In this document: piece by piece, positions 1 through 64,000 of the stretch | Layout: each line of letters opens with the position of its first letter | How positions within the stretch are numbered: position 1 is the first letter of the stretch | Virus record (IMG/VR): IMGVR_UViG_3300028886_000041 | Direction: 5' to 3' (one strand) | DNA length: 64,000 nucleotides | Origin: a virus | Lineage: Duplodnaviria > Caudoviricetes | Made by a program: the position numbers and the translations under genes | Notes under the pieces: model-generated | What the model was told of the DNA's origin: nothing | Databases searched by the model: none | Seen by the model: the letters and a program-made list of their open reading frames with translations, nothing else

Positions 1-118
1 AATTATAAAAATCACAATATGCTTGAATTGCATTTTCTCCTTCACCAACATAAACAATATGTTTAGGTTCGCTCATAGATGATCCTTGATATGAAGATAT
101 TGCACATTTTCGTTTCAT
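1..118 (-). CDS. hypothetical protein, 3'-partial (runs off window start)
   Basis: ATG at 118 after AAAGGAA SD and promoter motif at 149-165; reads MKRKCAISSYQG... Confidence 0.6.
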   Translation of the reverse strand, partial: MKRKCAISSYQGSSMSEPKHIVYVGEGENAIQAYCDFYN

Positions 119-148
119 ATTCTATTCCTTTTGTTTTATTATGTGTTT

Positions 149-165
149 ATTATATAAGAGAGTTA
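149..165 (-). promoter_or_regulatory. phage promoter-like motif TAACTCT-N4-TATAAT (first of ~40 copies)
   Basis: Minus strand TAACTCT CTTA TATAAT. Recurs at about 864, 2674, 3673, 4052, 4311, 5462, 6277, 7191, 8617, 9468, 10570, 11574, 12010, 12714, 12935, 13501, 16334, 17049, 19347, 22376, 26152, 27129, 29906, 29963, 31769, 34180, 34815, 38687, 41298, 41550, 44768, 46959, 49548, 49610, 58863, in intergenic gaps upstream of minus-strand genes or RNAs. Confidence 0.85.
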
Positions 166-169
166 TTTT

Positions 170-514
170 TTATTCTTCCCACCCAAACTTTTCACTAATT
201 TTTGTATCAGTATATTCATATGAACCAATTTTCCATGCAGGGATAATTGTCAACGTCATATCACCTTCTCTTGCATCCTCATATAGAAGAGTAATTTCTT
301 TTTCTTTCATAATAGCTTTTACAACTTCATATTTAGTTATGTTCTGAATTTTCGGATATATCGGAAATCTTTCGCTATTTCCCTTATATATTTTGGATTC
401 CACAAATGATTTTACGACCGCTTCATTCGAAATATCCAAACAATATTCATATACATTAGATATCCCATTATCGACGTCTATTGATTCAATTAATACTACT
501 TTTTTATTTTTCAT
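170..514 (-). CDS. hypothetical protein, YxLDISN...VKSF paralog family
   Basis: Shares YxLDISN/VxSF motif with 518..829 and 3687..4013. Confidence 0.75.
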   Translation of the reverse strand: MKNKKVVLIESIDVDNGISNVYEYCLDISNEAVVKSFVESKIYKGNSERFPIYPKIQNITKYEVVKAIMKEKEITLLYEDAREGDMTLTIIPAWKIGSYEYTDTKISEKFGWEE

Positions 515-517
515 AAT

Positions 518-829
518 TTATTTCTCCATAAACAGTTTAGCATCATATTCGATGTCATTGTATTTTGTAAATGGATTGAAATTCTCTTCAGGAATGACAC
601 CGACACCACCTTTATCACTTGAAAGCCAAATTTCTTCTTCATTCCTAATACTTTCAACAACATCATTTGGACTTATTTTCCGTAATTTATCTTTCTCTAA
701 CCAGTTATAAACCCTATTAGCCACAAATGATCTTACCTTCTTTTTATTTGATATATCCAGATAATAATTGAATATTACCGATTCATAATATCTATCTGTT
801 AATATCAAAGTTATTTTTTTGATCTTCAT
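518..829 (-). CDS. hypothetical protein, YxLDISN paralog family
   Basis: YYLDISNKKKVRSF; own promoter motif upstream. Confidence 0.75.
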   Translation of the reverse strand: MKIKKITLILTDRYYESVIFNYYLDISNKKKVRSFVANRVYNWLEKDKLRKISPNDVVESIRNEEEIWLSSDKGGVGVIPEENFNPFTKYNDIEYDAKLFMEK

Positions 830-883
830 ATTATACTCTTTTCGTTTTATTTAACATGTGTTTATTATATAAAAGAGTTATTT

Positions 884-1672
884 TTAAAATGGACAAAAAA
901 TTGGAATGTTTTTTGGATGTTCTATTATTGCTTTATAGTTAGATTTTGCAAAAACATCTGAATCTATTGTTTTAGTAGAGAATCTTGGAATACTTATTAT
1001 ATATTGTCTATTATTACCTACTATATTAATATAGTGAGTATATTTGGTTTTATTTGTTATTTTGAGTGGAATATTACGCGTCAACATTTCTGTAAGTATT
1101 CTTCGTAATATAAAAAGTGTGATATTTAAATGATATCCTAAAGGAGAATTTATTGTTATTCCTTTTTCACTATAATCTCTGATATATGCGTATGAATACA
1201 TATTCAATATATCTATAGTATCATTTTGTTCATCTAATATCATTCTTTCGGGTATAAATCCATTTCCATACATATACATAAGCAAATTATTAAAAGGAAA
1301 TGCATTACATATCTCTATATCAGAAGATGCTATTTTTATACAGGAATTTTCAAAATTACCCATTGTATTTTCGCAAAATATTTCAGACATATCTATTTTC
1401 GATCCTTTTGAAGCTTTTACGATACATACTGGTTTTATTGTGATATATTCTTTTTCTTCACAAAAAAGTGATTTATATCTATGCGCATCATCTAAAGTAG
1501 GAGAAAAATGATATCCATTTTTACATAACTCTATTTTTCCTTTAAGATGATATTTCTTTTCACAATCATACAAAGTTTCTTTTATTTTTGATAAAGATGC
1601 ATGTGTATATAATTTTTGATTTTTTATTCCATCAAAAATCTTCACTCCATATATATCTTTCTCTAATATCAT
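884..1672 (-). CDS. DUF7666-like paralog 1
   Basis: GVKIFDG...LCKNGYHFS N-terminal motif; NKTKYTHYIN..IPRFS C-terminal motif. Confidence 0.75.
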   Translation of the reverse strand: MILEKDIYGVKIFDGIKNQKLYTHASLSKIKETLYDCEKKYHLKGKIELCKNGYHFSPTLDDAHRYKSLFCEEKEYITIKPVCIVKASKGSKIDMSEIFCENTMGNFENSCIKIASSDIEICNAFPFNNLLMYMYGNGFIPERMILDEQNDTIDILNMYSYAYIRDYSEKGITINSPLGYHLNITLFILRRILTEMLTRNIPLKITNKTKYTHYINIVGNNRQYIISIPRFSTKTIDSDVFAKSNYKAIIEHPKNIPIFCPF

Positions 1673-1827
1673 ATTTTATACTATTCTAAAAAAGAGTCAT
1701 ACTTTGTAAATATTAGAATCCTTTTTAGTATTCCTTTCTTTTTTGATTGTTTTCTTGCGTTTTTGATAATTGTTCAATATATCAATCATTAATACAAACT
1801 TCTCTTTTATATACTTTATACAATATT

Positions 1828-2634
1828 TTAATTCAGATTATAATAGAAAGGAGGTCTATTTTTAGGATATTCTATTACTGTTGTGCAATCGGATTTCAAT
1901 AAAACATCTGAATCTATTACCTTAGTAGAGAATCTTGGAATATTTACTATGCATTGTTTTTCTTCATACACTATATTAAGATATTGTGTATATTTTGTTT
2001 TATTTGTTATTTTGAGAGGGATATTATAACAACGTAAATTTTTTTTAAGTTTATCAAAATTTATAAAAAGTGTTGTTGTAATATGCCAATTTGAAGTATT
2101 TTCGATTATTATTCCTTTTTCATCGTAATCTTCAATAAATGCATATGGATGTACTCTCATGATATTTATTGTATTATCCTCATTCAATATTGCTTCATCA
2201 ATTAACAGGTGGTTATTACGTATATAATTCGACAGAATATTAAATGGAATTACTCTCTCTATTTCAATATCAGAAGATGCTATTTTTATATCAGAAGTTC
2301 CAAAGCCGAGGGAAAAAACATCTTTGGGAAATACATCAGATATATCAACTTCAGATTCCTTCGGGGCTTTTACAATACATACTGGGTTTATTATTGCGTA
2401 TGATCTTTGTGATGTTTGATTGAAAATTCTTTTGTATTGCAAAGCGGCATCTAAAGTAGGAGAAAAATGATATCCATTTTTACATAGTTTTATCTCTCCC
2501 TTAAGGTGGTATTTCTTTTTGCAGTCATACCAAGTCCTTATAAGATTTTTCATCCCGAAAAATTCGGAGTATAATTTTTGATCTTTTATTCCTTCGAAAA
2601 TCTTTACTCCATATATATCTTTCTCTAATATCAT
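1828..2634 (-). CDS. DUF7666-like paralog 2 (close duplicate of 884..1672)
   Basis: Near-identical N- and C-terminal blocks to paralog 1, more divergent middle. Confidence 0.75.
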   Translation of the reverse strand: MILEKDIYGVKIFEGIKDQKLYSEFFGMKNLIRTWYDCKKKYHLKGEIKLCKNGYHFSPTLDAALQYKRIFNQTSQRSYAIINPVCIVKAPKESEVDISDVFPKDVFSLGFGTSDIKIASSDIEIERVIPFNILSNYIRNNHLLIDEAILNEDNTINIMRVHPYAFIEDYDEKGIIIENTSNWHITTTLFINFDKLKKNLRCYNIPLKITNKTKYTQYLNIVYEEKQCIVNIPRFSTKVIDSDVLLKSDCTTVIEYPKNRPPFYYNLN

Positions 2635-2687
2635 ATTTTATTACCTTTCTATTTTGTTTATGTTTATGGATTTATTATATATGAGAG

Positions 2688-3275
2688 TTATTTATAAAAT
2701 GTATATATAACGCTATCATTTTCGGTTGTTCTTTTGATACCTTGATAATAACCTTCAAGTGTTTGTATAAGATCGAGTAATGCTTTTTCTCTATCTGCTG
2801 CATTGGGATATACCATTACCATATCTTTATTAAGATTAGAAGGATTTATATATATTACAGCACGATTTTTATACAATCCATCAACATAATTATATCCGCG
2901 GGATTTAACCAAATTTACTCCATCAAAAGGAATATCAGATGCTTTTTGTATCTGAATCACTAATGTTTGTGAACCCGGTTTCCATACTTTGAGAATAAGA
3001 GATGGGTTGTTATATATATCATCAGTATGAATTATTGCTTTTGTCCATCTCGTTGAATCAAATTTATCAATACATCCGATATACCGATACGACGGATCAG
3101 CATTGATCCATACCTTATCAGTCATGATCGTTTCAGGTTTATGTTCAAACTTATATACTTCTCCGCTTGCATCAACCGCGATCCAACCTTGTATCTGCTT
3201 ATCATGCAAACGATTATATTGATTAACAGTATCGATTATCTTGTTTTTAAATTGTTTTGTAAGTTGTCCTGACAT
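2688..3275 (-). CDS. hypothetical protein, WIAxDxxG..F..KP family
   Basis: WIAVDASGEVYKFEHKP; N-terminus similar to 39699..40088. Confidence 0.75.
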   Translation of the reverse strand: MSGQLTKQFKNKIIDTVNQYNRLHDKQIQGWIAVDASGEVYKFEHKPETIMTDKVWINADPSYRYIGCIDKFDSTRWTKAIIHTDDIYNNPSLILKVWKPGSQTLVIQIQKASDIPFDGVNLVKSRGYNYVDGLYKNRAVIYINPSNLNKDMVMVYPNAADREKALLDLIQTLEGYYQGIKRTTENDSVIYTFYK

Positions 3276-3290
3276 ATATTTCCTTTCCTT

Positions 3291-3632
3291 TTATAGTTTA
3301 TATGCTTCGTATATATCTTTTACTTCGTTACCAAATTCTTTCCATATTGCTTCTGAAATATCATCTGGAAGATAATTATGGACCCATAAAATATTTGCAG
3401 TAATTTGATCTTCGTCTTTCTCAGGATTATCTGCTTTGTATTCATCGTAACATGATTGAGGAATACGTTTAACAGCATGAAAATCATCAATATCAAATGT
3501 CCCGATAAATTCTCCTCCATTCAGATAAACATTATATCCACCATATTCACCATCATTTACATGGATTTTATCTTTACCATATATATAACATGCGATATAA
3601 GGCGAATCAATTTCTTTGAATTTTTTACTCAT
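3291..3632 (-). CDS. hypothetical protein
   Basis: ORF with SD and upstream promoter motif. Confidence 0.7.
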   Translation of the reverse strand: MSKKFKEIDSPYIACYIYGKDKIHVNDGEYGGYNVYLNGGEFIGTFDIDDFHAVKRIPQSCYDEYKADNPEKDEDQITANILWVHNYLPDDISEAIWKEFGNEVKDIYEAYKL

Positions 3633-3686
3633 ATATATTTTCTTTCCTTTTTAATTGTTTTCTTATGGAAATATTATGTATGAGAG

Positions 3687-4013
3687 TTATTTTTTAAATC
3701 TATTCCAGAAATCTTCGTTAATTGTATTATCTTCGAAATCTTTAAAACAATTAGTTTTTTCAGGAAGTATAATATAAGCTTCCCTAGAATCTAGATTGCT
3801 CAAATACGTCGGTCTTTCATTCATAATATCATCAACAATATCCATTGGGTGTGAAAGTATATATTCATCAGGCTCTTTATCTATATGCACCCGTTGTTCA
3901 AGAAATGATTTTACTATGTTTTCATTTGATATGTCTAGACAATACGTAGTCGTCGATAGAACATAAAAATAATCATAATTAAAATGTATTACTGTTAGTC
4001 GTTTGTTATTCAT
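3687..4013 (-). CDS. hypothetical protein, YxLDISN paralog family
   Basis: YCLDISNENIVKSF; SD GAAAGGAA. Confidence 0.75.
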   Translation of the reverse strand: MNNKRLTVIHFNYDYFYVLSTTTYCLDISNENIVKSFLEQRVHIDKEPDEYILSHPMDIVDDIMNERPTYLSNLDSREAYIILPEKTNCFKDFEDNTINEDFWNRFKK

Positions 4014-4075
4014 AACATATTCCTTTCTTTTTATTTTTAAGTTATGGTATTATTATATGAAAGAGTTATTTTATT

Positions 4076-4267
4076 TTACTCTTCTTCCATATCTTCCGCC
4101 CATGTATTTGCATCATATATCAGATTATCATCATCTTCTATCATGCAGATAATATAATCAACTACATTTTTAAGTTCCTTATCATCTTTAACATTACGAT
4201 GGAGTTTAATGTAATCCCCTAGGCTTTGCCTGAGAGTGTCCAAGATCTTTCTTTCCGAGTTCGTCAT
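4076..4267 (-). CDS. hypothetical protein
   Basis: SD GAAAGGA and promoter motif. Confidence 0.65.
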   Translation of the reverse strand: MTNSERKILDTLRQSLGDYIKLHRNVKDDKELKNVVDYIICMIEDDDNLIYDANTWAEDMEEE

Positions 4268-4333
4268 ATCAATATATCCTTTCTGTTTATTTTATTTTTA
4301 CTATGATGATTTTATAAAATAGAGTTATTTATT

Positions 4334-4594
4334 TTATGCTATTTGGAAGCGTTCGTAGCTTCTTATTTTCGATGATTTATTAGTGGAATATTCATATATC
4401 TTATAATTTATACCTTTTTCTTTCAATGCATTAAGAAAATATGTCATATCACAATCTTCTTCAAGATATGCATGATTATTTCTCATATATGAAAACATTG
4501 TAATCTTATTAGGATCAATATTATACTTTTTGAAATGCGATATTGGTACTTTCATCCAACCGTGAGCCGGATCTGAATAATAGTTGTATGTCAT
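4334..4594 (-). CDS. conserved phage hypothetical protein (DPxHGW...YLEEDCD type)
   Basis: DPAHGWMKVP and YLEEDCD motifs; start moved to the ATG after GGAGG. Confidence 0.75.
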   Translation of the reverse strand: MTYNYYSDPAHGWMKVPISHFKKYNIDPNKITMFSYMRNNHAYLEEDCDMTYFLNALKEKGINYKIYEYSTNKSSKIRSYERFQIA

Positions 4595-4705
4595 GGATTT
4601 TTTACCTCCAAAGTTTCCCATAATCATAGGTGTTTTTTCATCTGTTTATTTACTTTTTACTATGGTATTATTATAAAATAGCGTTATATTTTTATTAGGT
4701 TTATT

Positions 4706-5422
4706 TTAGTTCAAACCCAATTCATCATTTATGTTTCGCAACCACTCCAAACCCTTTTCTTTCATTGTTATTTTAATATCAGTATGATAATCAGGATCGA
4801 CTTTGACGTCCCATTTGTCTGGTTGTGATTTACACCACCACGCCATATCGTCATATACATCCCTATCAAATCCATTATTATTTTTGACGCAATATTTTTT
4901 GTAAAGATCAGGATCGCATATATCGATTTTTTCATCACAAGCCGAACGAGAATCTTTATTATTTTCTTCAAACGCTTGCGACCATATCGTATTAATTATT
5001 GAATTTGTGATATAAAATGAAAGATCAGTACCATGACCCATTATAAATCGTTTATACATATCCTTATCTTTCTTTTCATAGCATAGACGAAGTTTGTTGA
5101 AAATCTCTTCGCTTTCATCACTTTTGCAATGCTGAGCTATAAACAAAAAATCAGGAATAACATTATCCGGTTCGCCAGAAAATGGTGAATCGCCATCATT
5201 AAACCATTTGTATTGTATATGCCGATATGCTCTCAACAATTCTCCTGCAAGAGTATCTGCAACCCCTTCATTCGGAACAAGTAGTTGATTCATTTTTTCA
5301 TCCACCTTTTCCCACATATTTTTATGAACAACCATATCAGCAGGAATACATGGCTCAACATTCATTTCATAACACATCAATGCTGCGTATATGATTTCTT
5401 TGACTTTTTTTGTATTAGACAT
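4706..5422 (-). CDS. conserved phage hypothetical protein (LVPxxG.ADT.AGELLRA...NDGD type)
   Basis: Recognisable motif; SD and promoter motif. Confidence 0.7.
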   Translation of the reverse strand: MSNTKKVKEIIYAALMCYEMNVEPCIPADMVVHKNMWEKVDEKMNQLLVPNEGVADTLAGELLRAYRHIQYKWFNDGDSPFSGEPDNVIPDFLFIAQHCKSDESEEIFNKLRLCYEKKDKDMYKRFIMGHGTDLSFYITNSIINTIWSQAFEENNKDSRSACDEKIDICDPDLYKKYCVKNNNGFDRDVYDDMAWWCKSQPDKWDVKVDPDYHTDIKITMKEKGLEWLRNINDELGLN

Positions 5423-5475
5423 ATTTTTCCTTTCTATTTATTTACTTTTTACTATGGTATTATTATATAAAAGAG

Positions 5476-6243
5476 TTAAATATATTTTATAATTTTAACC
5501 ATATGTTTTTCATTTTCTTTTGCTGTAGTGGTTATACACACAGATGAATGGCTTGGTATTTTAAATATATATTGAGTATCTGGGTATATTAAATTGATAA
5601 ATGATGTATAATCACTTTCGTTTTTAACATACATTTCTCGCCACTCTATTCCCCTTACAAAAATAGTTGTAATTTTATCTATATTTTTATCGATCGTATA
5701 ATGCCCAGTATAACCCAATCGAATATTAAAGTTATCTGTAAAATAACATTGACAAAGAGAGTCTTCAATAAAACATTTGTTATATTTATCAAAGAAAGTC
5801 ATAACTGTTGACTGGTGCGTTATTAAATTTTTAAAATTTACTATACAATCAAAAATTGTATAGAGGTTAATTGTTGATGATATGATAATATCAGAAGTTG
5901 CAAACTTAGAACAAGGAAATGTTACATAACCATCGAATATATTTGTATCTATTGTTGCGTTTTTAGGGATCATTACATGGCACACAGGGGCAATATAATA
6001 ATAACCCATATCTGATTTTTTTAAAAGATTTTTATAATGACATGCCTCATACAACGAAGGGGAATAATGAAATCCCGAACCACAAAGTGATATTGGATCA
6101 TCTATATGATATGATGTATTTAATTTAAATTGAAATTCTTTATTTGATTTTTCACCCAACGGATAAGTATAGAATGATCCATCATGATAGTCATCAAATA
6201 TTTTTACCCCCCATATTACATTCGGTTTAGTTTTGAATTTCAT
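5476..6243 (-). CDS. DUF7666-like paralog 3
   Basis: GVKIFDD...LCGSGFHYS; KNESDYTSFIN..IPSHS. Confidence 0.7.
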   Translation of the reverse strand: MKFKTKPNVIWGVKIFDDYHDGSFYTYPLGEKSNKEFQFKLNTSYHIDDPISLCGSGFHYSPSLYEACHYKNLLKKSDMGYYYIAPVCHVMIPKNATIDTNIFDGYVTFPCSKFATSDIIISSTINLYTIFDCIVNFKNLITHQSTVMTFFDKYNKCFIEDSLCQCYFTDNFNIRLGYTGHYTIDKNIDKITTIFVRGIEWREMYVKNESDYTSFINLIYPDTQYIFKIPSHSSVCITTTAKENEKHMVKIIKYI

Positions 6244-6352
6244 TGCTTACCTTTCGTTTTAATTTGTTATGGGTTTATTATAAAAGAGAGTTATATTTTT
6301 TATTTTCAACCTTCTTTATAATCTCTCTATTTAGTTGATAGGCGTTGTGATT

Positions 6353-6661
6353 TTAAATGCAAAGGTTTATAGTGATTGCTCCATAAGTATCCCAATCACC
6401 ATATTTTTCTATGGGATTTATATGACACCCAAACGCAAAATCATCAAATAAAATAACCTCTTCTTCAAACTTATCACCTTTATCAATAAGAACACTAATA
6501 CCATAATTAAGTATTTTATTCAAAATAACATTCCTGCAATCAGTTCTTGAATGTAGCCAAATATGATTATCAATAAATGGGATAAGAGTTTTTTGATAGG
6601 TTTTAAAAAGCTCTTTCTTTAATTCCTCTATTTTCTTTAAATTGTTGCTTGTATTTTTCAT
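6353..6661 (-). CDS. hypothetical protein
   Basis: ORF following a variant promoter motif. Confidence 0.6.
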   Translation of the reverse strand: MKNTSNNLKKIEELKKELFKTYQKTLIPFIDNHIWLHSRTDCRNVILNKILNYGISVLIDKGDKFEEEVILFDDFAFGCHINPIEKYGDWDTYGAITINLCI

Positions 6662-6685
6662 GAAATAATTTTAAAAGGGGTTATT

Positions 6686-7153
6686 TTATTTATCTTTTTC
6701 AGAATAATTTTTGATAAGTGTCCATACCTTATATGCATCTGATACTGTTATTACCTTTTGATTGGGAAATTCGTTTACATGATCATACATATAACCTAAC
6801 CCAGTTTTGTTATCAATACTCCAATCGAGAGGGGTTTTCTTATCTTCAAATTCGATACGAACAACTTGCTTTATCTTATTCCTAAAGAATTTTACAATCT
6901 TATCCCAAGAAAGACCATAAAATCCATTACGAACTCGCCAATCGCTCCAACCACCTTGTAAATTTTTACTGATCCTGAGTTCTACCCATCCTTGCGGATT
7001 GATAAATATATCAGCAAACAACCAATATTTATCCATTCGATTACTGTTCTCCCAGATACCATCACTTAGTTGTCCGAGAACAGATCCGATAACAGAATAT
7101 GTATCAGGATCGGTATTAAATACGATTGAACGATAATTGTCTTTTATTCTCAT
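6686..7153 (-). CDS. hypothetical protein (GQLSDGIWEN motif)
   Basis: SD GAAAGGAA, promoter motif. Confidence 0.75.
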   Translation of the reverse strand: MRIKDNYRSIVFNTDPDTYSVIGSVLGQLSDGIWENSNRMDKYWLFADIFINPQGWVELRISKNLQGGWSDWRVRNGFYGLSWDKIVKFFRNKIKQVVRIEFEDKKTPLDWSIDNKTGLGYMYDHVNEFPNQKVITVSDAYKVWTLIKNYSEKDK

Positions 7154-7208
7154 AATATATTCCTTTCTGTTGTTTTTGTATTATGGTATTATTATAAATA
7201 AGAGTTAT

Positions 7209-8006
7209 TTATTTTAATGACCTATATATTGATAAATAATCAATTACTCTTATCGGTTTAGTATCTTTTAATATTCTTTTCGAGGAATATCTCGGAATAC
7301 TTATTATTTTTTGTGTATATTGATCAAAGATAACAACATAATGAGTGATATTTGTTTCGTTAATAATATCAAGATGTTTGTTATGCTCAAATAAATCAAA
7401 ATAACGATCATCTACAAATATTGTTTGATTAAAAGGTGTCATACTATTATCACATGGCGATATTGTTAATCTAACATTATTAATCTTTTGTTTATAATAT
7501 AATTCTTTATATCCTATAAGAAAAAATTTATGATTATTTGTTATTTCTATTTCTCCGAAAGGTAATCTATTTTCGGGGGAAAATATATCATCTACCATAT
7601 TATATAAACTTCGGATGCCATCAAATTCAAAAGCATTTGTGACAAATTTTACCTCATAATATAGTCCTTTAATAAAACAATCACTCATTACTCTAGCTCC
7701 TGGTGAAATCACAATATAAAATGATGGTCTTATATACGCATATTTATGATCGAAATTTATTCCATTTTTATATCTCAAAGTATCTTTAAAAGCAGAACAA
7801 AAATGAAATCCAGATTCACATGGGTGTATATCATTTTTATCCATTCTATTTTCTTTTTTAGTATAAAAGAATTTTTCATCAATACTGAATGATGTAAAAA
7901 ATTTATTATCTTTTACCCCATTTAGAAGTTTTACCCCTGAAAGATAATGGTTGGGTTCAAGAATAACATCAACCATCATTGGCTTTTTTATTATATTATT
8001 TTGCAT
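7209..8006 (-). CDS. DUF7666-like paralog 4
   Basis: GVKLLNG...CESGFHFC; NETNITHYV..IPRYS. Confidence 0.7.
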   Translation of the reverse strand: MQNNIIKKPMMVDVILEPNHYLSGVKLLNGVKDNKFFTSFSIDEKFFYTKKENRMDKNDIHPCESGFHFCSAFKDTLRYKNGINFDHKYAYIRPSFYIVISPGARVMSDCFIKGLYYEVKFVTNAFEFDGIRSLYNMVDDIFSPENRLPFGEIEITNNHKFFLIGYKELYYKQKINNVRLTISPCDNSMTPFNQTIFVDDRYFDLFEHNKHLDIINETNITHYVVIFDQYTQKIISIPRYSSKRILKDTKPIRVIDYLSIYRSLK

Positions 8007-8032
8007 ATTGATATTATATATAAGAGTCGTTT

Positions 8033-8188
8033 TTAACTTTTATCAAAAAGATGAGATATAAAAACTATAAACACCCCCACACTAACCATGATAATAAAAC
8101 CAAATAGATCCTCCCAAAATGGTGTTGGTTTATCATAACTAGGATCACGTAGTGCACCATCTTTACACATTCGCAGTTTATCTTTCAT
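8033..8188 (-). CDS. small membrane protein (51 aa, not in ORF track)
   Basis: MKDKLRM...FGFIIMVSVGVFIVFISHLFDKS, one hydrophobic helix. Confidence 0.5.
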   Translation of the reverse strand: MKDKLRMCKDGALRDPSYDKPTPFWEDLFGFIIMVSVGVFIVFISHLFDKS

Positions 8189-8215
8189 TTTAATGCCATC
8201 TATAAGTTTCGTCTT

Positions 8216-8332
8216 CTATACTTCCTGGATATAATTCCCCGCGCCACCTTTAATATATCCATCATAATGACAATATATAACCCTAATAACACCAGATGAA
8301 TCTTTTAAAGCTATTAACGAACGTGTAGACAT
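8216..8332 (-). pseudogene. truncated MSTRS...IYCHxDGY-type protein (38 aa)
   Basis: MSTRSLIALKDSSGVIRVIYCHYDGYIKGGAG then an early TAG; proteins with this motif are usually longer. Confidence 0.55.
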
Positions 8333-8363
8333 ATTCGTTCCTTTTATTTTATTAGGTTATGTT

Positions 8364-8576
8364 TTAGTAAGAGTTTTTACCGGTTTTTAAATTTTCTATA
8401 ATAGCCATTAGATGATTATCATCAAATTCTCCGCTAATGCTATCCATATCCATTCGATTTATAAGAGTAATAGTGCTCTGAATCTTATTCTGTAAATCAG
8501 TGATTTGTTTTTTCAAATTATCAATCTCACGTTCTTTATTAACAATACATTCAACCAAATCAGCTGTTGTATTCAT
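8364..8576 (-). CDS. small coiled-coil protein
   Basis: SD GAAAGGAA, promoter motif. Confidence 0.65.
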   Translation of the reverse strand: MNTTADLVECIVNKEREIDNLKKQITDLQNKIQSTITLINRMDMDSISGEFDDNHLMAIIENLKTGKNSY

Positions 8577-8650
8577 ACTTCATTCCTTTCTATTATTATT
8601 TTATTTGTTATATGTTTATTATAAAAGAGAGTTATTTTTTATTTTTATTA

Positions 8651-9460
8651 TTAATAAGGAAGTTGGATGATTTTGAATGGTGGTTTATTAGATTTTGTTA
8701 TGTCTTTATCTATTTTTATTTCTGAATGTCTTGGAATATTAAATATGTATTGATAATAACGGTCAACAATATTAACATATTGAGTATATTTTGTTTTATT
8801 TGTTATTATAATGTATGACATTCTAGTACCAATCTCAATTAAATCATGGTCAATAAAAAGCGTATTATTTGTTTTCCTGTTACATAATATTGTTGGTTCA
8901 AATATTATATTTTCTATATCTATGGTATCATATCTAAGAAAATACCAATTTTGTGAATAAGTATTATCTAATAATATAGTATTATTTTTATGATTTATTA
9001 CTTCATCATCACCAAATACTCTTCTATCTCGTGAGAGATGATGTAATATTAGAGTATAAGGAATGGGAGATATAATTTCAAGATCTGAAGTAGCTATTTT
9101 ATTTTCAGCTCTTAATCTACCAAGTGTTGTAAATGTTGGAATAGTATCTATTTCAGAACCTTTAGGTGCTTTTACTTGATAAACAGGTGGTATATATACG
9201 AAATCATATTGTAGCGGGGTGATCAAAGAGCCTTTATCATGTCGAGCATCATCATATGAAGGAGAAAAATGAAATCCGTGTTCACATATTTTTATTTTAC
9301 CGTCAATATGGTTTATATTATTTCGTCCTATATTAAAATATGTTTTTATTTCTATTTGGCTTTCATCAGAAGGTGCGCTGGGATAAACAATAGTATATGG
9401 TTTATCATTTTTTATCCCGTCAAAAATCTTTATTCCATAAACATCATTTTCTGCTTTCAT
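8651..9460 (-). CDS. DUF7666-like paralog 5
   Basis: GIKIFDG...ICEHGFHFS; NKTKYTQYVN..IPRHS. Confidence 0.75.
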   Translation of the reverse strand: MKAENDVYGIKIFDGIKNDKPYTIVYPSAPSDESQIEIKTYFNIGRNNINHIDGKIKICEHGFHFSPSYDDARHDKGSLITPLQYDFVYIPPVYQVKAPKGSEIDTIPTFTTLGRLRAENKIATSDLEIISPIPYTLILHHLSRDRRVFGDDEVINHKNNTILLDNTYSQNWYFLRYDTIDIENIIFEPTILCNRKTNNTLFIDHDLIEIGTRMSYIIITNKTKYTQYVNIVDRYYQYIFNIPRHSEIKIDKDITKSNKPPFKIIQLPY

Positions 9461-9481
9461 ATGTTATATTATATATAAGAG

Positions 9482-10081
9482 TTATTTTTTAAAATATGCA
9501 AATTTTATTTTGCAATGTTCTTGTCCATTGATAGTGGTAAAAATAAAATCTTGAAAATATACTTTCGAATTAATACCTTCTATAATATCTGGTGTATCAG
9601 TTTCCTTATTTTTATCTTTAACTTTCGATAAAACTTTTTGATATGCTGACATATATGCTTTAGATTTTGTTTTACCAAAACCATTTACCATATCAGTTTC
9701 AATTTTATAATTTTCAGGGATTTTATTCTGAAAAGTAAAACGAATAACACACACATATCTATTATTATCAGAATATACTGTAATATCTTTAATATGGTAT
9801 TCTATTCTTGAATATTTTGATGTCAATTCTTCCAATCCTGAATTATATGCATTTTCTAAAGAATTGCCCCAACTACATATCTTATTATCAATAATAATAA
9901 ATCGATATTTAATTTTAGGTTTTGATGTAATGGAAATTTTAATTTCCTTTGTAATATCTTTTTCTTTTATTATTTTCGCATCATAATTAGTATTGGTGAA
10001 TTTTAAAGGAGATGCAAGAATAATGCATGAGGAAAACATATAAAAGAGATATATTAATACGTCTTTATATGTTTTCCTCAT
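9482..10081 (-). CDS. hypothetical exported protein
   Basis: Hydrophobic N-terminus; two repeated G..K/S...AY subdomains. Confidence 0.6.
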   Translation of the reverse strand: MRKTYKDVLIYLFYMFSSCIILASPLKFTNTNYDAKIIKEKDITKEIKISITSKPKIKYRFIIIDNKICSWGNSLENAYNSGLEELTSKYSRIEYHIKDITVYSDNNRYVCVIRFTFQNKIPENYKIETDMVNGFGKTKSKAYMSAYQKVLSKVKDKNKETDTPDIIEGINSKVYFQDFIFTTINGQEHCKIKFAYFKK

Positions 10082-10171
10082 GTCTATAGTGTTTATTTGT
10101 TTATTTTCTTAGTGTGTTATCTATCAAATCCAATAGATAATATAAAATTTCTAAATCAGGATCATTCATTA

Positions 10172-10525
10172 TTATTCCTCTGTTTCCTCAATAATATAAT
10201 AATCGCCACGATAATTACTTATAAAATCAGAAGTCCATTTTACACCTATATTAGAAAGATTCAATCTTTTCATTGCATTAACTGGGGTATCTTTTTTAAG
10301 AACAATAAGAACATCTTGTCTTCTGTTTTTACCAGCAACGTTATCTGTGATATCATAATAATCAACAATAGATCCTTCGGGGACCAATTTTTCTTCTTTT
10401 TCAAAAAACGAAGTAACTTGAGAACATGTTTCTTGATCAAGTATGAGCCCCATAAATATCAACGAATTAGTATCGTTGTAATTCTTTTTTACTTCAGTAT
10501 ATAATATTTTTTTTAATGGTGTCAT
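10172..10525 (-). CDS. hypothetical protein
   Basis: Promoter motif upstream. Confidence 0.7.
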   Translation of the reverse strand: MTPLKKILYTEVKKNYNDTNSLIFMGLILDQETCSQVTSFFEKEEKLVPEGSIVDYYDITDNVAGKNRRQDVLIVLKKDTPVNAMKRLNLSNIGVKWTSDFISNYRGDYYIIEETEE

Positions 10526-10593
10526 TTTTATTTTCTTTCTTTTGTATTATTATTTTATGTTATGGTGTTATTATAAATAAGAGTTAAATAAAA

Positions 10594-10653
10594 AATAAAT
10601 CACTTTTTTATACGTAAAGAAAGGAATAACAACGTATAAGGATAAGTGAGAAC
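10594..10653 (-). ncRNA. candidate anti-Shine-Dalgarno loop hairpin RNA, copy 1
   Basis: Outer stem TCACTT/AAGTGA, inner stem TTATACGT/ACGTATAA, loop containing TTCCTTTC; homologous to 12031..12090. Confidence 0.6.
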
Positions 10654-10758
10654 CTTCATTTTAACTAACCTAGTATTTAGAAAAGAAACATTGAATAATT
10701 ATTTGTATTGCTGCAATAATACACAGTACTGGTACGAAATAAAATAATGCATTCATTG

Positions 10759-11064
10759 TTACTTAATAATATAATTAGCTCGCAACATAGCATTACGATT
10801 CTTGCGCCTCGGATCCTTAACAGATATATAATAGAGAAAACTATTAATTACCCTTTTAGGTACCATCATAAACGGAATCTCATATGCTTTAGCAGGGACG
10901 TCAACATCGTATGTAACATTATCCGGCCTATAGTATTCATTACCGTTGATATATCTCACCAAACACCATGCATTATATACCCGGGTTGCGATTCCGGTAT
11001 CCGCATCCACAAAATAATAAGTGAACTCAGACTTCGGTGTTTTATATACTGTTATATTTTTCAT
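10759..11064 (-). CDS. hypothetical protein
   Basis: Start moved to MKNITVY, just after the upstream gene's stop. Confidence 0.6.
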   Translation of the reverse strand: MKNITVYKTPKSEFTYYFVDADTGIATRVYNAWCLVRYINGNEYYRPDNVTYDVDVPAKAYEIPFMMVPKRVINSFLYYISVKDPRRKNRNAMLRANYIIK

Positions 11065-11068
11065 TGTT

Positions 11069-11368
11069 TTATTTGTATCTTTCTGTTCTTGTTTTATCTT
11101 GAACAACGATTTCATTGGTTGTTTCATCAACCGAAATAGTTGCATTGGTTGAAAAAATATCATTTTCAGGAATATATACAAAATCATTTTCTAAAAATAC
11201 CCTATAAATAAATTCTACTTCGTTGTCTCGTCTTCCTATTTTTATTTCCGTTATTTGACCTGTTATAATGCTAGAATATTTTGCTCTAATATCATCATGT
11301 ATAACATTGCGAGCATCTTTAATATAAGCACATACCAAAGAACCAAGTTGATATTTAGACGTCTTCAT
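11069..11368 (-). CDS. hypothetical protein
   Basis: Operonic ORF. Confidence 0.6.
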   Translation of the reverse strand: MKTSKYQLGSLVCAYIKDARNVIHDDIRAKYSSIITGQITEIKIGRRDNEVEFIYRVFLENDFVYIPENDIFSTNATISVDETTNEIVVQDKTRTERYK

Positions 11369-11567
11369 CTTTTTCTCCTAATGTTTTGATATAATTAATT
11401 GTAAACGCATCAGTTGGCATACCAAATAGAATAGCCCATCCAAGCATATACATAGCATAATTAATATCATATAGATACCAAACATACAATGAAACAAATG
11501 CAAGTATCACTGTAAGATGTAATTCGATTACTCGAAGCTTCATACTTAGGTTTTGTAATTTATTCAT
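11355..11567 (-). CDS. small membrane protein
   Basis: Two hydrophobic segments; promoter motif. Confidence 0.6.
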   Translation of the reverse strand: MNKLQNLSMKLRVIELHLTVILAFVSLYVWYLYDINYAMYMLGWAILFGMPTDAFTINYIKTLGEKDEDV

Positions 11568-11587
11568 AAGTTTATTATATATGAGAG

Positions 11588-11980
11588 TTATTTTTTACGG
11601 GTGCCAGCAGACATACGTAATGGTAATATTTTTTCTTTCATGAGTTTATCAATTAAAAATAATAATTCAATTGATTTTTGATTGAGTAAATAAACAAATG
11701 GTGATCTACTAAATTGTCTTATCATATTTGTTAATCTTCTATTAAATATATTAACATCTCTTGATTTCATTAAATTACATATTGAATCTACTTGTTTTTT
11801 AGTTAACCAAAAATGTATCCATTGAAATTCTCGTTCTGCACATTCTTTTTCAATAAACGCAAAAATTTCTTTGGAAATCTGCCAAGGAGTTGAATCAATA
11901 AGTTTATCGCACATCTTATTATGTTCAACATCACCAACGCACATTCGAGGCTTTTCGATTCGTTCTCCAATTTTAAACAT
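11588..11980 (-). CDS. hypothetical protein
   Basis: Promoter motif upstream; stop lies within the next promoter motif. Confidence 0.65.
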   Translation of the reverse strand: MFKIGERIEKPRMCVGDVEHNKMCDKLIDSTPWQISKEIFAFIEKECAEREFQWIHFWLTKKQVDSICNLMKSRDVNIFNRRLTNMIRQFSRSPFVYLLNQKSIELLFLIDKLMKEKILPLRMSAGTRKK

Positions 11981-12030
11981 TATAATCTTTCTTTTTAATT
12001 TATTAAAATATTATACAAAAGAGTTAAAAA

Positions 12031-12090
12031 AATAAATCACTTTTTATGCCACTTGAAAGGAAGAAAGAGTGACAAACGATAAGTGAGAAC
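12031..12090 (-). ncRNA. candidate anti-Shine-Dalgarno loop hairpin RNA, copy 2 (tRNA-Leu trailer)
   Basis: TCACTT/AAGTGA, inner stem TGTCACT/AGTGGCA (G-U only on minus strand), loop CTTTCTTCCTTTCA. Confidence 0.6.
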
Positions 12091-12125
12091 GCAGAAATAT
12101 TTATGAATATACAATTAAAATAAAA

Positions 12126-12512
12126 TGGTACCCGGGATGGGACTCGAACCCATACGACCTTGCGATCAGCGGATTTTCTTACCACTATAGTTTTCACTAC
12201 CAGTTATCCAACTGTTTGTGGTCTGGACTTTCCCTTCATCTTCAACATAACTTGGTCAGATGTGCTCCATCAAGTCTCTACACCTTCTTTTATAAATACC
12301 TTGATATGTTTAGAACTTCAAATAGTTCCTTGGTTACTCCTTATCAAGTAGGTTATAACTAAACGTTATAGATTTGCCACGTATTATAAAAGCTTGGCTC
12401 GGGATTAGCATTTTAAAGCCTTCCCCGAATTTGAAGCATTCTACTTAAGTATTTCTACTTAAGCACTCAACTTTGCCTAAGTCCGCTGCGTCTACCATTC
12501 CGCCACCCGGGC
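12126..12512 (-). tRNA. trnL: tRNA-Leu(UAA) split by a group I intron (exons 12479-12512 and 12126-12177)
   Basis: Exon 1 GCCCGGGTGGCGGAATGGTAGACGCAGCGGACTT; exon 2 AAAATCCGC...GGGTTCGAGTCCCATCCCGGGTACCA; splicing gives GCGGA-CTTAAAA-TCCGC. Confidence 0.9.
12178..12478 (-). mobile_element. group I intron (trnL-UAA type, 301 nt, no ORF)
   Basis: Inserted after U34 and ends in G; core-like blocks CAAATTCGGGGAA, AATCCCGAGCCAA, GGTGTAGAGACT, GAAAGTCC. Confidence 0.85.
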
Positions 12513-12539
12513 ATAAATTATATTTTAAAGAACGTGAAA

Positions 12540-12692
12540 GTGAAGGAAATTTGTTTCATTGGATATTAGATCTCTCACCACAAATTTCCAAAAGGTGTGG
12601 TATGATTAAGTAACGTTTTATCATACGAATACGGAGCATTATGGGAAGTTTTAACGTGTAACGTCTACCAGCTCAGGTACTCTATCCACGGA
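12540..12692 (-). ncRNA. candidate structured RNA between promoter and tRNA-Leu
   Basis: Stems GAGTAC/GTATTC, GAGC/GCTC, GTATGAT/ATCATAC, GGAAATTTG/CAAATTTCC; no ORF. Confidence 0.45.
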
Positions 12693-12733
12693 AATATTTT
12701 TAATTATGTTTTAATTTTAAAGAAGAGTTATTT

Positions 12734-12928
12734 TTAATTATTTAATTCCTCCTCTGTTTGTTCGAATTTAGTCCAATAATAAAATTGTACTTTAGCAATT
12801 TCTTCATCGACTTTATCGTAAATATTATCTACAATATTATCGATTTCAACGTCAATGTTTAACATAACATTAACAGGTAATTTCTTTACTAAATATTCTT
12901 TTATCGCTTTCTTAAATTTTTCTTTCAT
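12734..12928 (-). CDS. hypothetical protein
   Basis: Promoter motif immediately upstream. Confidence 0.6.
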   Translation of the reverse strand: MKEKFKKAIKEYLVKKLPVNVMLNIDVEIDNIVDNIYDKVDEEIAKVQFYYWTKFEQTEEELNN

Positions 12929-12975
12929 GGTATAATTATAAAAAAGAGTTAAAATTATTTATAATCCTCTACAAA

Positions 12976-13494
12976 TTATTCAAATGAAATGTAATCATCA
13001 TTAAAAATAGTATATCTACTATCTTCCATAATATCTACCATTTTATTGATAATTTTTTCATCGGTCAATCCTTCAAATGTTTTTTCCAACATATCACTAC
13101 TTTCGTGATTTATTATATATTGTTCATCATATAGATAATCTCGAGCTATATTATAATAAGTTAATTTGGAAAGTTGCTCCTGGTCAAAATCAATTATAAT
13201 ATTGCACCTATCCGCGTATTTTGCAACAGCTTGTTTAAATAGTTTAAACAATTTCGGATACCATGCACAATATACATAAAGATATTGTATTTTTTGTTCG
13301 GGTGATTGGTATCTATCATCACCATCACCAATATAATCTACACTAAAACTTTGTGTAGAAAATTCATCTGTAAGTTTTAACAAATAATTACCTGGAAGTC
13401 TAGTTATTATTCCTTCTTTTTCTTTATTGAAAGTTATAGCATGTGAACTAGATGAATTAGTTTCGAATATTCCTTTTCTTATTTTTTTAATCAT
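12976..13494 (-). CDS. IRxxxFETNSSSxH family protein
   Basis: IRKGIFETNSSSSHAI N-terminal motif and INHES motif. Confidence 0.75.
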   Translation of the reverse strand: MIKKIRKGIFETNSSSSHAITFNKEKEGIITRLPGNYLLKLTDEFSTQSFSVDYIGDGDDRYQSPEQKIQYLYVYCAWYPKLFKLFKQAVAKYADRCNIIIDFDQEQLSKLTYYNIARDYLYDEQYIINHESSDMLEKTFEGLTDEKIINKMVDIMEDSRYTIFNDDYISFE

Positions 13495-13514
13495 AATATA
13501 ATATTAATAGAGAG

Positions 13515-14378
13515 TTATTTTTTAAATGTTGTTCTTCTTGCAAGGTCGGCAATGGTTTCGCCTTCCGTATATTTTGCAATTATATCTAATTGAGCTTGAG
13601 CTTGTTTTATTATAGATTTGATAGAATCCTTCACACCTACTGAAATATATTTTCTTTCATTTAATTTTTTTATTTCAACACGCCATTGGCCGTTATACAT
13701 TTTTTTACATTTCATATGAAGTTCAAGTTCATTTTTCACTTCATCAATATCATTCCATTTGGTTATTAACTTTAAAAACTCACCGTCATTTAACTTATCC
13801 GGAGATAAATCAAAATAATTAAAAGTTTTTATTAAATGTTTTATACCACATATTGAAAAATGTGTATATATAAATCCTAGAAAACTTTGAGTATAAAAAG
13901 TTAAGAATAGATCAGAAAAAACTATTGTTAATTCAGTATTACAATATTCTTCATAATATAATTTATACATATATTCGTATAATTCATATTTTAATGATTT
14001 TTTAGCATCCTCAATTGAAGAACAAATAGTTGAAGTCATACACTCAATTGGCTTATCAGACACGATAGAAACTGAATATTCTTTTCTACCAGAAACATCA
14101 TAAGAATATATATTAAGTTCGACTGGTTTCTTACTAAGAAACCACATATCATTAACTAAAAATGATTTACTGATATATTCTGATCCTATTAATTTGCGTT
14201 TCGAAACTAATTCAGACTCCATTATAGGAGGATATTCTAATGTTTTTGATTCATTAATCGATTTAAATTGATTTTCATCTAGTTTAAATTGTTTAGTAAG
14301 ATCATCTAACTTTTCTTGAAGTTTTTCAGCATGCTTACGCCAATAAATTAATTCTTCTTCTAAATCTGTTAATCTCAT
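13515..14378 (-). CDS. hypothetical protein
   Basis: Start MRLTDL overlaps the upstream stop (ATGA). Confidence 0.65.
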   Translation of the reverse strand: MRLTDLEEELIYWRKHAEKLQEKLDDLTKQFKLDENQFKSINESKTLEYPPIMESELVSKRKLIGSEYISKSFLVNDMWFLSKKPVELNIYSYDVSGRKEYSVSIVSDKPIECMTSTICSSIEDAKKSLKYELYEYMYKLYYEEYCNTELTIVFSDLFLTFYTQSFLGFIYTHFSICGIKHLIKTFNYFDLSPDKLNDGEFLKLITKWNDIDEVKNELELHMKCKKMYNGQWRVEIKKLNERKYISVGVKDSIKSIIKQAQAQLDIIAKYTEGETIADLARRTTFKK

Positions 14379-14830
14379 TTTTCTTCCTCTTCTTTTATTT
14401 TTTGTGTTAGTTCTTTCATCAATTTTGGGCAATTTTTCCATCTGTATGAACCCACAACATAAATAGATTCTTTATCAGGAGAAGCAGGATTCGCAAATTT
14501 AGTTTGAACTATCCATTCACATTCCGGGCATTTAGTCTCTAAATGTTGTTGAATTAATTGATCTTTAAGTTCTTTATGGTGCATAGATTGTGGAACAAAC
14601 ACAAAAAAGAAACAATACAAACCAAATACAACACCTACAACCAAAAAATTAAAAATAATCGATGCTATTAATGTATTATTTTTATCCGCAATATAGTATT
14701 TTTTAAAATACTGTAATATAGTGTCGGTATAGTAAACTCCGCGTTCCTTATCCCTTATGTATGTCCATACTATTTCCATAATAGTAAAAAGAATAGAACA
14801 TACTAATATAGCAACAAGCAAATTAATCAT
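14375..14830 (-). CDS. 2-TM membrane protein with KCPxCxW motif
   Basis: Tandem paralog of 14823..15287. Confidence 0.7.
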   Translation of the reverse strand: MINLLVAILVCSILFTIMEIVWTYIRDKERGVYYTDTILQYFKKYYIADKNNTLIASIIFNFLVVGVVFGLYCFFFVFVPQSMHHKELKDQLIQQHLETKCPECEWIVQTKFANPASPDKESIYVVGSYRWKNCPKLMKELTQKIKEEEEK

Positions 14831-15287
14831 TGTATTTTTCTTTCATTTTTTGTTTTAATTCTTTTTCTAATGTGTCGCAAGGTATGCAATTATAATGTTG
14901 ATATACAGGACTCAATTCACCAGTGTTTTTATCAAATTTATACTCGGTATAATCATTTATCCATTTACAATCAGGACATTTGTTTTGTAAATGTTGTTCA
15001 ATTAATGATTGTTTTATATTATATTCTTCGCGATTTCGGGGCTCTATAATTGTAAATGAAACATATAACAATACAAACATAGAAGATATAAATAGAGATG
15101 GTATAATAAAAAATATAATCGACCATCGATCAGATATAAAATCCCTCAGATAATCTTTAAATGTATTAAGTGATTTGTATGGTCTATATATTGGAGAATT
15201 AAAAGTATAGTCCAACCACAACAATATAGGATATATTATTATTCCTAAAATTATTGCACCAATTATACTACCAGTTAGTAAGTTCAT
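14823..15287 (-). CDS. 2-TM membrane protein with KCPxCxW motif
   Basis: QHLQNKCPDCKW; paralog of the adjacent gene. Confidence 0.7.
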   Translation of the reverse strand: MNLLTGSIIGAIILGIIIYPILLWLDYTFNSPIYRPYKSLNTFKDYLRDFISDRWSIIFFIIPSLFISSMFVLLYVSFTIIEPRNREEYNIKQSLIEQHLQNKCPDCKWINDYTEYKFDKNTGELSPVYQHYNCIPCDTLEKELKQKMKEKYND

Positions 15288-15529
15288 TATACGATTTCAA
15301 ATTTCTGTTCTGATAATTTTTTAATCCATTCCATGCACCATTTATATGCATCTTTTTTTGTAATAAATGGATCACCAAAATAAATTTGTGTCGAATTAAT
15401 TTCGTCTGAATCTGGTTCACGGATTACCAAGTATACTTCACTTTGATAATAATCAGTCCTCACTTTAAAATACACAGGAAATCCTTCTACTTTAATTCGA
15501 AATGTTTGTAATTTAAATTTTCCACTCAT
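15287..15529 (-). CDS. hypothetical protein
   Basis: Operonic ORF. Confidence 0.6.
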   Translation of the reverse strand: MSGKFKLQTFRIKVEGFPVYFKVRTDYYQSEVYLVIREPDSDEINSTQIYFGDPFITKKDAYKWCMEWIKKLSEQKFEIV

Positions 15530-15553
15530 AATTCTATTTTAAATAAAAGTTGT

Positions 15554-16291
15554 TTATTCCCTACCAAACATGAATTGATAATGAGGATCAATAACTATTT
15601 CATATAAATCATCTATACTAGTAATTATATCGATAGCTTCTCTATATTTTAATTCCCATGTATTAATATGTTCTGCATTTTCTTTCATGAAATTCAAATC
15701 TAAAAGCAAATGCTCAGCTTCCCGTTTCTTCTCCCAATCATAAATACTATAATTTTCTGTATTATTAGGTAAATGACAGTGAATAATTTCATTATATTTC
15801 CACCATTGCATTTCTACACATTTATCTATTATACGTTTACTTAATTTTTCAACGGGTTTAGATGCGTTATGCAATGTTATATTATGAATATCAATAATAT
15901 AATCATCAAAATCTGAATATGGTATATCATCTATATCTTTATGATAATCATCAGATTCATCATAATAACCATATTGAAGAGCGATATTGATATTATGTTT
16001 ACATTTGATGAGATTACATAAATCCATCATTATAATTTTACCTTTATCCTCCCAATATGGAGACCCTTTAATTCCTTTGTATAAACTAGTAAAAATAAGT
16101 TGAAGTTTTTCTATTGGTGTTTCATATAATATTTTAAATCTAAAAAGATCAATTGGAATTAAAGGAATATTTAATATAGAGCCATCTTTAAATTTAAATT
16201 TCGAATATTTTGAAATATCAAAGCCTGCATTATTGCGAACATCGCGTTTAAAAATTAAACTATGTTTTGGACTATTCATTTTCTCACTCAT
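15554..16291 (-). CDS. hypothetical protein
   Basis: SD and promoter cassette duplicated at 26109-26187. Confidence 0.7.
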   Translation of the reverse strand: MSEKMNSPKHSLIFKRDVRNNAGFDISKYSKFKFKDGSILNIPLIPIDLFRFKILYETPIEKLQLIFTSLYKGIKGSPYWEDKGKIIMMDLCNLIKCKHNINIALQYGYYDESDDYHKDIDDIPYSDFDDYIIDIHNITLHNASKPVEKLSKRIIDKCVEMQWWKYNEIIHCHLPNNTENYSIYDWEKKREAEHLLLDLNFMKENAEHINTWELKYREAIDIITSIDDLYEIVIDPHYQFMFGRE

Positions 16292-16369
16292 TTTTTTTAT
16301 TCCTTTCTATGTTTATGTTTAATTTGTAAAAATATTATAAATAAGAGTTATTTTTAATATATTGTTTGT
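16289..16369 (-). repeat. ~80-bp promoter/5'UTR/RBS cassette, duplicated at 26109-26187
   Basis: Near-identical sequence, including the QTIY* tail of the upstream gene. Confidence 0.85.
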
Positions 16370-16614
16370 TTATTTTCTGGATAGTATGTATATCCACATT
16401 TTCTACAAACACACGGCGGGGGAACTATACCATTCCATATTGCTGGTGTATACATTTTGTTTCCACATTTAGGGCATGTATAAATCCATATCATACCTGG
16501 AGGTGGCATATCATTAAAATCGTCTTCATATTTAGGTGGGAAAGGTAGTCCAGGTAATTCTTTAAATACCGGATTGTTTTGTATAGATTTATCTGTTGTA
16601 TTTACATTATTCAT
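16354..16614 (-). CDS. small zinc-ribbon protein
   Basis: CPKCG...CRKCG. Confidence 0.7.
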   Translation of the reverse strand: MNNVNTTDKSIQNNPVFKELPGLPFPPKYEDDFNDMPPPGMIWIYTCPKCGNKMYTPAIWNGIVPPPCVCRKCGYTYYPENKQTIY

Positions 16615-16658
16615 TATCTTTCGCCTCTTTGAAACAATTATATACGAAATATATAATT

Positions 16659-17039
16659 CTATTTTGTATTTAAGTAATCTTTAAAATATTCTAACTGTTT
16701 AATTTGTTCCAAAATATATTTTTTAATAGTATTTTTAAATAATTTTTTTGTTAAATTTATATTAAATTTACTAAATAAAATATTCCCCTCAGTATTGGAT
16801 ATTTTGTATTCTGTATCTGAAATTTTATCTTCAATTTTTAAAATTTTAATCATAGTATTATATTCTGTTTCGTTAAGCCAATATGAATCACCTATAAACA
16901 TTGTATTTCCAATTTCTTGACTTAAAACGCAATTGCATGTATTACGTTTATTTTTAAGTTCATTATATAATTTAATAAATGTCCCATCAGAAGATACAGC
17001 GAAAGACATTTTTTCGAAAATTTTAATATCAGTTTTCAT
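16659..17039 (-). CDS. hypothetical protein
   Basis: Promoter motif upstream. Confidence 0.6.
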   Translation of the reverse strand: MKTDIKIFEKMSFAVSSDGTFIKLYNELKNKRNTCNCVLSQEIGNTMFIGDSYWLNETEYNTMIKILKIEDKISDTEYKISNTEGNILFSKFNINLTKKLFKNTIKKYILEQIKQLEYFKDYLNTK

Positions 17040-17115
17040 TATAAAAGTATTATAAAATAGAGTTATTTTTTTTCTATTTTATCAATTATTTTTATGATAA
17101 AAATATTGATATATT

Positions 17116-17307
17116 TTATTCAAATAAAGGCAAAATTAAATTTGCAGCAAATAATATAAGGACAATAACAAAGATCCAAGTTATTAAATCATAGCCATTG
17201 CGTCTCCAAAAGGGATAGCGACGCTCAAAAATATCGTAAGACATTATGAATAATATCCCGATCATTGCGAGTAATATAGGCGCTATAAATAAAAGTTCTG
17301 ATAGCAT
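17116..17307 (-). CDS. small 2-TM membrane protein
   Basis: Hydrophobic profile. Confidence 0.55.
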   Translation of the reverse strand: MLSELLFIAPILLAMIGILFIMSYDIFERRYPFWRRNGYDLITWIFVIVLILFAANLILPLFE

Positions 17308-17382
17308 ATTTAATTCTTGAATTAAAATCTATCCTAAGATATGTTATAGACACTTTTTCCAAAGTTTTTGTATTATATTTTA

Positions 17383-18321
17383 TTACAACCAATCATTTCT
17401 ATGTTCGAAAATATCTATATACATCTCCCGTAGATTTAAATTATTTATAGATTTTCGCTGCGTAGAAGTAGATTGTTTAGCATACTTTTCCGAAACCATA
17501 TCAATATACATTGTATGCGTCCCATCTTCACCCATATAATTTTTATCAATTATTTCTTTAGGAAATTGATTTAATATATCAAGTCGTTTAATTGCTAAAT
17601 TATCGAATGAAACAACTCCTTTAAAAGTTTTAACAAATTCTTTTATATTGTTTTTCCATATTTCAGTAGAACTTTTAGGCTCAACGCATCGCAAAGCTCT
17701 ACCAAAACATTTATAACCTAATATTAAAACTTTAGGATTCTTCCAATTACAATTATAAAGAATATTACTTATATCAGAATATTGATTAATACCTTCTATT
17801 ATATGGAGAACAATATTGGAAGATGCTTCTTGTAGTTCTGTATCTTCTAAGAATTTGTTAATATTATCAAAACGAACAGATATTCCCAACCCTTTTATTA
17901 ACCCAGTAAGAAGATAATACAATACTTGATATCTAAATTTACCAGTAGAATCGATATGCCTGTAGTTCATAGTCATATTAATAATATGGCCACGTTTTTT
18001 CGATTCTTTTAAAAACCAAGTTAAATCAGGGTGTTCGCATGGATTACCTCCTCCAATTGCGATTTCAATTCCGGCTGGAAGATTGCTTTTTTCAAGCAAT
18101 TCGTTTAATTTTTTGAGATCTCCATGTGAACCATTTGGTGTAGAATTTTCATGACAAAATATACATTCTACACCACTACATTTATTAGTTATTTTACAAT
18201 CAAAACTTTCAGGAAATTCGAGTTTAGGAGTGATGCCATATTTAGCATCATCCCATTCTCTTATTTTTGTACCATCTTCATAAATGGTTACATTAACTGG
18301 ACCGTTTTGATATTTGAACAT
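17383..18321 (-). CDS. radical SAM enzyme
   Basis: PESFDCKITNKC-SGVE-CIFC (CX4CX2C) and IAIGGGNP motif. Confidence 0.85.
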   Translation of the reverse strand: MFKYQNGPVNVTIYEDGTKIREWDDAKYGITPKLEFPESFDCKITNKCSGVECIFCHENSTPNGSHGDLKKLNELLEKSNLPAGIEIAIGGGNPCEHPDLTWFLKESKKRGHIINMTMNYRHIDSTGKFRYQVLYYLLTGLIKGLGISVRFDNINKFLEDTELQEASSNIVLHIIEGINQYSDISNILYNCNWKNPKVLILGYKCFGRALRCVEPKSSTEIWKNNIKEFVKTFKGVVSFDNLAIKRLDILNQFPKEIIDKNYMGEDGTHTMYIDMVSEKYAKQSTSTQRKSINNLNLREMYIDIFEHRNDWL

Positions 18322-18336
18322 AATTGAATATATTTT

Positions 18337-18546
18337 TTAATTTTCTAATGCTTGTCGGTCTTTAAACTCTAAAATTTTAAATAATATAGAGTCATAATTT
18401 TTGTTTTCACCCATGTCATACCTATGTAATTGCAAAAGATTATCTAAACATTCTACTTCATCTTTATTCAACCATAAGTATTTTTTATTATCAGAAATTA
18501 TTTTTTCAATATTTTCTAATTTTTCAATTATTTTTTCCGTTTGCAT
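18337..18546 (-). CDS. hypothetical protein
   Basis: Operonic ORF. Confidence 0.55.
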   Translation of the reverse strand: MQTEKIIEKLENIEKIISDNKKYLWLNKDEVECLDNLLQLHRYDMGENKNYDSILFKILEFKDRQALEN

Positions 18547-18742
18547 TTAATTTTTTAGATAGTGAATATTTGGTGATATAAAGTAATACAAGAAATACAA
18601 AATTAATACCCCAATCGATAAAAAATGGCAACACAACAAGCCACCAAGACCAATCGATATTATTTGTCAGTTTTAAACCAACAAATAATATCGTAAGAGC
18701 ACCTAAAAAAGATATATCATTACGAGGTGTAAAATTATTCAT
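18524..18742 (-). CDS. small membrane protein (LKLxxxIxWSWWxVxxP, TMEM185/fragile-X-F-like phage type)
   Basis: LTILFVGLKLTNNIDWSWWLVVLPF. Confidence 0.75.
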   Translation of the reverse strand: MNNFTPRNDISFLGALTILFVGLKLTNNIDWSWWLVVLPFFIDWGINFVFLVLLYITKYSLSKKLNANGKNN

Positions 18743-19312
18743 TTACTTTACCTTAGCTCGTTTAATTTTCTTTTCGATATATTCGTAATTATTACAAATT
18801 ATCTTTTGATAATTATCAGCCATCTTTTCAACGTCCTTACGAAGTTTAAGTACTGAATCCATATATTTCTTAGCTTCTTCTTCATATCTTTCAAGAAGTC
18901 TTTTAGAACATTCTGAATACACGTCATTGAAAAACAATGTATACTTAGTTTTGCCGTCTTCTTTCAACCCCGTAACTCTAACCTTAGTAAGGTGTTTATC
19001 AGTGTTAAATGAATTACCAACATTGGTAACTTCAATATTAGTAATTCCTTTCATACCGATTGCTCGCTTTTCAATCTTCGGGCACCCTGAACGTGTCGAT
19101 GAAATAAAATAAAATTCATCGATATCATAACCTCTAGTAGGATAAACTGCTTTTTCAATAGGAGTAGAAGCATCAACTATATTGAGTATTTGAGCTAATT
19201 TAATACTCAATTGATTGCGCTCTTTATCCGTAAGAGACGTTATATCACCGATAGATTGCCAAAAACTATCGATCGCGTTATTAACGATGTTTGATTTTAC
19301 TGTATATGCCAT
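18743..19312 (-). CDS. hypothetical protein
   Basis: SD and promoter motif. Confidence 0.7.
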   Translation of the reverse strand: MAYTVKSNIVNNAIDSFWQSIGDITSLTDKERNQLSIKLAQILNIVDASTPIEKAVYPTRGYDIDEFYFISSTRSGCPKIEKRAIGMKGITNIEVTNVGNSFNTDKHLTKVRVTGLKEDGKTKYTLFFNDVYSECSKRLLERYEEEAKKYMDSVLKLRKDVEKMADNYQKIICNNYEYIEKKIKRAKVK

Positions 19313-19366
19313 ATTTCCTTTATTTTTTATTTTTGTTATATATTTTATTTTAAACGAGAGTTATTT

Positions 19367-19561
19367 TTATTTTGCGTCATCAACCACTTCAAAACCATTG
19401 TCATTCGGTTTCGATGTAGAGGCAGTATTTTGTTGCTGCTTGTAAACAGTTTGACCAATTTCAGATAATGATTTATTCAATTCTTCAATTGATTTATTAA
19501 TTTCATCGATATTATCACCTTTAACAGCTGATTTAACATCTTCAATCAATGCTTTTATTTT
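19367..19561 (-). pseudogene. dnaK: orphan C-terminal fragment of a second dnaK
   Basis: KIKALIEDVKSAVKGDNIDEINKSIEELNKSLSEIGQTVY...FEVVDDAK aligns to the C-terminus of 27149..29023; no ATG or RBS. Confidence 0.75.
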
Positions 19562-20296
19562 TTAATTAACTATTTTTCCAAATTTATCAAATTGTTTAAA
19601 TTCTACTGTTGAATATCTTGGAACAGGTGTAATATATTGTGCACAATCATACCTATTTACATATTGAGTATATTTAGTTTTGTTTCTAACAGTGAGCAAA
19701 TTGCTGGTATTTGAAAATATTGTATGATTATAATCATTAGGTATTCTGTCTATTGTCACATCTTTTGCAAATGTTTGAATAAGACATCTATTGAAATAAT
19801 ATGGTTGATTGGATAATAAATTTATTTCATGTGTTGATATTTCTGGTTTATTTAGTAAAGAATGTGGGAAACTAGATATAGATTGCTCTAAAGCACAATA
19901 CATTATTTCACTATAATTTAATTGCCTGCAAACATTTAAATTATTTGTAACATATTTACATGTGAATACACCATCTATTTTTCTTTCATATTCATCTGAT
20001 TGAATTTCATCTTTTGCAGTTACATAAAACACTGGACTTATTATTACTGCATTTGGATATTTTTTAACAACATGTGATTTAAAAAGATATTTATAATCAC
20101 TAGCAGAAGCTAAATCTAAACAAAAATGAAAACCAGCTCTACAAACCCCTATTTTACCATCATATTTATTTTCACCCAACTGATATATTTGTTTATTTTT
20201 ATCAGGTTGGCAATATGGAAGCTTTGTTTTCTTATCTATACCATCAAATATTTTTATTCCCCGCAAAACTTCACCTGGTTTTAATTTAATTTCCAT
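19562..20296 (-). CDS. DUF7666-like paralog 6
   Basis: GIKIFDG...CRAGFHFC; NKTKYTQYVN..VPRYS. Confidence 0.75.
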   Translation of the reverse strand: MEIKLKPGEVLRGIKIFDGIDKKTKLPYCQPDKNKQIYQLGENKYDGKIGVCRAGFHFCLDLASASDYKYLFKSHVVKKYPNAVIISPVFYVTAKDEIQSDEYERKIDGVFTCKYVTNNLNVCRQLNYSEIMYCALEQSISSFPHSLLNKPEISTHEINLLSNQPYYFNRCLIQTFAKDVTIDRIPNDYNHTIFSNTSNLLTVRNKTKYTQYVNRYDCAQYITPVPRYSTVEFKQFDKFGKIVN

Positions 20297-20339
20297 GTTT
20301 TTCTTTCTGTTTAATTTTTAATTGTTTAATTATTTTATA

Positions 20340-20891
20340 TTAAAGTTCTTCAACGCATTCTTTAATTGTTTTTTTAATTGCTTCTTTTAATTCGGGAGTA
20401 ATTTCTTTTTCAATAAATTGACTCAAGGCTTCTTTCAAAGATGTTTCTAATTTTTCAGCATCAAATACTTGAGGCTGCATAGCATTCACTGATTCAATAA
20501 TTACTCCTAGAATTGTTTGTAATTGCTGTAAAGCTTCTCTATAAGATTTTGCTTTTGTTAAAATTTCAAAATGTGTATGAGTGTTATCTTCATTTATAAT
20601 TATAATTTCAGCGTTAAAAAAATGATAAGGAATATCAATAGACTCCAATTCTAGAACGTGAATCCAAAATATTTGATAGCGTTGATTATTAAATATCTTT
20701 TTACAATCTTTAAGATAAAATAATTTAGCACCTTCCACTCCTTTATATTCTTCCCGAATATTAAATAATACCGAATCCAAATCTTCTAATAATATTTTGA
20801 TATTTCCTTTATAACTTTTAAAAAGCGCTTGTTGTGCTGCATCAATTTGAGCGCTATTGATAAATTGCTTTTCAAATTTTTTATTATCCAT
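20340..20891 (-). CDS. hypothetical protein
   Basis: Operonic ORF. Confidence 0.65.
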   Translation of the reverse strand: MDNKKFEKQFINSAQIDAAQQALFKSYKGNIKILLEDLDSVLFNIREEYKGVEGAKLFYLKDCKKIFNNQRYQIFWIHVLELESIDIPYHFFNAEIIIINEDNTHTHFEILTKAKSYREALQQLQTILGVIIESVNAMQPQVFDAEKLETSLKEALSQFIEKEITPELKEAIKKTIKECVEEL

Positions 20892-20903
20892 GTTTATATT
20901 ATT

Positions 20904-21530
20904 CTATTCAGTTTTGCCGTCTCTTAAAATTGTTTTGCAAAGCGATTCGATCACAGATTTATACGTCATATCGTCAGCTTCTAACATTTGAAATTCATCT
21001 TCTAAATCTAAGTACCCCAAAATTCTCCTTAGAATTTCGCACGTTTGTATTTGATTTGATTTCCATCCTCTGAATCGTCCATCGTCTTCAAAAAGATAGT
21101 CAAATATTTCTTTCCAATTAGTTATTTCTTTGCTTTTAATTTTTTTAAATAAAATGTTTCGAATATCTTCTAAACTTTGCTGTTTATTCCACTGCTTAAT
21201 AGCTTCTTCTATGGTATCAAAAATCGGTGTATTTTCAGAAATCAAAACAATACCATCGTACTCTTCCCCCGGATCACAATCCTCTCCGCCGGCGAGAAAA
21301 CTAGCCGGGCAATGACAAAAATATTTGCCGGCTTTAGTTATATGTATCTGAGGATATGCTCCACAATCTAAACATGTATAAACAGGAACGCCCATCATAC
21401 TTCTAATATAATAGAATGGATATTCAATATCATCATAAGCTGTAGCCAACATAGATGATTTAGGATCAAAATACACAGTTTGATTACCATGTTTAGACGC
21501 TATCCAATTTTTCTGAGGTTTTAGTAACAT
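20904..21530 (-). CDS. zinc-ribbon protein, Lar (restriction alleviation)-like motif
   Basis: CLDCGAYP...CHC...FDTIEEAIKQWN; paralog of 42283..42963. Confidence 0.55.
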   Translation of the reverse strand: MLLKPQKNWIASKHGNQTVYFDPKSSMLATAYDDIEYPFYYIRSMMGVPVYTCLDCGAYPQIHITKAGKYFCHCPASFLAGGEDCDPGEEYDGIVLISENTPIFDTIEEAIKQWNKQQSLEDIRNILFKKIKSKEITNWKEIFDYLFEDDGRFRGWKSNQIQTCEILRRILGYLDLEDEFQMLEADDMTYKSVIESLCKTILRDGKTE

Positions 21531-21604
21531 AAAATTTCTTTCTTAATTTTGTAAAATTATCGCATATTTTTTGAAAAAGTAAATAAAAATTTTAAATTTA
21601 TTTT

Positions 21605-22354
21605 TCAATTTCCGTTTCTATCAAATTTATTGGCTTCAAATATTATTGTTGAATGTCTTGGTATTGGTGTTATTACCTGATCCTGATCAAATAATGAGAT
21701 TCTATTAACATATTGTGTATATTTACTTTTATTTACTACTTTAAATGAAGTTGTAACCCGCGAAAATATTGTTTGATTTTTTCCACCAGACTTACAAGCA
21801 TCACCTTCGATAATTAATACACAGTCATCACAATATATTTGAAATAATTTATTATTATGACAATTATTTAAATTTATAATATTATATTCATTTTTAAGTA
21901 AAATAGATTCAAGATCCTTCGATGCATAACAATTATGACTTATATGAGCTTCTATAATATCATTATTACATATTTTCGATATAAGTTGTAGTTTATTAGT
22001 AACTAATTTATTTGTGGGATATGATTGATGTATAAAAATATCACCATAAGCTCTTACTATATATACGGGATTTAATATTGAAGCTTTTGGATATTTTTCG
22101 CTTATACCGAAAAATGGTTTATAATATCTAGCACTATTCAAATCTAAACTAAAATGAAATCCGTTACGACAAAGTAATATTTGTCCGTTGCATTCGTTTA
22201 CTTTTTCTTTTGAATAAATATACTTTACATCTTCTTCAGGGCAACAATATGGATTTCCAGTTTCTTTATCTACACCATCAAATATTTTAACACCTTCAAT
22301 AAATTCTTTAATTGAATATTGATCATTTATATAATTTTGTGTTTTAATGTTCAT
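21605..22354 (-). CDS. DUF7666-like paralog 7
   Basis: GVKIFDG...LCRNGFHFS; NKSKYTQYVN..IPRHS. Confidence 0.75.
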   Translation of the reverse strand: MNIKTQNYINDQYSIKEFIEGVKIFDGVDKETGNPYCCPEEDVKYIYSKEKVNECNGQILLCRNGFHFSLDLNSARYYKPFFGISEKYPKASILNPVYIVRAYGDIFIHQSYPTNKLVTNKLQLISKICNNDIIEAHISHNCYASKDLESILLKNEYNIINLNNCHNNKLFQIYCDDCVLIIEGDACKSGGKNQTIFSRVTTSFKVVNKSKYTQYVNRISLFDQDQVITPIPRHSTIIFEANKFDRNGN

Positions 22355-22395
22355 GTTTTTAATTTTTTATGATATATTTTAAAGAAGAGTTAAAA

Positions 22396-23076
22396 CTAAA
22401 TATATCCTAAAATTTTAAGTATTGCTTCAGTTTGTAATTTTCTTAATTGTCTATCCGGAATATCTTCTCTTAATTGTTCTCTTCTTTCCATAAGAAGTTC
22501 ACCCAATTTATTTTGACCTTTTAAATAATGATATGCTGGATGATTATCTTTTTCTAAATCAAAGCTACAACCCCAATATTCATCTCCCCACCAATTCAAT
22601 TCGACAAGTTTTTTGTTTCCTGTTTTGATGAGTTTCATGCAAAGATAAGGATTTCGTTGCCAATCAAACTTTGCTTGAATACAAAGCTCCATTATATCTA
22701 ATTTAACATCATCCCAATCTTTTCTAAGATCTAAAAGTCTTCCTTGTTTTTTAGCCTCTTCTGGCTTATAATTGCTAAATTTTTCGCATAATTCACTTAA
22801 TGATTTTTTATTGGCTACTTTATCTAACCACAAAGAAGATTTAGAAACTTGATATGCAGCTTCTACATTATCATAATAAGGATGACTAAAATTTTCAAAT
22901 GCACTCAAATCTATTATATGAGCAGGACAAAATCTTCCTTGAAAATGCGTTTGATAAAAATTAGACAACCAATAATAATCACCAAAAAATCCCGCAATAT
23001 TTTCATCGTTATGAATTGAATATTGTGGAATTAAATCTTTGTAATTCGGATCATCGTTATATAATATATCATTCAT
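22396..23076 (-). CDS. NADAR (YbiA-like) ADP-ribose/N-glycosidase family protein
   Basis: WLSNFY, VEAAYQ.SK, AKKQGR, RKDWDDVK, AKF, TGNKKLVE.N.WGD.YWG, GQNKLGELLM. Confidence 0.9.
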   Translation of the reverse strand: MNDILYNDDPNYKDLIPQYSIHNDENIAGFFGDYYWLSNFYQTHFQGRFCPAHIIDLSAFENFSHPYYDNVEAAYQVSKSSLWLDKVANKKSLSELCEKFSNYKPEEAKKQGRLLDLRKDWDDVKLDIMELCIQAKFDWQRNPYLCMKLIKTGNKKLVELNWWGDEYWGCSFDLEKDNHPAYHYLKGQNKLGELLMERREQLREDIPDRQLRKLQTEAILKILGYI

Positions 23077-23079
23077 AAT

Positions 23080-23319
23080 TTAATGCATTCTGCTTAAAAG
23101 ATCTTGTTCATGTTCCTGTACTATGTCATAAATAAAGTCATCTAAAAATTTCTTGAGATTAGAATTACTCTGCATAACACTTTTGAAAATATATGACCCA
23201 GCCGATGCAAATTCATATTTTTCAATACCATATTTTTTAATAATTTCATCAAAAGTTATAGCTAATTCATCAGCTATTTTTTCGTCAACTAATTCAGCAT
23301 TTAAGTAATCATATTCCAT
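23080..23319 (-). CDS. hypothetical protein
   Basis: Operonic ORF. Confidence 0.6.
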   Translation of the reverse strand: MEYDYLNAELVDEKIADELAITFDEIIKKYGIEKYEFASAGSYIFKSVMQSNSNLKKFLDDFIYDIVQEHEQDLLSRMH

Positions 23320-23323
23320 ATAT

Positions 23324-23563
23324 TTACAAATACATTAGTTCTAATTCTCGAATTTCATCTTCTGATATTATTTTTTCAGATTTAAATTTTTCCCAATCTA
23401 ATTTCAATTTAGCGAATTTTTTTATTTGAGGATTTGGTATGTTATTTAAAGATTCAAAATCATTATTTCTAATCCAATAATCTATTTGATTAACAAAAAC
23501 AAGCGGAACTTTATTTCGGCTTAGTTTGTTGAGTAAAATAATATGATAAGGTTGATGATTCAT
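23324..23563 (-). CDS. hypothetical protein
   Basis: Variant promoter motif upstream. Confidence 0.6.
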   Translation of the reverse strand: MNHQPYHIILLNKLSRNKVPLVFVNQIDYWIRNNDFESLNNIPNPQIKKFAKLKLDWEKFKSEKIISEDEIRELELMYL

Positions 23564-23598
23564 TTTTATTAAAAGTATAATGGGGAGTTAAATTTAAT

Positions 23599-24051
23599 TT
23601 AAATTTTGCTGCCCCAATATTCGTTACAAGTTGCTTTGATATAGTCAATAAATCTTTCTCTAAAAACGCTTATCAAAACATCACAACAATCAAAATCATC
23701 AAGCTCATCTTCTTCTGAATCAAGATAAGTATTATGATAATTTTGATAAAATCGAGAATTAAGACATTTTACAAACTCATCTAATTTATTCTCCCATTTA
23801 AAAATTGCTAAATTTACATTTCTATCGAAATCTTCTCTATCTTTATTTTTTATTGCCAATACCATATTTTGAAAAATTTCATTTGATATTGGTTCGAAAA
23901 TACCAGAATTTATTTCTGCGTGTTTTAAATCAAATTCGGTTGCTTGATAATAATAGGAAGTTATTAAAAATTCGCTACGCAAATTATGATAAGCATCCAT
24001 TGCAAGATATTCATCGTACCCCAACAAACAATGATAATTTGTTTCTTGCAT
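23599..24051 (-). CDS. hypothetical protein
   Basis: Operonic ORF. Confidence 0.65.
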   Translation of the reverse strand: MQETNYHCLLGYDEYLAMDAYHNLRSEFLITSYYYQATEFDLKHAEINSGIFEPISNEIFQNMVLAIKNKDREDFDRNVNLAIFKWENKLDEFVKCLNSRFYQNYHNTYLDSEEDELDDFDCCDVLISVFRERFIDYIKATCNEYWGSKI

Positions 24052-24054
24052 AAT

Positions 24055-24378
24055 TTAAATATTTTTAAAATCCGCCAAAGTATTAAAAAATGCTATTTTA
24101 GTCCCATTATAAGACTCGCCAACTGCTATAGGGTCGGGCTTAAAATCCTCATCAGTGAAAAACTCATAAATATTACATTCAATAAGCCATCGATTATCGC
24201 CAAACGTAGGAATTTCATAAGAAGCTAAAAATTCAACCATATAGTCTTTTAATTCTTCTGAAATTTTTGATCCTTCTATTACAATCCCCTCCTGATACTC
24301 TGGAAGTTCATAATATTTTATATCAGGCTTATTGTTCCACCAATTTTCGAAATCCTGTTTTATTTTTTCGTAATTCAT
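24055..24378 (-). CDS. hypothetical protein
   Basis: Operonic ORF. Confidence 0.65.
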   Translation of the reverse strand: MNYEKIKQDFENWWNNKPDIKYYELPEYQEGIVIEGSKISEELKDYMVEFLASYEIPTFGDNRWLIECNIYEFFTDEDFKPDPIAVGESYNGTKIAFFNTLADFKNI

Positions 24379-24420
24379 TTTTGATTCAATCTTTCATCTA
24401 ATTCTTTTTCCAACTTTTAT

Positions 24421-24651
24421 TTAATTTAAATGAGAGTTATTTTTTAGAGATTCTATTTGTTCATCAGTTAAAAACAAAAATCCGTCTTTGCGTTTGTTAT
24501 TTGCAAATTGATTTTGCATTTCTATGACTGCCTGTTCCAAAGATTTATTCCCATCTTTAACCCAAATTTCTAAATATACTTTATTTTTGTCAGTGACAGT
24601 TACTTTAGCGATATCAGACTTAGTTAACGATCTTTTTCTTTTGATACTCAT
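24421..24651 (-). CDS. hypothetical protein
   Basis: Start MSIKRK. Confidence 0.55.
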   Translation of the reverse strand: MSIKRKRSLTKSDIAKVTVTDKNKVYLEIWVKDGNKSLEQAVIEMQNQFANNKRKDGFLFLTDEQIESLKNNSHLN

Positions 24652-25510
24652 AAGGCGTCGCATCTAATTTTTTAAGATACTCGTCACATTCTTTAAACAA
24701 AGCTCCACAAGACCTTGTATCAGAAACCTTATCAAACAAGAATTTTTTGTCATGCATAAACCTTAAAAGCCCAATAATAACTTCTTCCTGTTTATTAACC
24801 CTTTCAGTTAAAGTTTCAATCGTCTCTCTTTCTTTAACATAAGAAGGTTCGCATTCAGAAACACACTCTTCATTATGTTTAATTTGTTGAAGAAACTTAT
24901 TTACACTTACGCACGACTTTCGCCAATCAATTCCTTCCATAGAAGAAATACGTCCCAAAAATAGCGGAAGATTATTAGAATTTACAACTAACCACCATTC
25001 TTTTAAAATTTTATTTATTTTTGGTTTTTTATCAAAGCCCCATGTTTTCCCATCTGAATCAATAGCTATCCATTTAATCCATTCTGGGAATTTTGAATCT
25101 ATACACAATTCAGCTACCGCCTTACAAATAGCATTTATTTCGGCTTCACCCGCTTCCGTATCTTGTTGCTCATCTAAACTTTTAATGAATTCTTCAGCTT
25201 TTTTTATAGCTACTAATTTTATATTATTGTTAGATGATTCATCTTTAAATTCTTGACTTAGAATAATAGTTTGACCCATATAATCAAATTCCACCATATA
25301 ATTATCCTCAAAAGTCCTTATTAATATAAGAGCAGCAATAGGGTGTTCTTTAATATCAACTACAAAAGACTCGCCTTGTCCCATTTCAAAATTTTTAGCC
25401 TCAGCAAAATCTTTTAATCTATTGAAGTATTTTAAAAAACAATCTATAGTTAGAATCTTCTCGGTTTCGAAGATTTTTCTTAATTTATCTTTTTTTGTTT
25501 CGTATGTCAT
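24620..25510 (-). CDS. modular hypothetical protein (MTxx-type N-terminal domain plus WIAxDxxG..KP domain)
   Basis: N-terminus like 40428/48439 genes; WIAIDSDGKTWGFDKKP like 2688/39699 genes. Confidence 0.7.
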   Translation of the reverse strand: MTYETKKDKLRKIFETEKILTIDCFLKYFNRLKDFAEAKNFEMGQGESFVVDIKEHPIAALILIRTFEDNYMVEFDYMGQTIILSQEFKDESSNNNIKLVAIKKAEEFIKSLDEQQDTEAGEAEINAICKAVAELCIDSKFPEWIKWIAIDSDGKTWGFDKKPKINKILKEWWLVVNSNNLPLFLGRISSMEGIDWRKSCVSVNKFLQQIKHNEECVSECEPSYVKERETIETLTERVNKQEEVIIGLLRFMHDKKFLFDKVSDTRSCGALFKECDEYLKKLDATPYEYQKKKIVN

Positions 25511-25511
25511 T

Positions 25512-26111
25512 TTAGTTTTTCCTTTCCATAGATTTTAAATTTATTTTAAATGTTTTTTCAAGTAATTTCCTTTTTATATTATATTTCAAAAGCATTTCTT
25601 TATAATCATCTTTTAAAATTTTTTCACAAATCTCTTTAATAAATTTTTGTTGCTCGGTTTCTTTAAAATAAACTTGCCAAGGAATTTCAGGATAAATTTT
25701 GTATGACCACTTGTTATTAATTTTTCCTTCAAACTTATCTGAATTAAATAAACTATAAGTCCAATCTAATTTTATAAAAACTGGATTAAACTTGCTGCGA
25801 TCTTCAATATATAAATCAGGATATAATAAAGCTTTTTCCTTTTCTAAATTATATATTCTATTAAAATGTTCTTTAATAATATTTTCAGGTTTAAAAGCAT
25901 CTTCTGGCAAATTAAAAACTTTTTTAAATTTTAAAAAACTTTGATGAGTTTTAGGGCGAAAACGAAATTCATAAGTTGTAAATTCCGTATTCATTAAAAA
26001 TTTACAAGACCTTGTAATAACAATCTCTGAACTAAATTCTACTAATTTAGTAAGAGTTTTGTCATCAGGGTTAAATTTTTTGCATGATTCAATCAGGGTT
26101 TCAAACTTCAT
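25512..26111 (-). CDS. hypothetical protein
   Basis: Preceded by the duplicated promoter cassette. Confidence 0.7.
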   Translation of the reverse strand: MKFETLIESCKKFNPDDKTLTKLVEFSSEIVITRSCKFLMNTEFTTYEFRFRPKTHQSFLKFKKVFNLPEDAFKPENIIKEHFNRIYNLEKEKALLYPDLYIEDRSKFNPVFIKLDWTYSLFNSDKFEGKINNKWSYKIYPEIPWQVYFKETEQQKFIKEICEKILKDDYKEMLLKYNIKRKLLEKTFKINLKSMERKN

Positions 26112-26188
26112 TTTTTATTCCTTTCTATGTTTATGTTTAATTTGTAAGAATATTATAAATAAGAGTTATTTTTAATATATTGTTTGTA

Positions 26189-26947
26189 TTATTTTAAAAT
26201 AGAGTTACTTTTATCGTCCAAGTCGTATGTAATTCGAAACACTGAATATCCCGATTCGTTGCTATCGAATCTTACTTCAGATTTTCGGGGAACAGCTGTT
26301 ATTGTTTGTATTTTATGGTCGTATCTATTGACGTATTGGGTATATTTACTTTTATTGATAATTTCTAATGCTGTGTTAATCGGTGAAAATATAGTAGAAT
26401 TATTTGTTTTTTGATTATCTATTTCAATAGAACAACTTTTACAGCGTTGGAAAAATAAATCAAAATTTTGCCAGATACTAGCATTAACATCATACCCACG
26501 ATAAACAGAGAGTTCGTTATTACTTTTAATTATTTGATTATACGAAAGCCAACTATAATTTCTATCGACAAATTCATCAATTACCGCAACGTTTGACCAT
26601 AGACTATGAATATATAATTCATCAGTAACTAATTTTAATTTAGGTTCTAATTGAGCAATACAATTTTTATAGCCATAAGATGTAACGCAAGCAACCGGAG
26701 CAATTATAAATCCACTATGATGTTTTTTGTATTGTTTGAATAACTCTTTATATGTACTAGCGGATTCCATATCTAAACAGAAATGAAACCCTGATTCACA
26801 CATTTTTATTTTTCCATTAAACGTATTCGATCCTGTTTTATAAAAATATTTTTTATATCTCGGTTTACAGAATAGTTTACCGTTTTCAATACCATCAAAT
26901 ATTTTTACACCAGAAATCCGTTCATCTCCTATATGTATTACATTCAT
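26189..26947 (-). CDS. DUF7666-like paralog 8
   Basis: GVKIFDG...MCESGFHFC; NKSKYTQYVN..VPRKS. Confidence 0.75.
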   Translation of the reverse strand: MNVIHIGDERISGVKIFDGIENGKLFCKPRYKKYFYKTGSNTFNGKIKMCESGFHFCLDMESASTYKELFKQYKKHHSGFIIAPVACVTSYGYKNCIAQLEPKLKLVTDELYIHSLWSNVAVIDEFVDRNYSWLSYNQIIKSNNELSVYRGYDVNASIWQNFDLFFQRCKSCSIEIDNQKTNNSTIFSPINTALEIINKSKYTQYVNRYDHKIQTITAVPRKSEVRFDSNESGYSVFRITYDLDDKSNSILK

Positions 26948-27123
26948 TACTTTTTAATTCTTTCTGCGATTAACAATAATATTACTCCGATAGTAATAGG
27001 TATCCAGGTGGGAGCTAATACCCACCACCAACCCCAATTAATAACATTGCATAATTTTAAAATAATGAATGTTAATGTAAGTAAATCACAGAAACCTACT
27101 GAAATGAATGATTTTTTATCCAT
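26947..27123 (-). CDS. small membrane protein, paralog of 18524..18742 (58 aa, not in ORF track)
   Basis: MDKKSFISVGFCDLLTLTFIILKLCNVINWGWWWVLAPTWIP...; TAATG coupling to the next gene. Confidence 0.75.
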   Translation of the reverse strand: MDKKSFISVGFCDLLTLTFIILKLCNVINWGWWWVLAPTWIPITIGVILLLIAERIKK

Positions 27124-27148
27124 GTGTTTATTTTAATTGAGAGTTAAA

Positions 27149-29023
27149 TTATTTTTCATCATCAACAATCTCAACATCCGGTGAATTATTATTTGTTGAG
27201 TTGTTTTGAGTGTTGTTTGTATTTTGATATACTACTTCTCCAATTTTTGATAATTTCTTATTTAATTCTTCGATAGCATTATTTAATTTATCAACATCTT
27301 CATTTTCAGCTTTTACTTTATCAATTGCTGTTTTAATTTCATCGATTAATTCTTGTGAAAGCTTATCTTTATGTTCATTAATTGATTTTTCAGCCATGAA
27401 TACTATTTGATCAGCTTTATTTTTTGCTTCAGCTAATTCTTTGAATTTTTTATCATTATCAGCATTTAATTCAGCATCAGCTTTCATCTTTTCAATTTCT
27501 TCTTTTGAAAGATTTGAACTGTTGGAAATAGTAATAGATTGTTCTTTATTAGTAGCTTTATCGGTAGCAGTTACTTTCAGAATAGAATCAGCATCCATTT
27601 CTAATTTTACTTCGATCTGTGGAATACCTCTAGGTGCTGGTGCTATACCTTCGAGATTAAAACTACCTAACAATTTATTATCACTAAATCTCGCTCTTCC
27701 ACCGGTTGCTACTTGAATTGTGACAGCTGTTTGGTTATCAGCAAATGTAGTGAATATCTGCGATTTACTACATGGAATAGTAGTATTTTTTTCTATAAGT
27801 GTAGTAAATACATTCTGAGAAGTACAAATACCTACATCTAATGGTGTAACATCTAATAGAAGAATATCAGTAGGTCCTTCACCGGAAAGAATACCGCCTT
27901 GAATAGACGCACCCGCAGATACACATTCATCAGGGTTAATACCTTGACATGGCTGTTTATTTGTAAGTTTCTTAGCCAATTCAATCATCGCCGGCATACG
28001 AGTTGAACCACCAACTAACACTAACTTATCAATCTTATCAATACTAATATTAGCATCTTCAACCGCTTTATTAAATAGTGGTACGAGCTTATTAAGGAGA
28101 TGTTCGGTCATCTGTTCAAACTTAGATCTAGTAAGTGTTTTGTTTAGATGTTTAGGACCGGTAGAATCAGCAGTAATAAACGGAAGATTAATATCAATAC
28201 TCATCGAAGATGATAGAGCGATTTTTGCTTTTTCTGCTTCTTCTTTAAGCCTTTGAATAGCCAAAGCATCACTACTTAAATCGATATTTGTTTCTGTTTT
28301 AAAACCAGAAACCAACCAATCAATAATAGCTTGATCCCAATCTGAACCACCAAGATTAACATCACCATTAGTTGATTTAACTTCAAATACGCCATCACCA
28401 AGTTCGAGGATAGAAAAGTCTGTTGTACCGCAGCCGCAATCTACTACTGCTATAACTTCATCATTATCTTTATTTAATCCATAAGCAAGCGATGCAGCTG
28501 TTGGTTCTGCAACTGTTCGTAAAACATTTAATCCCGCAATTGTACCAGCATCTTTAGTTGCTTGTCTCTGCGCAGAATTGAAATATGCAGGAACTGTAAT
28601 AACAGCATCCTTAACTGTATAACCCAATCTTGCTTCTGCATCGGTTTTAAGTTTTTGCAAAATCATGGAAGAAATTTGTTCAGGAGTATAATGTTTTTCT
28701 TCTCCTTTAAACTCAACTACAATTTCACATCCCCCATTACTACTTTCAATAACTTTATAAGGAAGAGTTTTAATATAATCAGAAACATCTTTATATGTTT
28801 GACCCATCAAACGCTTCACATTATATATTGTATTTTTTGCATTGGTAATAGCTTGTCTCTTTGCAGCTTCACCTACTAATATCTCTCCAGATTTAGTAAA
28901 TCCTACAATTGAAGGAGTAGTACGCTTACCTTCTGCATTTTCCAATATAACAGGATCATTGCCTTCTAAAATAGAAACACAACTATTGCCTGTACCTAAA
29001 TCGATACCAATAACTTTTGACAT
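27149..29023 (-). CDS. dnaK: Hsp70 chaperone DnaK
   Basis: VIGIDLGT.NS, AVITVPAYF, EPTAA, LVGGSTRMP, LLDVTPL, PAPRGIPQIEV. Confidence 0.97.
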   Translation of the reverse strand: MSKVIGIDLGTGNSCVSILEGNDPVILENAEGKRTTPSIVGFTKSGEILVGEAAKRQAITNAKNTIYNVKRLMGQTYKDVSDYIKTLPYKVIESSNGGCEIVVEFKGEEKHYTPEQISSMILQKLKTDAEARLGYTVKDAVITVPAYFNSAQRQATKDAGTIAGLNVLRTVAEPTAASLAYGLNKDNDEVIAVVDCGCGTTDFSILELGDGVFEVKSTNGDVNLGGSDWDQAIIDWLVSGFKTETNIDLSSDALAIQRLKEEAEKAKIALSSSMSIDINLPFITADSTGPKHLNKTLTRSKFEQMTEHLLNKLVPLFNKAVEDANISIDKIDKLVLVGGSTRMPAMIELAKKLTNKQPCQGINPDECVSAGASIQGGILSGEGPTDILLLDVTPLDVGICTSQNVFTTLIEKNTTIPCSKSQIFTTFADNQTAVTIQVATGGRARFSDNKLLGSFNLEGIAPAPRGIPQIEVKLEMDADSILKVTATDKATNKEQSITISNSSNLSKEEIEKMKADAELNADNDKKFKELAEAKNKADQIVFMAEKSINEHKDKLSQELIDEIKTAIDKVKAENEDVDKLNNAIEELNKKLSKIGEVVYQNTNNTQNNSTNNNSPDVEIVDDEK

Positions 29024-29026
29024 AAA

Positions 29027-29497
29027 TTAACTATTCTGGATTGGCATATAAAATTTTACATTACACCAACCAACATTATCAAATTGTTTTTTAACTTCGT
29101 TTAATACATCTTCGGCATTCAATCCACCGATACCACAACCAAGTGCACAAAATGCTACTTCGAAAGGTGTATAATCATATTCATAATCATATTTAAGTTG
29201 TTGCTTAATATAATTAAGACCATTAATAATATCTGAAAGTTTAGCTCTCGAACCCGGATTTTTCATAGTTGGAAAATTAATAACATATTTTCCTTTTTCT
29301 AACTCTTGGATCCTCGGCCTTCCGACTTCATAAACACCTAATCTACAAAGTGTTTGATATGTTTCATACATTTTAGGGTATCTGTCTGCAAATTGTTTTG
29401 CAATTCCAGCTCCCATTATTCCTACACAATTAACTGCATTAGTAATATATTTTGCATTAGAATCAAAAATATTACCATTTTCAATTACTTCTACCAT
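29027..29497 (-). CDS. macrodomain ADP-ribose glycohydrolase (DarG/TARG1-like)
   Basis: NAVNCVGIMGAGIAKQF..RYP.M, INFPT, ALGCGIGGL. Confidence 0.9.
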   Translation of the reverse strand: MVEVIENGNIFDSNAKYITNAVNCVGIMGAGIAKQFADRYPKMYETYQTLCRLGVYEVGRPRIQELEKGKYVINFPTMKNPGSRAKLSDIINGLNYIKQQLKYDYEYDYTPFEVAFCALGCGIGGLNAEDVLNEVKKQFDNVGWCNVKFYMPIQNS

Positions 29498-29693
29498 ATT
29501 TAATTACGATTTCTCTTTTTTGTTTTATTGTTTTTATTTTTGTTTTTATTCAATTTAGATTCTAAATTCGAATAGTATTGAATATCTTCAGATGAAAGTC
29601 CTTTCAATACCATATTACGTTTATTTTTCATACTATTATTATATTTTATTTTTTGTTATTTTCAATCAAAACAATAAACCTAAAGTATACAAT

Positions 29694-29864
29694 CTATTTA
29701 TTTTTATACCTATTCGGATTATTTTTCTTACGTGCCGCAAAAATTTTAGCACTTACAGTATCATTCAACACTGGATCAACCACAGGCTTACCCCAAGAGC
29801 GACCCATTGTTTTATGAATAATATTTTTATTTTCACTTTTTTGTCTAATTTGTTTTTTAGCCAT
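29694..29864 (-). CDS. small basic protein (56 aa)
   Basis: MAKKQIRQKSENK...; first ORF after the promoter motif at 29906. Confidence 0.5.
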   Translation of the reverse strand: MAKKQIRQKSENKNIIHKTMGRSWGKPVVDPVLNDTVSAKIFAARKKNNPNRYKNK

Positions 29865-29935
29865 TTATTTTTTTGTTTTGAGTTAATGTTTTTGAAACTG
29901 TGTATATTTTAAAGGAGAGTTATTTTTTAATAAAC

Positions 29936-29962
29936 AAAAAACTCTTCCTTTTTTGGAAGAGT
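29936..29962 (-). terminator. intrinsic terminator
   Basis: ACTCTTCC-AAAAAA-GGAAGAGT followed by a T run. Confidence 0.7.
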
Positions 29963-29989
29963 AATTTAAATAAGAGTTATATTTTTATT

Positions 29990-30247
29990 CTAGAGTCCGA
30001 GTTTTTCTTCTTCTTTATATTTTATAAGCCTATTAATTAAATCATCAATCATAATTGCTCTATTATACTCATCATCTTCTATATTGTTTTCATTCATTTC
30101 TTGGAACATAAAAGATAACAAATGTTGAAGAGCTCTTTCAATGGAAATTTCTCTACGGGGAAAATCTTCCCATTTGTTATATTCCATAGGATCATTCGGT
30201 TTAAGTAACAAATACTTTTCAAGGATTATATCGTTATCCGATTTCAT
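29990..30247 (-). CDS. hypothetical late protein
   Basis: ATAAATA late-promoter-like motif before MKSDNDIILEKY. Confidence 0.6.
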   Translation of the reverse strand: MKSDNDIILEKYLLLKPNDPMEYNKWEDFPRREISIERALQHLLSFMFQEMNENNIEDDEYNRAIMIDDLINRLIKYKEEEKLGL

Positions 30248-30251
30248 ATAA

Positions 30252-30617
30252 TTATTTATCAAAATATTCGTTAATAATTTTATAAAAATCTCTTTTTTCG
30301 TGGGTTCTTCTTTGTTTATTTGACATTCTTTTAGATGAATGACTTATCCTAATTGGTTCTCTCCATCCGTTGGTTTTATATTCACCTGCATAATAATGCC
30401 ATCCATAACATTCGTTGTCTGTGACATATTTACATGCAACATAATGATATTTAACATATTCATTTTTACTAAAAGAGTAATAAAATCCAGTATGAGTTAT
30501 TTTATTTCCCTCTCTTTTCCCATCTATATTATAATAGTATCTATTTTTTCTCCAAGTTTTACCGATCCTTGGTGAATAATTTTCTGTTAATTCTTGTATA
30601 CTTTTATCTGTATTCAT
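30252..30617 (-). CDS. hypothetical protein
   Basis: ORF downstream of the tRNA cluster. Confidence 0.6.
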   Translation of the reverse strand: MNTDKSIQELTENYSPRIGKTWRKNRYYYNIDGKREGNKITHTGFYYSFSKNEYVKYHYVACKYVTDNECYGWHYYAGEYKTNGWREPIRISHSSKRMSNKQRRTHEKRDFYKIINEYFDK

Positions 30618-30694
30618 TTGCGTACCTTATTAAAAGGCCGCAAAGATAAAATTGTTAATGGTTCTCATAATATATAATTATTTAGTTTTTAAAA

Positions 30695-30768
30695 TGGTTC
30701 CCCGATATTGACTTGAACAATAACTAGATGAACCAAAATCACCTGTGCTACCATTACACCATCAGGGA
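30695..30768 (-). tRNA. tRNA-Gln(UUG)
   Basis: Cloverleaf, GGTGA-TTTTGGT-TCATC, encoded CCA. Confidence 0.85.
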
Positions 30769-30777
30769 GAAATAAAT

Positions 30778-30882
30778 GGGTGGCTCCCTTATAAATATAA
30801 AACTTCCAGGAGCCGTATATGCTGGGAAAGGATAAAACAGCATAAGTTTATTGCAGTTTCGGGTTCTCTGCCAACCGAAAAT
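30778..30882 (-). ncRNA. candidate tRNA-spacer sRNA (pseudoknot, anti-SD hairpin, hairpin)
   Basis: TTTCGG/CCGAAA stem with loop GCAG able to pair CTGC; TATGCTG-TTTTATCCTTTCC-CAGCATA; GGCTCC/GGAGCC. Confidence 0.5.
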
Positions 30883-30887
30883 ATTCT

Positions 30888-30960
30888 CACCGCTTCCGAG
30901 AATTGAACTCGGAACTCATGAATGAAAATCATGTGTTTTAACCATTTGAACTAAAGCGGC
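30888..30960 (-). tRNA. tRNA-Glu(UUC)
   Basis: CATGA-TTTTCAT-TCATG; GCCGCTT/AAGCGGT acceptor stem. Confidence 0.85.
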
Positions 30961-30965
30961 ATACG

Positions 30966-31039
30966 TGGTAACGGTAAGACTTGCACTTACTTCAAACCCC
31001 TTATGAGAGGGTTGTCTCACTATATCCAACCTCGTTACC
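30966..31039 (-). tRNA. tRNA-Met/Ile2(CAU), atypical D arm
   Basis: GGTAACG/CGTTACC acceptor stem; ACCCT-CTCATAA-GGGGT. Confidence 0.7.
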
Positions 31040-31048
31040 GTTTTAAAA

Positions 31049-31377
31049 TGGTGGAGACGCAGGGAATTGCACCCTGGTGTTATATCGCTATAATTTCCAA
31101 TTCGTTCACAAGTTTAGTTTGTTTAATCTTACTACAAACAAGAATTTCATTTCCATTCCTTATTTAATTTCAATATCGAACGGTAGTATATTGAAATCAT
31201 ATTCTTTCATTGGTCACTAATTAAGAATAATCCTTAGTTTTTCCATGCAGCCTTATTACTAAGCTGCAATAGCGTATGTATTGCCATTTATATTTTTGAA
31301 TAATTTTAAAGTATGTTATTCATCTACTACTTGTATCATTTAAAAATTTTCACGACTAATCGATTCTAATCGTCCCC
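31049..31377 (-). ncRNA. ssrA: tmRNA
   Basis: GGGGACG/CGTCTCC-ACCA acceptor with G3:U70, T-arm GGGTGCAATTCCC, tag frame GNTYAIAA* at 31285-31259. Confidence 0.92.
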
Positions 31378-31381
31378 GTGA

Positions 31382-31746
31382 TATATTTGATTTTATTTTA
31401 CTACATTGGTTGGATTCCTCGATTACCAACAAATATAAGTTATAATCAAATTTTTCAGTCATAACCAATAAAGGTAGCTAATCTTTATATTTGGGTTAAT
31501 TGGAATTTCACCAATATTATTTCAACGTTTGCGGGGTATTATGCCTCGGCGTTTACTTTAAACTTTTATTATCATCCTATGCATCCAGATAATAATAAAA
31601 TACCTTATTTTTTCATAATTACATTATTTATGAATATAAACTACAAGCTTTCATCTATATTCATAATACTTTAGTCTCAAATTGATTATATAATCAACCT
31701 CGGCTGACTTATTCGGTCACAATGTAATAAAATAAAATCAAATATA
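31382..31746 (-). ncRNA. candidate large structured RNA (~365 nt)
   Basis: Terminal helix of ~27 bp with one G-U on the minus strand, enclosing many hairpins; own promoter motif and boxA upstream; no ORF. Confidence 0.6.
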
Positions 31747-31753
31747 TTATGTC

Positions 31754-31760
31754 AAAGAAC
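31754..31760 (-). promoter_or_regulatory. boxA-like antitermination motif GTTCTTT (also 12527, 32144, 33192, 33294, 33597, 34157)
   Basis: GTTCTTT, mostly followed by RA, in spacers of the RNA-gene operons. Confidence 0.65.
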
Positions 31761-31798
31761 TTATGTATATTTTAAAAGAGAGTTATTTTTAAAATAAT

Positions 31799-31871
31799 TG
31801 GACCTAAAGAGATTCGAACTCTTGACCCCATGAATGCAAATCATGTGCTCTTCCAACTGAGCTACAGGCCC
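31799..31871 (-). tRNA. tRNA-Ala(UGC)
   Basis: G3:U70, CATGA-TTTGCAT-TCATG. Confidence 0.9.
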
Positions 31872-31884
31872 GAAAAATTATTAT

Positions 31885-31967
31885 TGGGCAATGTAGGTAA
31901 CGCTCCTACCCAGCTAATAAGCAAGAGATTTACAGTCTCCCCTCCGTCTTTAGAAGAATAATTACCC
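31885..31967 (-). tRNA. tRNA-Tyr(GUA)
   Basis: GGAGA-CTGTAAA-TCTCT, long variable arm. Confidence 0.8.
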
Positions 31968-31981
31968 ATATAATTCAAAAA

Positions 31982-32055
31982 TAGACGATACAGGACTCGA
32001 ACCTGTGACCCGTACGTTATCAACATACTGCTCTAACCTACTGAGCTAATCGTCT
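31982..32055 (-). tRNA. tRNA-Ile(GAU)
   Basis: Canonical cloverleaf, GTATG-TTGATAA-CGTAC. Confidence 0.92.
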
Positions 32056-32062
32056 GTAAAAT

Positions 32063-32136
32063 TGGGTGCAGTCGCCGGAATCGCACAATCGGTCCTTCAG
32101 CTTATGGGGCTGATATGCACTTTACACCACCCTGCA
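32063..32136 (-). tRNA. tRNA-Met(CAU), degenerate or atypical
   Basis: TCAGC-CCCATAA-GCTGA with CCA end; acceptor and T arm irregular. Confidence 0.55.
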
Positions 32137-32152
32137 ATATTAGAAAGAACAA

Positions 32153-32233
32153 AGCCAGAAATCAGATTCGAACTGATGAAGCTTTCGCAACGGTTTACAA
32201 AACCGTCCTCGTTGGCCGCTTGAGTATTCTGGC
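32153..32233 (-). tRNA. tRNA-Thr(UGU) with long variable arm
   Basis: GCCAGAA/TTCTGGC acceptor, ACGGT-TTTGTAA-ACCGT, extra arm GCGAAAGC. Confidence 0.8.
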
Positions 32234-32243
32234 GTTTATAAAT

Positions 32244-32335
32244 TGGCTGTCCGAGTAGGGTTCGAACCTACCAAACCATTTATTTACGGTCACAGATTAA
32301 CAGTCTGCTGCATCACCAATTCTGCTCGTCGGACA
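32244..32335 (-). tRNA. tRNA-Asn(GUU) with long variable arm
   Basis: GCAGA-CTGTTAA-TCTGT, extra arm GACCGT-AAATAA-ATGGTT, G73-CCA. Confidence 0.8.
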
Positions 32336-32387
32336 TTCATAATTTAAATATAATTCAAAATTGTTTATTTATTGTTTTATAAATTTA

Positions 32388-33146
32388 TTATAACCCTCGT
32401 TTTTTACCATTTTGTGGAATAAAATCTTTTACATATCTTTTACATTGATTTACAAAATTAACTTGTGTATTATTATAATTAGTAATTTCTTTTAATTTCG
32501 TCCAACCGTATTTACAATATAATTTATATAAATCAGTATAATATTTTTGTTTTTGTGTAAATTTTTGATGTTTTATTTTTAATTTTTCGGCATTAAACTT
32601 ATTTCTAAATTCTAAATCTTCTTTAGTTTTTAATTTTGCTTTATTATGTTTATGATTTATTTTTTTAATAAAAGAATCGAAATTTATAATTCTACCATAA
32701 TTCCAACCCGGTTCTAAAGATTCATTTTTATAAATTTTCTTAGATTTTTTAAGTTGTAAATTATATATCCAAACTTTGCCAAATTGAGAATTTCTTTTTC
32801 CTGATTGAGATTTAGATTGTATTTTACTAAATTGCATTCTTATCATTTCATACATTCGAGAATTGTAAATCCGCTGCTGATTAGGAGTTTTTGTAAATAT
32901 CATCATAACACAAGCTTTAACCATTTTAAAATATGCTTCGTTGTTATCTTCATATATTTTCATTAACAATAAATGACATACATAATGCTCCCGTGCAGTT
33001 AAGTACACAATATTTTCTTTATCATTATTTCCTCCAAGACTTCTTGGAATGATATGATGTTTTTCTGTATAACCTGTTGGCATATTTTGTTTACGAAACG
33101 ATATTATTTTATGGTAATATAAATAATACTTACTGTTAATTTTCAT
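32388..33146 (-). CDS. free-standing HNH homing endonuclease
   Basis: EKHHIIPRSLGG...NIVYLTAREHYVCHLLL; GKRNSQFGKVWI NUMOD-like segment; start moved to MKINSK. Confidence 0.9.
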   Translation of the reverse strand: MKINSKYYLYYHKIISFRKQNMPTGYTEKHHIIPRSLGGNNDKENIVYLTAREHYVCHLLLMKIYEDNNEAYFKMVKACVMMIFTKTPNQQRIYNSRMYEMIRMQFSKIQSKSQSGKRNSQFGKVWIYNLQLKKSKKIYKNESLEPGWNYGRIINFDSFIKKINHKHNKAKLKTKEDLEFRNKFNAEKLKIKHQKFTQKQKYYTDLYKLYCKYGWTKLKEITNYNNTQVNFVNQCKRYVKDFIPQNGKKRGL

Positions 33147-33206
33147 ATAAGTATTTATATAATATAACACTTATATGTTAACAGTTATATCAAAGAACTT
33201 TAAATT

Positions 33207-33283
33207 AGATGCAGTCGCTGGAATTACACCGGACCTTCAACTTATGAGACTAAACTGCTACTACCAACTGAGCTAAACTGGAA
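33207..33283 (-). pseudogene. chimeric pseudo-tRNA (CAU)
   Basis: 3' half resembles 32063..32136; 5' half (AGCTCAGTTGGTAGTAGCA) is from a different tRNA; acceptor unpaired. Confidence 0.6.
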
Positions 33284-33340
33284 TAAAATTATTAAAGAAC
33301 TAAAAAATATTTATAAATTCAATAGAAAAATGTAAATATA

Positions 33341-33578
33341 TGCCATTACCTGGACTTACCCTTATTACCAGATCTCCAGAGTAACATTCTGGACTCTATT
33401 TTTCTTGTGACAGGTTATTGAGCTAATAATGGACTTCAGTTACTGAGACCCGGTTAACCGTTTGTCAATAAAAGCCATGTGCTTTTATAGGCCTATTTTG
33501 ACGATAATAAGCATAGTCAACTGATGAATGGACCATCTCAATGTGGTGAAGTTGTCATCTTCTTGTTACGGGAACCTT
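33341..33578 (-). ncRNA. candidate structured RNA (~240 nt)
   Basis: GC-elevated, no ORF, boxA upstream; hairpins ATAAAAGC/GCTTTTAT, TCCAGA/TCTGGA, TCAG/CTGA; long-range CCATTA/TAATGG. Confidence 0.5.
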
Positions 33579-33616
33579 AAATTTAAATAAATTATCAAAG
33601 AACCAGAAAGTAAATA

Positions 33617-33690
33617 TGGGCCCGACAGGACTCGAACCTGTAACTGGGCGATTATGAATCACCTGTTCCACCAAATTAAACTACAGGCCC
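33617..33690 (-). tRNA. tRNA-Ile2/Met(CAU)
   Basis: GGGCCTG/CGGGCCC acceptor, GGTGA-TTCATAA-TCGCC. Confidence 0.85.
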
Positions 33691-33700
33691 TAAAAATAAA

Positions 33701-33885
33701 CACCATACTATCAATGGTTATTATACACTGATAGTATGGATTTCGCGTACAGACACCTAGTATAATAGTTCTACACAAGCTGATATAGTTGCTTGTGGAT
33801 CGAATTAGTTAGATTCGAATATTATACGCTTATGAAGACCTGTCTGTTAGGTAAGGTTACTAGCCTTTTCTTGCATCAGACGCTT
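33701..33885 (-). ncRNA. candidate structured RNA (~185 nt) between tRNA-Lys and tRNA-Ile2
   Basis: Nested stems ACAGACA/TGTCTGT, GTATAATA/TATTATAC, TCGAAT/ATTCGA, CACAAGC/GCTTGTG, CCATACTATCA/TGATAGTATGG. Confidence 0.55.
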
Positions 33886-33894
33886 ATAAATTTT

Positions 33895-33968
33895 TAGATC
33901 AACTGCGACTTGAACGCAGAACCAACGACTTAAAAGGTCGCTACTCTAACCAATTGAGTTATTGATCC
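33895..33968 (-). tRNA. tRNA-Lys(UUU)
   Basis: GCGAC-CTTTTAA-GTCGT cloverleaf. Confidence 0.88.
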
Positions 33969-33973
33969 TTAAA

Positions 33974-34047
33974 TGGTCGGGTATATCCGATTTGCACGGC
34001 GACCCATCGCCCCAAACGACGTATGTTCCTATTACACCATATACCCG
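33974..34047 (-). tRNA. tRNA-Pro(UGG)
   Basis: CGGGTAT/ATACCCG-ACCA; anticodon loop TTTGGGG. Confidence 0.8.
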
Positions 34048-34064
34048 TATTTTATTTTTAAATT

Positions 34065-34149
34065 AGCTAAGTGTAGGATTCGAACCTACAATGTGCATTT
34101 CACAAACAGTTTTGCGGACTGTTGTCTTCAACCATTCGACCAACTTAGC
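34065..34149 (-). tRNA. tRNA-Cys(GCA) with long variable arm
   Basis: ACAGT-CCGCAAA-ACTGT, U73, extra arm TGTG-AAATG-CACA. Confidence 0.8.
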
Positions 34150-34199
34150 ACATTTCAAAGAACTAAAAATTTTAAATTATTTATATATAAGAGTTAAAA

Positions 34200-34451
34200 T
34201 TAATCTTTTATATCCAACAATAATTTTTTTACTTCGCGATATTTTTTAATCTTCCGATCTATGGCGCGTTTAAATCCTTCACGAGCTACTGGAAGACCCT
34301 TAAACATATGAATAATATATTCCTCTAAATTCATCCCCAGCATTTCAACCAAAATGTCTGAATTATTAATGAATGCATCGATATCAAGTTTATCAGCTAT
34401 TAACACTGCCGCATCGATTATTTTATTGTTTTCTTTTGTTTCTTTTTTCAT
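34200..34451 (-). CDS. hypothetical protein
   Basis: ORF between tRNAs. Confidence 0.6.
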   Translation of the reverse strand: MKKETKENNKIIDAAVLIADKLDIDAFINNSDILVEMLGMNLEEYIIHMFKGLPVAREGFKRAIDRKIKKYREVKKLLLDIKD

Positions 34452-34486
34452 ATATTTTATTTTTAATTAATTGTTTTATTTTAACG

Positions 34487-34578
34487 CGGAGAAAGAGGGT
34501 CTCGAACCCCCACACCCATTTCTGAGTTAACGCATTTCAAGTGCGCCGTCATTAGGCCGAATCTTGACTTATCTCTCC
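34487..34578 (-). tRNA. tRNA-Ser(UGA)
   Basis: GGAGAGA/TTTCTCC-G73, GCGCA-CTTGAAA-TGCGT, long variable arm; 5' end overlaps the stop of 34569..34808. Confidence 0.88.
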
Positions 34579-34808
34579 GAAGTATTAAAATCTTCATCAA
34601 AATACATATATACATTCTTAAATGCAGTCCATGAACCAAATTCGCGAATGATATCACCGTATTTCAACATATGTGACATACAATTATCTTTTATTACTTC
34701 CCTAAATTCATCTCGATTAAAAGGAAGCGAAAAAATACCATCAAGAAATGCAGTATTGATTAATATTTTAATTTGAGCATCATTTAGATTGTATTTATTT
34801 GTGTTCAT
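34569..34808 (-). CDS. hypothetical protein
   Basis: Promoter motif directly upstream. Confidence 0.55.
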   Translation of the reverse strand: MNTNKYNLNDAQIKILINTAFLDGIFSLPFNRDEFREVIKDNCMSHMLKYGDIIREFGSWTAFKNVYMYFDEDFNTSER

Positions 34809-34828
34809 GGAGATATTATAAAAGAGAG

Positions 34829-35116
34829 TTATTTTTTAAGTTCTAATACCATTATATCATTACAGAATGTTTGATAATCGTTTTCATTTGTAAAATCTAA
34901 ATCAGTATCAAACAATAAATCACCAAAATCTTTATCTTCAAAATCAATCGATACATCATTATCAATTTTAGCTGCTGATAATATATTATTGATTGTTTGT
35001 TTAGCCTGTTCTTCTGTTTTGAATAATTTTGTATATATAGGTTGATTGATAGAATCAGTATCAACTGTTAATTCTAATCCATCTTCCTTCTTACGATATG
35101 TTATTCTTATTTTCAT
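34829..35116 (-). CDS. hypothetical protein
   Basis: Stop overlaps the next promoter motif. Confidence 0.6.
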   Translation of the reverse strand: MKIRITYRKKEDGLELTVDTDSINQPIYTKLFKTEEQAKQTINNILSAAKIDNDVSIDFEDKDFGDLLFDTDLDFTNENDYQTFCNDIMVLELKK

Positions 35117-35396
35117 TTAATTTGTTTATAATATCATAAACATTAACGATAGTCAAGCAATGAAATTTTATTTGTATTTGCTCGGGTTCCATATGAGTAT
35201 CAATTGAACGAACTAAATCTTTTAAAATCTGTATATTATTACTTCGTGTAATAAAAATAGGCTCCTTATCTTTTTCTTCCAAATATAACTCAAATTTTAA
35301 ATTATTTGATGTTACGTTGATTTTAAATAAAATACCTGTACCAATTTCAAACTGATAACAGCGTCGTTTATAATTAATAATCCATGGATCTCTCAT
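35091..35396 (-). CDS. hypothetical protein
   Basis: Operonic ORF. Confidence 0.55.
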   Translation of the reverse strand: MRDPWIINYKRRCYQFEIGTGILFKINVTSNNLKFELYLEEKDKEPIFITRSNNIQILKDLVRSIDTHMEPEQIQIKFHCLTIVNVYDIINKLNENKNNIS

Positions 35397-35435
35397 TCCT
35401 ACCGCATGTTTTCCTTCCGTTAAAATATTTATTTC

Positions 35436-35690
35436 TTAAAAGTAAAAATCATCGTAAAATTCCCCATAATCATCTTCCCCGATATTTTTATTACTTTTAA
35501 ATAATTTTTGAAATATATAAGATGTGAAAATACCAATGATAATAACAATCGGGCTAGATAAAAGTAATATATAAAAATAATATGCAATATTATATGGTAT
35601 TAGTGTTAAAAGATAACTAATAGTTCCTAATATTAATAATGTTATAGTACCCACAAGATAATATTTTAAACAGTTTTTTAAACAATCCAT
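35436..35690 (-). CDS. small 2-TM membrane protein
   Basis: Start moved to MDCLKN. Confidence 0.55.
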   Translation of the reverse strand: MDCLKNCLKYYLVGTITLLILGTISYLLTLIPYNIAYYFYILLLSSPIVIIIGIFTSYIFQKLFKSNKNIGEDDYGEFYDDFYF

Positions 35691-35823
35691 AAAATTAATC
35701 TCTTGAAACGTTAATTGAAAATCTAATATCAGTAACGAATTGATATAAATATATAATAAATAAAAATTGATAAAAATCAATAAAAATTTTTCAAAAAATA
35801 AACTATTTTACATAAATAATTAT

Positions 35824-36426
35824 ATGAAAGCAAAACAGATTGTATCTATTTTAGGTATATCAAAACCAACATTAACAAAATATGTTAAAGAAGGCCTAAT
35901 AAAAATTGATAATGTTATTAATGGTAGATATTTATATAATGATGAATCTGTGTATGCACTAATAGGCAATCGAAAATGTTGTAAGAACAAATATAGTGTA
36001 ATTTATGCTAGAGTTTCAAATCCACCCAAAAAATATCTCGATGAACAAATTCAACGTATTTCTAATTTTTGCATTTCCAAAGGTATTCAAATAACTAAAG
36101 TATATTCTGATATAAAATCTGGTATGTATTTTAATAGAGAAGGATTAGATAATTTAATTTTGGATATAGTTAAAGGTAATATAGATACAATTGTTATTGA
36201 AAATAAAGATAGGTTATGTCGTTTTGGGTTTGAATTGTTTTTATCATTTTGTAAATTTTATAAAACTAAAATTTTAATTATATCTGATTTATCGGAAAAA
36301 TCTTATGAACAGGAGCTGACAGAAGATTTAATATCAATAATACATTATTTTTCTATGAAATCTTATTCCCATAGAAGAAAATTAAACAAATTACGAAAGG
36401 AAATAGAAAATAATGATAACAATTAA
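35824..36426 (+). CDS. tnpA: IS607 TnpA serine recombinase
   Basis: N-terminal MerR-like HTH, IYARVS, DIKSG, ENKDRLCRFGFE, ELTEDLISIIHYFSMKSY. Confidence 0.93.
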   Translation: MKAKQIVSILGISKPTLTKYVKEGLIKIDNVINGRYLYNDESVYALIGNRKCCKNKYSVIYARVSNPPKKYLDEQIQRISNFCISKGIQITKVYSDIKSGMYFNREGLDNLILDIVKGNIDTIVIENKDRLCRFGFELFLSFCKFYKTKILIISDLSEKSYEQELTEDLISIIHYFSMKSYSHRRKLNKLRKEIENNDNN

Positions 36427-37756
36427 ATTAGATATTACAACAACAAACCCCAATAGGATTTTAGAATATCAAAAACAATATTCGAATTTATTACATATAT
36501 TTTATAATAGATATAAAGAAGGCATATCTCAAACAGAATGTAAACATCTTCAATTTAATAATATTGAATTATTAGATAGTTGGTTCAGACAAAGCTGTAT
36601 ATATGAGGCCATAGCATTATGTAAAAAATTTAAAGATAAATCAATTATATTTGGAGGAAAGAAAAATTTCTTTGATAGATTAAAGAATATTATTAGTAAA
36701 GAAGAATATAATAGAAATAGATTAAGTCCTTTATATTCAATAGGTGAGGGTTCTAATCCAGGCGTAAAAGGGAATAGGAAATTTTTTATACGAGATTTAA
36801 ATACAATAATTTTTAAACCATCTAAGAAAGAAAAAATAGAATTAAAATTTCAAATTAATTCGAAAAAATATAAACAATATTTGCAATTATTAATGTTACA
36901 TCAAGATAAAAAAGACTTATCTATTACTTACAAATTATCTCATGAAAAAATTTGGATAAGTTTTGATGAAACTATTTTAAAAACTGAATTAAAAAATTAT
37001 AATAAAATTCAAAATAGAATAATTAGTATTGATTTAAATCCAAATTATATTGGATATTCTGTTTTAGATTGGTTAGATAGTGAACATTTTAATATTATTG
37101 ATAAAGGTATTTTAAGTTTAAAATATTTAAATGATAAAGAAAATAAAACAAAATGCTCATCTAATGATAAACTGAAAATTTATTTAAATAATAAAAGAAA
37201 TTTTGAAGTATTAGAAATATCTAAATTTCTTATAAATAAAATGAAACATTTTAAATGTTCTTTATTTGCTATTGAAAATCTAAATATTAAATCAAAAGAT
37301 AATGGCAAAGGTCGTAAATTCAATAAACTTTGTAATAATCAATGGTGTCGGACAAAATTAGTTAATAATTTACAAAAATGGTGTAATATATATTCAGTAA
37401 ATTTACTAAAAGTTAATCCTGAATATTCATCATTTATCGGAAATATAGTAAACAGAGAATTGAAATTACCTGATATGATTTTAAGTTCAATAGAAATATC
37501 ACGAAGAGCTTTTGAATTTAATCATCAATATATTTTAAAAGATTGTCCTTTAAAAAAGAATATAATATGGATAGAAATGACTAATTATATTAAAAACAAA
37601 ATTATTCAGTCATTGGAAGAATTGAATATTTGTTGTGATTGGAAAAATCTGTTCGAATTATATTTACACATCAAAAAATCTAAATGTAAATATAGATTTC
37701 CACTAGAAATAGATGGTTTTAAGGCAAAATTATTAAAATATCAATTAATTTTTTAA
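36413..37756 (+). CDS. tnpB: IS607 TnpB-like RuvC protein (no zinc finger)
   Basis: RuvC-I ISIDLNP, RuvC-II AIENL, VNPEYSSFIGN..PD. Confidence 0.85.
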   Translation: MITIKLDITTTNPNRILEYQKQYSNLLHIFYNRYKEGISQTECKHLQFNNIELLDSWFRQSCIYEAIALCKKFKDKSIIFGGKKNFFDRLKNIISKEEYNRNRLSPLYSIGEGSNPGVKGNRKFFIRDLNTIIFKPSKKEKIELKFQINSKKYKQYLQLLMLHQDKKDLSITYKLSHEKIWISFDETILKTELKNYNKIQNRIISIDLNPNYIGYSVLDWLDSEHFNIIDKGILSLKYLNDKENKTKCSSNDKLKIYLNNKRNFEVLEISKFLINKMKHFKCSLFAIENLNIKSKDNGKGRKFNKLCNNQWCRTKLVNNLQKWCNIYSVNLLKVNPEYSSFIGNIVNRELKLPDMILSSIEISRRAFEFNHQYILKDCPLKKNIIWIEMTNYIKNKIIQSLEELNICCDWKNLFELYLHIKKSKCKYRFPLEIDGFKAKLLKYQLIF

Positions 37757-37845
37757 TATTTTTAATTGATTTAAAATTATTTTGCTATTTAAATGTTTAA
37801 TATTTGTAATTATAGGATTATATTTTTTGTTTTGGCTAGAATTAT

Positions 37846-38208
37846 TCATTGTATTACATGCCACACGTCATATTTGGCATATATAGTTTTGATATGTTTA
37901 GTTAATTTTTCTATTTCTTCCAACATATCACTAACAAGATATCCAGATTCTAAATAACAATTTACCCACACGTTTTCTTTATTTGGATCTGCAGTTGATA
38001 TTTTAATGGACCAAATTTTGGGATCTAAGTTATTGAAAAAGTAAAATAAAATCTTGTTAATTAAACACGCACCAATATCAAACCAAATACGTATAGGTTC
38101 TTTGTCATGACCACAACAACTACATGTAGTTTTAAGAGCAGGAATAGTATTTAATGCAATAACAAGATCACGAATTTCAGAATCAATATCTTTTATTTCT
38201 TCAATCAT
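37846..38208 (-). CDS. TYW3-like fold protein
   Basis: IDSEIRDLVIALN...KTTCSCCGH. Confidence 0.6.
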   Translation of the reverse strand: MIEEIKDIDSEIRDLVIALNTIPALKTTCSCCGHDKEPIRIWFDIGACLINKILFYFFNNLDPKIWSIKISTADPNKENVWVNCYLESGYLVSDMLEEIEKLTKHIKTIYAKYDVWHVIQ

Positions 38209-38242
38209 TTTTAGAGTTTCGTTGTGATATTATAGTGCAATT

Positions 38243-38680
38243 TCAAATATATGTTTTTAAATTAGAAATTTTTTCGTCTATTTTTGTTAATTCTTTTATA
38301 ATTTTGGATCTTTTTATATTTAGAATTTTAAGCTTTTTTGAAATTTGTTTCTTTATAATATTTTCAAAATTATCAGAATCAAATAATTGTCGAATAATCT
38401 TCCTATATGTTTTACAAGATACATAAGAATTACCTTGAACACCAACTACCGCGTTATCAAATGTTTGTATATGCCATTTAATAAATTTATCATTATCAAT
38501 GGCAATAAATTGACCCCAATAATTGTCTATCAAATTTTTAGACCACATATCAAATTGAATCCAGCCGTCACTTACATCCCAACATATATCTCTAAGATAA
38601 ATTTTGATTTTGTCTAAATTAACCGTTGCGTATATTTCGCGGGTTTCTTTATTTTCATAATACCTAATTTTAGCTTTCAT
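38243..38680 (-). CDS. hypothetical protein
   Basis: Promoter motif directly upstream. Confidence 0.65.
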   Translation of the reverse strand: MKAKIRYYENKETREIYATVNLDKIKIYLRDICWDVSDGWIQFDMWSKNLIDNYWGQFIAIDNDKFIKWHIQTFDNAVVGVQGNSYVSCKTYRKIIRQLFDSDNFENIIKKQISKKLKILNIKRSKIIKELTKIDEKISNLKTYI

Positions 38681-38700
38681 ATGGTAATTATAATAAAGAG

Positions 38701-39111
38701 TTAAATTACTCTTAATCTATGTAACCCACATTTTGTACAATATTCTTCAACATATACAAATTTCCACCAAAGATGGCCTTCTTGATGATATTTACATATT
38801 TGCCAATCATGATCACAGTCTTCGTTTTGTTCCTTTTTTAAGTTAGTATCAAAACCCGGGGTATGTTGCAACGCAGTAAACACAGTAGAATCAATATGTT
38901 TATTCACCAATTCTTTATCCATATTTGGAAACTTATTTCTATAAAGAGAACGAGTATGAAATGCAATTTTTTCTGCTTCCGATAAATTGCTTATATGTTT
39001 TATGCCTTTATAAATATCAGCATAATGAGCAGGTAATTCAGGAAATTCATCATCTGTTATTTCCATATATCCATATTTTATTCTGAATAATTTTTCTTGG
39101 TATTTGTTCAT
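38701..39111 (-). CDS. hypothetical protein with C-terminal CxHxW..CxKC zinc ribbon
   Basis: CDHDW...CTKCG. Confidence 0.65.
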   Translation of the reverse strand: MNKYQEKLFRIKYGYMEITDDEFPELPAHYADIYKGIKHISNLSEAEKIAFHTRSLYRNKFPNMDKELVNKHIDSTVFTALQHTPGFDTNLKKEQNEDCDHDWQICKYHQEGHLWWKFVYVEEYCTKCGLHRLRVI

Positions 39112-39147
39112 TTTATTTGTTTATCTTTTATTTTTAAGATGGATTGT

Positions 39148-39489
39148 TTAATATGTCCCATCGGTTGCTGGTTTAATTTCATAATCGCCCGTACTATCCA
39201 CGCGATTTTCTTCTATTGGTTTATTTTCAGAATTTTCTTCTTGCGTTTTTGATGATACAACATGAATATGATTTGGATACAAAAGATCTTCATTTATATC
39301 TTGAAAAACTAATGCATCGCATTCTACTATGTCTGCTCTTGGATTATCACGAAGCATAGACATAGCATATACTTTTAATTCATGTTCTAAAGTTTTTCTT
39401 GTAGATTCTGTATTAGGTTTATTCTTATATTTTTCACAAATATCCTCCAATGAAGATTTAAAATTTCCTAAAGTAAACATTTTTGACAT
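39148..39489 (-). CDS. hypothetical protein
   Basis: SD AAGGAG. Confidence 0.65.
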   Translation of the reverse strand: MSKMFTLGNFKSSLEDICEKYKNKPNTESTRKTLEHELKVYAMSMLRDNPRADIVECDALVFQDINEDLLYPNHIHVVSSKTQEENSENKPIEENRVDSTGDYEIKPATDGTY

Positions 39490-39698
39490 GATATTCTCCT
39501 TTTTAATTTAAATGCATAATTGGTTGATTATTTATAAATCATTTCATGTTGTTTATATTTCATATCCTCGGATATTTTATCTAATTCTTTTTGTCTCTGA
39601 TTGAAATTTATATATTCATCTTCATATATTTTATTTCTCTTTCTTGTTTTTGCAAGGACAAGATTCAGCATGAATTTTCTCTTTAGCTTGTTGATAGG

Positions 39699-40088
39699 TC
39701 ATTGCAATTTTTGAAGAAAAACTTTTAGTTTATTTACCAAGTAGTTAACGCATTCTTCTAGGCTTTCCACTTGATCCTGCAGCGATTTAGCCTGTAAAGT
39801 TAGATAATTTTGTTTATTCTTAGGCAATGCTATGCAAGTGTTCTTCCAACTAGTAGAATCGAATTTTAATGATCCAATAAACCAATAGCGGTCATGTCCT
39901 TTCTTTACGCTAGGTTTCCAACAACGATCCGTGTGGTCTATAATTGGTTTACTTTCGAAAACACATACACCTCCATTGTGATCTACTGTAATATATCTCC
40001 AGTCTTCGTATTCGAAGCAGCCTTTGGGTCTACGATCATAAACCTGCATTATTTTATATTTTAATTGTTTTGTTAACTTTCTGCTCAT
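39699..40088 (-). CDS. WIAxDxxG..KP family protein
   Basis: MSRKLTKQLK..YITVDHNGGVCVFESKP..FDST.W, like 2688..3275. Confidence 0.7.
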   Translation of the reverse strand: MSRKLTKQLKYKIMQVYDRRPKGCFEYEDWRYITVDHNGGVCVFESKPIIDHTDRCWKPSVKKGHDRYWFIGSLKFDSTSWKNTCIALPKNKQNYLTLQAKSLQDQVESLEECVNYLVNKLKVFLQKLQ

Positions 40089-40195
40089 GCTATTTTTATC
40101 AATTGTTGCATATTTATATTTTGAAATTTGAGTAATATGCTATGCGTTTTTAAGCATATTTAATACCATAGTTTTAAACTCTTCTTTTGATATTT

Positions 40196-40435
40196 TCATT
40201 TGTTTTTTCCTTTCTTTAATTTTTCAAGAATTCTTTCAACTGGGTAATCAGAGTATAACCATTTAAATGTTTTGCCATTCTTGAGGACAACAATTGTTGA
40301 AACTAAATCAATAGTAATTGGCCAGCTTCCAGTGCTTTCAGTTTTGCTATACACAGCAGCAACTGTAGAAGGTTTTATATGAACACCACCAATTTCAACA
40401 AACTCTTCTTCACTATCAGCTTTCAATTCACTCAT
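40196..40435 (-). CDS. hypothetical protein (single EEFVxI...IKPSxVxAxY domain)
   Basis: Same domain occurs twice in 40428..41279. Confidence 0.65.
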   Translation of the reverse strand: MSELKADSEEEFVEIGGVHIKPSTVAAVYSKTESTGSWPITIDLVSTIVVLKNGKTFKWLYSDYPVERILEKLKKGKNK

Positions 40436-41279
40436 GACAGCCTTTCTTTAATTTTTCAAGAATTTCATCAGCTGTATACCGACTTGCTGGAAATATAACT
40501 TTACCACCATATTTAAGTGTTACACATATTGCATTATGTTCATAGTTTGTATCTGCATATATAGCTACTGCATATTCTGGTCTTATATATGCTGTCATAT
40601 ATGTATTTCCAATCTTGATAAAACTTTCTTTGTTTTTCTCTAAGAAATCAAAAACATCAGCAGCAAATGCATGCTTTGTTTTAATTTCTTGGCCTCCTTT
40701 CAATAGAATTTTGATACAAGGATATTCAAAAACCTCTTCGTATATAGCAACTACAGCTGAAGGTTTTATATAATTATTGTTGATTTTAACAAATTCTTCT
40801 TCGGTGGAATCTGGTGAATATTTCACAGCTTTCTGAATTTGTTCTTCCGACAATTCAGCTCCTTCAATATCTTTCAATTCAGAAACATATTTGGTTTTAT
40901 TATTAGGTTTATAAATTTTATATGCAAATTCTAGCGCTCTTTCTTCTCTAAGCTCTTTATCTAAACGCTCAAAAATTTCTTTAGCTTCTTGTACTAACTC
41001 TTGTGCAAATTTTTGCGACGGCTGTGCCCAAACTGTTTCTACAAAGCTAATATTATATATACTATCCTTATAAGAAAATACCATTTTATAACAATTATTT
41101 ACTAGATGCTTAATGCCGAAATATGCATCTCCATTAAAATCGAAATGTTTGTAAGAATAGTCTTTTATATATGTACTTGCGGCATAAGCTTCTATTTCTT
41201 TCAAACAATCCAAAAAACCATCTATAGTGGCAAATTTAGATAATATCTTTTTTAAGTCTGTTTCGTTTTGTTTTGTCAT
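40428..41279 (-). CDS. modular hypothetical protein (MTKQ domain plus two IKPS domains)
   Basis: N-terminus like 48439..48945. Confidence 0.7.
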   Translation of the reverse strand: MTKQNETDLKKILSKFATIDGFLDCLKEIEAYAASTYIKDYSYKHFDFNGDAYFGIKHLVNNCYKMVFSYKDSIYNISFVETVWAQPSQKFAQELVQEAKEIFERLDKELREERALEFAYKIYKPNNKTKYVSELKDIEGAELSEEQIQKAVKYSPDSTEEEFVKINNNYIKPSAVVAIYEEVFEYPCIKILLKGGQEIKTKHAFAADVFDFLEKNKESFIKIGNTYMTAYIRPEYAVAIYADTNYEHNAICVTLKYGGKVIFPASRYTADEILEKLKKGCHE

Positions 41280-41316
41280 TTGTAAATTATTTTTTGATTT
41301 GATATAAGAGAGTTAT

Positions 41317-41544
41317 TTATTTTAAATAAATAGCATCTGCGTAATACCATAAATCGCGTATTTTATTTTGAATATCATCAATAGTATTATTTCTATCCTC
41401 GATCTCTTCTTCTAATTCGCGAATATTTTGTTCTTTATCTTTTAATTCATTTTCCAAATTATAAATTTGATTTTCTAAATCACTAATTTGATGTTCGAGA
41501 TCATCAATTTTAGATCGCAATTCTTCTATTTCTAAATCGTTCAT
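41317..41544 (-). CDS. coiled-coil protein
   Basis: Heptad IxDLExx repeats. Confidence 0.65.
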   Translation of the reverse strand: MNDLEIEELRSKIDDLEHQISDLENQIYNLENELKDKEQNIRELEEEIEDRNNTIDDIQNKIRDLWYYADAIYLK

Positions 41545-41576
41545 TATTGTATTATAAAAGAGAGTTAAAATTAATT

Positions 41577-41801
41577 TTAACTCTCTTTAAATTTGCGGAT
41601 TTTTTCAACAATGCCTTGATATACAATAATTAAAATATCTAATTCGGCATTTGTACATTTTTCTAAATCAGGAAGTGATAAATTAGCTCCTGCTATTGCT
41701 TTTAAAATATAATCAGGAAGTTCAGGTGGCCAATTATCACCTGCTCTGATTATTTGTTCGTAATTTTTTTCGCTTTTTGATTTTTGATTTTCGTTTTTCA
41801 T
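41577..41801 (-). CDS. hypothetical protein
   Basis: Operonic ORF. Confidence 0.55.
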   Translation of the reverse strand: MKNENQKSKSEKNYEQIIRAGDNWPPELPDYILKAIAGANLSLPDLEKCTNAELDILIIVYQGIVEKIRKFKES

Positions 41802-42274
41802 TTTTTTATTGATTTTACTATAATCATTGCACTTAAAACACTAGAGGCCAAGAAAATAGAAAAGTATAAATGAGGGAGAGGTTGCCCGGAAGGAGTATAT
41901 GGTTTATCAATAATAGTTACAGAAAAACTTATACCACCATTACCATTGCCACCTATTTTATACAATTGAATACCATTTTCTGTTTTAGAAGTAGTCATCT
42001 TTAAAACAGTACCATTCTTTTTCTGTTTAACAAATCTTACTTCGTCACCTTCTTTAAATTCTAAAGCTTTCTTTAAATCTTCTTCGGTAAGTAAAAAGAA
42101 AGTTTTATCATTATTAAGATAATATCCAAAGCCGGTGGTATCACCAGATACAGTCAATCCAACTGTTGTATCACTATCAAAAATAATAGCATGTTTACCG
42201 TTATTAAAGGTAAATGAAGCAAAACAATTAAGTGTTGCTAATAAGATAAAAATAAAAAATAGTTTGTTCTTCAT
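41798..42274 (-). CDS. exported protein with C-terminal GQPLP-TM-basic sorting-like signal
   Basis: Signal peptide; PSGQPLP, hydrophobic helix, KSIKK. Confidence 0.65.
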   Translation of the reverse strand: MKNKLFFIFILLATLNCFASFTFNNGKHAIIFDSDTTVGLTVSGDTTGFGYYLNNDKTFFLLTEEDLKKALEFKEGDEVRFVKQKKNGTVLKMTTSKTENGIQLYKIGGNGNGGISFSVTIIDKPYTPSGQPLPHLYFSIFLASSVLSAMIIVKSIKK

Positions 42275-42282
42275 GTAAAAAT

Positions 42283-42963
42283 TTATTTGTTTTTCTCTTT
42301 TATATTAAGATACAAAAGTTTAATCAACTCATCTGCAATTTTAGCGCAGCATTCATTAGCCTCAAACCATGTTTTTTCAAAATATCCTATAAAAATTTTA
42401 TTATAAATTGATTCTGTATATCCAAACCAATGCAAAAGCATTTGAAGCCGCTGCACCGCGCTATATTCCATGAGGGGCTTAAAAATTTTCCAATTAATTA
42501 GCGTATTTTTAAAGTCTTCAAAATTTTTGCTATCTTTTACCATTTTCTCTACATCTGAAAGTAAAGACAAATCTAGATTGCTTTTGTTCCATTGTTTGAT
42601 AGCTTCTTCCATAGTATCAAACATTAAATTTTTTTCAAGTTTACTTTTAAGATATACATTATTTTCTTCCTCATCATCATCCAGATAAAACGAACTAGGA
42701 CAAGTACAATAAAATTTTCCTGTTGCTTTACTTATTCTTAATTCTGGTAAACACCAGCATTCACTACAATGAATAATAGATTTATTCAATAACCCTGCCT
42801 CATAATATTCTAATTCATCTTTTTCTTCTGGATCATACCAAGAAACATGATCAATAGTCACTGGTTCATTGTTTGACATGTAAATCTTATGCTGACGTTT
42901 TGTTTCATCAACATATGACCAAATAAGTTTCCAATCTTTAGAATTTTCTGGTTTGATAAGCAT
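42283..42963 (-). CDS. zinc-ribbon protein, Lar-like motif, paralog of 20904..21530
   Basis: CSECWCLP..GKFYCTCPSSF..FDTMEEAIKQWN. Confidence 0.55.
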   Translation of the reverse strand: MLIKPENSKDWKLIWSYVDETKRQHKIYMSNNEPVTIDHVSWYDPEEKDELEYYEAGLLNKSIIHCSECWCLPELRISKATGKFYCTCPSSFYLDDDEEENNVYLKSKLEKNLMFDTMEEAIKQWNKSNLDLSLLSDVEKMVKDSKNFEDFKNTLINWKIFKPLMEYSAVQRLQMLLHWFGYTESIYNKIFIGYFEKTWFEANECCAKIADELIKLLYLNIKEKNK

Positions 42964-42964
42964 T

Positions 42965-43240
42965 TTATTTTCTAATTTGTTGACATAAAGATTCTAATTT
43001 CTTTATATCTTCTAATTTAATTTCAAATTCATCATATCCACAATGAGTATATTCATTTTTAAAAATATATCTTAAAGCATTTTTAATTCGTTTCCAAAAT
43101 GAATTATACGGCTTAAGATAAACTTCAAAAGATAAACCATCTTCGCAAATATGCCATCTTAAACTATGATAAGGCGAATTACACCAACATTCTGTATATA
43201 ATACTGGCTTGGTATTTTCGGGTATTTTAATTGTTTCCAT
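42965..43240 (-). CDS. conserved phage hypothetical protein (ECxC...H, FWKRIKxAxRYIF)
   Basis: Motif. Confidence 0.65.
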   Translation of the reverse strand: METIKIPENTKPVLYTECWCNSPYHSLRWHICEDGLSFEVYLKPYNSFWKRIKNALRYIFKNEYTHCGYDEFEIKLEDIKKLESLCQQIRK

Positions 43241-44448
43241 TATGATGCTTTGAAATTATAAAAAGGTTTTAAATGTTTAATAATATCTGCTGTTTCTTTA
43301 ATTGATTCAGCGATAAATTCTGGATTTTTATATGCCATAGGGGATTCATCAAGAGTACTTTCTTTAACACAGCTTGACCAAACACCTTCCATACTATTTT
43401 TAAAGTCTTCCATATTTAATTCTTTTTTAGCAGAAGTGCGTGACCCGATACGGCCAGCGCCGTGAGGTGCGGAATAATTCCAATCGGGATTACCTTTACC
43501 AATACATATATATGTTCCAGCAGCCATATTCATAGGAAGTAAAAAGATTTCATTTTCTTTTGCAGAAACTGCACCTTTTCTAATGACATATTTATCACTA
43601 TCAATAATTTCTACATAGTTATGCATTGTTGAAATAGAATTTCCTTCAATACTTAAATGAGATTTATTCCATCCCATATTATCAAAAATTGTATTGAAAA
43701 TAGCATAATGGTTCCAACTAGCATACGTCTGAGCAATAGACATATAAGAAAGATAATTAGTTGCATCTACTCCATCCAAATACATATAATCTTTTTTGAT
43801 GTCTTCAATAAAAAATTGCTTTATATAAGCTTCTCGTTTAGAAGGTTCTATTGCTTCTAGTTCAGATTTTTTAACTTGCTCATTGCGTTCTTTATATCTA
43901 GCTTCTGCTAATTGTTGAAAATGTTCACATATCTTATATCCGAAATGTCTAGAACCACAATGGATAAGCAAATATTTTTCATCTTCATTGCCTTCTACTG
44001 ATATAAAGTGATTACCACCACCTAGTGTTCCTATAGAATTTTTAAAATGTTCTACTTTATCTAAACATTCATCTGGGGTAAATTCTTCAACAATATCAAA
44101 TACATCTTCCGAAATATAAGATGACTTTGTTTTTCTTATAGAATTGCCTGATGGAACATTGTTTCTTATAACATTATCTAATTTTGCATAATCGATATCA
44201 TTTACAGGAATTTTATAAGCAGATACCATACAACCAATATCTACACCGATTGTATTAGGTATAACCATGCCATTATCAACTATTGCTGTAAAACCAATAC
44301 AAGATGCTTTACCAGCATGAGCATCTGGCATAATTTTAATAATAGCATTATTTAATGCTTTTTGTGATGCAATTTCATTTGCTTGATTATATGTTTCTTC
44401 GTCAAACAAAATAGAATCACCTTTAAATTGTAAACATTTAGCTGGCAT
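43240..44448 (-). CDS. rtcB: RtcB 3'-phosphate/5'-OH RNA ligase
   Basis: MPDAHAG, GVDIGC, GTLGGGNHF, IHCGSR, HNY, RKGA, SAPHGAGR, DESPMAYK. Confidence 0.95.
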   Translation of the reverse strand: MPAKCLQFKGDSILFDEETYNQANEIASQKALNNAIIKIMPDAHAGKASCIGFTAIVDNGMVIPNTIGVDIGCMVSAYKIPVNDIDYAKLDNVIRNNVPSGNSIRKTKSSYISEDVFDIVEEFTPDECLDKVEHFKNSIGTLGGGNHFISVEGNEDEKYLLIHCGSRHFGYKICEHFQQLAEARYKERNEQVKKSELEAIEPSKREAYIKQFFIEDIKKDYMYLDGVDATNYLSYMSIAQTYASWNHYAIFNTIFDNMGWNKSHLSIEGNSISTMHNYVEIIDSDKYVIRKGAVSAKENEIFLLPMNMAAGTYICIGKGNPDWNYSAPHGAGRIGSRTSAKKELNMEDFKNSMEGVWSSCVKESTLDESPMAYKNPEFIAESIKETADIIKHLKPFYNFKAS

Positions 44449-44761
44449 GTCTTTCCAATTTCTTTAGTAATGAAACTGCTTCGTTAAACGAATTTTTATA
44501 TATTTTTTTATATTCAATTAAAATTCCAATTGCACCAATTAATTCAAAAAACGAAGCTATCGCTGCTCCGATATTAACAAAAGAAACCCAAGTAACTGGG
44601 CGATTATAAATGATATTAGTCATTAATATGATTAATATCATTATCATATATCCGATTGATAAAATTGCCTTTTGTATACGAGTAGATGCATCCCTGAAAA
44701 GGGCTGATTGAGCTTCATATTGGCCTTCAATTTTAAATCGCTCTAATTCTTTTTTATTCAT
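44438..44761 (-). CDS. 2-TM membrane protein
   Basis: Hydrophobic segments. Confidence 0.6.
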   Translation of the reverse strand: MNKKELERFKIEGQYEAQSALFRDASTRIQKAILSIGYMIMILIILMTNIIYNRPVTWVSFVNIGAAIASFFELIGAIGILIEYKKIYKNSFNEAVSLLKKLERHAS

Positions 44762-44781
44762 ATTTTAAATTTAAAGAAGAG

Positions 44782-45306
44782 TTATTTTACTCTTCTTCCT
44801 TTTACCATAACTTTTGGTAGGTAAGTTTCTGTATAATCTCCATATCCATCATAATCATAATGACATGTAGTCCATGGTATTACTTGAAAACAATTATCAT
44901 TTTTATTCCATACATAAACCTGATCACCGCAAAGATTTTTTTGACAATACTTATACCATGTTTTAAATTCATTATCATATTCTGCTAAGATCCAGGGAGA
45001 TTCAATATCGATCTTTTCACTTTTCAGATTAAAAGGAACCATTACATGTTTCTTAAAAAGATATGTATAATAAACTCCCTCTGGTTTTGTTTTATCGGGT
45101 GCAACATACACAAGAGGAATATACAATATCTCTTTGTTTGCGAATGATTTAATTTCTATCTCATTGATAGGAATAACAGTTTCAATCGGCTTGATTTGCT
45201 GATCTGAATGATCGGATTTCCTAGAAGAATCCAATACATAAATCGTGAAACATACAAAAAGAATCATGATAGTTGCATAGAGGTAATTAATTAATTTATT
45301 CATCAT
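44782..45306 (-). CDS. membrane-anchored hypothetical protein
   Basis: N-terminal TM helix. Confidence 0.65.
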   Translation of the reverse strand: MMNKLINYLYATIMILFVCFTIYVLDSSRKSDHSDQQIKPIETVIPINEIEIKSFANKEILYIPLVYVAPDKTKPEGVYYTYLFKKHVMVPFNLKSEKIDIESPWILAEYDNEFKTWYKYCQKNLCGDQVYVWNKNDNCFQVIPWTTCHYDYDGYGDYTETYLPKVMVKGRRVK

Positions 45307-45336
45307 ATTTTTATTTTATTATTGTTTATTGAGATT

Positions 45337-45534
45337 TCAATGTTTATTAATTTTTTCGTTTAAAATTTTAAGTTGTTCGTGTATATCATCTAATGATTTC
45401 ATGATGATAGGATCATCAGAAGGTTCTATTTCATCCGAAATAACGTTTCCAATAATATCAAATGTAAGAGAAGATATCAAACCAAAAAGAGCACCAACAA
45501 CAGCCGCCCAAGATACTGTAAAGAAATGTTTCAT
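45337..45534 (-). CDS. small membrane protein
   Basis: TM helix plus coiled tail. Confidence 0.55.
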   Translation of the reverse strand: MKHFFTVSWAAVVGALFGLISSLTFDIIGNVISDEIEPSDDPIIMKSLDDIHEQLKILNEKINKH

Positions 45535-45827
45535 TTATTTTTATGAAAGTGTAAATTAAATTTAATATCCAAGTCCTCCAGATCTACTCCTATAACACCT
45601 TTATTTCCCTTTTCGTCGATATATTTAACATCAAAATATTTTTTACTATTACCTATAATATCTTTAATGATAATATTTTTAAGATTGATTTTATTTCCCT
45701 TATGATCAATGCCTGTGATATTTATTGTTTCATCTGCACCACAACAAAAATCAGCAGCCGCTTCGACCGAATGAAAATTACGCATTACACTATATGATAC
45801 TCTACTTACCCAATCGAATTTTCCCAT
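45531..45827 (-). CDS. hypothetical protein
   Basis: SD AAGGA. Confidence 0.6.
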   Translation of the reverse strand: MGKFDWVSRVSYSVMRNFHSVEAAADFCCGADETINITGIDHKGNKINLKNIIIKDIIGNSKKYFDVKYIDEKGNKGVIGVDLEDLDIKFNLHFHKNK

Positions 45828-45869
45828 ATATTTCCTTACATTATTTGTTTATTTTTAATTTTTGTATAA

Positions 45870-46103
45870 TCATTTTTGCCTTTGTTTAAGATCTTGAATG
45901 TCTTTTTGAATATCAACCAATACCTTTTCTATATTAGTTTGGTTTTGTTGTTCTTGTTTTTCTTCTTTTATATCAAATTGAGATCCAATTAAAATTATGC
46001 CAATTATAATAGCAAAATATATACCTATTTGTACTAAAAATTCGTTATCGAGTAACCCCAAATCATCAAGATCCTCTTCTTTTGGTTTTGTATATTTGGA
46101 CAT
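45870..46103 (-). CDS. small membrane protein
   Basis: SD AGGAGG; one TM helix. Confidence 0.6.
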   Translation of the reverse strand: MSKYTKPKEEDLDDLGLLDNEFLVQIGIYFAIIIGIILIGSQFDIKEEKQEQQNQTNIEKVLVDIQKDIQDLKQRQK

Positions 46104-46254
46104 TTTATCCTCCTATTTTTAAGTTCGTTTGATCGAAAATGCAAACACAATCCATGGCATTCTTTTTATTCAATTCAGTTCAACTTGAATCAAATAATAC
46201 TCTTTAATCGTTTTGACTGTTTTTGATAAGTACATTATCTTGTATTTTAATTAA

Positions 46255-46608
46255 TTATTTTTTACTATCATCTTTAAATAAAGATTTCAATTCATCCAAA
46301 TAATTCATTTCATCAGATGAATCATTACTGATTAAAATTTTCAATACATGATAAATATAGTAAAAACATAAGAATCCAAACAACAAAGTTGCTATCCATG
46401 CAAGACAAGGTAATGTTTCAAAAAATCCTAACTCGTATAAACAATATATACATGATGCACTAATCCAAAAAGGAGAAGCCGCAAGGGTTAAAAATATCCC
46501 AACATAAAGTAGAGATATAATTAAAACAGGAAGGACCAATAATATATTCAATAATGCTTTAGCAGTAAAATCAAATATTTTATCTATAATTTCAATTGTT
46601 TTATTCAT
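46255..46608 (-). CDS. membrane protein
   Basis: Multiple hydrophobic segments. Confidence 0.6.
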   Translation of the reverse strand: MNKTIEIIDKIFDFTAKALLNILLVLPVLIISLLYVGIFLTLAASPFWISASCIYCLYELGFFETLPCLAWIATLLFGFLCFYYIYHVLKILISNDSSDEMNYLDELKSLFKDDSKK

Positions 46609-46930
46609 TTGTTTCTACATTAATTTTTATGTATTGTGTAATATCGATGATCGGTTCAATTCTAATTTCACAATTATAAACTAAAGTATTTCCTTCGATT
46701 TTGCTAGTAAAATTGGATATTTCCTTTCCAGTATTTATCAATTGTTTTATATTTTCTAATTTTTGAATAATTATTCCTCTTACAATTTTATCAACAAATT
46801 GTTTATCTAATTCACAAATAAATTTATCACCAACATTAAGTTTCACTCTAAAATTATTAGTATTTTTTTCAAGAGATTCTTCAAACGGCCAAGCAGTATG
46901 ATGATTAATATTATTTACTTCTTCATCCAT
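46601..46930 (-). CDS. hypothetical protein
   Basis: Promoter motif upstream. Confidence 0.6.
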   Translation of the reverse strand: MDEEVNNINHHTAWPFEESLEKNTNNFRVKLNVGDKFICELDKQFVDKIVRGIIIQKLENIKQLINTGKEISNFTSKIEGNTLVYNCEIRIEPIIDITQYIKINVETNE

Positions 46931-46986
46931 AACATTTATATTTTATTTTGTTATTTAAATTTTACAAGAGAGTTATTTAAAATATT

Positions 46987-47316
46987 TTAAATATTTAAAA
47001 TCGCTTTTTTAAAAGCATCTGCCATACTTATATATGAATACCCAAAAGATATTTCATCCATTGGTTTTTCTGTGGTGGTAATGCTACATTCAATTACTTT
47101 TTTATTGAAAGCAAAAGTGGTGTGACCGAATGATGAGGAAAAATTAAACAAATAATCTTTTAAATTATTATTTAACGATTCTCCGCGAACAGTATATGGA
47201 TGAAAGAAATCCGAATAATTTTCTAATTTTAATTGAGATAGTTCATCTTTATGTACTTCAAACCATATATCAAAATCTGTTATAGCTTCTCCGAAATTAA
47301 TTTTATTTGTGTTCAT
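46987..47316 (-). CDS. hypothetical protein
   Basis: Operonic ORF. Confidence 0.6.
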   Translation of the reverse strand: MNTNKINFGEAITDFDIWFEVHKDELSQLKLENYSDFFHPYTVRGESLNNNLKDYLFNFSSSFGHTTFAFNKKVIECSITTTEKPMDEISFGYSYISMADAFKKAILNI

Positions 47317-47317
47317 T

Positions 47318-48430
47318 TTAATTAAATATTTGTTTTTTCTTTTCTATGAATTCTTTAAGTTCTTTTTGAATTTCTTCTTGGTTCATTACTAAAAAGTTTA
47401 AATCTTTTTTAAATTCAGTATAAGCTTTTCCTTGTTTTTCGGTAAGAGTTCGCATATCATCGCCAAAAAATTTATTAGCAAACTCTCTATCAGTATGATA
47501 AAAAGCACTAACAAATTCTGAAAAATTATAATGGTCTTGCTCTCGATCTTTAATGATACTATTTTTATAATTAAGCCAAGCTATTTCTTTTTCAATATTA
47601 TCTATTGTATAATCACCAAAGATTTTTCTCAAATATTGGTTTTGTTCATGCTTAGTTGTAGGAATATACTTAATTTCATCTTTAGATTTTTCGGGTTGGC
47701 TCTTTAGCCATTCAAAAAATCTTTTAAATACTTTGCTATCGGCTTCTCGTTTCCTATGTTTGCAATTTGCTAGGCTGCTTTTAAATACTTCGTGTGTAGC
47801 AAACGGGCAACTCCAAACAAACTTAAAAGCATCTTCTTCGGTTTTTATATTTTTATATTGATTTTCATCTAATTGGAAAAATTCAAAAACTTTATAATCA
47901 CTAAAACCATAAAGAGAATCTCTTTTAATTAAAATATCATAATTTCTAATTTTTAGACCTTCCATGCCAAAAGCTACACCCATATGTCTAGCAATAATAC
48001 CAAGTAACATTCCTATACAATATGACAAATAGAAATGTTTTATTAGCATATCATAGAAATCAGTTAAAATAAAATCTACTTGATATTTATTTTGATATAG
48101 AAAATGAACAATCGGGCCATTTGTCTTAATAATAGAATCTTCTCCAAAATATTTCTTAATACGTTCTTGGAGAGATTCACTATCGATATATAGATTTTCA
48201 GAATTTTTGCAAACAATAACATCTATGTCTCCAAAACTTTCTTTATTTGTAAATTCGTTTGGAAACATAAAATATCCTTCAGTATAGAAAATGTCATTAT
48301 CATTTTCCACTTCTCTTATCCAGTCTAAAAAGAAATCGGATATTTTTTGTCTATTATCAAAGTAAGTCTCTCTATCCATTTTTAGAGATTCTTTCCCGTT
48401 GAAATGTTCTTTAAAAACTCTACCGCCCAT
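47318..48430 (-). CDS. Pol-beta-superfamily nucleotidyltransferase
   Basis: MGG start, KESFGDIDVIV, YQVDFI, G+LLG..A...G..FG..GL. Confidence 0.75.
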   Translation of the reverse strand: MGGRVFKEHFNGKESLKMDRETYFDNRQKISDFFLDWIREVENDNDIFYTEGYFMFPNEFTNKESFGDIDVIVCKNSENLYIDSESLQERIKKYFGEDSIIKTNGPIVHFLYQNKYQVDFILTDFYDMLIKHFYLSYCIGMLLGIIARHMGVAFGMEGLKIRNYDILIKRDSLYGFSDYKVFEFFQLDENQYKNIKTEEDAFKFVWSCPFATHEVFKSSLANCKHRKREADSKVFKRFFEWLKSQPEKSKDEIKYIPTTKHEQNQYLRKIFGDYTIDNIEKEIAWLNYKNSIIKDREQDHYNFSEFVSAFYHTDREFANKFFGDDMRTLTEKQGKAYTEFKKDLNFLVMNQEEIQKELKEFIEKKKQIFN

Positions 48431-48438
48431 TATTGTTT

Positions 48439-48945
48439 TTATTTTAAGTCTTTTATAACTTTAAATATTTTAATAGCTTTTTGGATTTCTCCATCGGTTA
48501 AATCAGTATCAAATTTTACTAAATGTTTATAATCTTTGAATAATGGTTTAGTCATATCCAAAAATTCAGTTCGATTTCTTTCTTTTCTATTTTCTTCATC
48601 TAATCGTTTAAACATATCAATAGCGATTGAAATTACCATAACCTCAGTATTACATATTAATTTTCCATTTTTAACAGATGCATTTCCAAGGCATGAATTT
48701 TTATCAACTATGACATATTCTTCATTCTCATATGTAAATATTAATTTAAAATGATTATCATCCGTTCTTCGAAGTTCGAAAATTGAATTATAGGTTTCAT
48801 TAAATATAACATTTATGCCACTTCCAAAAATTAAAGGAACGTTTTTAGCATATGTTTTAATAGTATCGAGACAGGATAAGAATCCATTTATAGTAGCATA
48901 TCTAGATAATATTTCTTTTAATTCTATTTCATCTTGTTTAGTCAT
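48439..48945 (-). CDS. hypothetical protein (MTKQ family)
   Basis: MTKQDEIELKEILSRYATINGFLSCL, like 40428..41279. Confidence 0.7.
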   Translation of the reverse strand: MTKQDEIELKEILSRYATINGFLSCLDTIKTYAKNVPLIFGSGINVIFNETYNSIFELRRTDDNHFKLIFTYENEEYVIVDKNSCLGNASVKNGKLICNTEVMVISIAIDMFKRLDEENRKERNRTEFLDMTKPLFKDYKHLVKFDTDLTDGEIQKAIKIFKVIKDLK

Positions 48946-49008
48946 TTTGTTTTTCTTTCTTTTTTACTTTTTAATCATTTTAAAAATTATTAATTAATGT
49001 TCTCATTT

Positions 49009-49317
49009 TTATCCCGCATTATAAGAAGTACAAATCATATAAGACTGTTTTTGTTCTCTACTTTTTCCTAAAAGAATAACATCAACATTCTCTTTTCTGA
49101 AATAATAGTATTGTCGATTTTTGTCTATAATGTCTTCAAAATTAAAAGAAGAAATCTCTTTTTCATAAGTAGATTTATCTCCAAAAGCACATTGTAATGT
49201 AGAATCATAATTATGAATTGCTAATGCCTCTTCTTCATTTTTTGCATAGCAAACATATGAATCATGCTCTTCGTAATCTGGAGAATCTTTTCTTCTTACT
49301 AAATAAATATTTCTCAT
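49009..49317 (-). CDS. conserved phage hypothetical protein (YLVxR..DYEExDS.V..A.NEEEA)
   Basis: Motif with C-terminal ICTSYNAG. Confidence 0.7.
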   Translation of the reverse strand: MRNIYLVRRKDSPDYEEHDSYVCYAKNEEEALAIHNYDSTLQCAFGDKSTYEKEISSFNFEDIIDKNRQYYYFRKENVDVILLGKSREQKQSYMICTSYNAG

Positions 49318-49541
49318 TTTTGTTCCCTTTTGTCTTTCTTCATATACAAACGTTTAATTATACAATTATTCCAAGGCCAATCATAAAATCCAGAACTAAG
49401 CAAATCTTCCATCTCTTCTAAATTATGATGATAGATAGTTGCATCTTCAAGTTTATCTACAAAAACAACAGGAGATTTCCATAAATTGTCGCATTTTAAG
49501 TAGGTTTTATTTTTTCTATTATAAACTATTGATTTTGCCAT
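49314..49541 (-). CDS. hypothetical protein
   Basis: Promoter motif directly upstream. Confidence 0.6.
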   Translation of the reverse strand: MAKSIVYNRKNKTYLKCDNLWKSPVVFVDKLEDATIYHHNLEEMEDLLSSGFYDWPWNNCIIKRLYMKKDKREQK

Positions 49542-49576
49542 AATGATATTTTAAAAGAGAGTTATTTTTTAAAAAT

Positions 49577-49607
49577 AAAAAACCATAAGGAATTTTTCCT
49601 TATGGTT
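49577..49607 (-). terminator. intrinsic terminator
   Basis: AACCATAAGG/CCTTATGGTT followed by a T run. Confidence 0.7.
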
Positions 49608-49641
49608 ATATTATATTTAAGAGTTATTTTAAATTAAATTA

Positions 49642-49740
49642 TCAATTATTTTTTACATGATTGATCACTCGTGTATTAAAAGTTTTACCTTTATCAGCTG
49701 CATTTATATTAGAAAAAGCAGCTGTTCTATTCATAGATGG
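49642..49740 (-). pseudogene. AT-rich orphan 3' gene remnant, possibly the displaced C-terminus of 50059..52068
   Basis: Open frame PSMNRTAAFSNINAADKGKTFNTRVINHVKNN* directly beyond the GC-rich block. Confidence 0.4.
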
Positions 49741-51613
49741 TGCATGACCGGCTCCGCGCTATTTCACGCGCTCGAGCAACCGAGAAACATCATGATTACC
49801 GTCACCGAAAAGATACGCCCAGTGTGTTATTCCTCTGAGCCCTCGTCGGGTTCGTCTATCGCCTTGCCGTTGTATCGGTCAGCGATAGCCTGAACGTTGG
49901 ATATGCCGAGACGCGCGACGTCGTCCGCGTTCAGGCGTATGACGCGCCCTGGTGCGACAAGTCTGCCGCCGTCTGTGTAGATGTCACCGCAAACTTCGAT
50001 GACCTCGATTTGCAGGTTTTCGTTATCGCCGATTTTTATGCGTGATTGATTTTTCATTTTACATTATGAGTTCGTCGTATGTTATCGCCGCTCGAAGATT
50101 GACGATTCCAGTTCCGGCGGCGTTGCGGAAAATGGAAATTGGAATGTTGTAATCGCCGCCGCCCCAGCAGTTGACAGACTGCCACGTGCGCGCGGCGGAG
50201 AATGTTACCGAGGAGGTGTATCCGCTCGCCGATACGCGGAGAGTTAGCGCTTTGTCGCTCCAAAGTTTGAGCGTGCAGACGCACTTGCCTGCCGCAGCCA
50301 CGACTGTCGAGCCGCCTATTCTGGCGCCCGTATTCTTGGACAAATCGAGCGAGAAATTATCGTAACAAGCCGACGCGGGATTTCGGTTTTTGTCAGCGCT
50401 GACGCCGAGCCCGACGGGAACATATCCCTCGTGAAAATTAAGGTGGTTTCCGTTTCCGGACAGGTCATGTATTTGAGGCCCTGAAAGGGCGTCGTCGGCT
50501 TCGCAGAGGACGTCATCGGCGGTCGTTATCGAAAATCCTGCGACGGATATGGCGTAGTCGCCGTATGTGGGTGAGTTTGTCGGTGAGACGAACAGCGCGG
50601 GAATGTAAAGGCCGTCCTCAATGCTGTCAGTTATGACGGCGTCGTATTCGTGCCACGAGGTGTCGGGTGCGGTCGGCGCGTTGATTTTGACGAGTTGCTG
50701 CTCGGAGATTTCGGGCCCCCATATATAGACGCCGAAGAAGACACTGTCGGTCGCGCTCGTGAGCTTATTCCACTTATACTTAAACTTTATGCGGTATTTG
50801 CGCGTCGATGTGTCCGTCTGAAAATGCCCGTAAGAGTTGCTGAGCGCAGCTTGTTCGTAGATGTTGCCGCTGCCGTTCATCGCGAGGTCTATGGCGTAGC
50901 TCTCGCCGTCGGGCAGGTCTGACGCTCTGTTTTTAAGATAAGACACAAGCGGGCCAGCTACCCAGTCGCCATTTTTAACGGACGAGTATTCCTCCGGCGG
51001 CGTGGTGATGTTCCACGCGGACGTGGACGCGCCCATTGTCGTGTCGGTCGAATATCCATATCGACTGCGCAGCGCACGCGGAACGGATTTCCCCGCGCGG
51101 TAGTCGGCGAACGTGTAAGGCGCGTTCTCGTCCAGAATATCGAAGTCAAAAACCGCAAGCCGCGAAAAGCTGCTGTCGCCATTCGCATAAGTGGAGTTGA
51201 AGCCGAACTCAGTGACGGACGTGGAGAAAGACAGGCTCGTAGCCGCGAGAGACGAATCGTTCGCGGCGATTTTTATTTTTCCGTCGGACGTCCAGACGAA
51301 CGCGACGCAGTATATCGGCGCGGCGGGAATATTGTTGAGCGTGACAGTGTCGAGCCGTTGGTCGTCCATAATTGTGAAAAACGCCGTCGCGGACGACGTG
51401 TGTCCGCCGAATGGGCAGCCGAACATTGTAAACAGCTCCGACTCGTTCATGCTGTCGGTCGTGAATACAAACGAACAAGTTGGCTGAATGTTATAATTTG
51501 CCCGATTGCAGGAGACCTTTTCGGCGCCAGCTGGCGCGTAAAATTTGCCGATGCGCTCTCGCATTAAAAATTCGCTCGAGGACTGAGCCACCTCGAGAAT
51601 TTCGTCGGAAATG
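49741..51613. other. GC-rich horizontally acquired segment (~1.9 kb)
   Basis: Abrupt switch to GC-rich sequence and GC-ending codons, with an abrupt return. Confidence 0.9.
49827..50057 (-). CDS. small protein co-acquired with the GC-rich segment (tail-fibre chaperone-like position)
   Basis: Starts 1 nt after the stop of the large gene. Confidence 0.6.
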   Translation of the reverse strand: MKNQSRIKIGDNENLQIEVIEVCGDIYTDGGRLVAPGRVIRLNADDVARLGISNVQAIADRYNGKAIDEPDEGSEE

Positions 51614-52068
51614 TCACCACTTAAAGTAGCACCATTGATAGTTGGTTTGTTTTCTAAATCGTTATAACTAACACTTAAATCAACAGTGGAAAGATCACCA
51701 CTTAAAGTAACACCATTGATAGTTGGTTTGTTTTCTAAATCGTTATAATCTGATGTTCCACCATCATTTAATAAATATACTAATTTAGCATATCTCGGAT
51801 ATAATCCTTCTTTTCCAGATAAGGGTGGTATAACAGATGAATCTATTTCAACTAACGCACAATCTTCAGCATGTGCTGGATTATACGGATTTTCCGGGTG
51901 AATATCGTTATTATTGCCGTTATTTACGTTATAAACAAATGTAGCATATCTTGGATATACCCCTTCAAGCCCTGTTAGAGGAGAAACAACCGATTGATCT
52001 ACCTCTGTTAAAGTTAAATCTTCAGCATGTGCTGGATTGTAAGGATTTTCTGGATTAATAGTTGACAT
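50059..52068 (-). CDS. putative tail fibre/receptor-binding protein, chimeric
   Basis: Repeats NPENPYNPAHAED x2 and YNDLENKPTINGxTLSGD x2; beta-rich C-terminus with DLSGNGNH (LamG-like tail); ATAAATA motif before MSTINP. Confidence 0.65.
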   Translation of the reverse strand: MSTINPENPYNPAHAEDLTLTEVDQSVVSPLTGLEGVYPRYATFVYNVNNGNNNDIHPENPYNPAHAEDCALVEIDSSVIPPLSGKEGLYPRYAKLVYLLNDGGTSDYNDLENKPTINGVTLSGDLSTVDLSVSYNDLENKPTINGATLSGDISDEILEVAQSSSEFLMRERIGKFYAPAGAEKVSCNRANYNIQPTCSFVFTTDSMNESELFTMFGCPFGGHTSSATAFFTIMDDQRLDTVTLNNIPAAPIYCVAFVWTSDGKIKIAANDSSLAATSLSFSTSVTEFGFNSTYANGDSSFSRLAVFDFDILDENAPYTFADYRAGKSVPRALRSRYGYSTDTTMGASTSAWNITTPPEEYSSVKNGDWVAGPLVSYLKNRASDLPDGESYAIDLAMNGSGNIYEQAALSNSYGHFQTDTSTRKYRIKFKYKWNKLTSATDSVFFGVYIWGPEISEQQLVKINAPTAPDTSWHEYDAVITDSIEDGLYIPALFVSPTNSPTYGDYAISVAGFSITTADDVLCEADDALSGPQIHDLSGNGNHLNFHEGYVPVGLGVSADKNRNPASACYDNFSLDLSKNTGARIGGSTVVAAAGKCVCTLKLWSDKALTLRVSASGYTSSVTFSAARTWQSVNCWGGGDYNIPISIFRNAAGTGIVNLRAAITYDELIM
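51614..51748. repeat. 54-bp direct repeat x2 (51614-51667, 51695-51748)
   Basis: One mismatch; abuts the GC-rich junction. Confidence 0.9.
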
Positions 52069-52094
52069 TATACAAATATTTATCAAAAATTAAT

Positions 52095-52120
52095 AAAAAA
52101 GAGAAGGATAATCCTTCTCT
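52095..52120 (-). terminator. intrinsic terminator
   Basis: GAGAAGG/CCTTCTC followed by a T run. Confidence 0.6.
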
Positions 52121-52145
52121 TAAAAACATAATATTTTTAGTTAAA

Positions 52146-52808
52146 TTAATTAGTGAGTTTGCGCATTGTAAGGGCCTTTTTAATAGCTTGAAGTTCTTCA
52201 AGATTTTCCTTACCCCCACTAAGTAACATTTCGTTTTCAACAAGATCTAAGACTTTAATGCCCTTATCAACTGGCATTTTTGTTAAAACATCCCTTTTAA
52301 TCATATCCCAGATATAATTAACACTGTTTCCCATCCCCGGTATTTTAGCAATAACCGTATCGTAGTCTTGCATAATCAAAGCACAAACCACAATTTTACC
52401 AAGCGGTGGTTGACAATTATTTAACTTCCAATTGTTTTTCTTTAACTTATCGTAAGCATTGGGTGTTTTACAAAATACAATAGCACTGAGTTGCAATACA
52501 ACTATATCAGAAACATTTGTTATTTCTTCATGAAACATATTGTAATAAGGACTGAACATCACGTATGCCTTAAGTGTTGAATTTCGTTGTTCAACTGAAG
52601 TAGCGGTGTTAAATAAACTCATAGCTGTTTCCGAAGATTTGAATTTATTAAACTCCTTATCAAAATCCGCTTTGTTTGCTAAAATATAATCATTTTTAGC
52701 GGAATATGTATCATTAAACGGAAATTCCGAAATGAGTTGATTAAGGTCTTTTGCAAAAACGTTAAGACCAATTAATGTTGTGATTGTTAAAATAATAAGT
52801 TTTTTCAT
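52146..52808 (-). CDS. secreted protein, AKDLNQL triplicate 1
   Basis: Signal peptide; C-terminal ENEMLL...KKALTMRKLTN. Confidence 0.8.
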   Translation of the reverse strand: MKKLIILTITTLIGLNVFAKDLNQLISEFPFNDTYSAKNDYILANKADFDKEFNKFKSSETAMSLFNTATSVEQRNSTLKAYVMFSPYYNMFHEEITNVSDIVVLQLSAIVFCKTPNAYDKLKKNNWKLNNCQPPLGKIVVCALIMQDYDTVIAKIPGMGNSVNYIWDMIKRDVLTKMPVDKGIKVLDLVENEMLLSGGKENLEELQAIKKALTMRKLTN

Positions 52809-52834
52809 AGTTTTTATAAGTTGTTATTTTTGTA

Positions 52835-53497
52835 TTAGTTAGAAATTTTACGCATTGTTAATACTTTTCGAATAGTCTGACAATCTTCAAAATTAGTATT
52901 AAGATCGTTTAACAACATTTCATTTTCACAAAGATCTAAAATTTTTATAGCTTTATCATTCGGAGCATTTGTAATTACTAATTTTTTGATAGAGCCCCAT
53001 AGATAGTCTACGGTTTTACCGGAACCAGGTAAAAAAGAAATCAATAAATCAATATCTTGTGCATGAATGAGGCATGAAATAATATGGGGTTTATTAACGT
53101 AAACATTATTAATAGTCCAATTATTAGCTTTTAATTTGTTATATTTAGCTTTATTTTCGACAAATATTCGTGCACTAAGATGCAGTGCGACCAAATCATT
53201 GACATCAGTTATTTCACTATGGAACATTGAATAATATATAGTAAATAATCCATATTGTGAATCTGATGTTTTTCTTTCATCAGAAGTAGCAGTGGCGTTA
53301 TATGGAACCATAGCAAGTTCTGAAGATTTAAATGTATTAAATTCTTTGGCTATATCTGTTTTGTTTGCGCTAACATATGCGCGTTTTTCATAAAAAGTTC
53401 CATTTGTGGGAAACTCTCGAATAAGTTGATTTAAATCTTTGGCATACATAGATATACCAAAGAACAAAGTAAATAATGTAATAAGTATTTTTTTCAT
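52835..53497 (-). CDS. secreted protein, AKDLNQL triplicate 2
   Basis: Paralog of neighbours. Confidence 0.8.
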   Translation of the reverse strand: MKKILITLFTLFFGISMYAKDLNQLIREFPTNGTFYEKRAYVSANKTDIAKEFNTFKSSELAMVPYNATATSDERKTSDSQYGLFTIYYSMFHSEITDVNDLVALHLSARIFVENKAKYNKLKANNWTINNVYVNKPHIISCLIHAQDIDLLISFLPGSGKTVDYLWGSIKKLVITNAPNDKAIKILDLCENEMLLNDLNTNFEDCQTIRKVLTMRKISN

Positions 53498-53511
53498 AGT
53501 ATTATAGTAAA

Positions 53512-54177
53512 TTAGTTAGCAAGTTTACGCATCGTTAATGCTTTTTTGATGTTTTGACATTCTTCAAGATTTGTCTTAAGCCCTTTCATTAGCATTTCTG
53601 TTTCGCAAAGATTAAGAATCTGAATGCCTTTATCTGTTGTAGTTTCACGAAGCACAGCCTTTTTAATCAAAGTCCAGCAGATATCAACAGCGCCTCCAGA
53701 CATAGGAATAACAGCGACAGCGGTATCAAAATCTTTAGATTCTAAAGCAGCAGAAAGAATTTGGTTCTTCTTAATTGAAACGTTACCAATTTTCCATCCA
53801 TTAGCTTTAAGCTCCGCATATTTATCAAGTTTTACACAATATACCCAAACACTAAGGCGTAAGGATACAAGATCAGGAACATCATTAGTTTCACCATAGA
53901 ATTGAATATACCAAGTATTAAAAAGACTATAAAGTTTATTAGCTTCTTCTTTTTCCGCATCGGTAGCGTTTTGTTTATAAGGAGCTAAAGCAATAGCTGA
54001 TTTTTTAAATGAATTAAAAGCAGTTGCTAAATCGTCCTTATTTGTGGCTGTATATATGTACTTTTGACCTCGTGTTCCATTTGCAGGATATTCAGACAAA
54101 AGCTGGTTAAGATCCTTAGCATACATCGATACACTAAGAATTAATATTGATATTGTTGTTAATATTTTTTTAATCAT
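53512..54177 (-). CDS. secreted protein, AKDLNQL triplicate 3
   Basis: Paralog of neighbours. Confidence 0.8.
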   Translation of the reverse strand: MIKKILTTISILILSVSMYAKDLNQLLSEYPANGTRGQKYIYTATNKDDLATAFNSFKKSAIALAPYKQNATDAEKEEANKLYSLFNTWYIQFYGETNDVPDLVSLRLSVWVYCVKLDKYAELKANGWKIGNVSIKKNQILSAALESKDFDTAVAVIPMSGGAVDICWTLIKKAVLRETTTDKGIQILNLCETEMLMKGLKTNLEECQNIKKALTMRKLAN

Positions 54178-54179
54178 GT

Positions 54180-54545
54180 TTATTTAATGTTAAATTTATT
54201 TTTAATAAGATTTATTTTTTGTATATTCGAAGTGGCATTCAAATAATCAATTCTAAAATAACCAATATCTGTCGCATTATCAGCTATCGCAATAATCATA
54301 AATACATCTGGATGTTTTTGTTTTAAATAATCCATATATGTAGCACTTATTTTTATAAATTGAGATGTTTCAATTTTGAATGTATTTATTTTATTTAATT
54401 CCTTAACTATTTTAACATCATTAATAGTTTTTTTCAAATCTATTAATTGCTGGATATCATCAGTAGCAGAATAACAAATATTAGCAGTTAAGGCTGATAT
54501 TGATATTAAAATAAAATTTATAAATCGTTGTGTCATTTTTTGCAT
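54180..54545 (-). CDS. exported hypothetical protein (start approximate)
   Basis: Signal-like segment after MQKMTQR. Confidence 0.55.
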   Translation of the reverse strand: MQKMTQRFINFILISISALTANICYSATDDIQQLIDLKKTINDVKIVKELNKINTFKIETSQFIKISATYMDYLKQKHPDVFMIIAIADNATDIGYFRIDYLNATSNIQKINLIKNKFNIK

Positions 54546-55324
54546 TATTCTAAAGTTCCATTTTGATAAATTATAGTCGGGGCAAACCAAATACGTTTGC
54601 CGTTGTAATCTTTTTGATGTTCTATTCTATTTTTTATAGAAACAACTATAGTATTATTGGGATCTGAAAAAATTTCTCGTATATTTTGTGATTCGGCTGT
54701 TGAAACCCCATTAATATCTGTAGTTACTCCATCTAGGTTCGGATAAAACTCAATAGTTGTTATTGATTTATCAGTATAATAACTTAAAGAAATATCTTCT
54801 TCGGTAGCAATACTCCAATTATGACTATTCCAATTATAATTTAATCGTGTTTTTGGGGATACACATGGATTATTTGTGCTAGGTAACGAAACGTAATAAA
54901 ATATTTTACAATTTGGATCATGTACCGTTTTGTTATTATGATAAGTACTACCATCTGCTCCGACAGTTGATGCGTGATAAATTAAATAACCTTCTTTATT
55001 TAAAATTTTTAATTCCGCTTCACACCCGTAATATAATCGATATGATGAGGCGGGAATTGTTCCCCAATAAGTGTTAACCCGCACACAAATATAAGCAGAT
55101 GCGGCAGATCCTAAATTATTAGCACTTATAAATGTTGAAGTGCTCGGATTTACCAATTTACCATTACTATCAACTGTTACTATATTATTAGTAGTTGTAA
55201 ATTTAGATCCATTGGGATATGTTAATTTACCGTTACTGTCAACCATTACTGTCCTATCTGCATACAATACAGAACAATAGCACATTAAAATACATGAAAC
55301 GAATGCAATGAAGTATTTGGACAT
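54545..55324 (-). CDS. exported hypothetical protein with VDSNGKL repeats
   Basis: Signal peptide; ATAAATA late motif upstream. Confidence 0.7.
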   Translation of the reverse strand: MSKYFIAFVSCILMCYCSVLYADRTVMVDSNGKLTYPNGSKFTTTNNIVTVDSNGKLVNPSTSTFISANNLGSAASAYICVRVNTYWGTIPASSYRLYYGCEAELKILNKEGYLIYHASTVGADGSTYHNNKTVHDPNCKIFYYVSLPSTNNPCVSPKTRLNYNWNSHNWSIATEEDISLSYYTDKSITTIEFYPNLDGVTTDINGVSTAESQNIREIFSDPNNTIVVSIKNRIEHQKDYNGKRIWFAPTIIYQNGTLE

Positions 55325-55344
55325 ATAAAATATTTATTTAATAT

Positions 55345-56160
55345 TTACACATTAATACACACATCTGGAATAAAATGCGACGTACTATCATAATTAACAT
55401 ATCCCAAACTATTCTCGCATATTACAGTATCATTTACTACAAATTGTTTAGTTTGATGGGTGTGTCCATATATCCAAACAGCTGGGGCTTTTTTTGTTAT
55501 CAATTCTGTCAAGTCTGTTGAATATGCACTATTTACTTTAGACGATCTATAACAGTCATCAATACATTTAGGATGACAACCATGATGAGTAACAAATACC
55601 ATTTTATATGGTTTTCCATTATGTTTATTTTTAATATATGGTGGTACCTTAGCATTATTTAAAAATGAATATGTATTCAAATATTCTTGGATAGAAAGAC
55701 CCGGATTAAATTTTACATTATCATCATACATAATACAATGATAATCATTCATATCTCGCGCCACATCAACGTATTCTAATGGATTAATATTGGACCATAA
55801 TGTTGCCCCGTATAACAATATATTATAATCTTCTTTTGTTGGAATATCGATAAAATTATTGTTAATCAACACTACATTATCCCTTAAATTATACTTACGG
55901 GGGGTTTCTTTAATATGAAACCCACCATAGTATTCATGGTTTCCGGGCACAATAATCGTCATTTTCCATTTTTTATTACAATAATCCAAAAAATCATTAC
56001 AATAATTTTCATATTGTAATTTGCCATCGGTTTGTTTTAGATAACCAAGGTCGCCAGCTATCACCAAATAATCAGCAATAGGCAATATAGGAGTTTCTTT
56101 AATAAATGCTTTATTATCAGGAAACTCTAAATGTAGATCAGAAACGTATTGAATTTTCAT
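55345..56160 (-). CDS. calcineurin-like metallophosphoesterase
   Basis: SDLHLE, AGD, GNHEYY, THH, GHTH. Confidence 0.92.
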   Translation of the reverse strand: MKIQYVSDLHLEFPDNKAFIKETPILPIADYLVIAGDLGYLKQTDGKLQYENYCNDFLDYCNKKWKMTIIVPGNHEYYGGFHIKETPRKYNLRDNVVLINNNFIDIPTKEDYNILLYGATLWSNINPLEYVDVARDMNDYHCIMYDDNVKFNPGLSIQEYLNTYSFLNNAKVPPYIKNKHNGKPYKMVFVTHHGCHPKCIDDCYRSSKVNSAYSTDLTELITKKAPAVWIYGHTHQTKQFVVNDTVICENSLGYVNYDSTSHFIPDVCINV

Positions 56161-56627
56161 TGTATTTTGTAAATGTTTTCTATTCTTACTGTTTTGTATT
56201 TGTTTCTTATTTTTCTAAAAAACCATGAATTATCTTTATCTGGATAAATCCATATAGGTAATTTTAACCTACGAGCATAATTAATCACTTTAGAAAATAA
56301 CCAAGTACCTAAACCAAGTCCTCTATACAAAGGTCTAGTAAAATACATTGATTGTATTCCTATTTCATCATTTATAACACCTTTAATATAAATACACCAT
56401 CCAACAACTTTATGATTTCGAAATGTATCTTCTATATAATAAGCACCAAAATTAATAATTTTATCGAAAATTACATCCGATTTAAGTTCATTCTTTTTAA
56501 GAACTAAACTCTTATAAGTAGAAAATATCAAACCCCGAGGCCTTTTACATGTCTTTAATTGATTTAATATAAATGCGCTAGGTAATTTTCCTTTAGGTAA
56601 TTTATGTATTTTAAATCTATTTTTCAT
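56157..56627 (-). CDS. GNAT acetyltransferase-like protein
   Basis: YFTRPLYRGLGLGTWL acetyl-CoA-binding motif. Confidence 0.7.
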   Translation of the reverse strand: MKNRFKIHKLPKGKLPSAFILNQLKTCKRPRGLIFSTYKSLVLKKNELKSDVIFDKIINFGAYYIEDTFRNHKVVGWCIYIKGVINDEIGIQSMYFTRPLYRGLGLGTWLFSKVINYARRLKLPIWIYPDKDNSWFFRKIRNKYKTVRIENIYKIQ

Positions 56628-56908
56628 TATGGATGTTCAGCGAAATAAGTTAACTCATCTATATATTCTTTGCTTTTTTCAGAAATAAATTTTTCTATAT
56701 AAACAGGTTTTATCCAACTATCAGAAGACGTAGTATTAATTTTTAATTGTTCTGCTTTATTTAAAATTAATTCAACACCCTGTAATAACGCACACCAACG
56801 AGAAAATTCTTCAATGGGCATATATTCGGTTTCATTATTTAAATCTAATCTTATTGAATTATCGTAAATAAAATCTTTAATGTTATCATTTTCATATACT
56901 TCATTCAT
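56627..56908 (-). CDS. hypothetical protein
   Basis: Operonic ORF. Confidence 0.65.
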   Translation of the reverse strand: MNEVYENDNIKDFIYDNSIRLDLNNETEYMPIEEFSRWCALLQGVELILNKAEQLKINTTSSDSWIKPVYIEKFISEKSKEYIDELTYFAEHP

Positions 56909-56921
56909 ATTTCTTTAAATT

Positions 56922-57569
56922 TTATAAAAGAGTTAATTGTAATAATTTATCTGCAACTACTCTAGTCATGTATACATCGTTTTTCAAATATTCTAAAGCT
57001 TGTTGTTTAGTTTCAGGATTATTAAGTAGAATTGTAAATTCGGAACCTTTACCATTTTTACCTGATAAACCAAAATATTTCGCAATTCTATCTAATGGTG
57101 TTTTATCAGGAAGCCCACAAGACCATATAACCATCAAATCAATACACTTTGATTCTAGATATTTTCCCATAAAAATATGCGGGACATTAATACCGTTTTT
57201 CCATGAACGGCGAATCATAAAGGGAATATCAAAATAATTACTATTAAATCCTACTATATAATCATTTTCTTGATATAAGTCCCACCATTTAGTCAAAATA
57301 TCTTTTTCGTCACCGTATATAATGTTAGTTTCACTAAATTGTTTAGTAACATTATCATATATGCAATATCCTAATGCAGACACATAACCTGTTAATGCAG
57401 ACAAGGGTGCTTTTTTACCTTCGAGATATTCTTCTTTTGCTTCCTTAAGATATGCATCAATACTTTCTTGTTTTTTATAATTACCCGGGGCATTAAATTC
57501 CGGCATTACTTTTTCTAACTCTTCTTTAGAAAGAGCACCAGTTTCAATATCAAATATCAAATACTTCAT
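56922..57569 (-). CDS. DnaQ/PolB-like 3'-5' exonuclease
   Basis: FDIET, VGFNSNYFDIPF, YLKND (Exo I-III). Confidence 0.88.
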   Translation of the reverse strand: MKYLIFDIETGALSKEELEKVMPEFNAPGNYKKQESIDAYLKEAKEEYLEGKKAPLSALTGYVSALGYCIYDNVTKQFSETNIIYGDEKDILTKWWDLYQENDYIVGFNSNYFDIPFMIRRSWKNGINVPHIFMGKYLESKCIDLMVIWSCGLPDKTPLDRIAKYFGLSGKNGKGSEFTILLNNPETKQQALEYLKNDVYMTRVVADKLLQLTLL

Positions 57570-57593
57570 GATTTTTCCTAATTTTACTTCGTT

Positions 57594-57833
57594 TTACTTA
57601 TCTAACAGTATATTATGTTTTACATCTAAAAACATTGTATAAGCATCTATATAATTCATTATTATATCGTCAATTTTTACTATTTTATCTTCAGGAATAG
57701 CAGATAGAAAATTTTCACATTCTTTACTATACCCTTCAGTTTCAAACGTTTCTAATTTTTCTGTTACTTCTTTGATATATTTCGTTAATTTAATAACTTG
57801 TTCGTTTATCTTTTCGAATTCAATTGTATCCAT
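57594..57833 (-). CDS. hypothetical protein
   Basis: Start moved to MDTIEF. Confidence 0.55.
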   Translation of the reverse strand: MDTIEFEKINEQVIKLTKYIKEVTEKLETFETEGYSKECENFLSAIPEDKIVKIDDIIMNYIDAYTMFLDVKHNILLDK

Positions 57834-57837
57834 AATT

Positions 57838-58200
57838 TTAAAAAATATTTCTAAATAATCGTTTAAATATATCATTAATTGAAAAATCATCCGATATTAC
57901 TTTATTTGGTTTAATATCATTGATTATTTCATTATTTTCTATTTTTGTTTTATTTTCAGAAAGAGTTATTTTTTTATTTAAAAACCGTGTTTCAACTAAA
58001 TTTCCTTTATTATTATATCGATATAGAATATAATGATTTTTATCTATATCTTTATTAAACACAATAACAGCAACGCTTTCTTTGTCATCGCAAATATCAG
58101 GACCAGCTATAATATCTCCAGATACAGCAACATAAATCGTATTATAAAAAGTATCTTCAAAAACTATCGTATTATTTTCAATATCAGTATTTATTATCAT
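57838..58200 (-). CDS. hypothetical protein
   Basis: Start MIINTD overlapping the upstream stop. Confidence 0.6.
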   Translation of the reverse strand: MIINTDIENNTIVFEDTFYNTIYVAVSGDIIAGPDICDDKESVAVIVFNKDIDKNHYILYRYNNKGNLVETRFLNKKITLSENKTKIENNEIINDIKPNKVISDDFSINDIFKRLFRNIF

Positions 58201-58853
58201 CGTATAGCACCACATTCTATTCCAGTTGTATATATAAAGCCAATAATAGTTGCAAGAATATCATAAATCATAATATATTTGTATATTCGCCGTCTAAAAT
58301 TAAACATCCCATTTTCAGAACAAACTTCATACCAAACATATGTATATACCAAACCTACAATACCAAACCAAGTTGTTCCTAAAATAGGCGTGCACGCTAT
58401 TATAATAAAAGCAAGAATACCTCCATGTATTAAATGAAATAATCTACTTAAAAAATTTCTTATTGGGCATTTACCGTATCTATAATAATCACTATCTCTA
58501 GGATCACCCCCAGCAGGTCCACCAATAAATACTTTTGGTTCAGTAGCTTTTCGCGCAGGCACTTCATATTTAAATTGAGTATATGTACTAGAAGTAGTTG
58601 GTTTCGATTCTTTTTTAATTTCTTCGGGATCTTTATACGCAACCGAATTAGAACTTACCATCTTACTATCATTATCAAATACATATGTCCACAGCGCACC
58701 ATCTTTTATAACTGAAATAGTATATGTATCACCGTTAGTTGTAAATGAATGGGGTTTGCCATATACCATGGTACCACCAATAATATTTCCATTAACATCA
58801 TATATGTTATATGTATATTGACCAACTTTTAAAACATATGCAATCTTTTTCAT
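58197..58853 (-). CDS. membrane protein
   Basis: C-terminal TM helices; promoter motif. Confidence 0.65.
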   Translation of the reverse strand: MKKIAYVLKVGQYTYNIYDVNGNIIGGTMVYGKPHSFTTNGDTYTISVIKDGALWTYVFDNDSKMVSSNSVAYKDPEEIKKESKPTTSSTYTQFKYEVPARKATEPKVFIGGPAGGDPRDSDYYRYGKCPIRNFLSRLFHLIHGGILAFIIIACTPILGTTWFGIVGLVYTYVWYEVCSENGMFNFRRRIYKYIMIYDILATIIGFIYTTGIECGAIR

Positions 58854-58890
58854 GATGCATATATTATAAAAAAGAGTTATTTTAAAAATA

Positions 58891-58922
58891 AAAAAATCTC
58901 TTCTAAAAATAGAAGAGATTTT
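58891..58922 (-). terminator. intrinsic terminator
   Basis: AATCTCTTCTA/TAGAAGAGATT followed by a T run. Confidence 0.7.
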
Positions 58923-58943
58923 AAATTATATATTTTATATATT

Positions 58944-59444
58944 TTATCCAAAAATCGCTTGATAAACCGCAGCAATTTGTTCAGGAGTTGCTTGGGCTAA
59001 TGAATTAATTATTTCTTGTTTTTGCTGCTCTGGATTGGTTTGAGCTTGCTGCTCAGCATTCTGTCCTTGAACTTGCTGATTAGGATCTTGTTGTCCTTGA
59101 TTAGGATCCTGCGCTTGTGCTTGTTGGTTTGGATCAACTTGTTGGTCATCTTCATCAAACGAACACTTCTTACATTTACACCACATTTCTTTGCCTTCCG
59201 ATTCTTTTTCTTTATAACCGGTACTTTTCATAAAATCATGAAAAGCTTGATGGTATTCATCAGAATGATCAAAAAATTCTTTTGCTTCATCTTCGGTCAT
59301 TTTAGGCTTGGGTTGCTCAAATGATTTGGTTTCGGAATCTTCATCATTAGATGATTTTTCAAAATAATCAAATCCTTCACGAATTGTTTTGTTCTTTCTA
59401 GCTACATAAGCTTCGAAAATTATATCGTCATCACATTTACTCAT
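58944..59444 (-). CDS. Gln-rich acidic late protein (possible internal head protein)
   Basis: ATAAATA before MSKCDDDIIFEAY; DPNQ repeats. Confidence 0.6.
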   Translation of the reverse strand: MSKCDDDIIFEAYVARKNKTIREGFDYFEKSSNDEDSETKSFEQPKPKMTEDEAKEFFDHSDEYHQAFHDFMKSTGYKEKESEGKEMWCKCKKCSFDEDDQQVDPNQQAQAQDPNQGQQDPNQQVQGQNAEQQAQTNPEQQKQEIINSLAQATPEQIAAVYQAIFG

Positions 59445-59463
59445 GGAAATATTTATGTTCAAA

Positions 59464-59757
59464 TCAATTAGATTTGATTTCTTTTTCTACTTCCTTTTCA
59501 GTTTGTGTAATAACATCATTTAAATAAAAACGAGCTTTCTTTAAATCTTCCAATTTCTTTTGTAGCATAGTCATTCCTTCTTCTGCTTTATAACCTGCTC
59601 TCAGAACGTATTTAATAACACTACCCAAATTGAAAGGCATTTCACGAACTATATCGATACATTCAATACCTAACTTATTTTGTTTATAATGCGAAGGATG
59701 TTCTACTCTTCCCATTTGTTCTTTATTAATTTCATCTAATGTATATTTTTTACTCAT
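59464..59757 (-). CDS. DUF3310 family protein
   Basis: VEHPSHY, IECID, FNLGSVIKYVLRAG.K, EDLKKARFYL. Confidence 0.88.
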   Translation of the reverse strand: MSKKYTLDEINKEQMGRVEHPSHYKQNKLGIECIDIVREMPFNLGSVIKYVLRAGYKAEEGMTMLQKKLEDLKKARFYLNDVITQTEKEVEKEIKSN

Positions 59758-59785
59758 CGAGTATATATTATATAAGCGTTATTTT

Positions 59786-61138
59786 TTAAATTCTACCGAA
59801 TTTATGATTTCCTATCACAAAAACATCTTTCATTGCTTTGGCCCAAGAAGGAGATGCTAATTTTGGATTGTAATAATGATTTGAATTAATAGTAGGGGTA
59901 AATTGATTATTTACTATTTGATTTGCTAGATCTTTACATTCCTCCCAAATTTGCTTATGCAATTTATTGTTCAAATCAACATTAATATATCCTTTATTCC
60001 ATCCTGAAAATTGATATTTTGCAGTGCATACTGCTGCTGGATTACCTTTATATTTTTTAGATTTTGACCTGTTAATTATAACAGAAGCAACAGCTTCTCT
60101 TCCGATTTTCTTTTCACCTTTTGCTTCATCAAAAATAGTGGCGGCAATAATATCAACATCAGAATCATTTTTCGTAATTCGTTGTGTATTAATATTTTGT
60201 TTAATTGACGTTGGATTATTAATAGTCGCTCCTTCGGTTTCTTGAGGTAACATAAAAGTAGATCCTAACATACCTAAACCAGCAATTGTTCCTTTTACAT
60301 AATCACTAAAAGATTCATTAACACATTGTTGATATATATTTTCAAAATCAATAGATTCTTTTATTTGATGTGTTTTTATGATATTAGAATTTTTAAAAGA
60401 TGATGTTACATTTTTTCGTAATTGTAAAAATTTATTAAATGGATATTCGGTGTTATATTTTTTTCTAATTTCTTGTATTTTTTGTTTAAACTCATTATCA
60501 GAAAGAATATTTTCTTTAACTATATGAAAATTTGGATAACTAATTATAGTAGATTGTAAATACCCATAATTGGTAAAATAATCATTTGGTTCTTTATAAA
60601 CAGGTGTTGTCTTTGGTGGACATATTTGATTATCTCCTTTACCGAAAGGTTCAAATATTATTTCATACTTTGTCTCTAAACTTTCAAATATTCCTTCGCG
60701 TGCATACGCTATTTCTCGTTCACTATAGAGTTCTTCGCAAGTGGTAGCTAATTTTGATTTTTCCCCTTCATCAACATCAAAAGTATTACCATAACGTTGA
60801 ACTTCTAATGCATGTGCAATTTCATGATTAAGCACATCTTTAAATATATTTTCATTGATATTGTGAATAAGAAATATTTTATTAAATCGTATTATTTTTT
60901 TAGATACATAACAACGACCAAGAGCTTCGGTATCATCTTCGTAAAACCACTGACCCCTACTCCATCCGCATTCTTTTAATGTTTTATTTTTACCTTTTAA
61001 AAATGTACTATATCTTGTATTTAATTGTTTATCTATAAGATGATTATATCTTATTAATTTTAATATATATTCTTCTCTTTTCTTTTTAAGATATTCATCA
61101 CGATAAAGAGTGGATGTACTAGACGATGTATCTGCCAT
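59786..61138 (-). CDS. SprT-like metalloprotease fused to SleB-type (Hydrolase_2) cell wall hydrolase
   Basis: ALGRC...LNHEIAHAL; IAATIFDEAKGE..G..AVASVIINR...YQFSGWN..HYYNP..P.WA...IGNHKF. Confidence 0.85.
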   Translation of the reverse strand: MADTSSSTSTLYRDEYLKKKREEYILKLIRYNHLIDKQLNTRYSTFLKGKNKTLKECGWSRGQWFYEDDTEALGRCYVSKKIIRFNKIFLIHNINENIFKDVLNHEIAHALEVQRYGNTFDVDEGEKSKLATTCEELYSEREIAYAREGIFESLETKYEIIFEPFGKGDNQICPPKTTPVYKEPNDYFTNYGYLQSTIISYPNFHIVKENILSDNEFKQKIQEIRKKYNTEYPFNKFLQLRKNVTSSFKNSNIIKTHQIKESIDFENIYQQCVNESFSDYVKGTIAGLGMLGSTFMLPQETEGATINNPTSIKQNINTQRITKNDSDVDIIAATIFDEAKGEKKIGREAVASVIINRSKSKKYKGNPAAVCTAKYQFSGWNKGYINVDLNNKLHKQIWEECKDLANQIVNNQFTPTINSNHYYNPKLASPSWAKAMKDVFVIGNHKFGRI

Positions 61139-61142
61139 ATAA

Positions 61143-61880
61143 CTATTTATTTAATGTTTTATCAAATACATTTAACATCGCTTTTATTTCATATAACATA
61201 TAATTGCAAGGTATTTTAGTCCATTTATTTTTCTCTTTATCTAAATGTAATAAAAATAATGTACCTATTTTAAATTCTGGATACATTTGTTGTAAAATAT
61301 ACGCATATAATGATAATTGTAACGAATAATAATTATAACTACAACATTGCAGATGATCTAATGGGTATAACATAAAATCATCATATTTTGAGATAAAATC
61401 AATTTTAGCATTTGTTTTAAAATCAACAATATTAATTGTTGGGGTATTAGCATATGAGGATTTATTTCCTTTAGTAAATTGAACAACATCAGACTGGCCA
61501 GCGATTTTATATTTGTGATTCCATATTAACATTTCACTATATAATCCGTTTACACCAATTTCTTTTTTTATAATATTATAAGCATCCTCACATGTATTTT
61601 TATATTCATTGTTATATAATTCCGGTTGATTAGTTATAAATCCCTCGACACCAGCATGTATCATAGTACCAAAATCAGTACTTTGTTTTGCCTTATCTGA
61701 CCATTCTTTTAAAATTTGTTCTTTTGTGGTATTATATTTACGAGCACATAAAGTTGCCATTTTTTCTTTTTCAAATGGTTTTTTAAACTTCCCAATCAAT
61801 GTAGTACATGATATATATTCTTCATTATTATCAATATTAAAATATTGATGGGTATCTTCTTTAAATATTACATCAGCCAT
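61143..61880 (-). CDS. PD-(D/E)xK (Cas4/RecB-like) exonuclease
   Basis: H.Y, SCTT, GTMIH, SE, IAGQSD, IVDFKTN, YSLQLSLY. Confidence 0.85.
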   Translation of the reverse strand: MADVIFKEDTHQYFNIDNNEEYISCTTLIGKFKKPFEKEKMATLCARKYNTTKEQILKEWSDKAKQSTDFGTMIHAGVEGFITNQPELYNNEYKNTCEDAYNIIKKEIGVNGLYSEMLIWNHKYKIAGQSDVVQFTKGNKSSYANTPTINIVDFKTNAKIDFISKYDDFMLYPLDHLQCCSYNYYSLQLSLYAYILQQMYPEFKIGTLFLLHLDKEKNKWTKIPCNYMLYEIKAMLNVFDKTLNK

Positions 61881-61902
61881 GTTTAATAAATAATTATATA
61901 TT

Positions 61903-62226
61903 ATGTTAAACGAAAAACAATTATATTGGATCAAATTTATAATTTACGTTGGTACCGCTATATTAACACCATGGGCTACTTTATTCTCTGGATCTTCGGC
62001 GCAAGATATTGCTAATATGGGATGGCATAACTGGATGGGGGTTGCAATTTCAGATATTATCACAGGGTTAATTGCAGCACGGGCATTTTTAGATACTACT
62101 GCCGGGCGTATTGCTGAAAATAAAGATTGGGAAGAATGGGAAAACGATGTTAAATCAGAAGTAAAAAATAGATTGAATACTACTGTTCCAGTCTCCGGTA
62201 ATAGCGAGGCTGAAAACGTGAAGTAA
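61903..62226 (+). CDS. putative holin-like membrane protein
   Basis: Two hydrophobic helices, RAFLD motif, charged tail; ATAAATA upstream. Confidence 0.5.
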   Translation: MLNEKQLYWIKFIIYVGTAILTPWATLFSGSSAQDIANMGWHNWMGVAISDIITGLIAARAFLDTTAGRIAENKDWEEWENDVKSEVKNRLNTTVPVSGNSEAENVK

Positions 62227-62431
62227 CTTCTCCAGAATCTTTATCTATTTCTAATTCACCTCTTCTAGTTTGTACAATCACGAAATCGCTATAGTAATAT
62301 AGTTTTCTTCCATAATCATCATACATAAGTTCACCATTTCTATTGCGAGCTTCGTGATAATACGAATTTGTAGTACATCCTTGTAAAAGGAATACAACAA
62401 ATATAGTTGAAAATATTTTAAAGTATTTCAT
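62180..62431 (-). CDS. lipoprotein
   Basis: Lipobox LQGC after a hydrophobic signal. Confidence 0.6.
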   Translation of the reverse strand: MKYFKIFSTIFVVFLLQGCTTNSYYHEARNRNGELMYDDYGRKLYYYSDFVIVQTRRGELEIDKDSGEVTSRFQPRYYRRLEQ

Positions 62432-64000
62432 TTAGATTTGTTATAATTTTGGTTCCTAATTTAATTGCTTTTGTGTATTTCGAACCCGGATCTTTTCCAA
62501 GTAATAAATAATCAGTTTTTTTAGATACACTTCCGACTACTTTACCACCAAGATTTTCGATTTCTTGTATAAGTTCGTCTCTACTAATATCATGGGTGCC
62601 AGTAATACATATCGTTTTACCAGCTAATTTACTAAATGCAGGAATATTGGTAATTTTAAATGTTATATATTCTAAAAGATGTTTAACTTCGTTGTTATTA
62701 AAAAGACCGGTATATAATGATTGTTTTGCAACGTTACCAATTGTATTAATTGTATACAATTTAATAGGATGTTCTAATTGGCAATCATTAAATAATGCAT
62801 TAAAATCATTATCATATGCCTTTAAAACATCTTTTGCAATGGTTTTACCTATTCCTTCAATACCTATTGAATGGAGCAACCGCCAAGGCTCAATATATGT
62901 TACTTTAGAAATATTAGATATTATTTTATCCGCTAATTTATCCCCCATTCTTTCCAAAGTAAGTAATTGCTCTTTAGTTAATTTAAAGAAATCGACAAAT
63001 TCTTTTAAAAATCCCGCTTTTATAAATTTTTCAATCCAAGCTCCCGAGACATCTGTAATATCCATACAATTACGACTTACAAAATGTTCCATTTTTGCTT
63101 GTAATACACCAGGGCAATCAAAATTAGAACAATACCATTGTTTTAATCCGGGGAATTGAATTGCTTTGCTTCCACAAATAGGACATTTTTCATCAAAAAC
63201 ATATGGAACAATATCGGGAGTTCTTTCTTCTTTTATTGGCCCTAAAATGTACGGAATAATTTCACCTGATTTTTCTATCCATATATAATCACCAATACGA
63301 ATATCCCTTGCGATCATTTCGTCTATATTATGGCAAGTAGCTCTTTTTACTATACTACCAGATATTTCAACCGGTTCGAGTTCAGCAACTGGTGTAATAG
63401 TCCCCATACGTCCAACTTGGAGTGTAATATTCAAAACTTTTGTTCGAACTTTTTCTGCTTCATATTTATAAGCAATACCCCATCTTGGTGATTTAGCAGT
63501 ATTTCCTAAATATTTTTGATTTTCAATATTATCTAATTTAATAACAGCACCATCAATTGGGTATGGCAAATTTTCTCTACGGATTTCTATATTTTTAACA
63601 CCCTGATACACAGTATTTTTATTACAATATTCGGTATATACAGTATTAATTCCCCACAATTTACAATCGTAATAAAATTCTTCCAAATAAAAATAAGGTA
63701 TGTCGCTGCTTCCTAGAGTATGAGCAACAAATTTCAATTTTCTATCTTTAATTATATTTTTATCCAATAATTTTATAGTTCCCGCGGTTAAATTTCTTGG
63801 ATTTTTATATGGCTCTTCACCGTTTTTAATTAATTCATCATTAATACGATTAAATTCTTCATATTCCATATATACTTCACCGCGAATATCTATGGTTGTA
63901 TTATGTGGAATCGTATCGGGTATTCCTTCTATAATAAATTTATTACAAGTTATATCTTCGCCGATGGTACCATCACCCCTTGTAACAATTCGTTTCAATA
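62418..64000 (-). CDS. ligA: NAD-dependent DNA ligase, 5'-partial
   Basis: TRGDG.GEDIT, IRGEV, NPRN..AG, DGAVIK, PRWGIAYK, QVGR.G.ITPVA, C4 zinc finger, HhH, BRCT. Confidence 0.96.
   Translation of the reverse strand, partial: LKRIVTRGDGTIGEDITCNKFIIEGIPDTIPHNTTIDIRGEVYMEYEEFNRINDELIKNGEEPYKNPRNLTAGTIKLLDKNIIKDRKLKFVAHTLGSSDIPYFYLEEFYYDCKLWGINTVYTEYCNKNTVYQGVKNIEIRRENLPYPIDGAVIKLDNIENQKYLGNTAKSPRWGIAYKYEAEKVRTKVLNITLQVGRMGTITPVAELEPVEISGSIVKRATCHNIDEMIARDIRIGDYIWIEKSGEIIPYILGPIKEERTPDIVPYVFDEKCPICGSKAIQFPGLKQWYCSNFDCPGVLQAKMEHFVSRNCMDITDVSGAWIEKFIKAGFLKEFVDFFKLTKEQLLTLERMGDKLADKIISNISKVTYIEPWRLLHSIGIEGIGKTIAKDVLKAYDNDFNALFNDCQLEHPIKLYTINTIGNVAKQSLYTGLFNNNEVKHLLEYITFKITNIPAFSKLAGKTICITGTHDISRDELIQEIENLGGKVVGSVSKKTDYLLLGKDPGSKYTKAIKLGTKIITNLNEIL

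Follow-up and report, generated by a model that had tools for sequence, protein, structure and literature searches.

Two copies of a composite RNA hairpin, named here E1 and E2, lie on the gene strand of the phage DNA analysed (the window, 64,000 nt in its full length), each with a U-run and a promoter immediately downstream. The hairpin structures are real. Their location makes a terminator or 3'-end role probable, and selection acting on the large CU-rich loop that both of them expose is somewhat favoured by its recurrence in a related phage. We tentatively read E1 and E2 as a cassette resembling the promoter-early stem-loops (PeSLs) of T4-like phages with a functional CU loop added to it, the likeliest use of which would be pairing with ribosome-binding sites (RBS); this composite reading, taken as a whole, is possible though short of probable.

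Sequence and folding of E1 and E2

E1 (10653-10594) and E2 (12090-12031) are read in the direction of the genes, on the minus strand, and have common flanks of 13 nt on the 5' side and 21 nt on the 3' side that are identical at 34 of 34 positions; their cores, of 32 nt each, are about one-third identical. The shared flanks described in the original prediction were reproduced and are exact in the window, where GTTCTCACTTATC occurs exactly twice (minus strand, 10653-10641 and 12090-12078) and AAAAAGTGATTTATT has exact matches only at 10608-10594 and 12045-12031. Minus-strand folding also reproduced the inner stems that are unlike in sequence and nevertheless paired. In both elements a 6-bp outer helix (UCACUU/AAGUGA) is topped by an inner stem, which comprises 8 bp in E1 (UUAUACGU/ACGUAUAA) and closes a 16-nt loop, and comprises 7 bp in E2 (UGUCACU/AGUGGCA, including one U-G pair) and closes a 14-nt loop. 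The free energies on this strand are -12.0 kcal/mol for E1 (z -2.4) and -11.3 kcal/mol for E2 (z -2.8). The earlier claim of RNA hairpins is thus borne out, with both elements folding on the minus strand, and the two copies are paralogous.

A CU-rich core, UUCCUUUC, is found within both loops, which also keep, as had been noticed, the common sequence TTCCTTTC at an offset that is equal in the two. The loops consist of 88-93% pyrimidines and are unpaired in the minimum-energy as well as in the centroid folds. On the minus (sense) strand of the 64-kb window, TCCTTTC is present five times; three of these occurrences are the loops of E1, E2 and a third hairpin, and another one is the antisense of the Shine-Dalgarno (SD) sequence of a plus-strand gene. 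It had been argued that the G-U pair of E2 fixes the strand. On the plus strand, C-A would indeed replace this U-G pair as a mismatch, but the E2 plus strand has another fold of equal energy, and the minus-strand assignment therefore relies on gene orientation and on the U-run and not on the G-U pair.

The third hairpin, put forward for its similar loop, is present between two tRNAs as stated but is weak and not significant (-6.6 kcal/mol, z -1.8, with 14 of 200 shuffled sequences folding equally well), and it is absent from the minimum-energy fold of the tRNA-Glu/tRNA-Gln spacer. Because loops of loosely defined hairpins cover 17% of the sequence, it adds little.

Table 1. Coordinates of E1, E2 and associated features in the window
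Feature	Coordinates	Strand	Description
E1 composite hairpin	10594..10653	-	outer helix 10649-10644/10605-10600, inner stem 10639-10632/10615-10608, loop 10631-10616 (UGUUAUUCCUUUCUUU)
U-run UUUAUUUUUU, putative terminator tail	10590..10599	-	directly 3' of E1 outer helix
Promoter motif TAACTCT-N4-TATAAT	10570..10586	-	downstream of E1; drives gene 10525-10172
E2 composite hairpin	12031..12090	-	outer helix 12086-12081/12042-12037, inner stem 12074-12068/12053-12047, loop 12067-12054 (CUUUCUUCCUUUCA)
U-run	12027..12036	-	directly 3' of E2 outer helix
Promoter motif TAACTCT-N4-TATAAT	12010..12026	-	downstream of E2; drives operon 11980-10759
Four small genes (130, 70, 99, 101 aa)	10759..11980	-	no credible Pfam/PHROG family; transcription unit closed by E1
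tRNA-Leu(UAA) gene	12126..12512	-	301-nt intron at position 34/35; E2 in 3' trailer
Third hairpin	30818..30844	-	7-bp stem, 13-nt loop UUUUAUCCUUUCC; between tRNA-Glu and tRNA-Gln; membership doubtful

The terminator-promoter slot and the genomic setting

The slot occupied by E1 and E2 has a defined order in this phage family, namely a hairpin followed by UUUAUUUUUU and by the TAACTCT-N4-TATAAT promoter (Table 1). The window contains 38 strict copies of this promoter, five of which have a hairpin and a U-run ahead of them: these are ordinary terminators at 58879, 49564 and 29922, together with E1 and E2, and the junction from U-run to promoter is identical in all five. An equal hairpin/U-run/promoter architecture is found in G001, a related phage, which alone shares the promoter motif, the latter being absent from five more distant phages. 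E1 and E2 are co-directional with the units they end and the next promoter lies directly downstream, while no promoter motif was found directly upstream of either element. The idea of free-standing phage sRNA genes was abandoned, since both elements occupy the position of a terminator and adjoin U-run and promoter. It should be noted that E1 and E2 are atypical as terminators, with two-tier AU-rich stems, loops of 14-16 nt and energies of -11 to -12 kcal/mol, and that a simple consensus terminator scan did not call them.

E2 and E1 form direct repeats, U-run and promoter included, which bracket the module of four small genes. In agreement with the original prediction, E2 follows tRNA-Leu and belongs to the tRNA trailer, its start being located 36 nt past the CCA of tRNA-Leu(UAA); owing to its 301-nt intron, this tRNA gene escapes ARAGORN and Rfam at default settings. 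E1 has no tRNA linkage. Transcripts from the region were recovered from two metatranscriptome runs of one bovine sample, with contigs identical to the window over 10090-10581 and 10670-11670. None of these contigs spans E1, and since they come from one study with low depth nearby, the gap is neutral with regard to termination or sRNA accumulation. The phage that carries E1 and E2 is an uncultured one from cattle rumen.

Conservation of the CU loop

Among the sampled strains, no substitution was found in E1 or E2. E1 does not differ in L001 and L006, two near-identical strains, E2 is identical in L001-L005 and unchanged in the strain of run X4, and the contigs obtained from additional homology searches are identical across both elements. 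In a diverged sheep-gut strain (X10), 0 changes were counted over 10594-10639 compared to 11 in the flanking ~200 nt.

The prediction that the loop would be conserved in homologues was supported by one lineage and contradicted by another. When both strands of G001 (121.8 kb) were searched with the E2 loop 16-mer, a single match with at most two mismatches was obtained, in which 14 of the 16 bases are kept. This match forms the loop of a perfect 9-bp hairpin (L054:4584-4547) whose stem is unrelated to that of E2, and which is located in the trailer of a tRNA operon, ~78 nt past tRNA-Asn. The chance of finding such a sequence is 0.12, and 1.1% of G001 lies in loops of 10-24 nt closed by at least 9 perfect pairs, which gives a joint chance of about 1e-3 for the sequence occurring in a hairpin loop. 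A separate strong terminator follows the G001 hairpin, which makes the CU-loop module separable from termination. At the syntenic position of G001 no E-type element was found; homologues of the 99-aa and 101-aa genes, 39% identical, are present in that phage in another context and without the E-type frame. By contrast, in the homologue of the E1 frame in L009, an unrelated phage contig, flanks and inner stem are retained while the loop is a 6-nt UUAAUU; this homologue bears other hairpins and no CU loop. As two phage lineages are compared, covariation is anecdotal. On balance, we lean towards the CU loop of E1 and E2 being under selection.

Database searches placed E1 and E2 in no described RNA family. 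At the gathering threshold, Rfam gave nothing over either element, and the suggested check against this database returned no family match, including the C4 and Cuckoo-type families. At E<=10, the only match overlapping E2 was HPnc0260 on the plus strand (12020-12160), at chance level with 27.7 bits (gathering threshold 59) and E=5.7. Exact-pattern scans for the E1/E2 frame yielded 0 matches in two scans of IMG/VR, 19 matches in one genome per prokaryotic species, all chance-like, and 20 matches in metagenome contigs, L009 being the sole true homologue. Searching cultured phages by blastn with E1 and the L009 element gave matches at chance level only, and homology searches with the gene upstream of E1 and the gene downstream of the L009 element retrieved only their own lineages.

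Possible pairing with ribosome-binding sites and competing explanations

The RBS core GAAAGGA, to which the loops of E1 and E2 are complementary, serves about 12 of the roughly 103 ORFs. We recovered GAAAGG before all eight starts that had been listed (3275, 4013, 4267, 5422, 7153, 8576, 16291 and 26111), as well as the 13-nt match of the E1 loop to the 4013 leader; this loop also has 12-nt matches to the leaders of 16291 and 26111. Tested against shuffled loops, the complementarity to leaders was higher than expected for E1 (P=0.023), but this was not the case for E2 (P=0.72), the third hairpin (0.44) or the G001 loop (0.37), so that the proposed matching of the loops to the phage's own RBS exceeds what composition gives for E1 only. 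Longer complementary targets, extending past the SD core, were found in neither genome for E2 and the G001 hairpin. Minimum-energy folding of read-through transcripts revealed nothing, a method that cannot model loop-RBS pairing. Mimicry of the 16S rRNA tail, which had also been advanced, does no better than simple complementarity: the loops read U/A/G-UCCUUUC, and the base preceding UCCUUUC in the usual 16S 3' tail is C, though the host's own tail may differ. AGAAAGGA may be the optimal SD, depending on the 3' end of the host 16S rRNA. Among the functions considered for the loop, RBS pairing is the leading mechanism, yet one that we still regard as rather doubtful, and a role of E1 and E2 as a translation switch is unproven.

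In the composite reading, E1 and E2 would be two copies of a non-coding cassette of ~95 nt on the gene strand, made of three parts. A conserved frame, consisting of the 6-bp UCACUU/AAGUGA helix and UUUAUUUUUU, would take the position of the family's intrinsic terminators; the TAACTCT-N4-TATAAT promoter would follow immediately downstream; and the frame would carry an apical hairpin whose stem can vary freely and whose CU loop measures 14-16 nt (core UUCCUUUC). The E2 and E1 repeats would bracket a movable four-gene module. Transcription would stop at the U-run, and the 3'-terminal hairpin may then persist as a stable stub, in the case of E2 after tRNA processing. The exposed CU loop could pair with the purine-rich RBS (AGAAAGGAAU) of SD-led accessory genes and lower their translation. 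An extension of this reading appears unlikely, in which a family of uncultured rumen jumbo phages would carry the CU loop (consensus about UCUUUCNUCCUUUCA) in the 3'-terminal hairpins of strongly transcribed units (tRNA trailers and operon ends), the stubs building up in the course of infection, occluding the AGAAAGGAAU RBS of the phages' own accessory genes and favouring leaderless or SD-less genes, as an RNA-only temporal switch.

E1 and E2 could also be plain terminator-promoter cassettes in which recombination or gene conversion maintains the similarity of the flanks, as it does in PeSLs, and the CU loops have no function, the likeness of the loops being due to descent, to pyrimidine composition or to an inverted leader copy. 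This is a possibility to be taken seriously, albeit a minor one: the two elements occupy the slot of ordinary terminators and surround, as direct repeats, four genes without credible family match, the frame exists without the CU loop in L009, the complementarity to leaders is mostly down to composition, and PeSLs offer a precedent (PMC4122927, PMC2839356). Functionless loops would, however, leave several features unaccounted for. In both phages, the remaining terminators located ahead of promoters show simple stems with 3-6-nt loops, and a loop of 14-16 nt should weaken a terminator, so the large loop needs a reason. In addition, 14 of 16 bases of the E2 loop recur in G001, where the stem is another one and the terminator lies elsewhere, and CU tracts are seldom found on the sense strand. 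In another explanation, the CU loop would serve not for RNA pairing but as the site of a pyrimidine-binding protein (S1, cold-shock or Hfq-like, from host or phage) that modulates termination or RNA stability. S1 and Csp proteins prefer pyrimidines, and Csp antitermination is known. A conserved loop without a long complementary target in either genome is consistent with a protein site, and the terminator location suggests control of read-through; nevertheless we hold it to be quite unlikely, given that the G001 hairpin is not a terminator and that no candidate binder was found, the neighbouring genes having no credible family.

Two further explanations received lower probabilities. If the CU loop acted in cis, it would pair, on read-through RNA, with the following gene's atypical RBS (AAAGAAAG before 10525 and AAGAAAGA before 11980) and silence its translation. 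For each loop, the RBS of the gene downstream of it does contain a perfect 8-nt complement, but 8-nt matches are expected of any CU loop compared with purine-rich leaders; moreover, L003-L005 have an altered RBS (AAAGAAAA) downstream of E2 and an unaltered E2 loop, and there is no gene immediately downstream of the G001 hairpin, which makes cis action improbable. Least credible of all is an element of the plus strand or of the DNA itself, either a GGA loop for a CsrA-type protein or a polypurine/polypyrimidine DNA-binding site near the promoter. The plus strand folds at -12.6 (E1) and -11.7 kcal/mol (E2) and GGA is present in the E1 loop, but the E2 fold is different and buries part of the motif, almost all genes of the region and all promoter copies are on the minus strand, the U-run is confined to the minus-strand side, and no conserved plus-strand ORF lies downstream. 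Other candidates were rejected: an antisense SD serving a plus-strand ORF (neither a start codon nor an ORF is conserved downstream), an attC-like or MITE-like element (motif mismatch) and a decoy of the tRNA-Glu anticodon loop (unfit loop sizes).

PeSLs are composite terminator/promoter cassettes of T4-like phages (PMC2839356, PMC4122927). Like them, E1 and E2 are short repeated units of a terminator and a promoter, in a variable region of a large phage and around small genes of unknown function, and the sequence shared by the copies can potentially act as a recombination point. The sequences are, however, unrelated, the promoter is of the TAACTCT-N4-TATAAT type, the frame is present in two copies only, and the second tier with its large CU loop is not described for PeSLs. 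In Listeria monocytogenes, the terminator loop of the LhrC1-5 sRNAs contains a CU-rich motif, which base-pairs with lapB mRNA at its SD region (PMC4132741). The CU motif in the loop of a terminator hairpin, its complementarity to AG-rich RBS and the presence of several redundant copies are common to both systems, whereas each LhrC RNA is an independent, promoter-driven sRNA that has three motifs and targets established by experiment, and E1 forms the 3' end of an operon and E2 that of a tRNA gene, with UCCUUUC in place of CUCCC and a pairing that is predicted only. The 3'ETS-leuZ of the E. coli glyW-cysT-leuZ tRNA operon was reportedly described by Lalaouna and colleagues in 2015 as a sponge of sRNAs. 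E2 and the G001 hairpin resemble it in that a functional RNA could arise from a tRNA trailer, terminator included; 3'ETS-leuZ differs in its unrelated sequence and in sponging sRNAs instead of binding the RBS of mRNAs, and the release of E2 by processing is a presumed step. Hairpin loops that are anti-SD-like or complementary to RBS are also known from the Cuckoo/CcsR (alpha-r14) sRNAs and from the c4 antisense RNA of phages P1/P7, the latter being phage-encoded and matured by processing; their architecture and motif are unlike those of E1 and E2.

If the loop proved to have no function, E1 and E2 would still constitute a clear PeSL-like cassette outside the T4-like phages. If it is functional, hairpins that end phage transcripts, including a tRNA trailer, would carry a regulatory motif directed at RBS, and a single element would join terminator-promoter cassettes, regulators derived from 3' ends and CU-rich anti-SD loops. 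A functional loop would also offer a simple account of how translation is timed across the SD-led, leaderless and SD-less mRNAs of this phage.

Two hairpins in a terminator-promoter setting

The minus-strand element E1 and its paralogue E2 have the exact flanks GTTCTCACTTATC and ATAAAAAGTGATTTATTTTTT in common, which in each enclose a core of 32 nt with only about one third of the positions identical. Both fold into a two-tier hairpin made of a 6-bp outer helix (with the flanks, called here the frame) and an inner stem that differs in sequence, topped by a pyrimidine-rich loop (the CU loop) of 16 nt in E1 and 14 nt in E2 that carries TTCCTTTC at an equal offset. Exact flanks, divergent paired stems, a common loop core and a tRNA-Leu ahead of E2 had all been described by the original prediction and were confirmed, the gene upstream of E2 being tRNA-Leu(UAA). 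No substitution inside E1 or E2 was observed among the sampled strains, whose variation is too small to inform.

A promoter-like motif, A-tract-TAACTCT-N4-TAWAAT, was found at about 45 intergenic minus-strand sites of the window (38 with a stricter pattern) and at 49 sites of G001 (IMGVR_UViG_3300045988_163778, 121.8 kb), a related phage syntenic with the window and with protein identities of 30-77%. The motif was absent from five phages more distant than G001 and is a family-specific putative promoter motif kept in G001. It has no -35 element, an ATG often follows 6-8 nt further on, and many window genes would be leaderless because their start lies only 6-8 nt past the -10 element. The SD variant AGAAAGGA(AU) precedes about 12 of the approximately 103 ORFs, the majority being without obvious SD.

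Directly 3' of the E1 and E2 hairpins lies UUUAUUUUUU, followed by the promoter motif. E1 and E2 aside, wherever a hairpin and a U-run stand ahead of a window promoter they form an ordinary terminator, with a perfect stem of 8-13 bp, a loop of 3-6 nt and the same join to the promoter; such terminator/U-run/promoter junctions are present in G001 too. Since E1 comes at the end of the operon 11980-10759 and E2 at that of the tRNA-Leu gene, both are by position terminators or 3'-end hairpins. Unlike the other pre-promoter terminators of either phage, they have a weak, AU-rich stem with a loop of 14-16 nt, a combination that a terminator does not require. Promoter included, E1 and E2 form direct repeats of about 95 nt on either side of four genes for which no credible family match was found, an arrangement that matches that of the PeSLs, terminator/promoter cassettes of T4-like phages (PMC4122927, PMC2839356). 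Strain-level variation was seen within this bracketed module in one near-identical strain, where an ORF of 263 aa or more (L003:1105-1893 versus window 11368-11069) replaces or extends the 99-aa gene.

Coordinates of the features discussed (L054 numbers part of G001)
Feature	Location	Strand	Basis or remark
E1	window 10653-10594	-	
E2	window 12090-12031	-	
Third hairpin	window 30844-30818	-	between tRNA-Glu and tRNA-Gln
Promoter motif, examples	window 58878, 49563, 34830, 26167, 16349, 9483, 164	-	motif scan
tmRNA, phage-encoded	window 31049-31377	-	Rfam RF00023, 54.9 bits; within tRNA cluster; not called by ARAGORN
tRNA-Leu(UAA)	window 12126-12512	-	intron 301 nt at anticodon position 34/35
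Same tRNA-Leu(UAA) gene	G001 105887-106204 = L054:5887-6204	-	intron 232 nt
Cloverleaf-like tRNA spacers	window 33969-34064, 32056-32152, 31872-31981, 30962-31048	-	long closing stems; 33969-34064 with CCA end and UGG-like anticodon loop
E1 frame homologue	L009:672-735 (ERZ761584 NODE-199; identical in L078)	+	metagenome scan
Minihelix	L054:4617-4655	-	T-arm-like AGAGTTCAAATCTCT core

The phage and its tRNA genes

The window is very AT-rich (about 27% GC), belongs to a large uncultured phage and carries nearly all its genes on the minus strand. It encodes Hsp70, an NAD-dependent ligase, RtcB, at least 10 tRNAs and one tmRNA. No close cultured relative was found; the contigs and sequencing runs nearly identical to it derive from gut or rumen metagenomes of cattle and sheep. 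GC content reaches 40% in block 48000-52000, which overlaps a 675-aa ORF (50059-52086).

The window tRNA-Leu(UAA) gene escapes ARAGORN and Rfam (tRNA and group I models) at default settings because of its intron, which sits where group I introns of tRNA-Leu classically lie; a 42-nt piece of this intron gives a 97.6% match to Pseudoalteromonas phage pYD6-A. The four cloverleaf-like spacers, none of which is called by ARAGORN or Rfam, may be unusual tRNAs.

Frame and loop found apart

Scanning metagenomes for E1 homologues yielded one true homologue, on a phage-like contig (L009) otherwise unrelated to the window, with zero proteins in common. This element shares with E1 the 15-nt 5' flank, the inner stem (TTATACGT/ACGTA) and the 3' flank, and carries one additional inserted hairpin and a 6-nt loop, UUAAUU. 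The frame is thus also found where the CU loop is missing, and this occurrence suggests a terminator or attenuator scaffold shared by horizontal transfer. A GGAG SD follows the L009 element at a distance of about 3 nt (TAAT), and about 50 nt upstream there is a TAnnTTTG-type promoter-like site.

In G001, neither the E-type frame nor any element at the position syntenic with E1 was found. The trailer of its tRNA-Met/tRNA-Asn unit contains a CU-loop hairpin with a perfect 9-bp stem (GUGUAUUUU/AAAAUACAC), unrelated in sequence to that of E2, and a 20-nt loop, CCUUCUUUCGUCCUUUCACA; a separate strong terminator lies downstream. When the E2 loop 16-mer was compared with all of G001, exactly one match with at most two mismatches was obtained, and it is the loop of this hairpin. 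The chance of any such match in G001 is 0.12 by simulation and loops closed by at least nine perfect pairs make up 1.1% of its sequence, so that coincidence amounts to about 1e-3. The original prediction had expected loops conserved in homologues: the loop match in G001 speaks for this and the L009 homologue of E1 against it. Since one has the frame without the loop and the other the loop without the frame, these comparisons argue that the CU loop would be a selected, separable module able to ride on different stems, the terminator frame being its carrier in E1 and E2. The G001 minihelix, immediately after tRNA-Asn and ahead of the CU-loop hairpin, resembles a piece of a tRNA or a tRNA-like minihelix.

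Loop complementarity and possible functions

According to the original prediction, the loops are anti-SD sequences matched to the phage's own ribosome-binding sites and mimic the 16S rRNA 3' tail. The GAAAGG sites it had named before gene starts are present, the GAAAGGA core has its complement in the E1 and E2 loops, and E1 does match the 4013 leader over 13 nt. It should be noted that any CU loop of such composition matches the leaders because these are purine-rich. With 1000 shuffles of each loop as control, E1 was the sole loop of four to stand out (P=0.023), whereas the leader matches of E2 (8 nt, P=0.72), the third hairpin (9 nt, P=0.44) and the G001 loop (9 nt, P=0.37) were no better than those of shuffled loops; longer targets for the E2 and G001 loops were found nowhere in their respective own genomes. 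The third hairpin does exist, but is thermodynamically unremarkable and missing from the best fold of its own spacer. Mimicry of the 16S tail gains nothing over plain complementarity: in the four loops UCCUUUC is preceded by U, U, A and G, versus the C of the usual tail, from which the host's may differ, and the loops would therefore not be copies.

Taken together, the best-supported reading of E1 and E2 is a composite, terminator-promoter cassettes whose apical hairpin presents a CU-rich loop. The strongest rival, a plain terminator cassette whose loop has no function, shares with it the position and the promoter join, and has to be weighed against the large loop on a weak stem and the loop match in G001. 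The other main rivals are a loop that binds protein, read-through transcripts silenced in cis, and a role on the plus strand or at the DNA level. In the composite reading, the CU-rich loop is probably under selection, as the G001 and L009 comparisons suggest. For E2, tRNA 3'ETS regulators offer a positional precedent. A CU-rich loop on a terminator is also found in Listeria LhrC, an experimentally proven precedent (PMC4132741), with pairing established there and presumed here. For the loops of this phage, the most natural candidate partner would be a purine-rich ribosome-binding region.

Follow-up and report, generated by a model that had tools for sequence, protein, structure and literature searches.

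The Locus and Its Stable-RNA Array

The DNA analysed here (the window, that is, the whole stretch of 64,000 nt) is AT-rich, with 28.6% GC, and carries nearly every gene on its minus strand. Its proteins include Hsp70, a macrodomain protein, RtcB, an NAD-dependent ligase, an endolysin-like hydrolase, and an HNH homing endonuclease, and the window also holds an IS607-type tnpA and a neighbouring 447-aa gene similar to the TnpB-like genes of relatives. RtcB shares only ~43% identity with the closest cultured phages, metagenomic contigs measuring 112.7 and 211.6 kb carry proteins identical to those of the window, and Hsp70 relatives with 68–82% identity lie on contigs of 190–265 kb. These contig sizes and the distance to cultured phages therefore point to an uncultured jumbo-type phage of roughly 200 kb.

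A stable-RNA array occupies positions 30695–34149 of the minus strand and comprises nine tRNAs detected by ARAGORN and a full-length tmRNA. The tmRNA matched Rfam RF00023 over its full length (1–374) with 54.9 bits (gathering score 47) and displays G3.U70, an encoded CCA, and the tag template GNTYAIAA-stop; it is genuine. Directly upstream of it lies an element of 367 nt (31381–31747), and the order on the minus strand is tRNA-Ala, promoter, boxA-like box, element, 3 nt, tmRNA, a tRNA, tRNA-Glu, and tRNA-Gln. The features of the locus, all on the minus strand, are listed below in the direction of transcription.

31799–31871, minus strand: tRNA-Ala, directly upstream of the promoter
31768–31784, minus strand: phage promoter motif AACTCTCTTTTAAAATA, a perfect copy, with a predicted transcription start near 31764
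31752–31760, minus strand: boxA-like GTTCTTTGA (box also written GUUCUUUGA), 4 nt upstream of the 5' arm
31720–31747, minus strand: 5' arm of the terminal helix, 28 nt
31409–31719, minus strand: interior of the element, 311 nt, AU-rich, 28.0% GC, without ORF
31679–31700, minus strand: hairpin H1, GGUUGAUU...AAUCAAUU, which begins within the first CGAGG
31628–31666, minus strand: hairpin H2, 14 bp, including the perfect pairing of TTATGAATATA with TATATTCATAA at 31628–31638/31656–31666
31564–31600, minus strand: hairpin H3, UUUUAUUAUCAUC / GAUGAUAAUAAAA, equal to TTTTATTATCATC/GATAATAATAAAA at 31564–31576/31588–31600, found by the inverted-repeat search and by folding
31500–31514, minus strand: UUGG-UGAAAUU-CCAA hairpin, present in the sequence
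31409–31430, minus strand: GUUGG/CCAAC hairpin, with the third CGAGG in its loop
31381–31408, minus strand: 3' arm of the terminal helix, ending 3 nt before G1 of the tmRNA
31049–31377, minus strand: tmRNA, directly downstream of the element

Several other observations were made in and around the array. Two further matches to the tRNA model, both missed by ARAGORN, lie on the minus strand at 30966–31039 (40.2 bits) and 33978–34046 (35.4 bits). A 91-nt unannotated RNA located between tRNA-Ile and tRNA-Ala (31883–31973, minus strand) has counterparts in two relatives (L129:10755–10845 and L097:11324–11413); the L129 copy is 96.7% identical, although the HNH protein of L129 is only 49% identical, and the L097 copy gave a weak match to the tRNA-Sec model (28.7 bits). 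This RNA is probably an atypical long-arm tRNA overlooked by standard finders. Elsewhere, tRNA-Leu(UAA) (12122–12513, minus strand) is split by a group I intron at 12206–12488 (RF00028, 56.5 bits, gathering score 50, E = 1.6e-13), which was missed by ARAGORN and by the default whole-window Rfam scan and found by a permissive scan; the same tRNA is uninterrupted in the relative L101, and L099 and L127 match the intron. The IS607-type tnpA and TnpB-like genes are found at 35767–37756 (plus strand) in the window and at L092:7055–8344, L094:6795–8411, L095:5569–7521, and L129:7459–8652 in relatives, and their differing sites therefore indicate that they are active in, or often acquired by, this jumbo-phage clade. 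Finally, in a genome of 28% GC, positions 50001–52000 reach 50.5% GC; this block overlaps an ORF of 675 aa (50059–52086, minus strand) that has no Pfam match.

Terminal Helix, Internal Hairpins, and Folding Strength

The ends of the element form an inverted repeat whose two 28-nt arms (31381–31408 and 31720–31747) lie 311 nt apart and are complementary at 27 of 28 positions (96%). The sole mismatch is C.A on the plus strand and hence G.U on the minus strand, so that the ~27-bp terminal helix with one G-U on the minus strand described in the initial annotation was recovered in full. Throughout the 64-kb window, no other inverted repeat of at least 25 nt with at least 90% complementarity within 2.5 kb was detected, and the 23-nt arm pattern gave 0 matches in 100 shuffles. 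A third arm match (20/23) at 32812–32834, inside the HNH gene, showed no extension and was dismissed. The longest ORF of the element has 42 aa and a TTG start, in keeping with its earlier description as non-coding.

All the internal hairpins listed in that description are present in the sequence. The TTGG-TGAAATT-CCAA hairpin, which had been called T-loop-like, does form as a hairpin, but UGAAAUU departs from the tRNA T-loop consensus and no tRNA-model match was obtained. The three occurrences of CGAGG were found again on the minus strand, at 31417–31421, 31544–31548, and 31698–31702. The minus strand of the window has 16 copies altogether, and 0.09 would be expected within the element (Poisson 1e-4, or ~0.04 when corrected for ~360 5-mers); this enrichment is marginal after multiple-test correction.

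Nearly all of the folding signal comes from the terminal helix. With the helix included, the folding energy was −84.4 kcal/mol for the minus strand (z −4.76) and −80.5 kcal/mol for the plus strand (z −6.8). The minus-strand interior without the helix reached −55.7 kcal/mol (z −1.38), and 9 of 100 shuffles were as stable; the plus-strand interior reached −51.5 kcal/mol (z −2.21). The GC content of the whole element, 25.6%, equals the genome background, as against 41–48% for the tRNAs of the array, 37–42% for three other unassigned RNAs, and 30.7% for the tmRNA. A single long inverted repeat can thus give an AT-rich spacer the look of an ornate RNA, which calls for caution.

Promoter, boxA-Like Box, and Predicted Transcription of the Element

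The promoter upstream of the element belongs to a recurrent motif. Allowing up to 2 mismatches, AACTCTYNTTTAWAATA was found 25 times in the window, where 0.53 copies would be expected; all lie on the minus strand, usually with AAAAAT directly 5'. With a looser promoter expression, more than 35 minus-strand copies were obtained upstream of genes (e.g., at 164, 8633, 19362, 29921, 31784, and 49563), and an extended 29-mer of the promoter was found again at 29902 and 49544. More generally, a phage-specific promoter motif, AAAAATAACTCTYNTTTAWAATA, with CAT ~4 nt downstream, precedes most genes, always on the minus strand.

The boxA-like box matches the boxA of Firmicutes rRNA operons. GTTCTTTRA occurs 9 times in the window versus 2.3 expected, and the six minus-strand copies (12525, 31752, 33190, 33292, 33595, and 34155) are located 5–13 nt ahead of tRNA-Leu, tRNA-Cys, another tRNA, an unknown RNA, the HNH gene, and the element. 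In the relative L097 (8880–11415, plus strand), a box GTTCTTTGAAAA is found on the array strand, with at least three copies immediately before tRNA genes. The placement of GTTCTTTGA(AAA) boxes before RNA genes in the tRNA/tmRNA arrays of both this phage and a relative suggests that phage stable-RNA operons may be subject to rRNA-style Nus antitermination. These motif counts, together with the placement of both motifs, back the earlier proposal that the element has its own promoter and boxA.

No minus-strand terminator was predicted inside the element, nor between the promoter and the downstream tmRNA and tRNAs. Since the element follows a consensus promoter, precedes the tmRNA, and has no such terminator, it would almost certainly be transcribed as the leader of the tmRNA–tRNA unit. 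Two hairpins that stay paired on the minus strand only in a 98%-identical strain (see below) further indicate that the element is probably transcribed and partly constrained.

Searches for Homologues and Related Arrays

As had been proposed at the outset, the element was compared with Rfam by cmscan, and no family overlapped it at the gathering score, nor in a permissively filtered scan of 4 kb that reported matches up to E = 10. The permissive mode has power, as shown by its recovery of the group I intron missed by the default scan. No match of the element was obtained to the Rfam 15 models of ROOL, GOLLD, RNase P, 6S, SRP, group I and II introns, tmRNA, Y RNA, or ribozymes, which agrees with the earlier statement that an RNase P signature is lacking.

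The collection of homologues, another check proposed, returned none from INPHARED, IMG/VR, the JGI metagenomes, the GTDB genomes, or five related arrays. A blastn search in distant mode against the 50,697 phage genomes of INPHARED produced tRNA matches only. In IMG/VR, where the best Hsp70 matches reached 56–59%, neither the element nor a tmRNA was present at 92 Hsp70-anchored loci (L001–L080 and L105–L116), and the best relative, G001 (233 kb, 59% Hsp70), also has no tmRNA and no element. A pattern of the GC-rich core gave four matches in IMG/VR, all of them chance matches in GC-rich contigs, and a promoter-motif pattern gave zero; the phage clade appears to be missing from IMG/VR. Arm 20–23-mers searched in the JGI metagenomes and in 185,579 GTDB species genomes returned single-arm chance matches only.

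Relatives were also approached by synteny. The 121-aa neighbour gene led to only two homologue clusters, and its 57% relative L083 has no array at that place; the Hsp70 loci of the 68–82% clade, on 190–265-kb contigs, were without a tRNA array. Through the HNH gene, five related arrays were reached (L097/L098, L099/L100, L101, L127/L128, and L129), and the element was absent from all five. In L097, a homologous tmRNA (nhmmer E = 8e-14) lies 19 nt after tRNA-Gln, and neither an nhmmer match to the element nor a comparable inverted repeat was found there. The interior showed no DNA similarity elsewhere in the window or in the fetched loci. As the element is absent while true array RNAs are conserved in the same relatives, it is specific to the lineage of the window.

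Two other candidate explanations were tried and rejected. A decayed gene was sought with tblastn in six frames, the element being compared with all loci and with the remaining window; only strain variants were returned. An antisense action on the tmRNA was assessed from duplex energies with the phage tmRNA and the neighbouring tRNAs, which were no better than those of shuffles.

Comparison of Two Strains

A variant strain (L084/L085), 98% identical to the window, starts at window position 31709. The 3' 245 nt of the element are identical between the two strains, and the background divergence of the flanks is 0.4–0.7%. In H1, UUGAUUAUAUAAUCAA is replaced by UUGGUUUUGUAUAAAAUCAA in L084, which on the minus strand changes one A-U to G-U and adds two compensated pairs. 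The minus-strand hairpin is kept and longer in L084 (−6.5 kcal/mol versus −5.3 in the window), whereas that of the plus strand is lost (0 versus −2.2). H2 carries two substitutions in L084, one turning a G-C pair into G-U and the other a G-U pair into A-U when read on the minus strand. The energy of H2 in L084 is −9.1 kcal/mol (−11.4 in the window) on the minus strand and −2.5 (−7.2 in the window) on the plus strand.

The minus strand is the likely strand of action, as only there does the mismatched position of the helix form a pair (G.U) and only there are H1 and H2 retained in the variant. This handful of events provides modest evidence that the RNA may be made and that H1 and H2 may matter; two GC-rich hairpins, which pair well on the plus strand only (see below), speak against it.

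The same strains differ within the tmRNA, where a ~25-nt patch just 5' of the tag template (31290–31330, minus strand) is swapped between the two 98%-identical strains; the tmRNA outside this patch, the tag GNTYAIAA included, is identical in both. In other assemblies, contigs of this phage end at 31709 (L084/L085) and 31369 (L082), ~11–12 nt from the arms, which could be due to an assembly tangle at the repeat or to real strain heterogeneity.

Comparison with Known Systems

The tRNA cluster of phage T4 contains stable non-tRNA RNAs of unknown function, species 1 and 2 (rnaC and rnaD), which are co-transcribed and co-processed with the tRNAs, have about 120–140 nt, and are conserved among T4-like phages. 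The element described here has three times their length, is clamped by a helix, and lacks such conservation.

A closer likeness is found in rRNA. [quoted passage not shown] In Coxiella burnetii, it is described as a selfish element of 428 nt in the pre-23S rRNA (PMC4990558), and RNase III spacer stems are a feature of rRNA operons (PMC6582327). The element resembles these systems in that a few hundred AU-rich nucleotides are inserted in a stable-RNA unit and closed by a duplex of the two ends, in being sporadic among relatives, and in that excision would be expected without harm to the flanking RNA. The layout of promoter, boxA, and stem in front of the element is also that of rRNA operons. 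Unlike the 23S IVS, the element precedes a tmRNA, in its 5' leader, is phage-borne, and has no S23p-type ORF, and its excision is proposed here from the helix. A duplex is formed by its ends, and it lies within what would be a stable-RNA transcription unit; an IVS in the strict sense replaces a loop of a mature rRNA helix, whereas the element is situated within the tmRNA 5' leader, 3 nt before G1. By analogy, the principle of a helix-clamped, excisable insert of a stable-RNA operon would be a known one, placed here in a phage tmRNA leader.

ROOL and GOLLD, which had been invoked as precedents, are also non-coding elements beside phage tRNA genes (PMC5737381; bioRxiv 10.1101/2024.12.08.627333), and the position between tRNA-Ala and the tmRNA agrees with such a context. 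However, there is no covariance-model match, and the element has 367 nt versus ~580 nt for ROOL (PMC5737381), GOLLD being longer. Its interior fold is not significant, and homologues are absent from the searched data. The conserved multistem structure with covariation that defines these RNAs was not found, there being no homologue to align.

Alternative Explanations

The main rival to an insert is a functional non-coding RNA, sustained by the strand-specific conservation of the hairpins and by the CGAGG motifs. It would be a stand-alone RNA and represent a new class; its own promoter, with boxA antitermination, would drive its synthesis, RNase III and RNase P would release it at ~330–370 nt, and, protected by its stem, it would act through CGAGG and the hairpins, for instance as a protein or ribosome decoy. 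The dedicated promoter and boxA compose a miniature rRNA-operon layout that suits such an RNA, as does the large RNAs' habit, exemplified by ROOL and GOLLD, of lying near phage tRNAs (PMC5737381). Only on the transcribed strand do the helix mismatch and three of three single substitutions in L084 leave pairing intact, the H1 indel lengthens the stem by two compensated pairs, CGAGG occurs 3 times versus 0.09 expected, and the 3' 245 nt are identical in the two strains. This identity, however, fits the 0.4–0.7% background divergence of the flanks, the strain comparison comprises four or five events (rough estimate, p 0.02–0.05), the folding energy of the interior falls inside the shuffle range, the GC content is that of the background and unlike that of other array RNA genes, and zero homologues were found in the searched collections and in five related arrays. 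We therefore consider a functional RNA unlikely. The initial annotation had suggested a new class of large ornate RNA, and the interior z of −1.38, the background GC, the lack of homologues, and the absence from five arrays speak against it. A more specific version, in which a stable, end-protected phage RNA of ~330–370 nt is produced from the rRNA-operon-like cassette ahead of the tmRNA and binds a host or phage factor through its CGAGG motifs and hairpins, e.g., a component of translation or of ribosome rescue, is decidedly unlikely.

The remaining explanations place the inverted repeat at the DNA level or grant it no role. Miniature inverted-repeat elements (MITEs) are defined as being 50–800 bp long with terminal inverted repeats (TIRs) of at least 10–15 bp (PMC11602168), and an element of 367 bp with 28-bp TIRs, non-coding, intergenic, and patchily distributed like prokaryotic and viral MITEs, fits this published definition (PMC11602168); the arms would then be transposase-binding terminal repeats and the RNA structure incidental. 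Its sporadic occurrence among relatives, a genome that tolerates mobile DNA (IS607), and ends compatible with a 2-bp AT or TA duplication are in line with such an origin. The apparent target-site duplication is nevertheless trivial, as the ends are (AT)n: with ATATAT at both ends, a 2-bp AT or TA is always compatible, and no longer duplication was present. MITEs occur in just 0.01% of viral sequences (PMC11602168), a single copy was found in 64 kb of a ~211-kb genome, no DDE transposase or other matching transposase was recognised among the scanned window proteins, and dispersed copies, which the initial annotation had named as a mark of a MITE, were found neither in the 64 kb nor in the JGI metagenomes or the 185,579 GTDB species genomes, where exact arm 20–23-mers had single-arm chance matches only. 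Furthermore, the variants respect G-U pairing of RNA on one strand, which would be superfluous for a DNA-only element, and a MITE acting at the DNA level is thus quite unlikely. The geometry of inverted repeats is also typical of an inverton, in which the 311 bp enclosed by the 28-bp repeats would be turned around by a recombinase, altering the transcript ahead of the tmRNA and tRNAs, for example by bringing into it the plus-strand terminator-like hairpin 31532–31548, now found only on the currently non-transcribed strand. The contigs from other assemblies do break near the arms, at 31709 and 31369, but off the arm boundaries, and tangles in short-k assembly or strain mosaicism can explain the breaks. 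The hairpin has a poor U-tract, and no invertase is adjacent, the neighbours being tRNAs, the tmRNA, and the HNH gene, with the IS607 TnpA (35767–36426), 4 kb off, as the sole recombinase; we regard an inverton as highly improbable. A neutral spacer, in which template-switching during replication created an inverted repeat that has no processing role and no mobility, would account for the background GC, the unremarkable interior fold, and the lack of homologues. It sits poorly with a 27/28 match whose single mismatch is G-U on the transcribed strand, with the exact placement between boxA and tmRNA, and with the hairpin-preserving variants, and a transcribed 28-bp duplex would be an RNase III substrate regardless of its origin, which leaves this explanation improbable. 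A retron msr-msd was rejected, the downstream neighbours being the tmRNA and then tRNAs and not a reverse transcriptase gene.

A Proposed Helix-Clamped Insert in the tmRNA Leader

We favour, with a probability of about 0.5, the interpretation of the element as a lineage-specific, non-coding insert, IVS-like or MITE-like, that sits in the 5' leader of the tmRNA–tRNA unit, is clamped by its own helix, and is trimmed from the precursor. Transcription would begin near 31764 from the phage promoter at 31784–31768 and run past the boxA-like box through the whole element (5' arm, AU-rich interior of 311 nt, 3' arm), straight on into the tmRNA, a tRNA, tRNA-Glu, and tRNA-Gln. In the RNA, the arms would pair into a 28-bp duplex contributing about −29 kcal/mol and clamping the interior as a closed domain. 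RNase III cleaves duplexes of about 20 bp or more that are fully or almost fully paired, and the 28-bp duplex would be long enough for the host enzyme. The most economical mechanistic reading is that the helix serves as an RNase III-type processing stem. A cut by RNase P 3 nt past the helix would then generate the 5' end of the tmRNA, and the insert would be removed from the precursor in the manner of rRNA spacer stems and 23S intervening sequences, leaving the tmRNA unharmed.

As to its origin, the element would have entered between the boxA and the tmRNA, and a selfish or accidental insertion is, from the arrangement of the locus, most likely. Without the element, boxA would lie 7 nt from G1 of the tmRNA, in line with the other boxA copies, which lie 5–13 nt from their genes. 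Since an empty site (promoter, boxA, and tmRNA without insert) was not found in any close relative, it is from this geometry only that we infer an insertion. Other selfish inserts exist in this phage, namely the group I intron in tRNA-Leu, the HNH gene inside the array, and IS607.

Some observations run counter to the insert. The hairpin changes that leave pairing intact, together with the marginal excess of CGAGG, give a hint that the RNA itself is under some selection, and the GC-rich hairpins 31532–31548 and 31702–31718 pair well only on the plus strand. The failure of the arms to turn up in another copy in the JGI metagenomes or GTDB genomes does not favour membership in a mobile family.

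Should the RNA prove stable and functional, it would represent a new phage RNA linked to ribosome rescue. If the element is instead a helix-clamped insert, the phage would tolerate junk or selfish DNA in an essential stable-RNA operon, the insert's own double-stranded clamp allowing RNase III and RNase P to trim it away, and the logic of rRNA intervening sequences would now be found ahead of a phage tmRNA. The locus also adds to the evidence that this jumbo-phage clade may transcribe its tRNA and tmRNA arrays behind rRNA-style boxA boxes.
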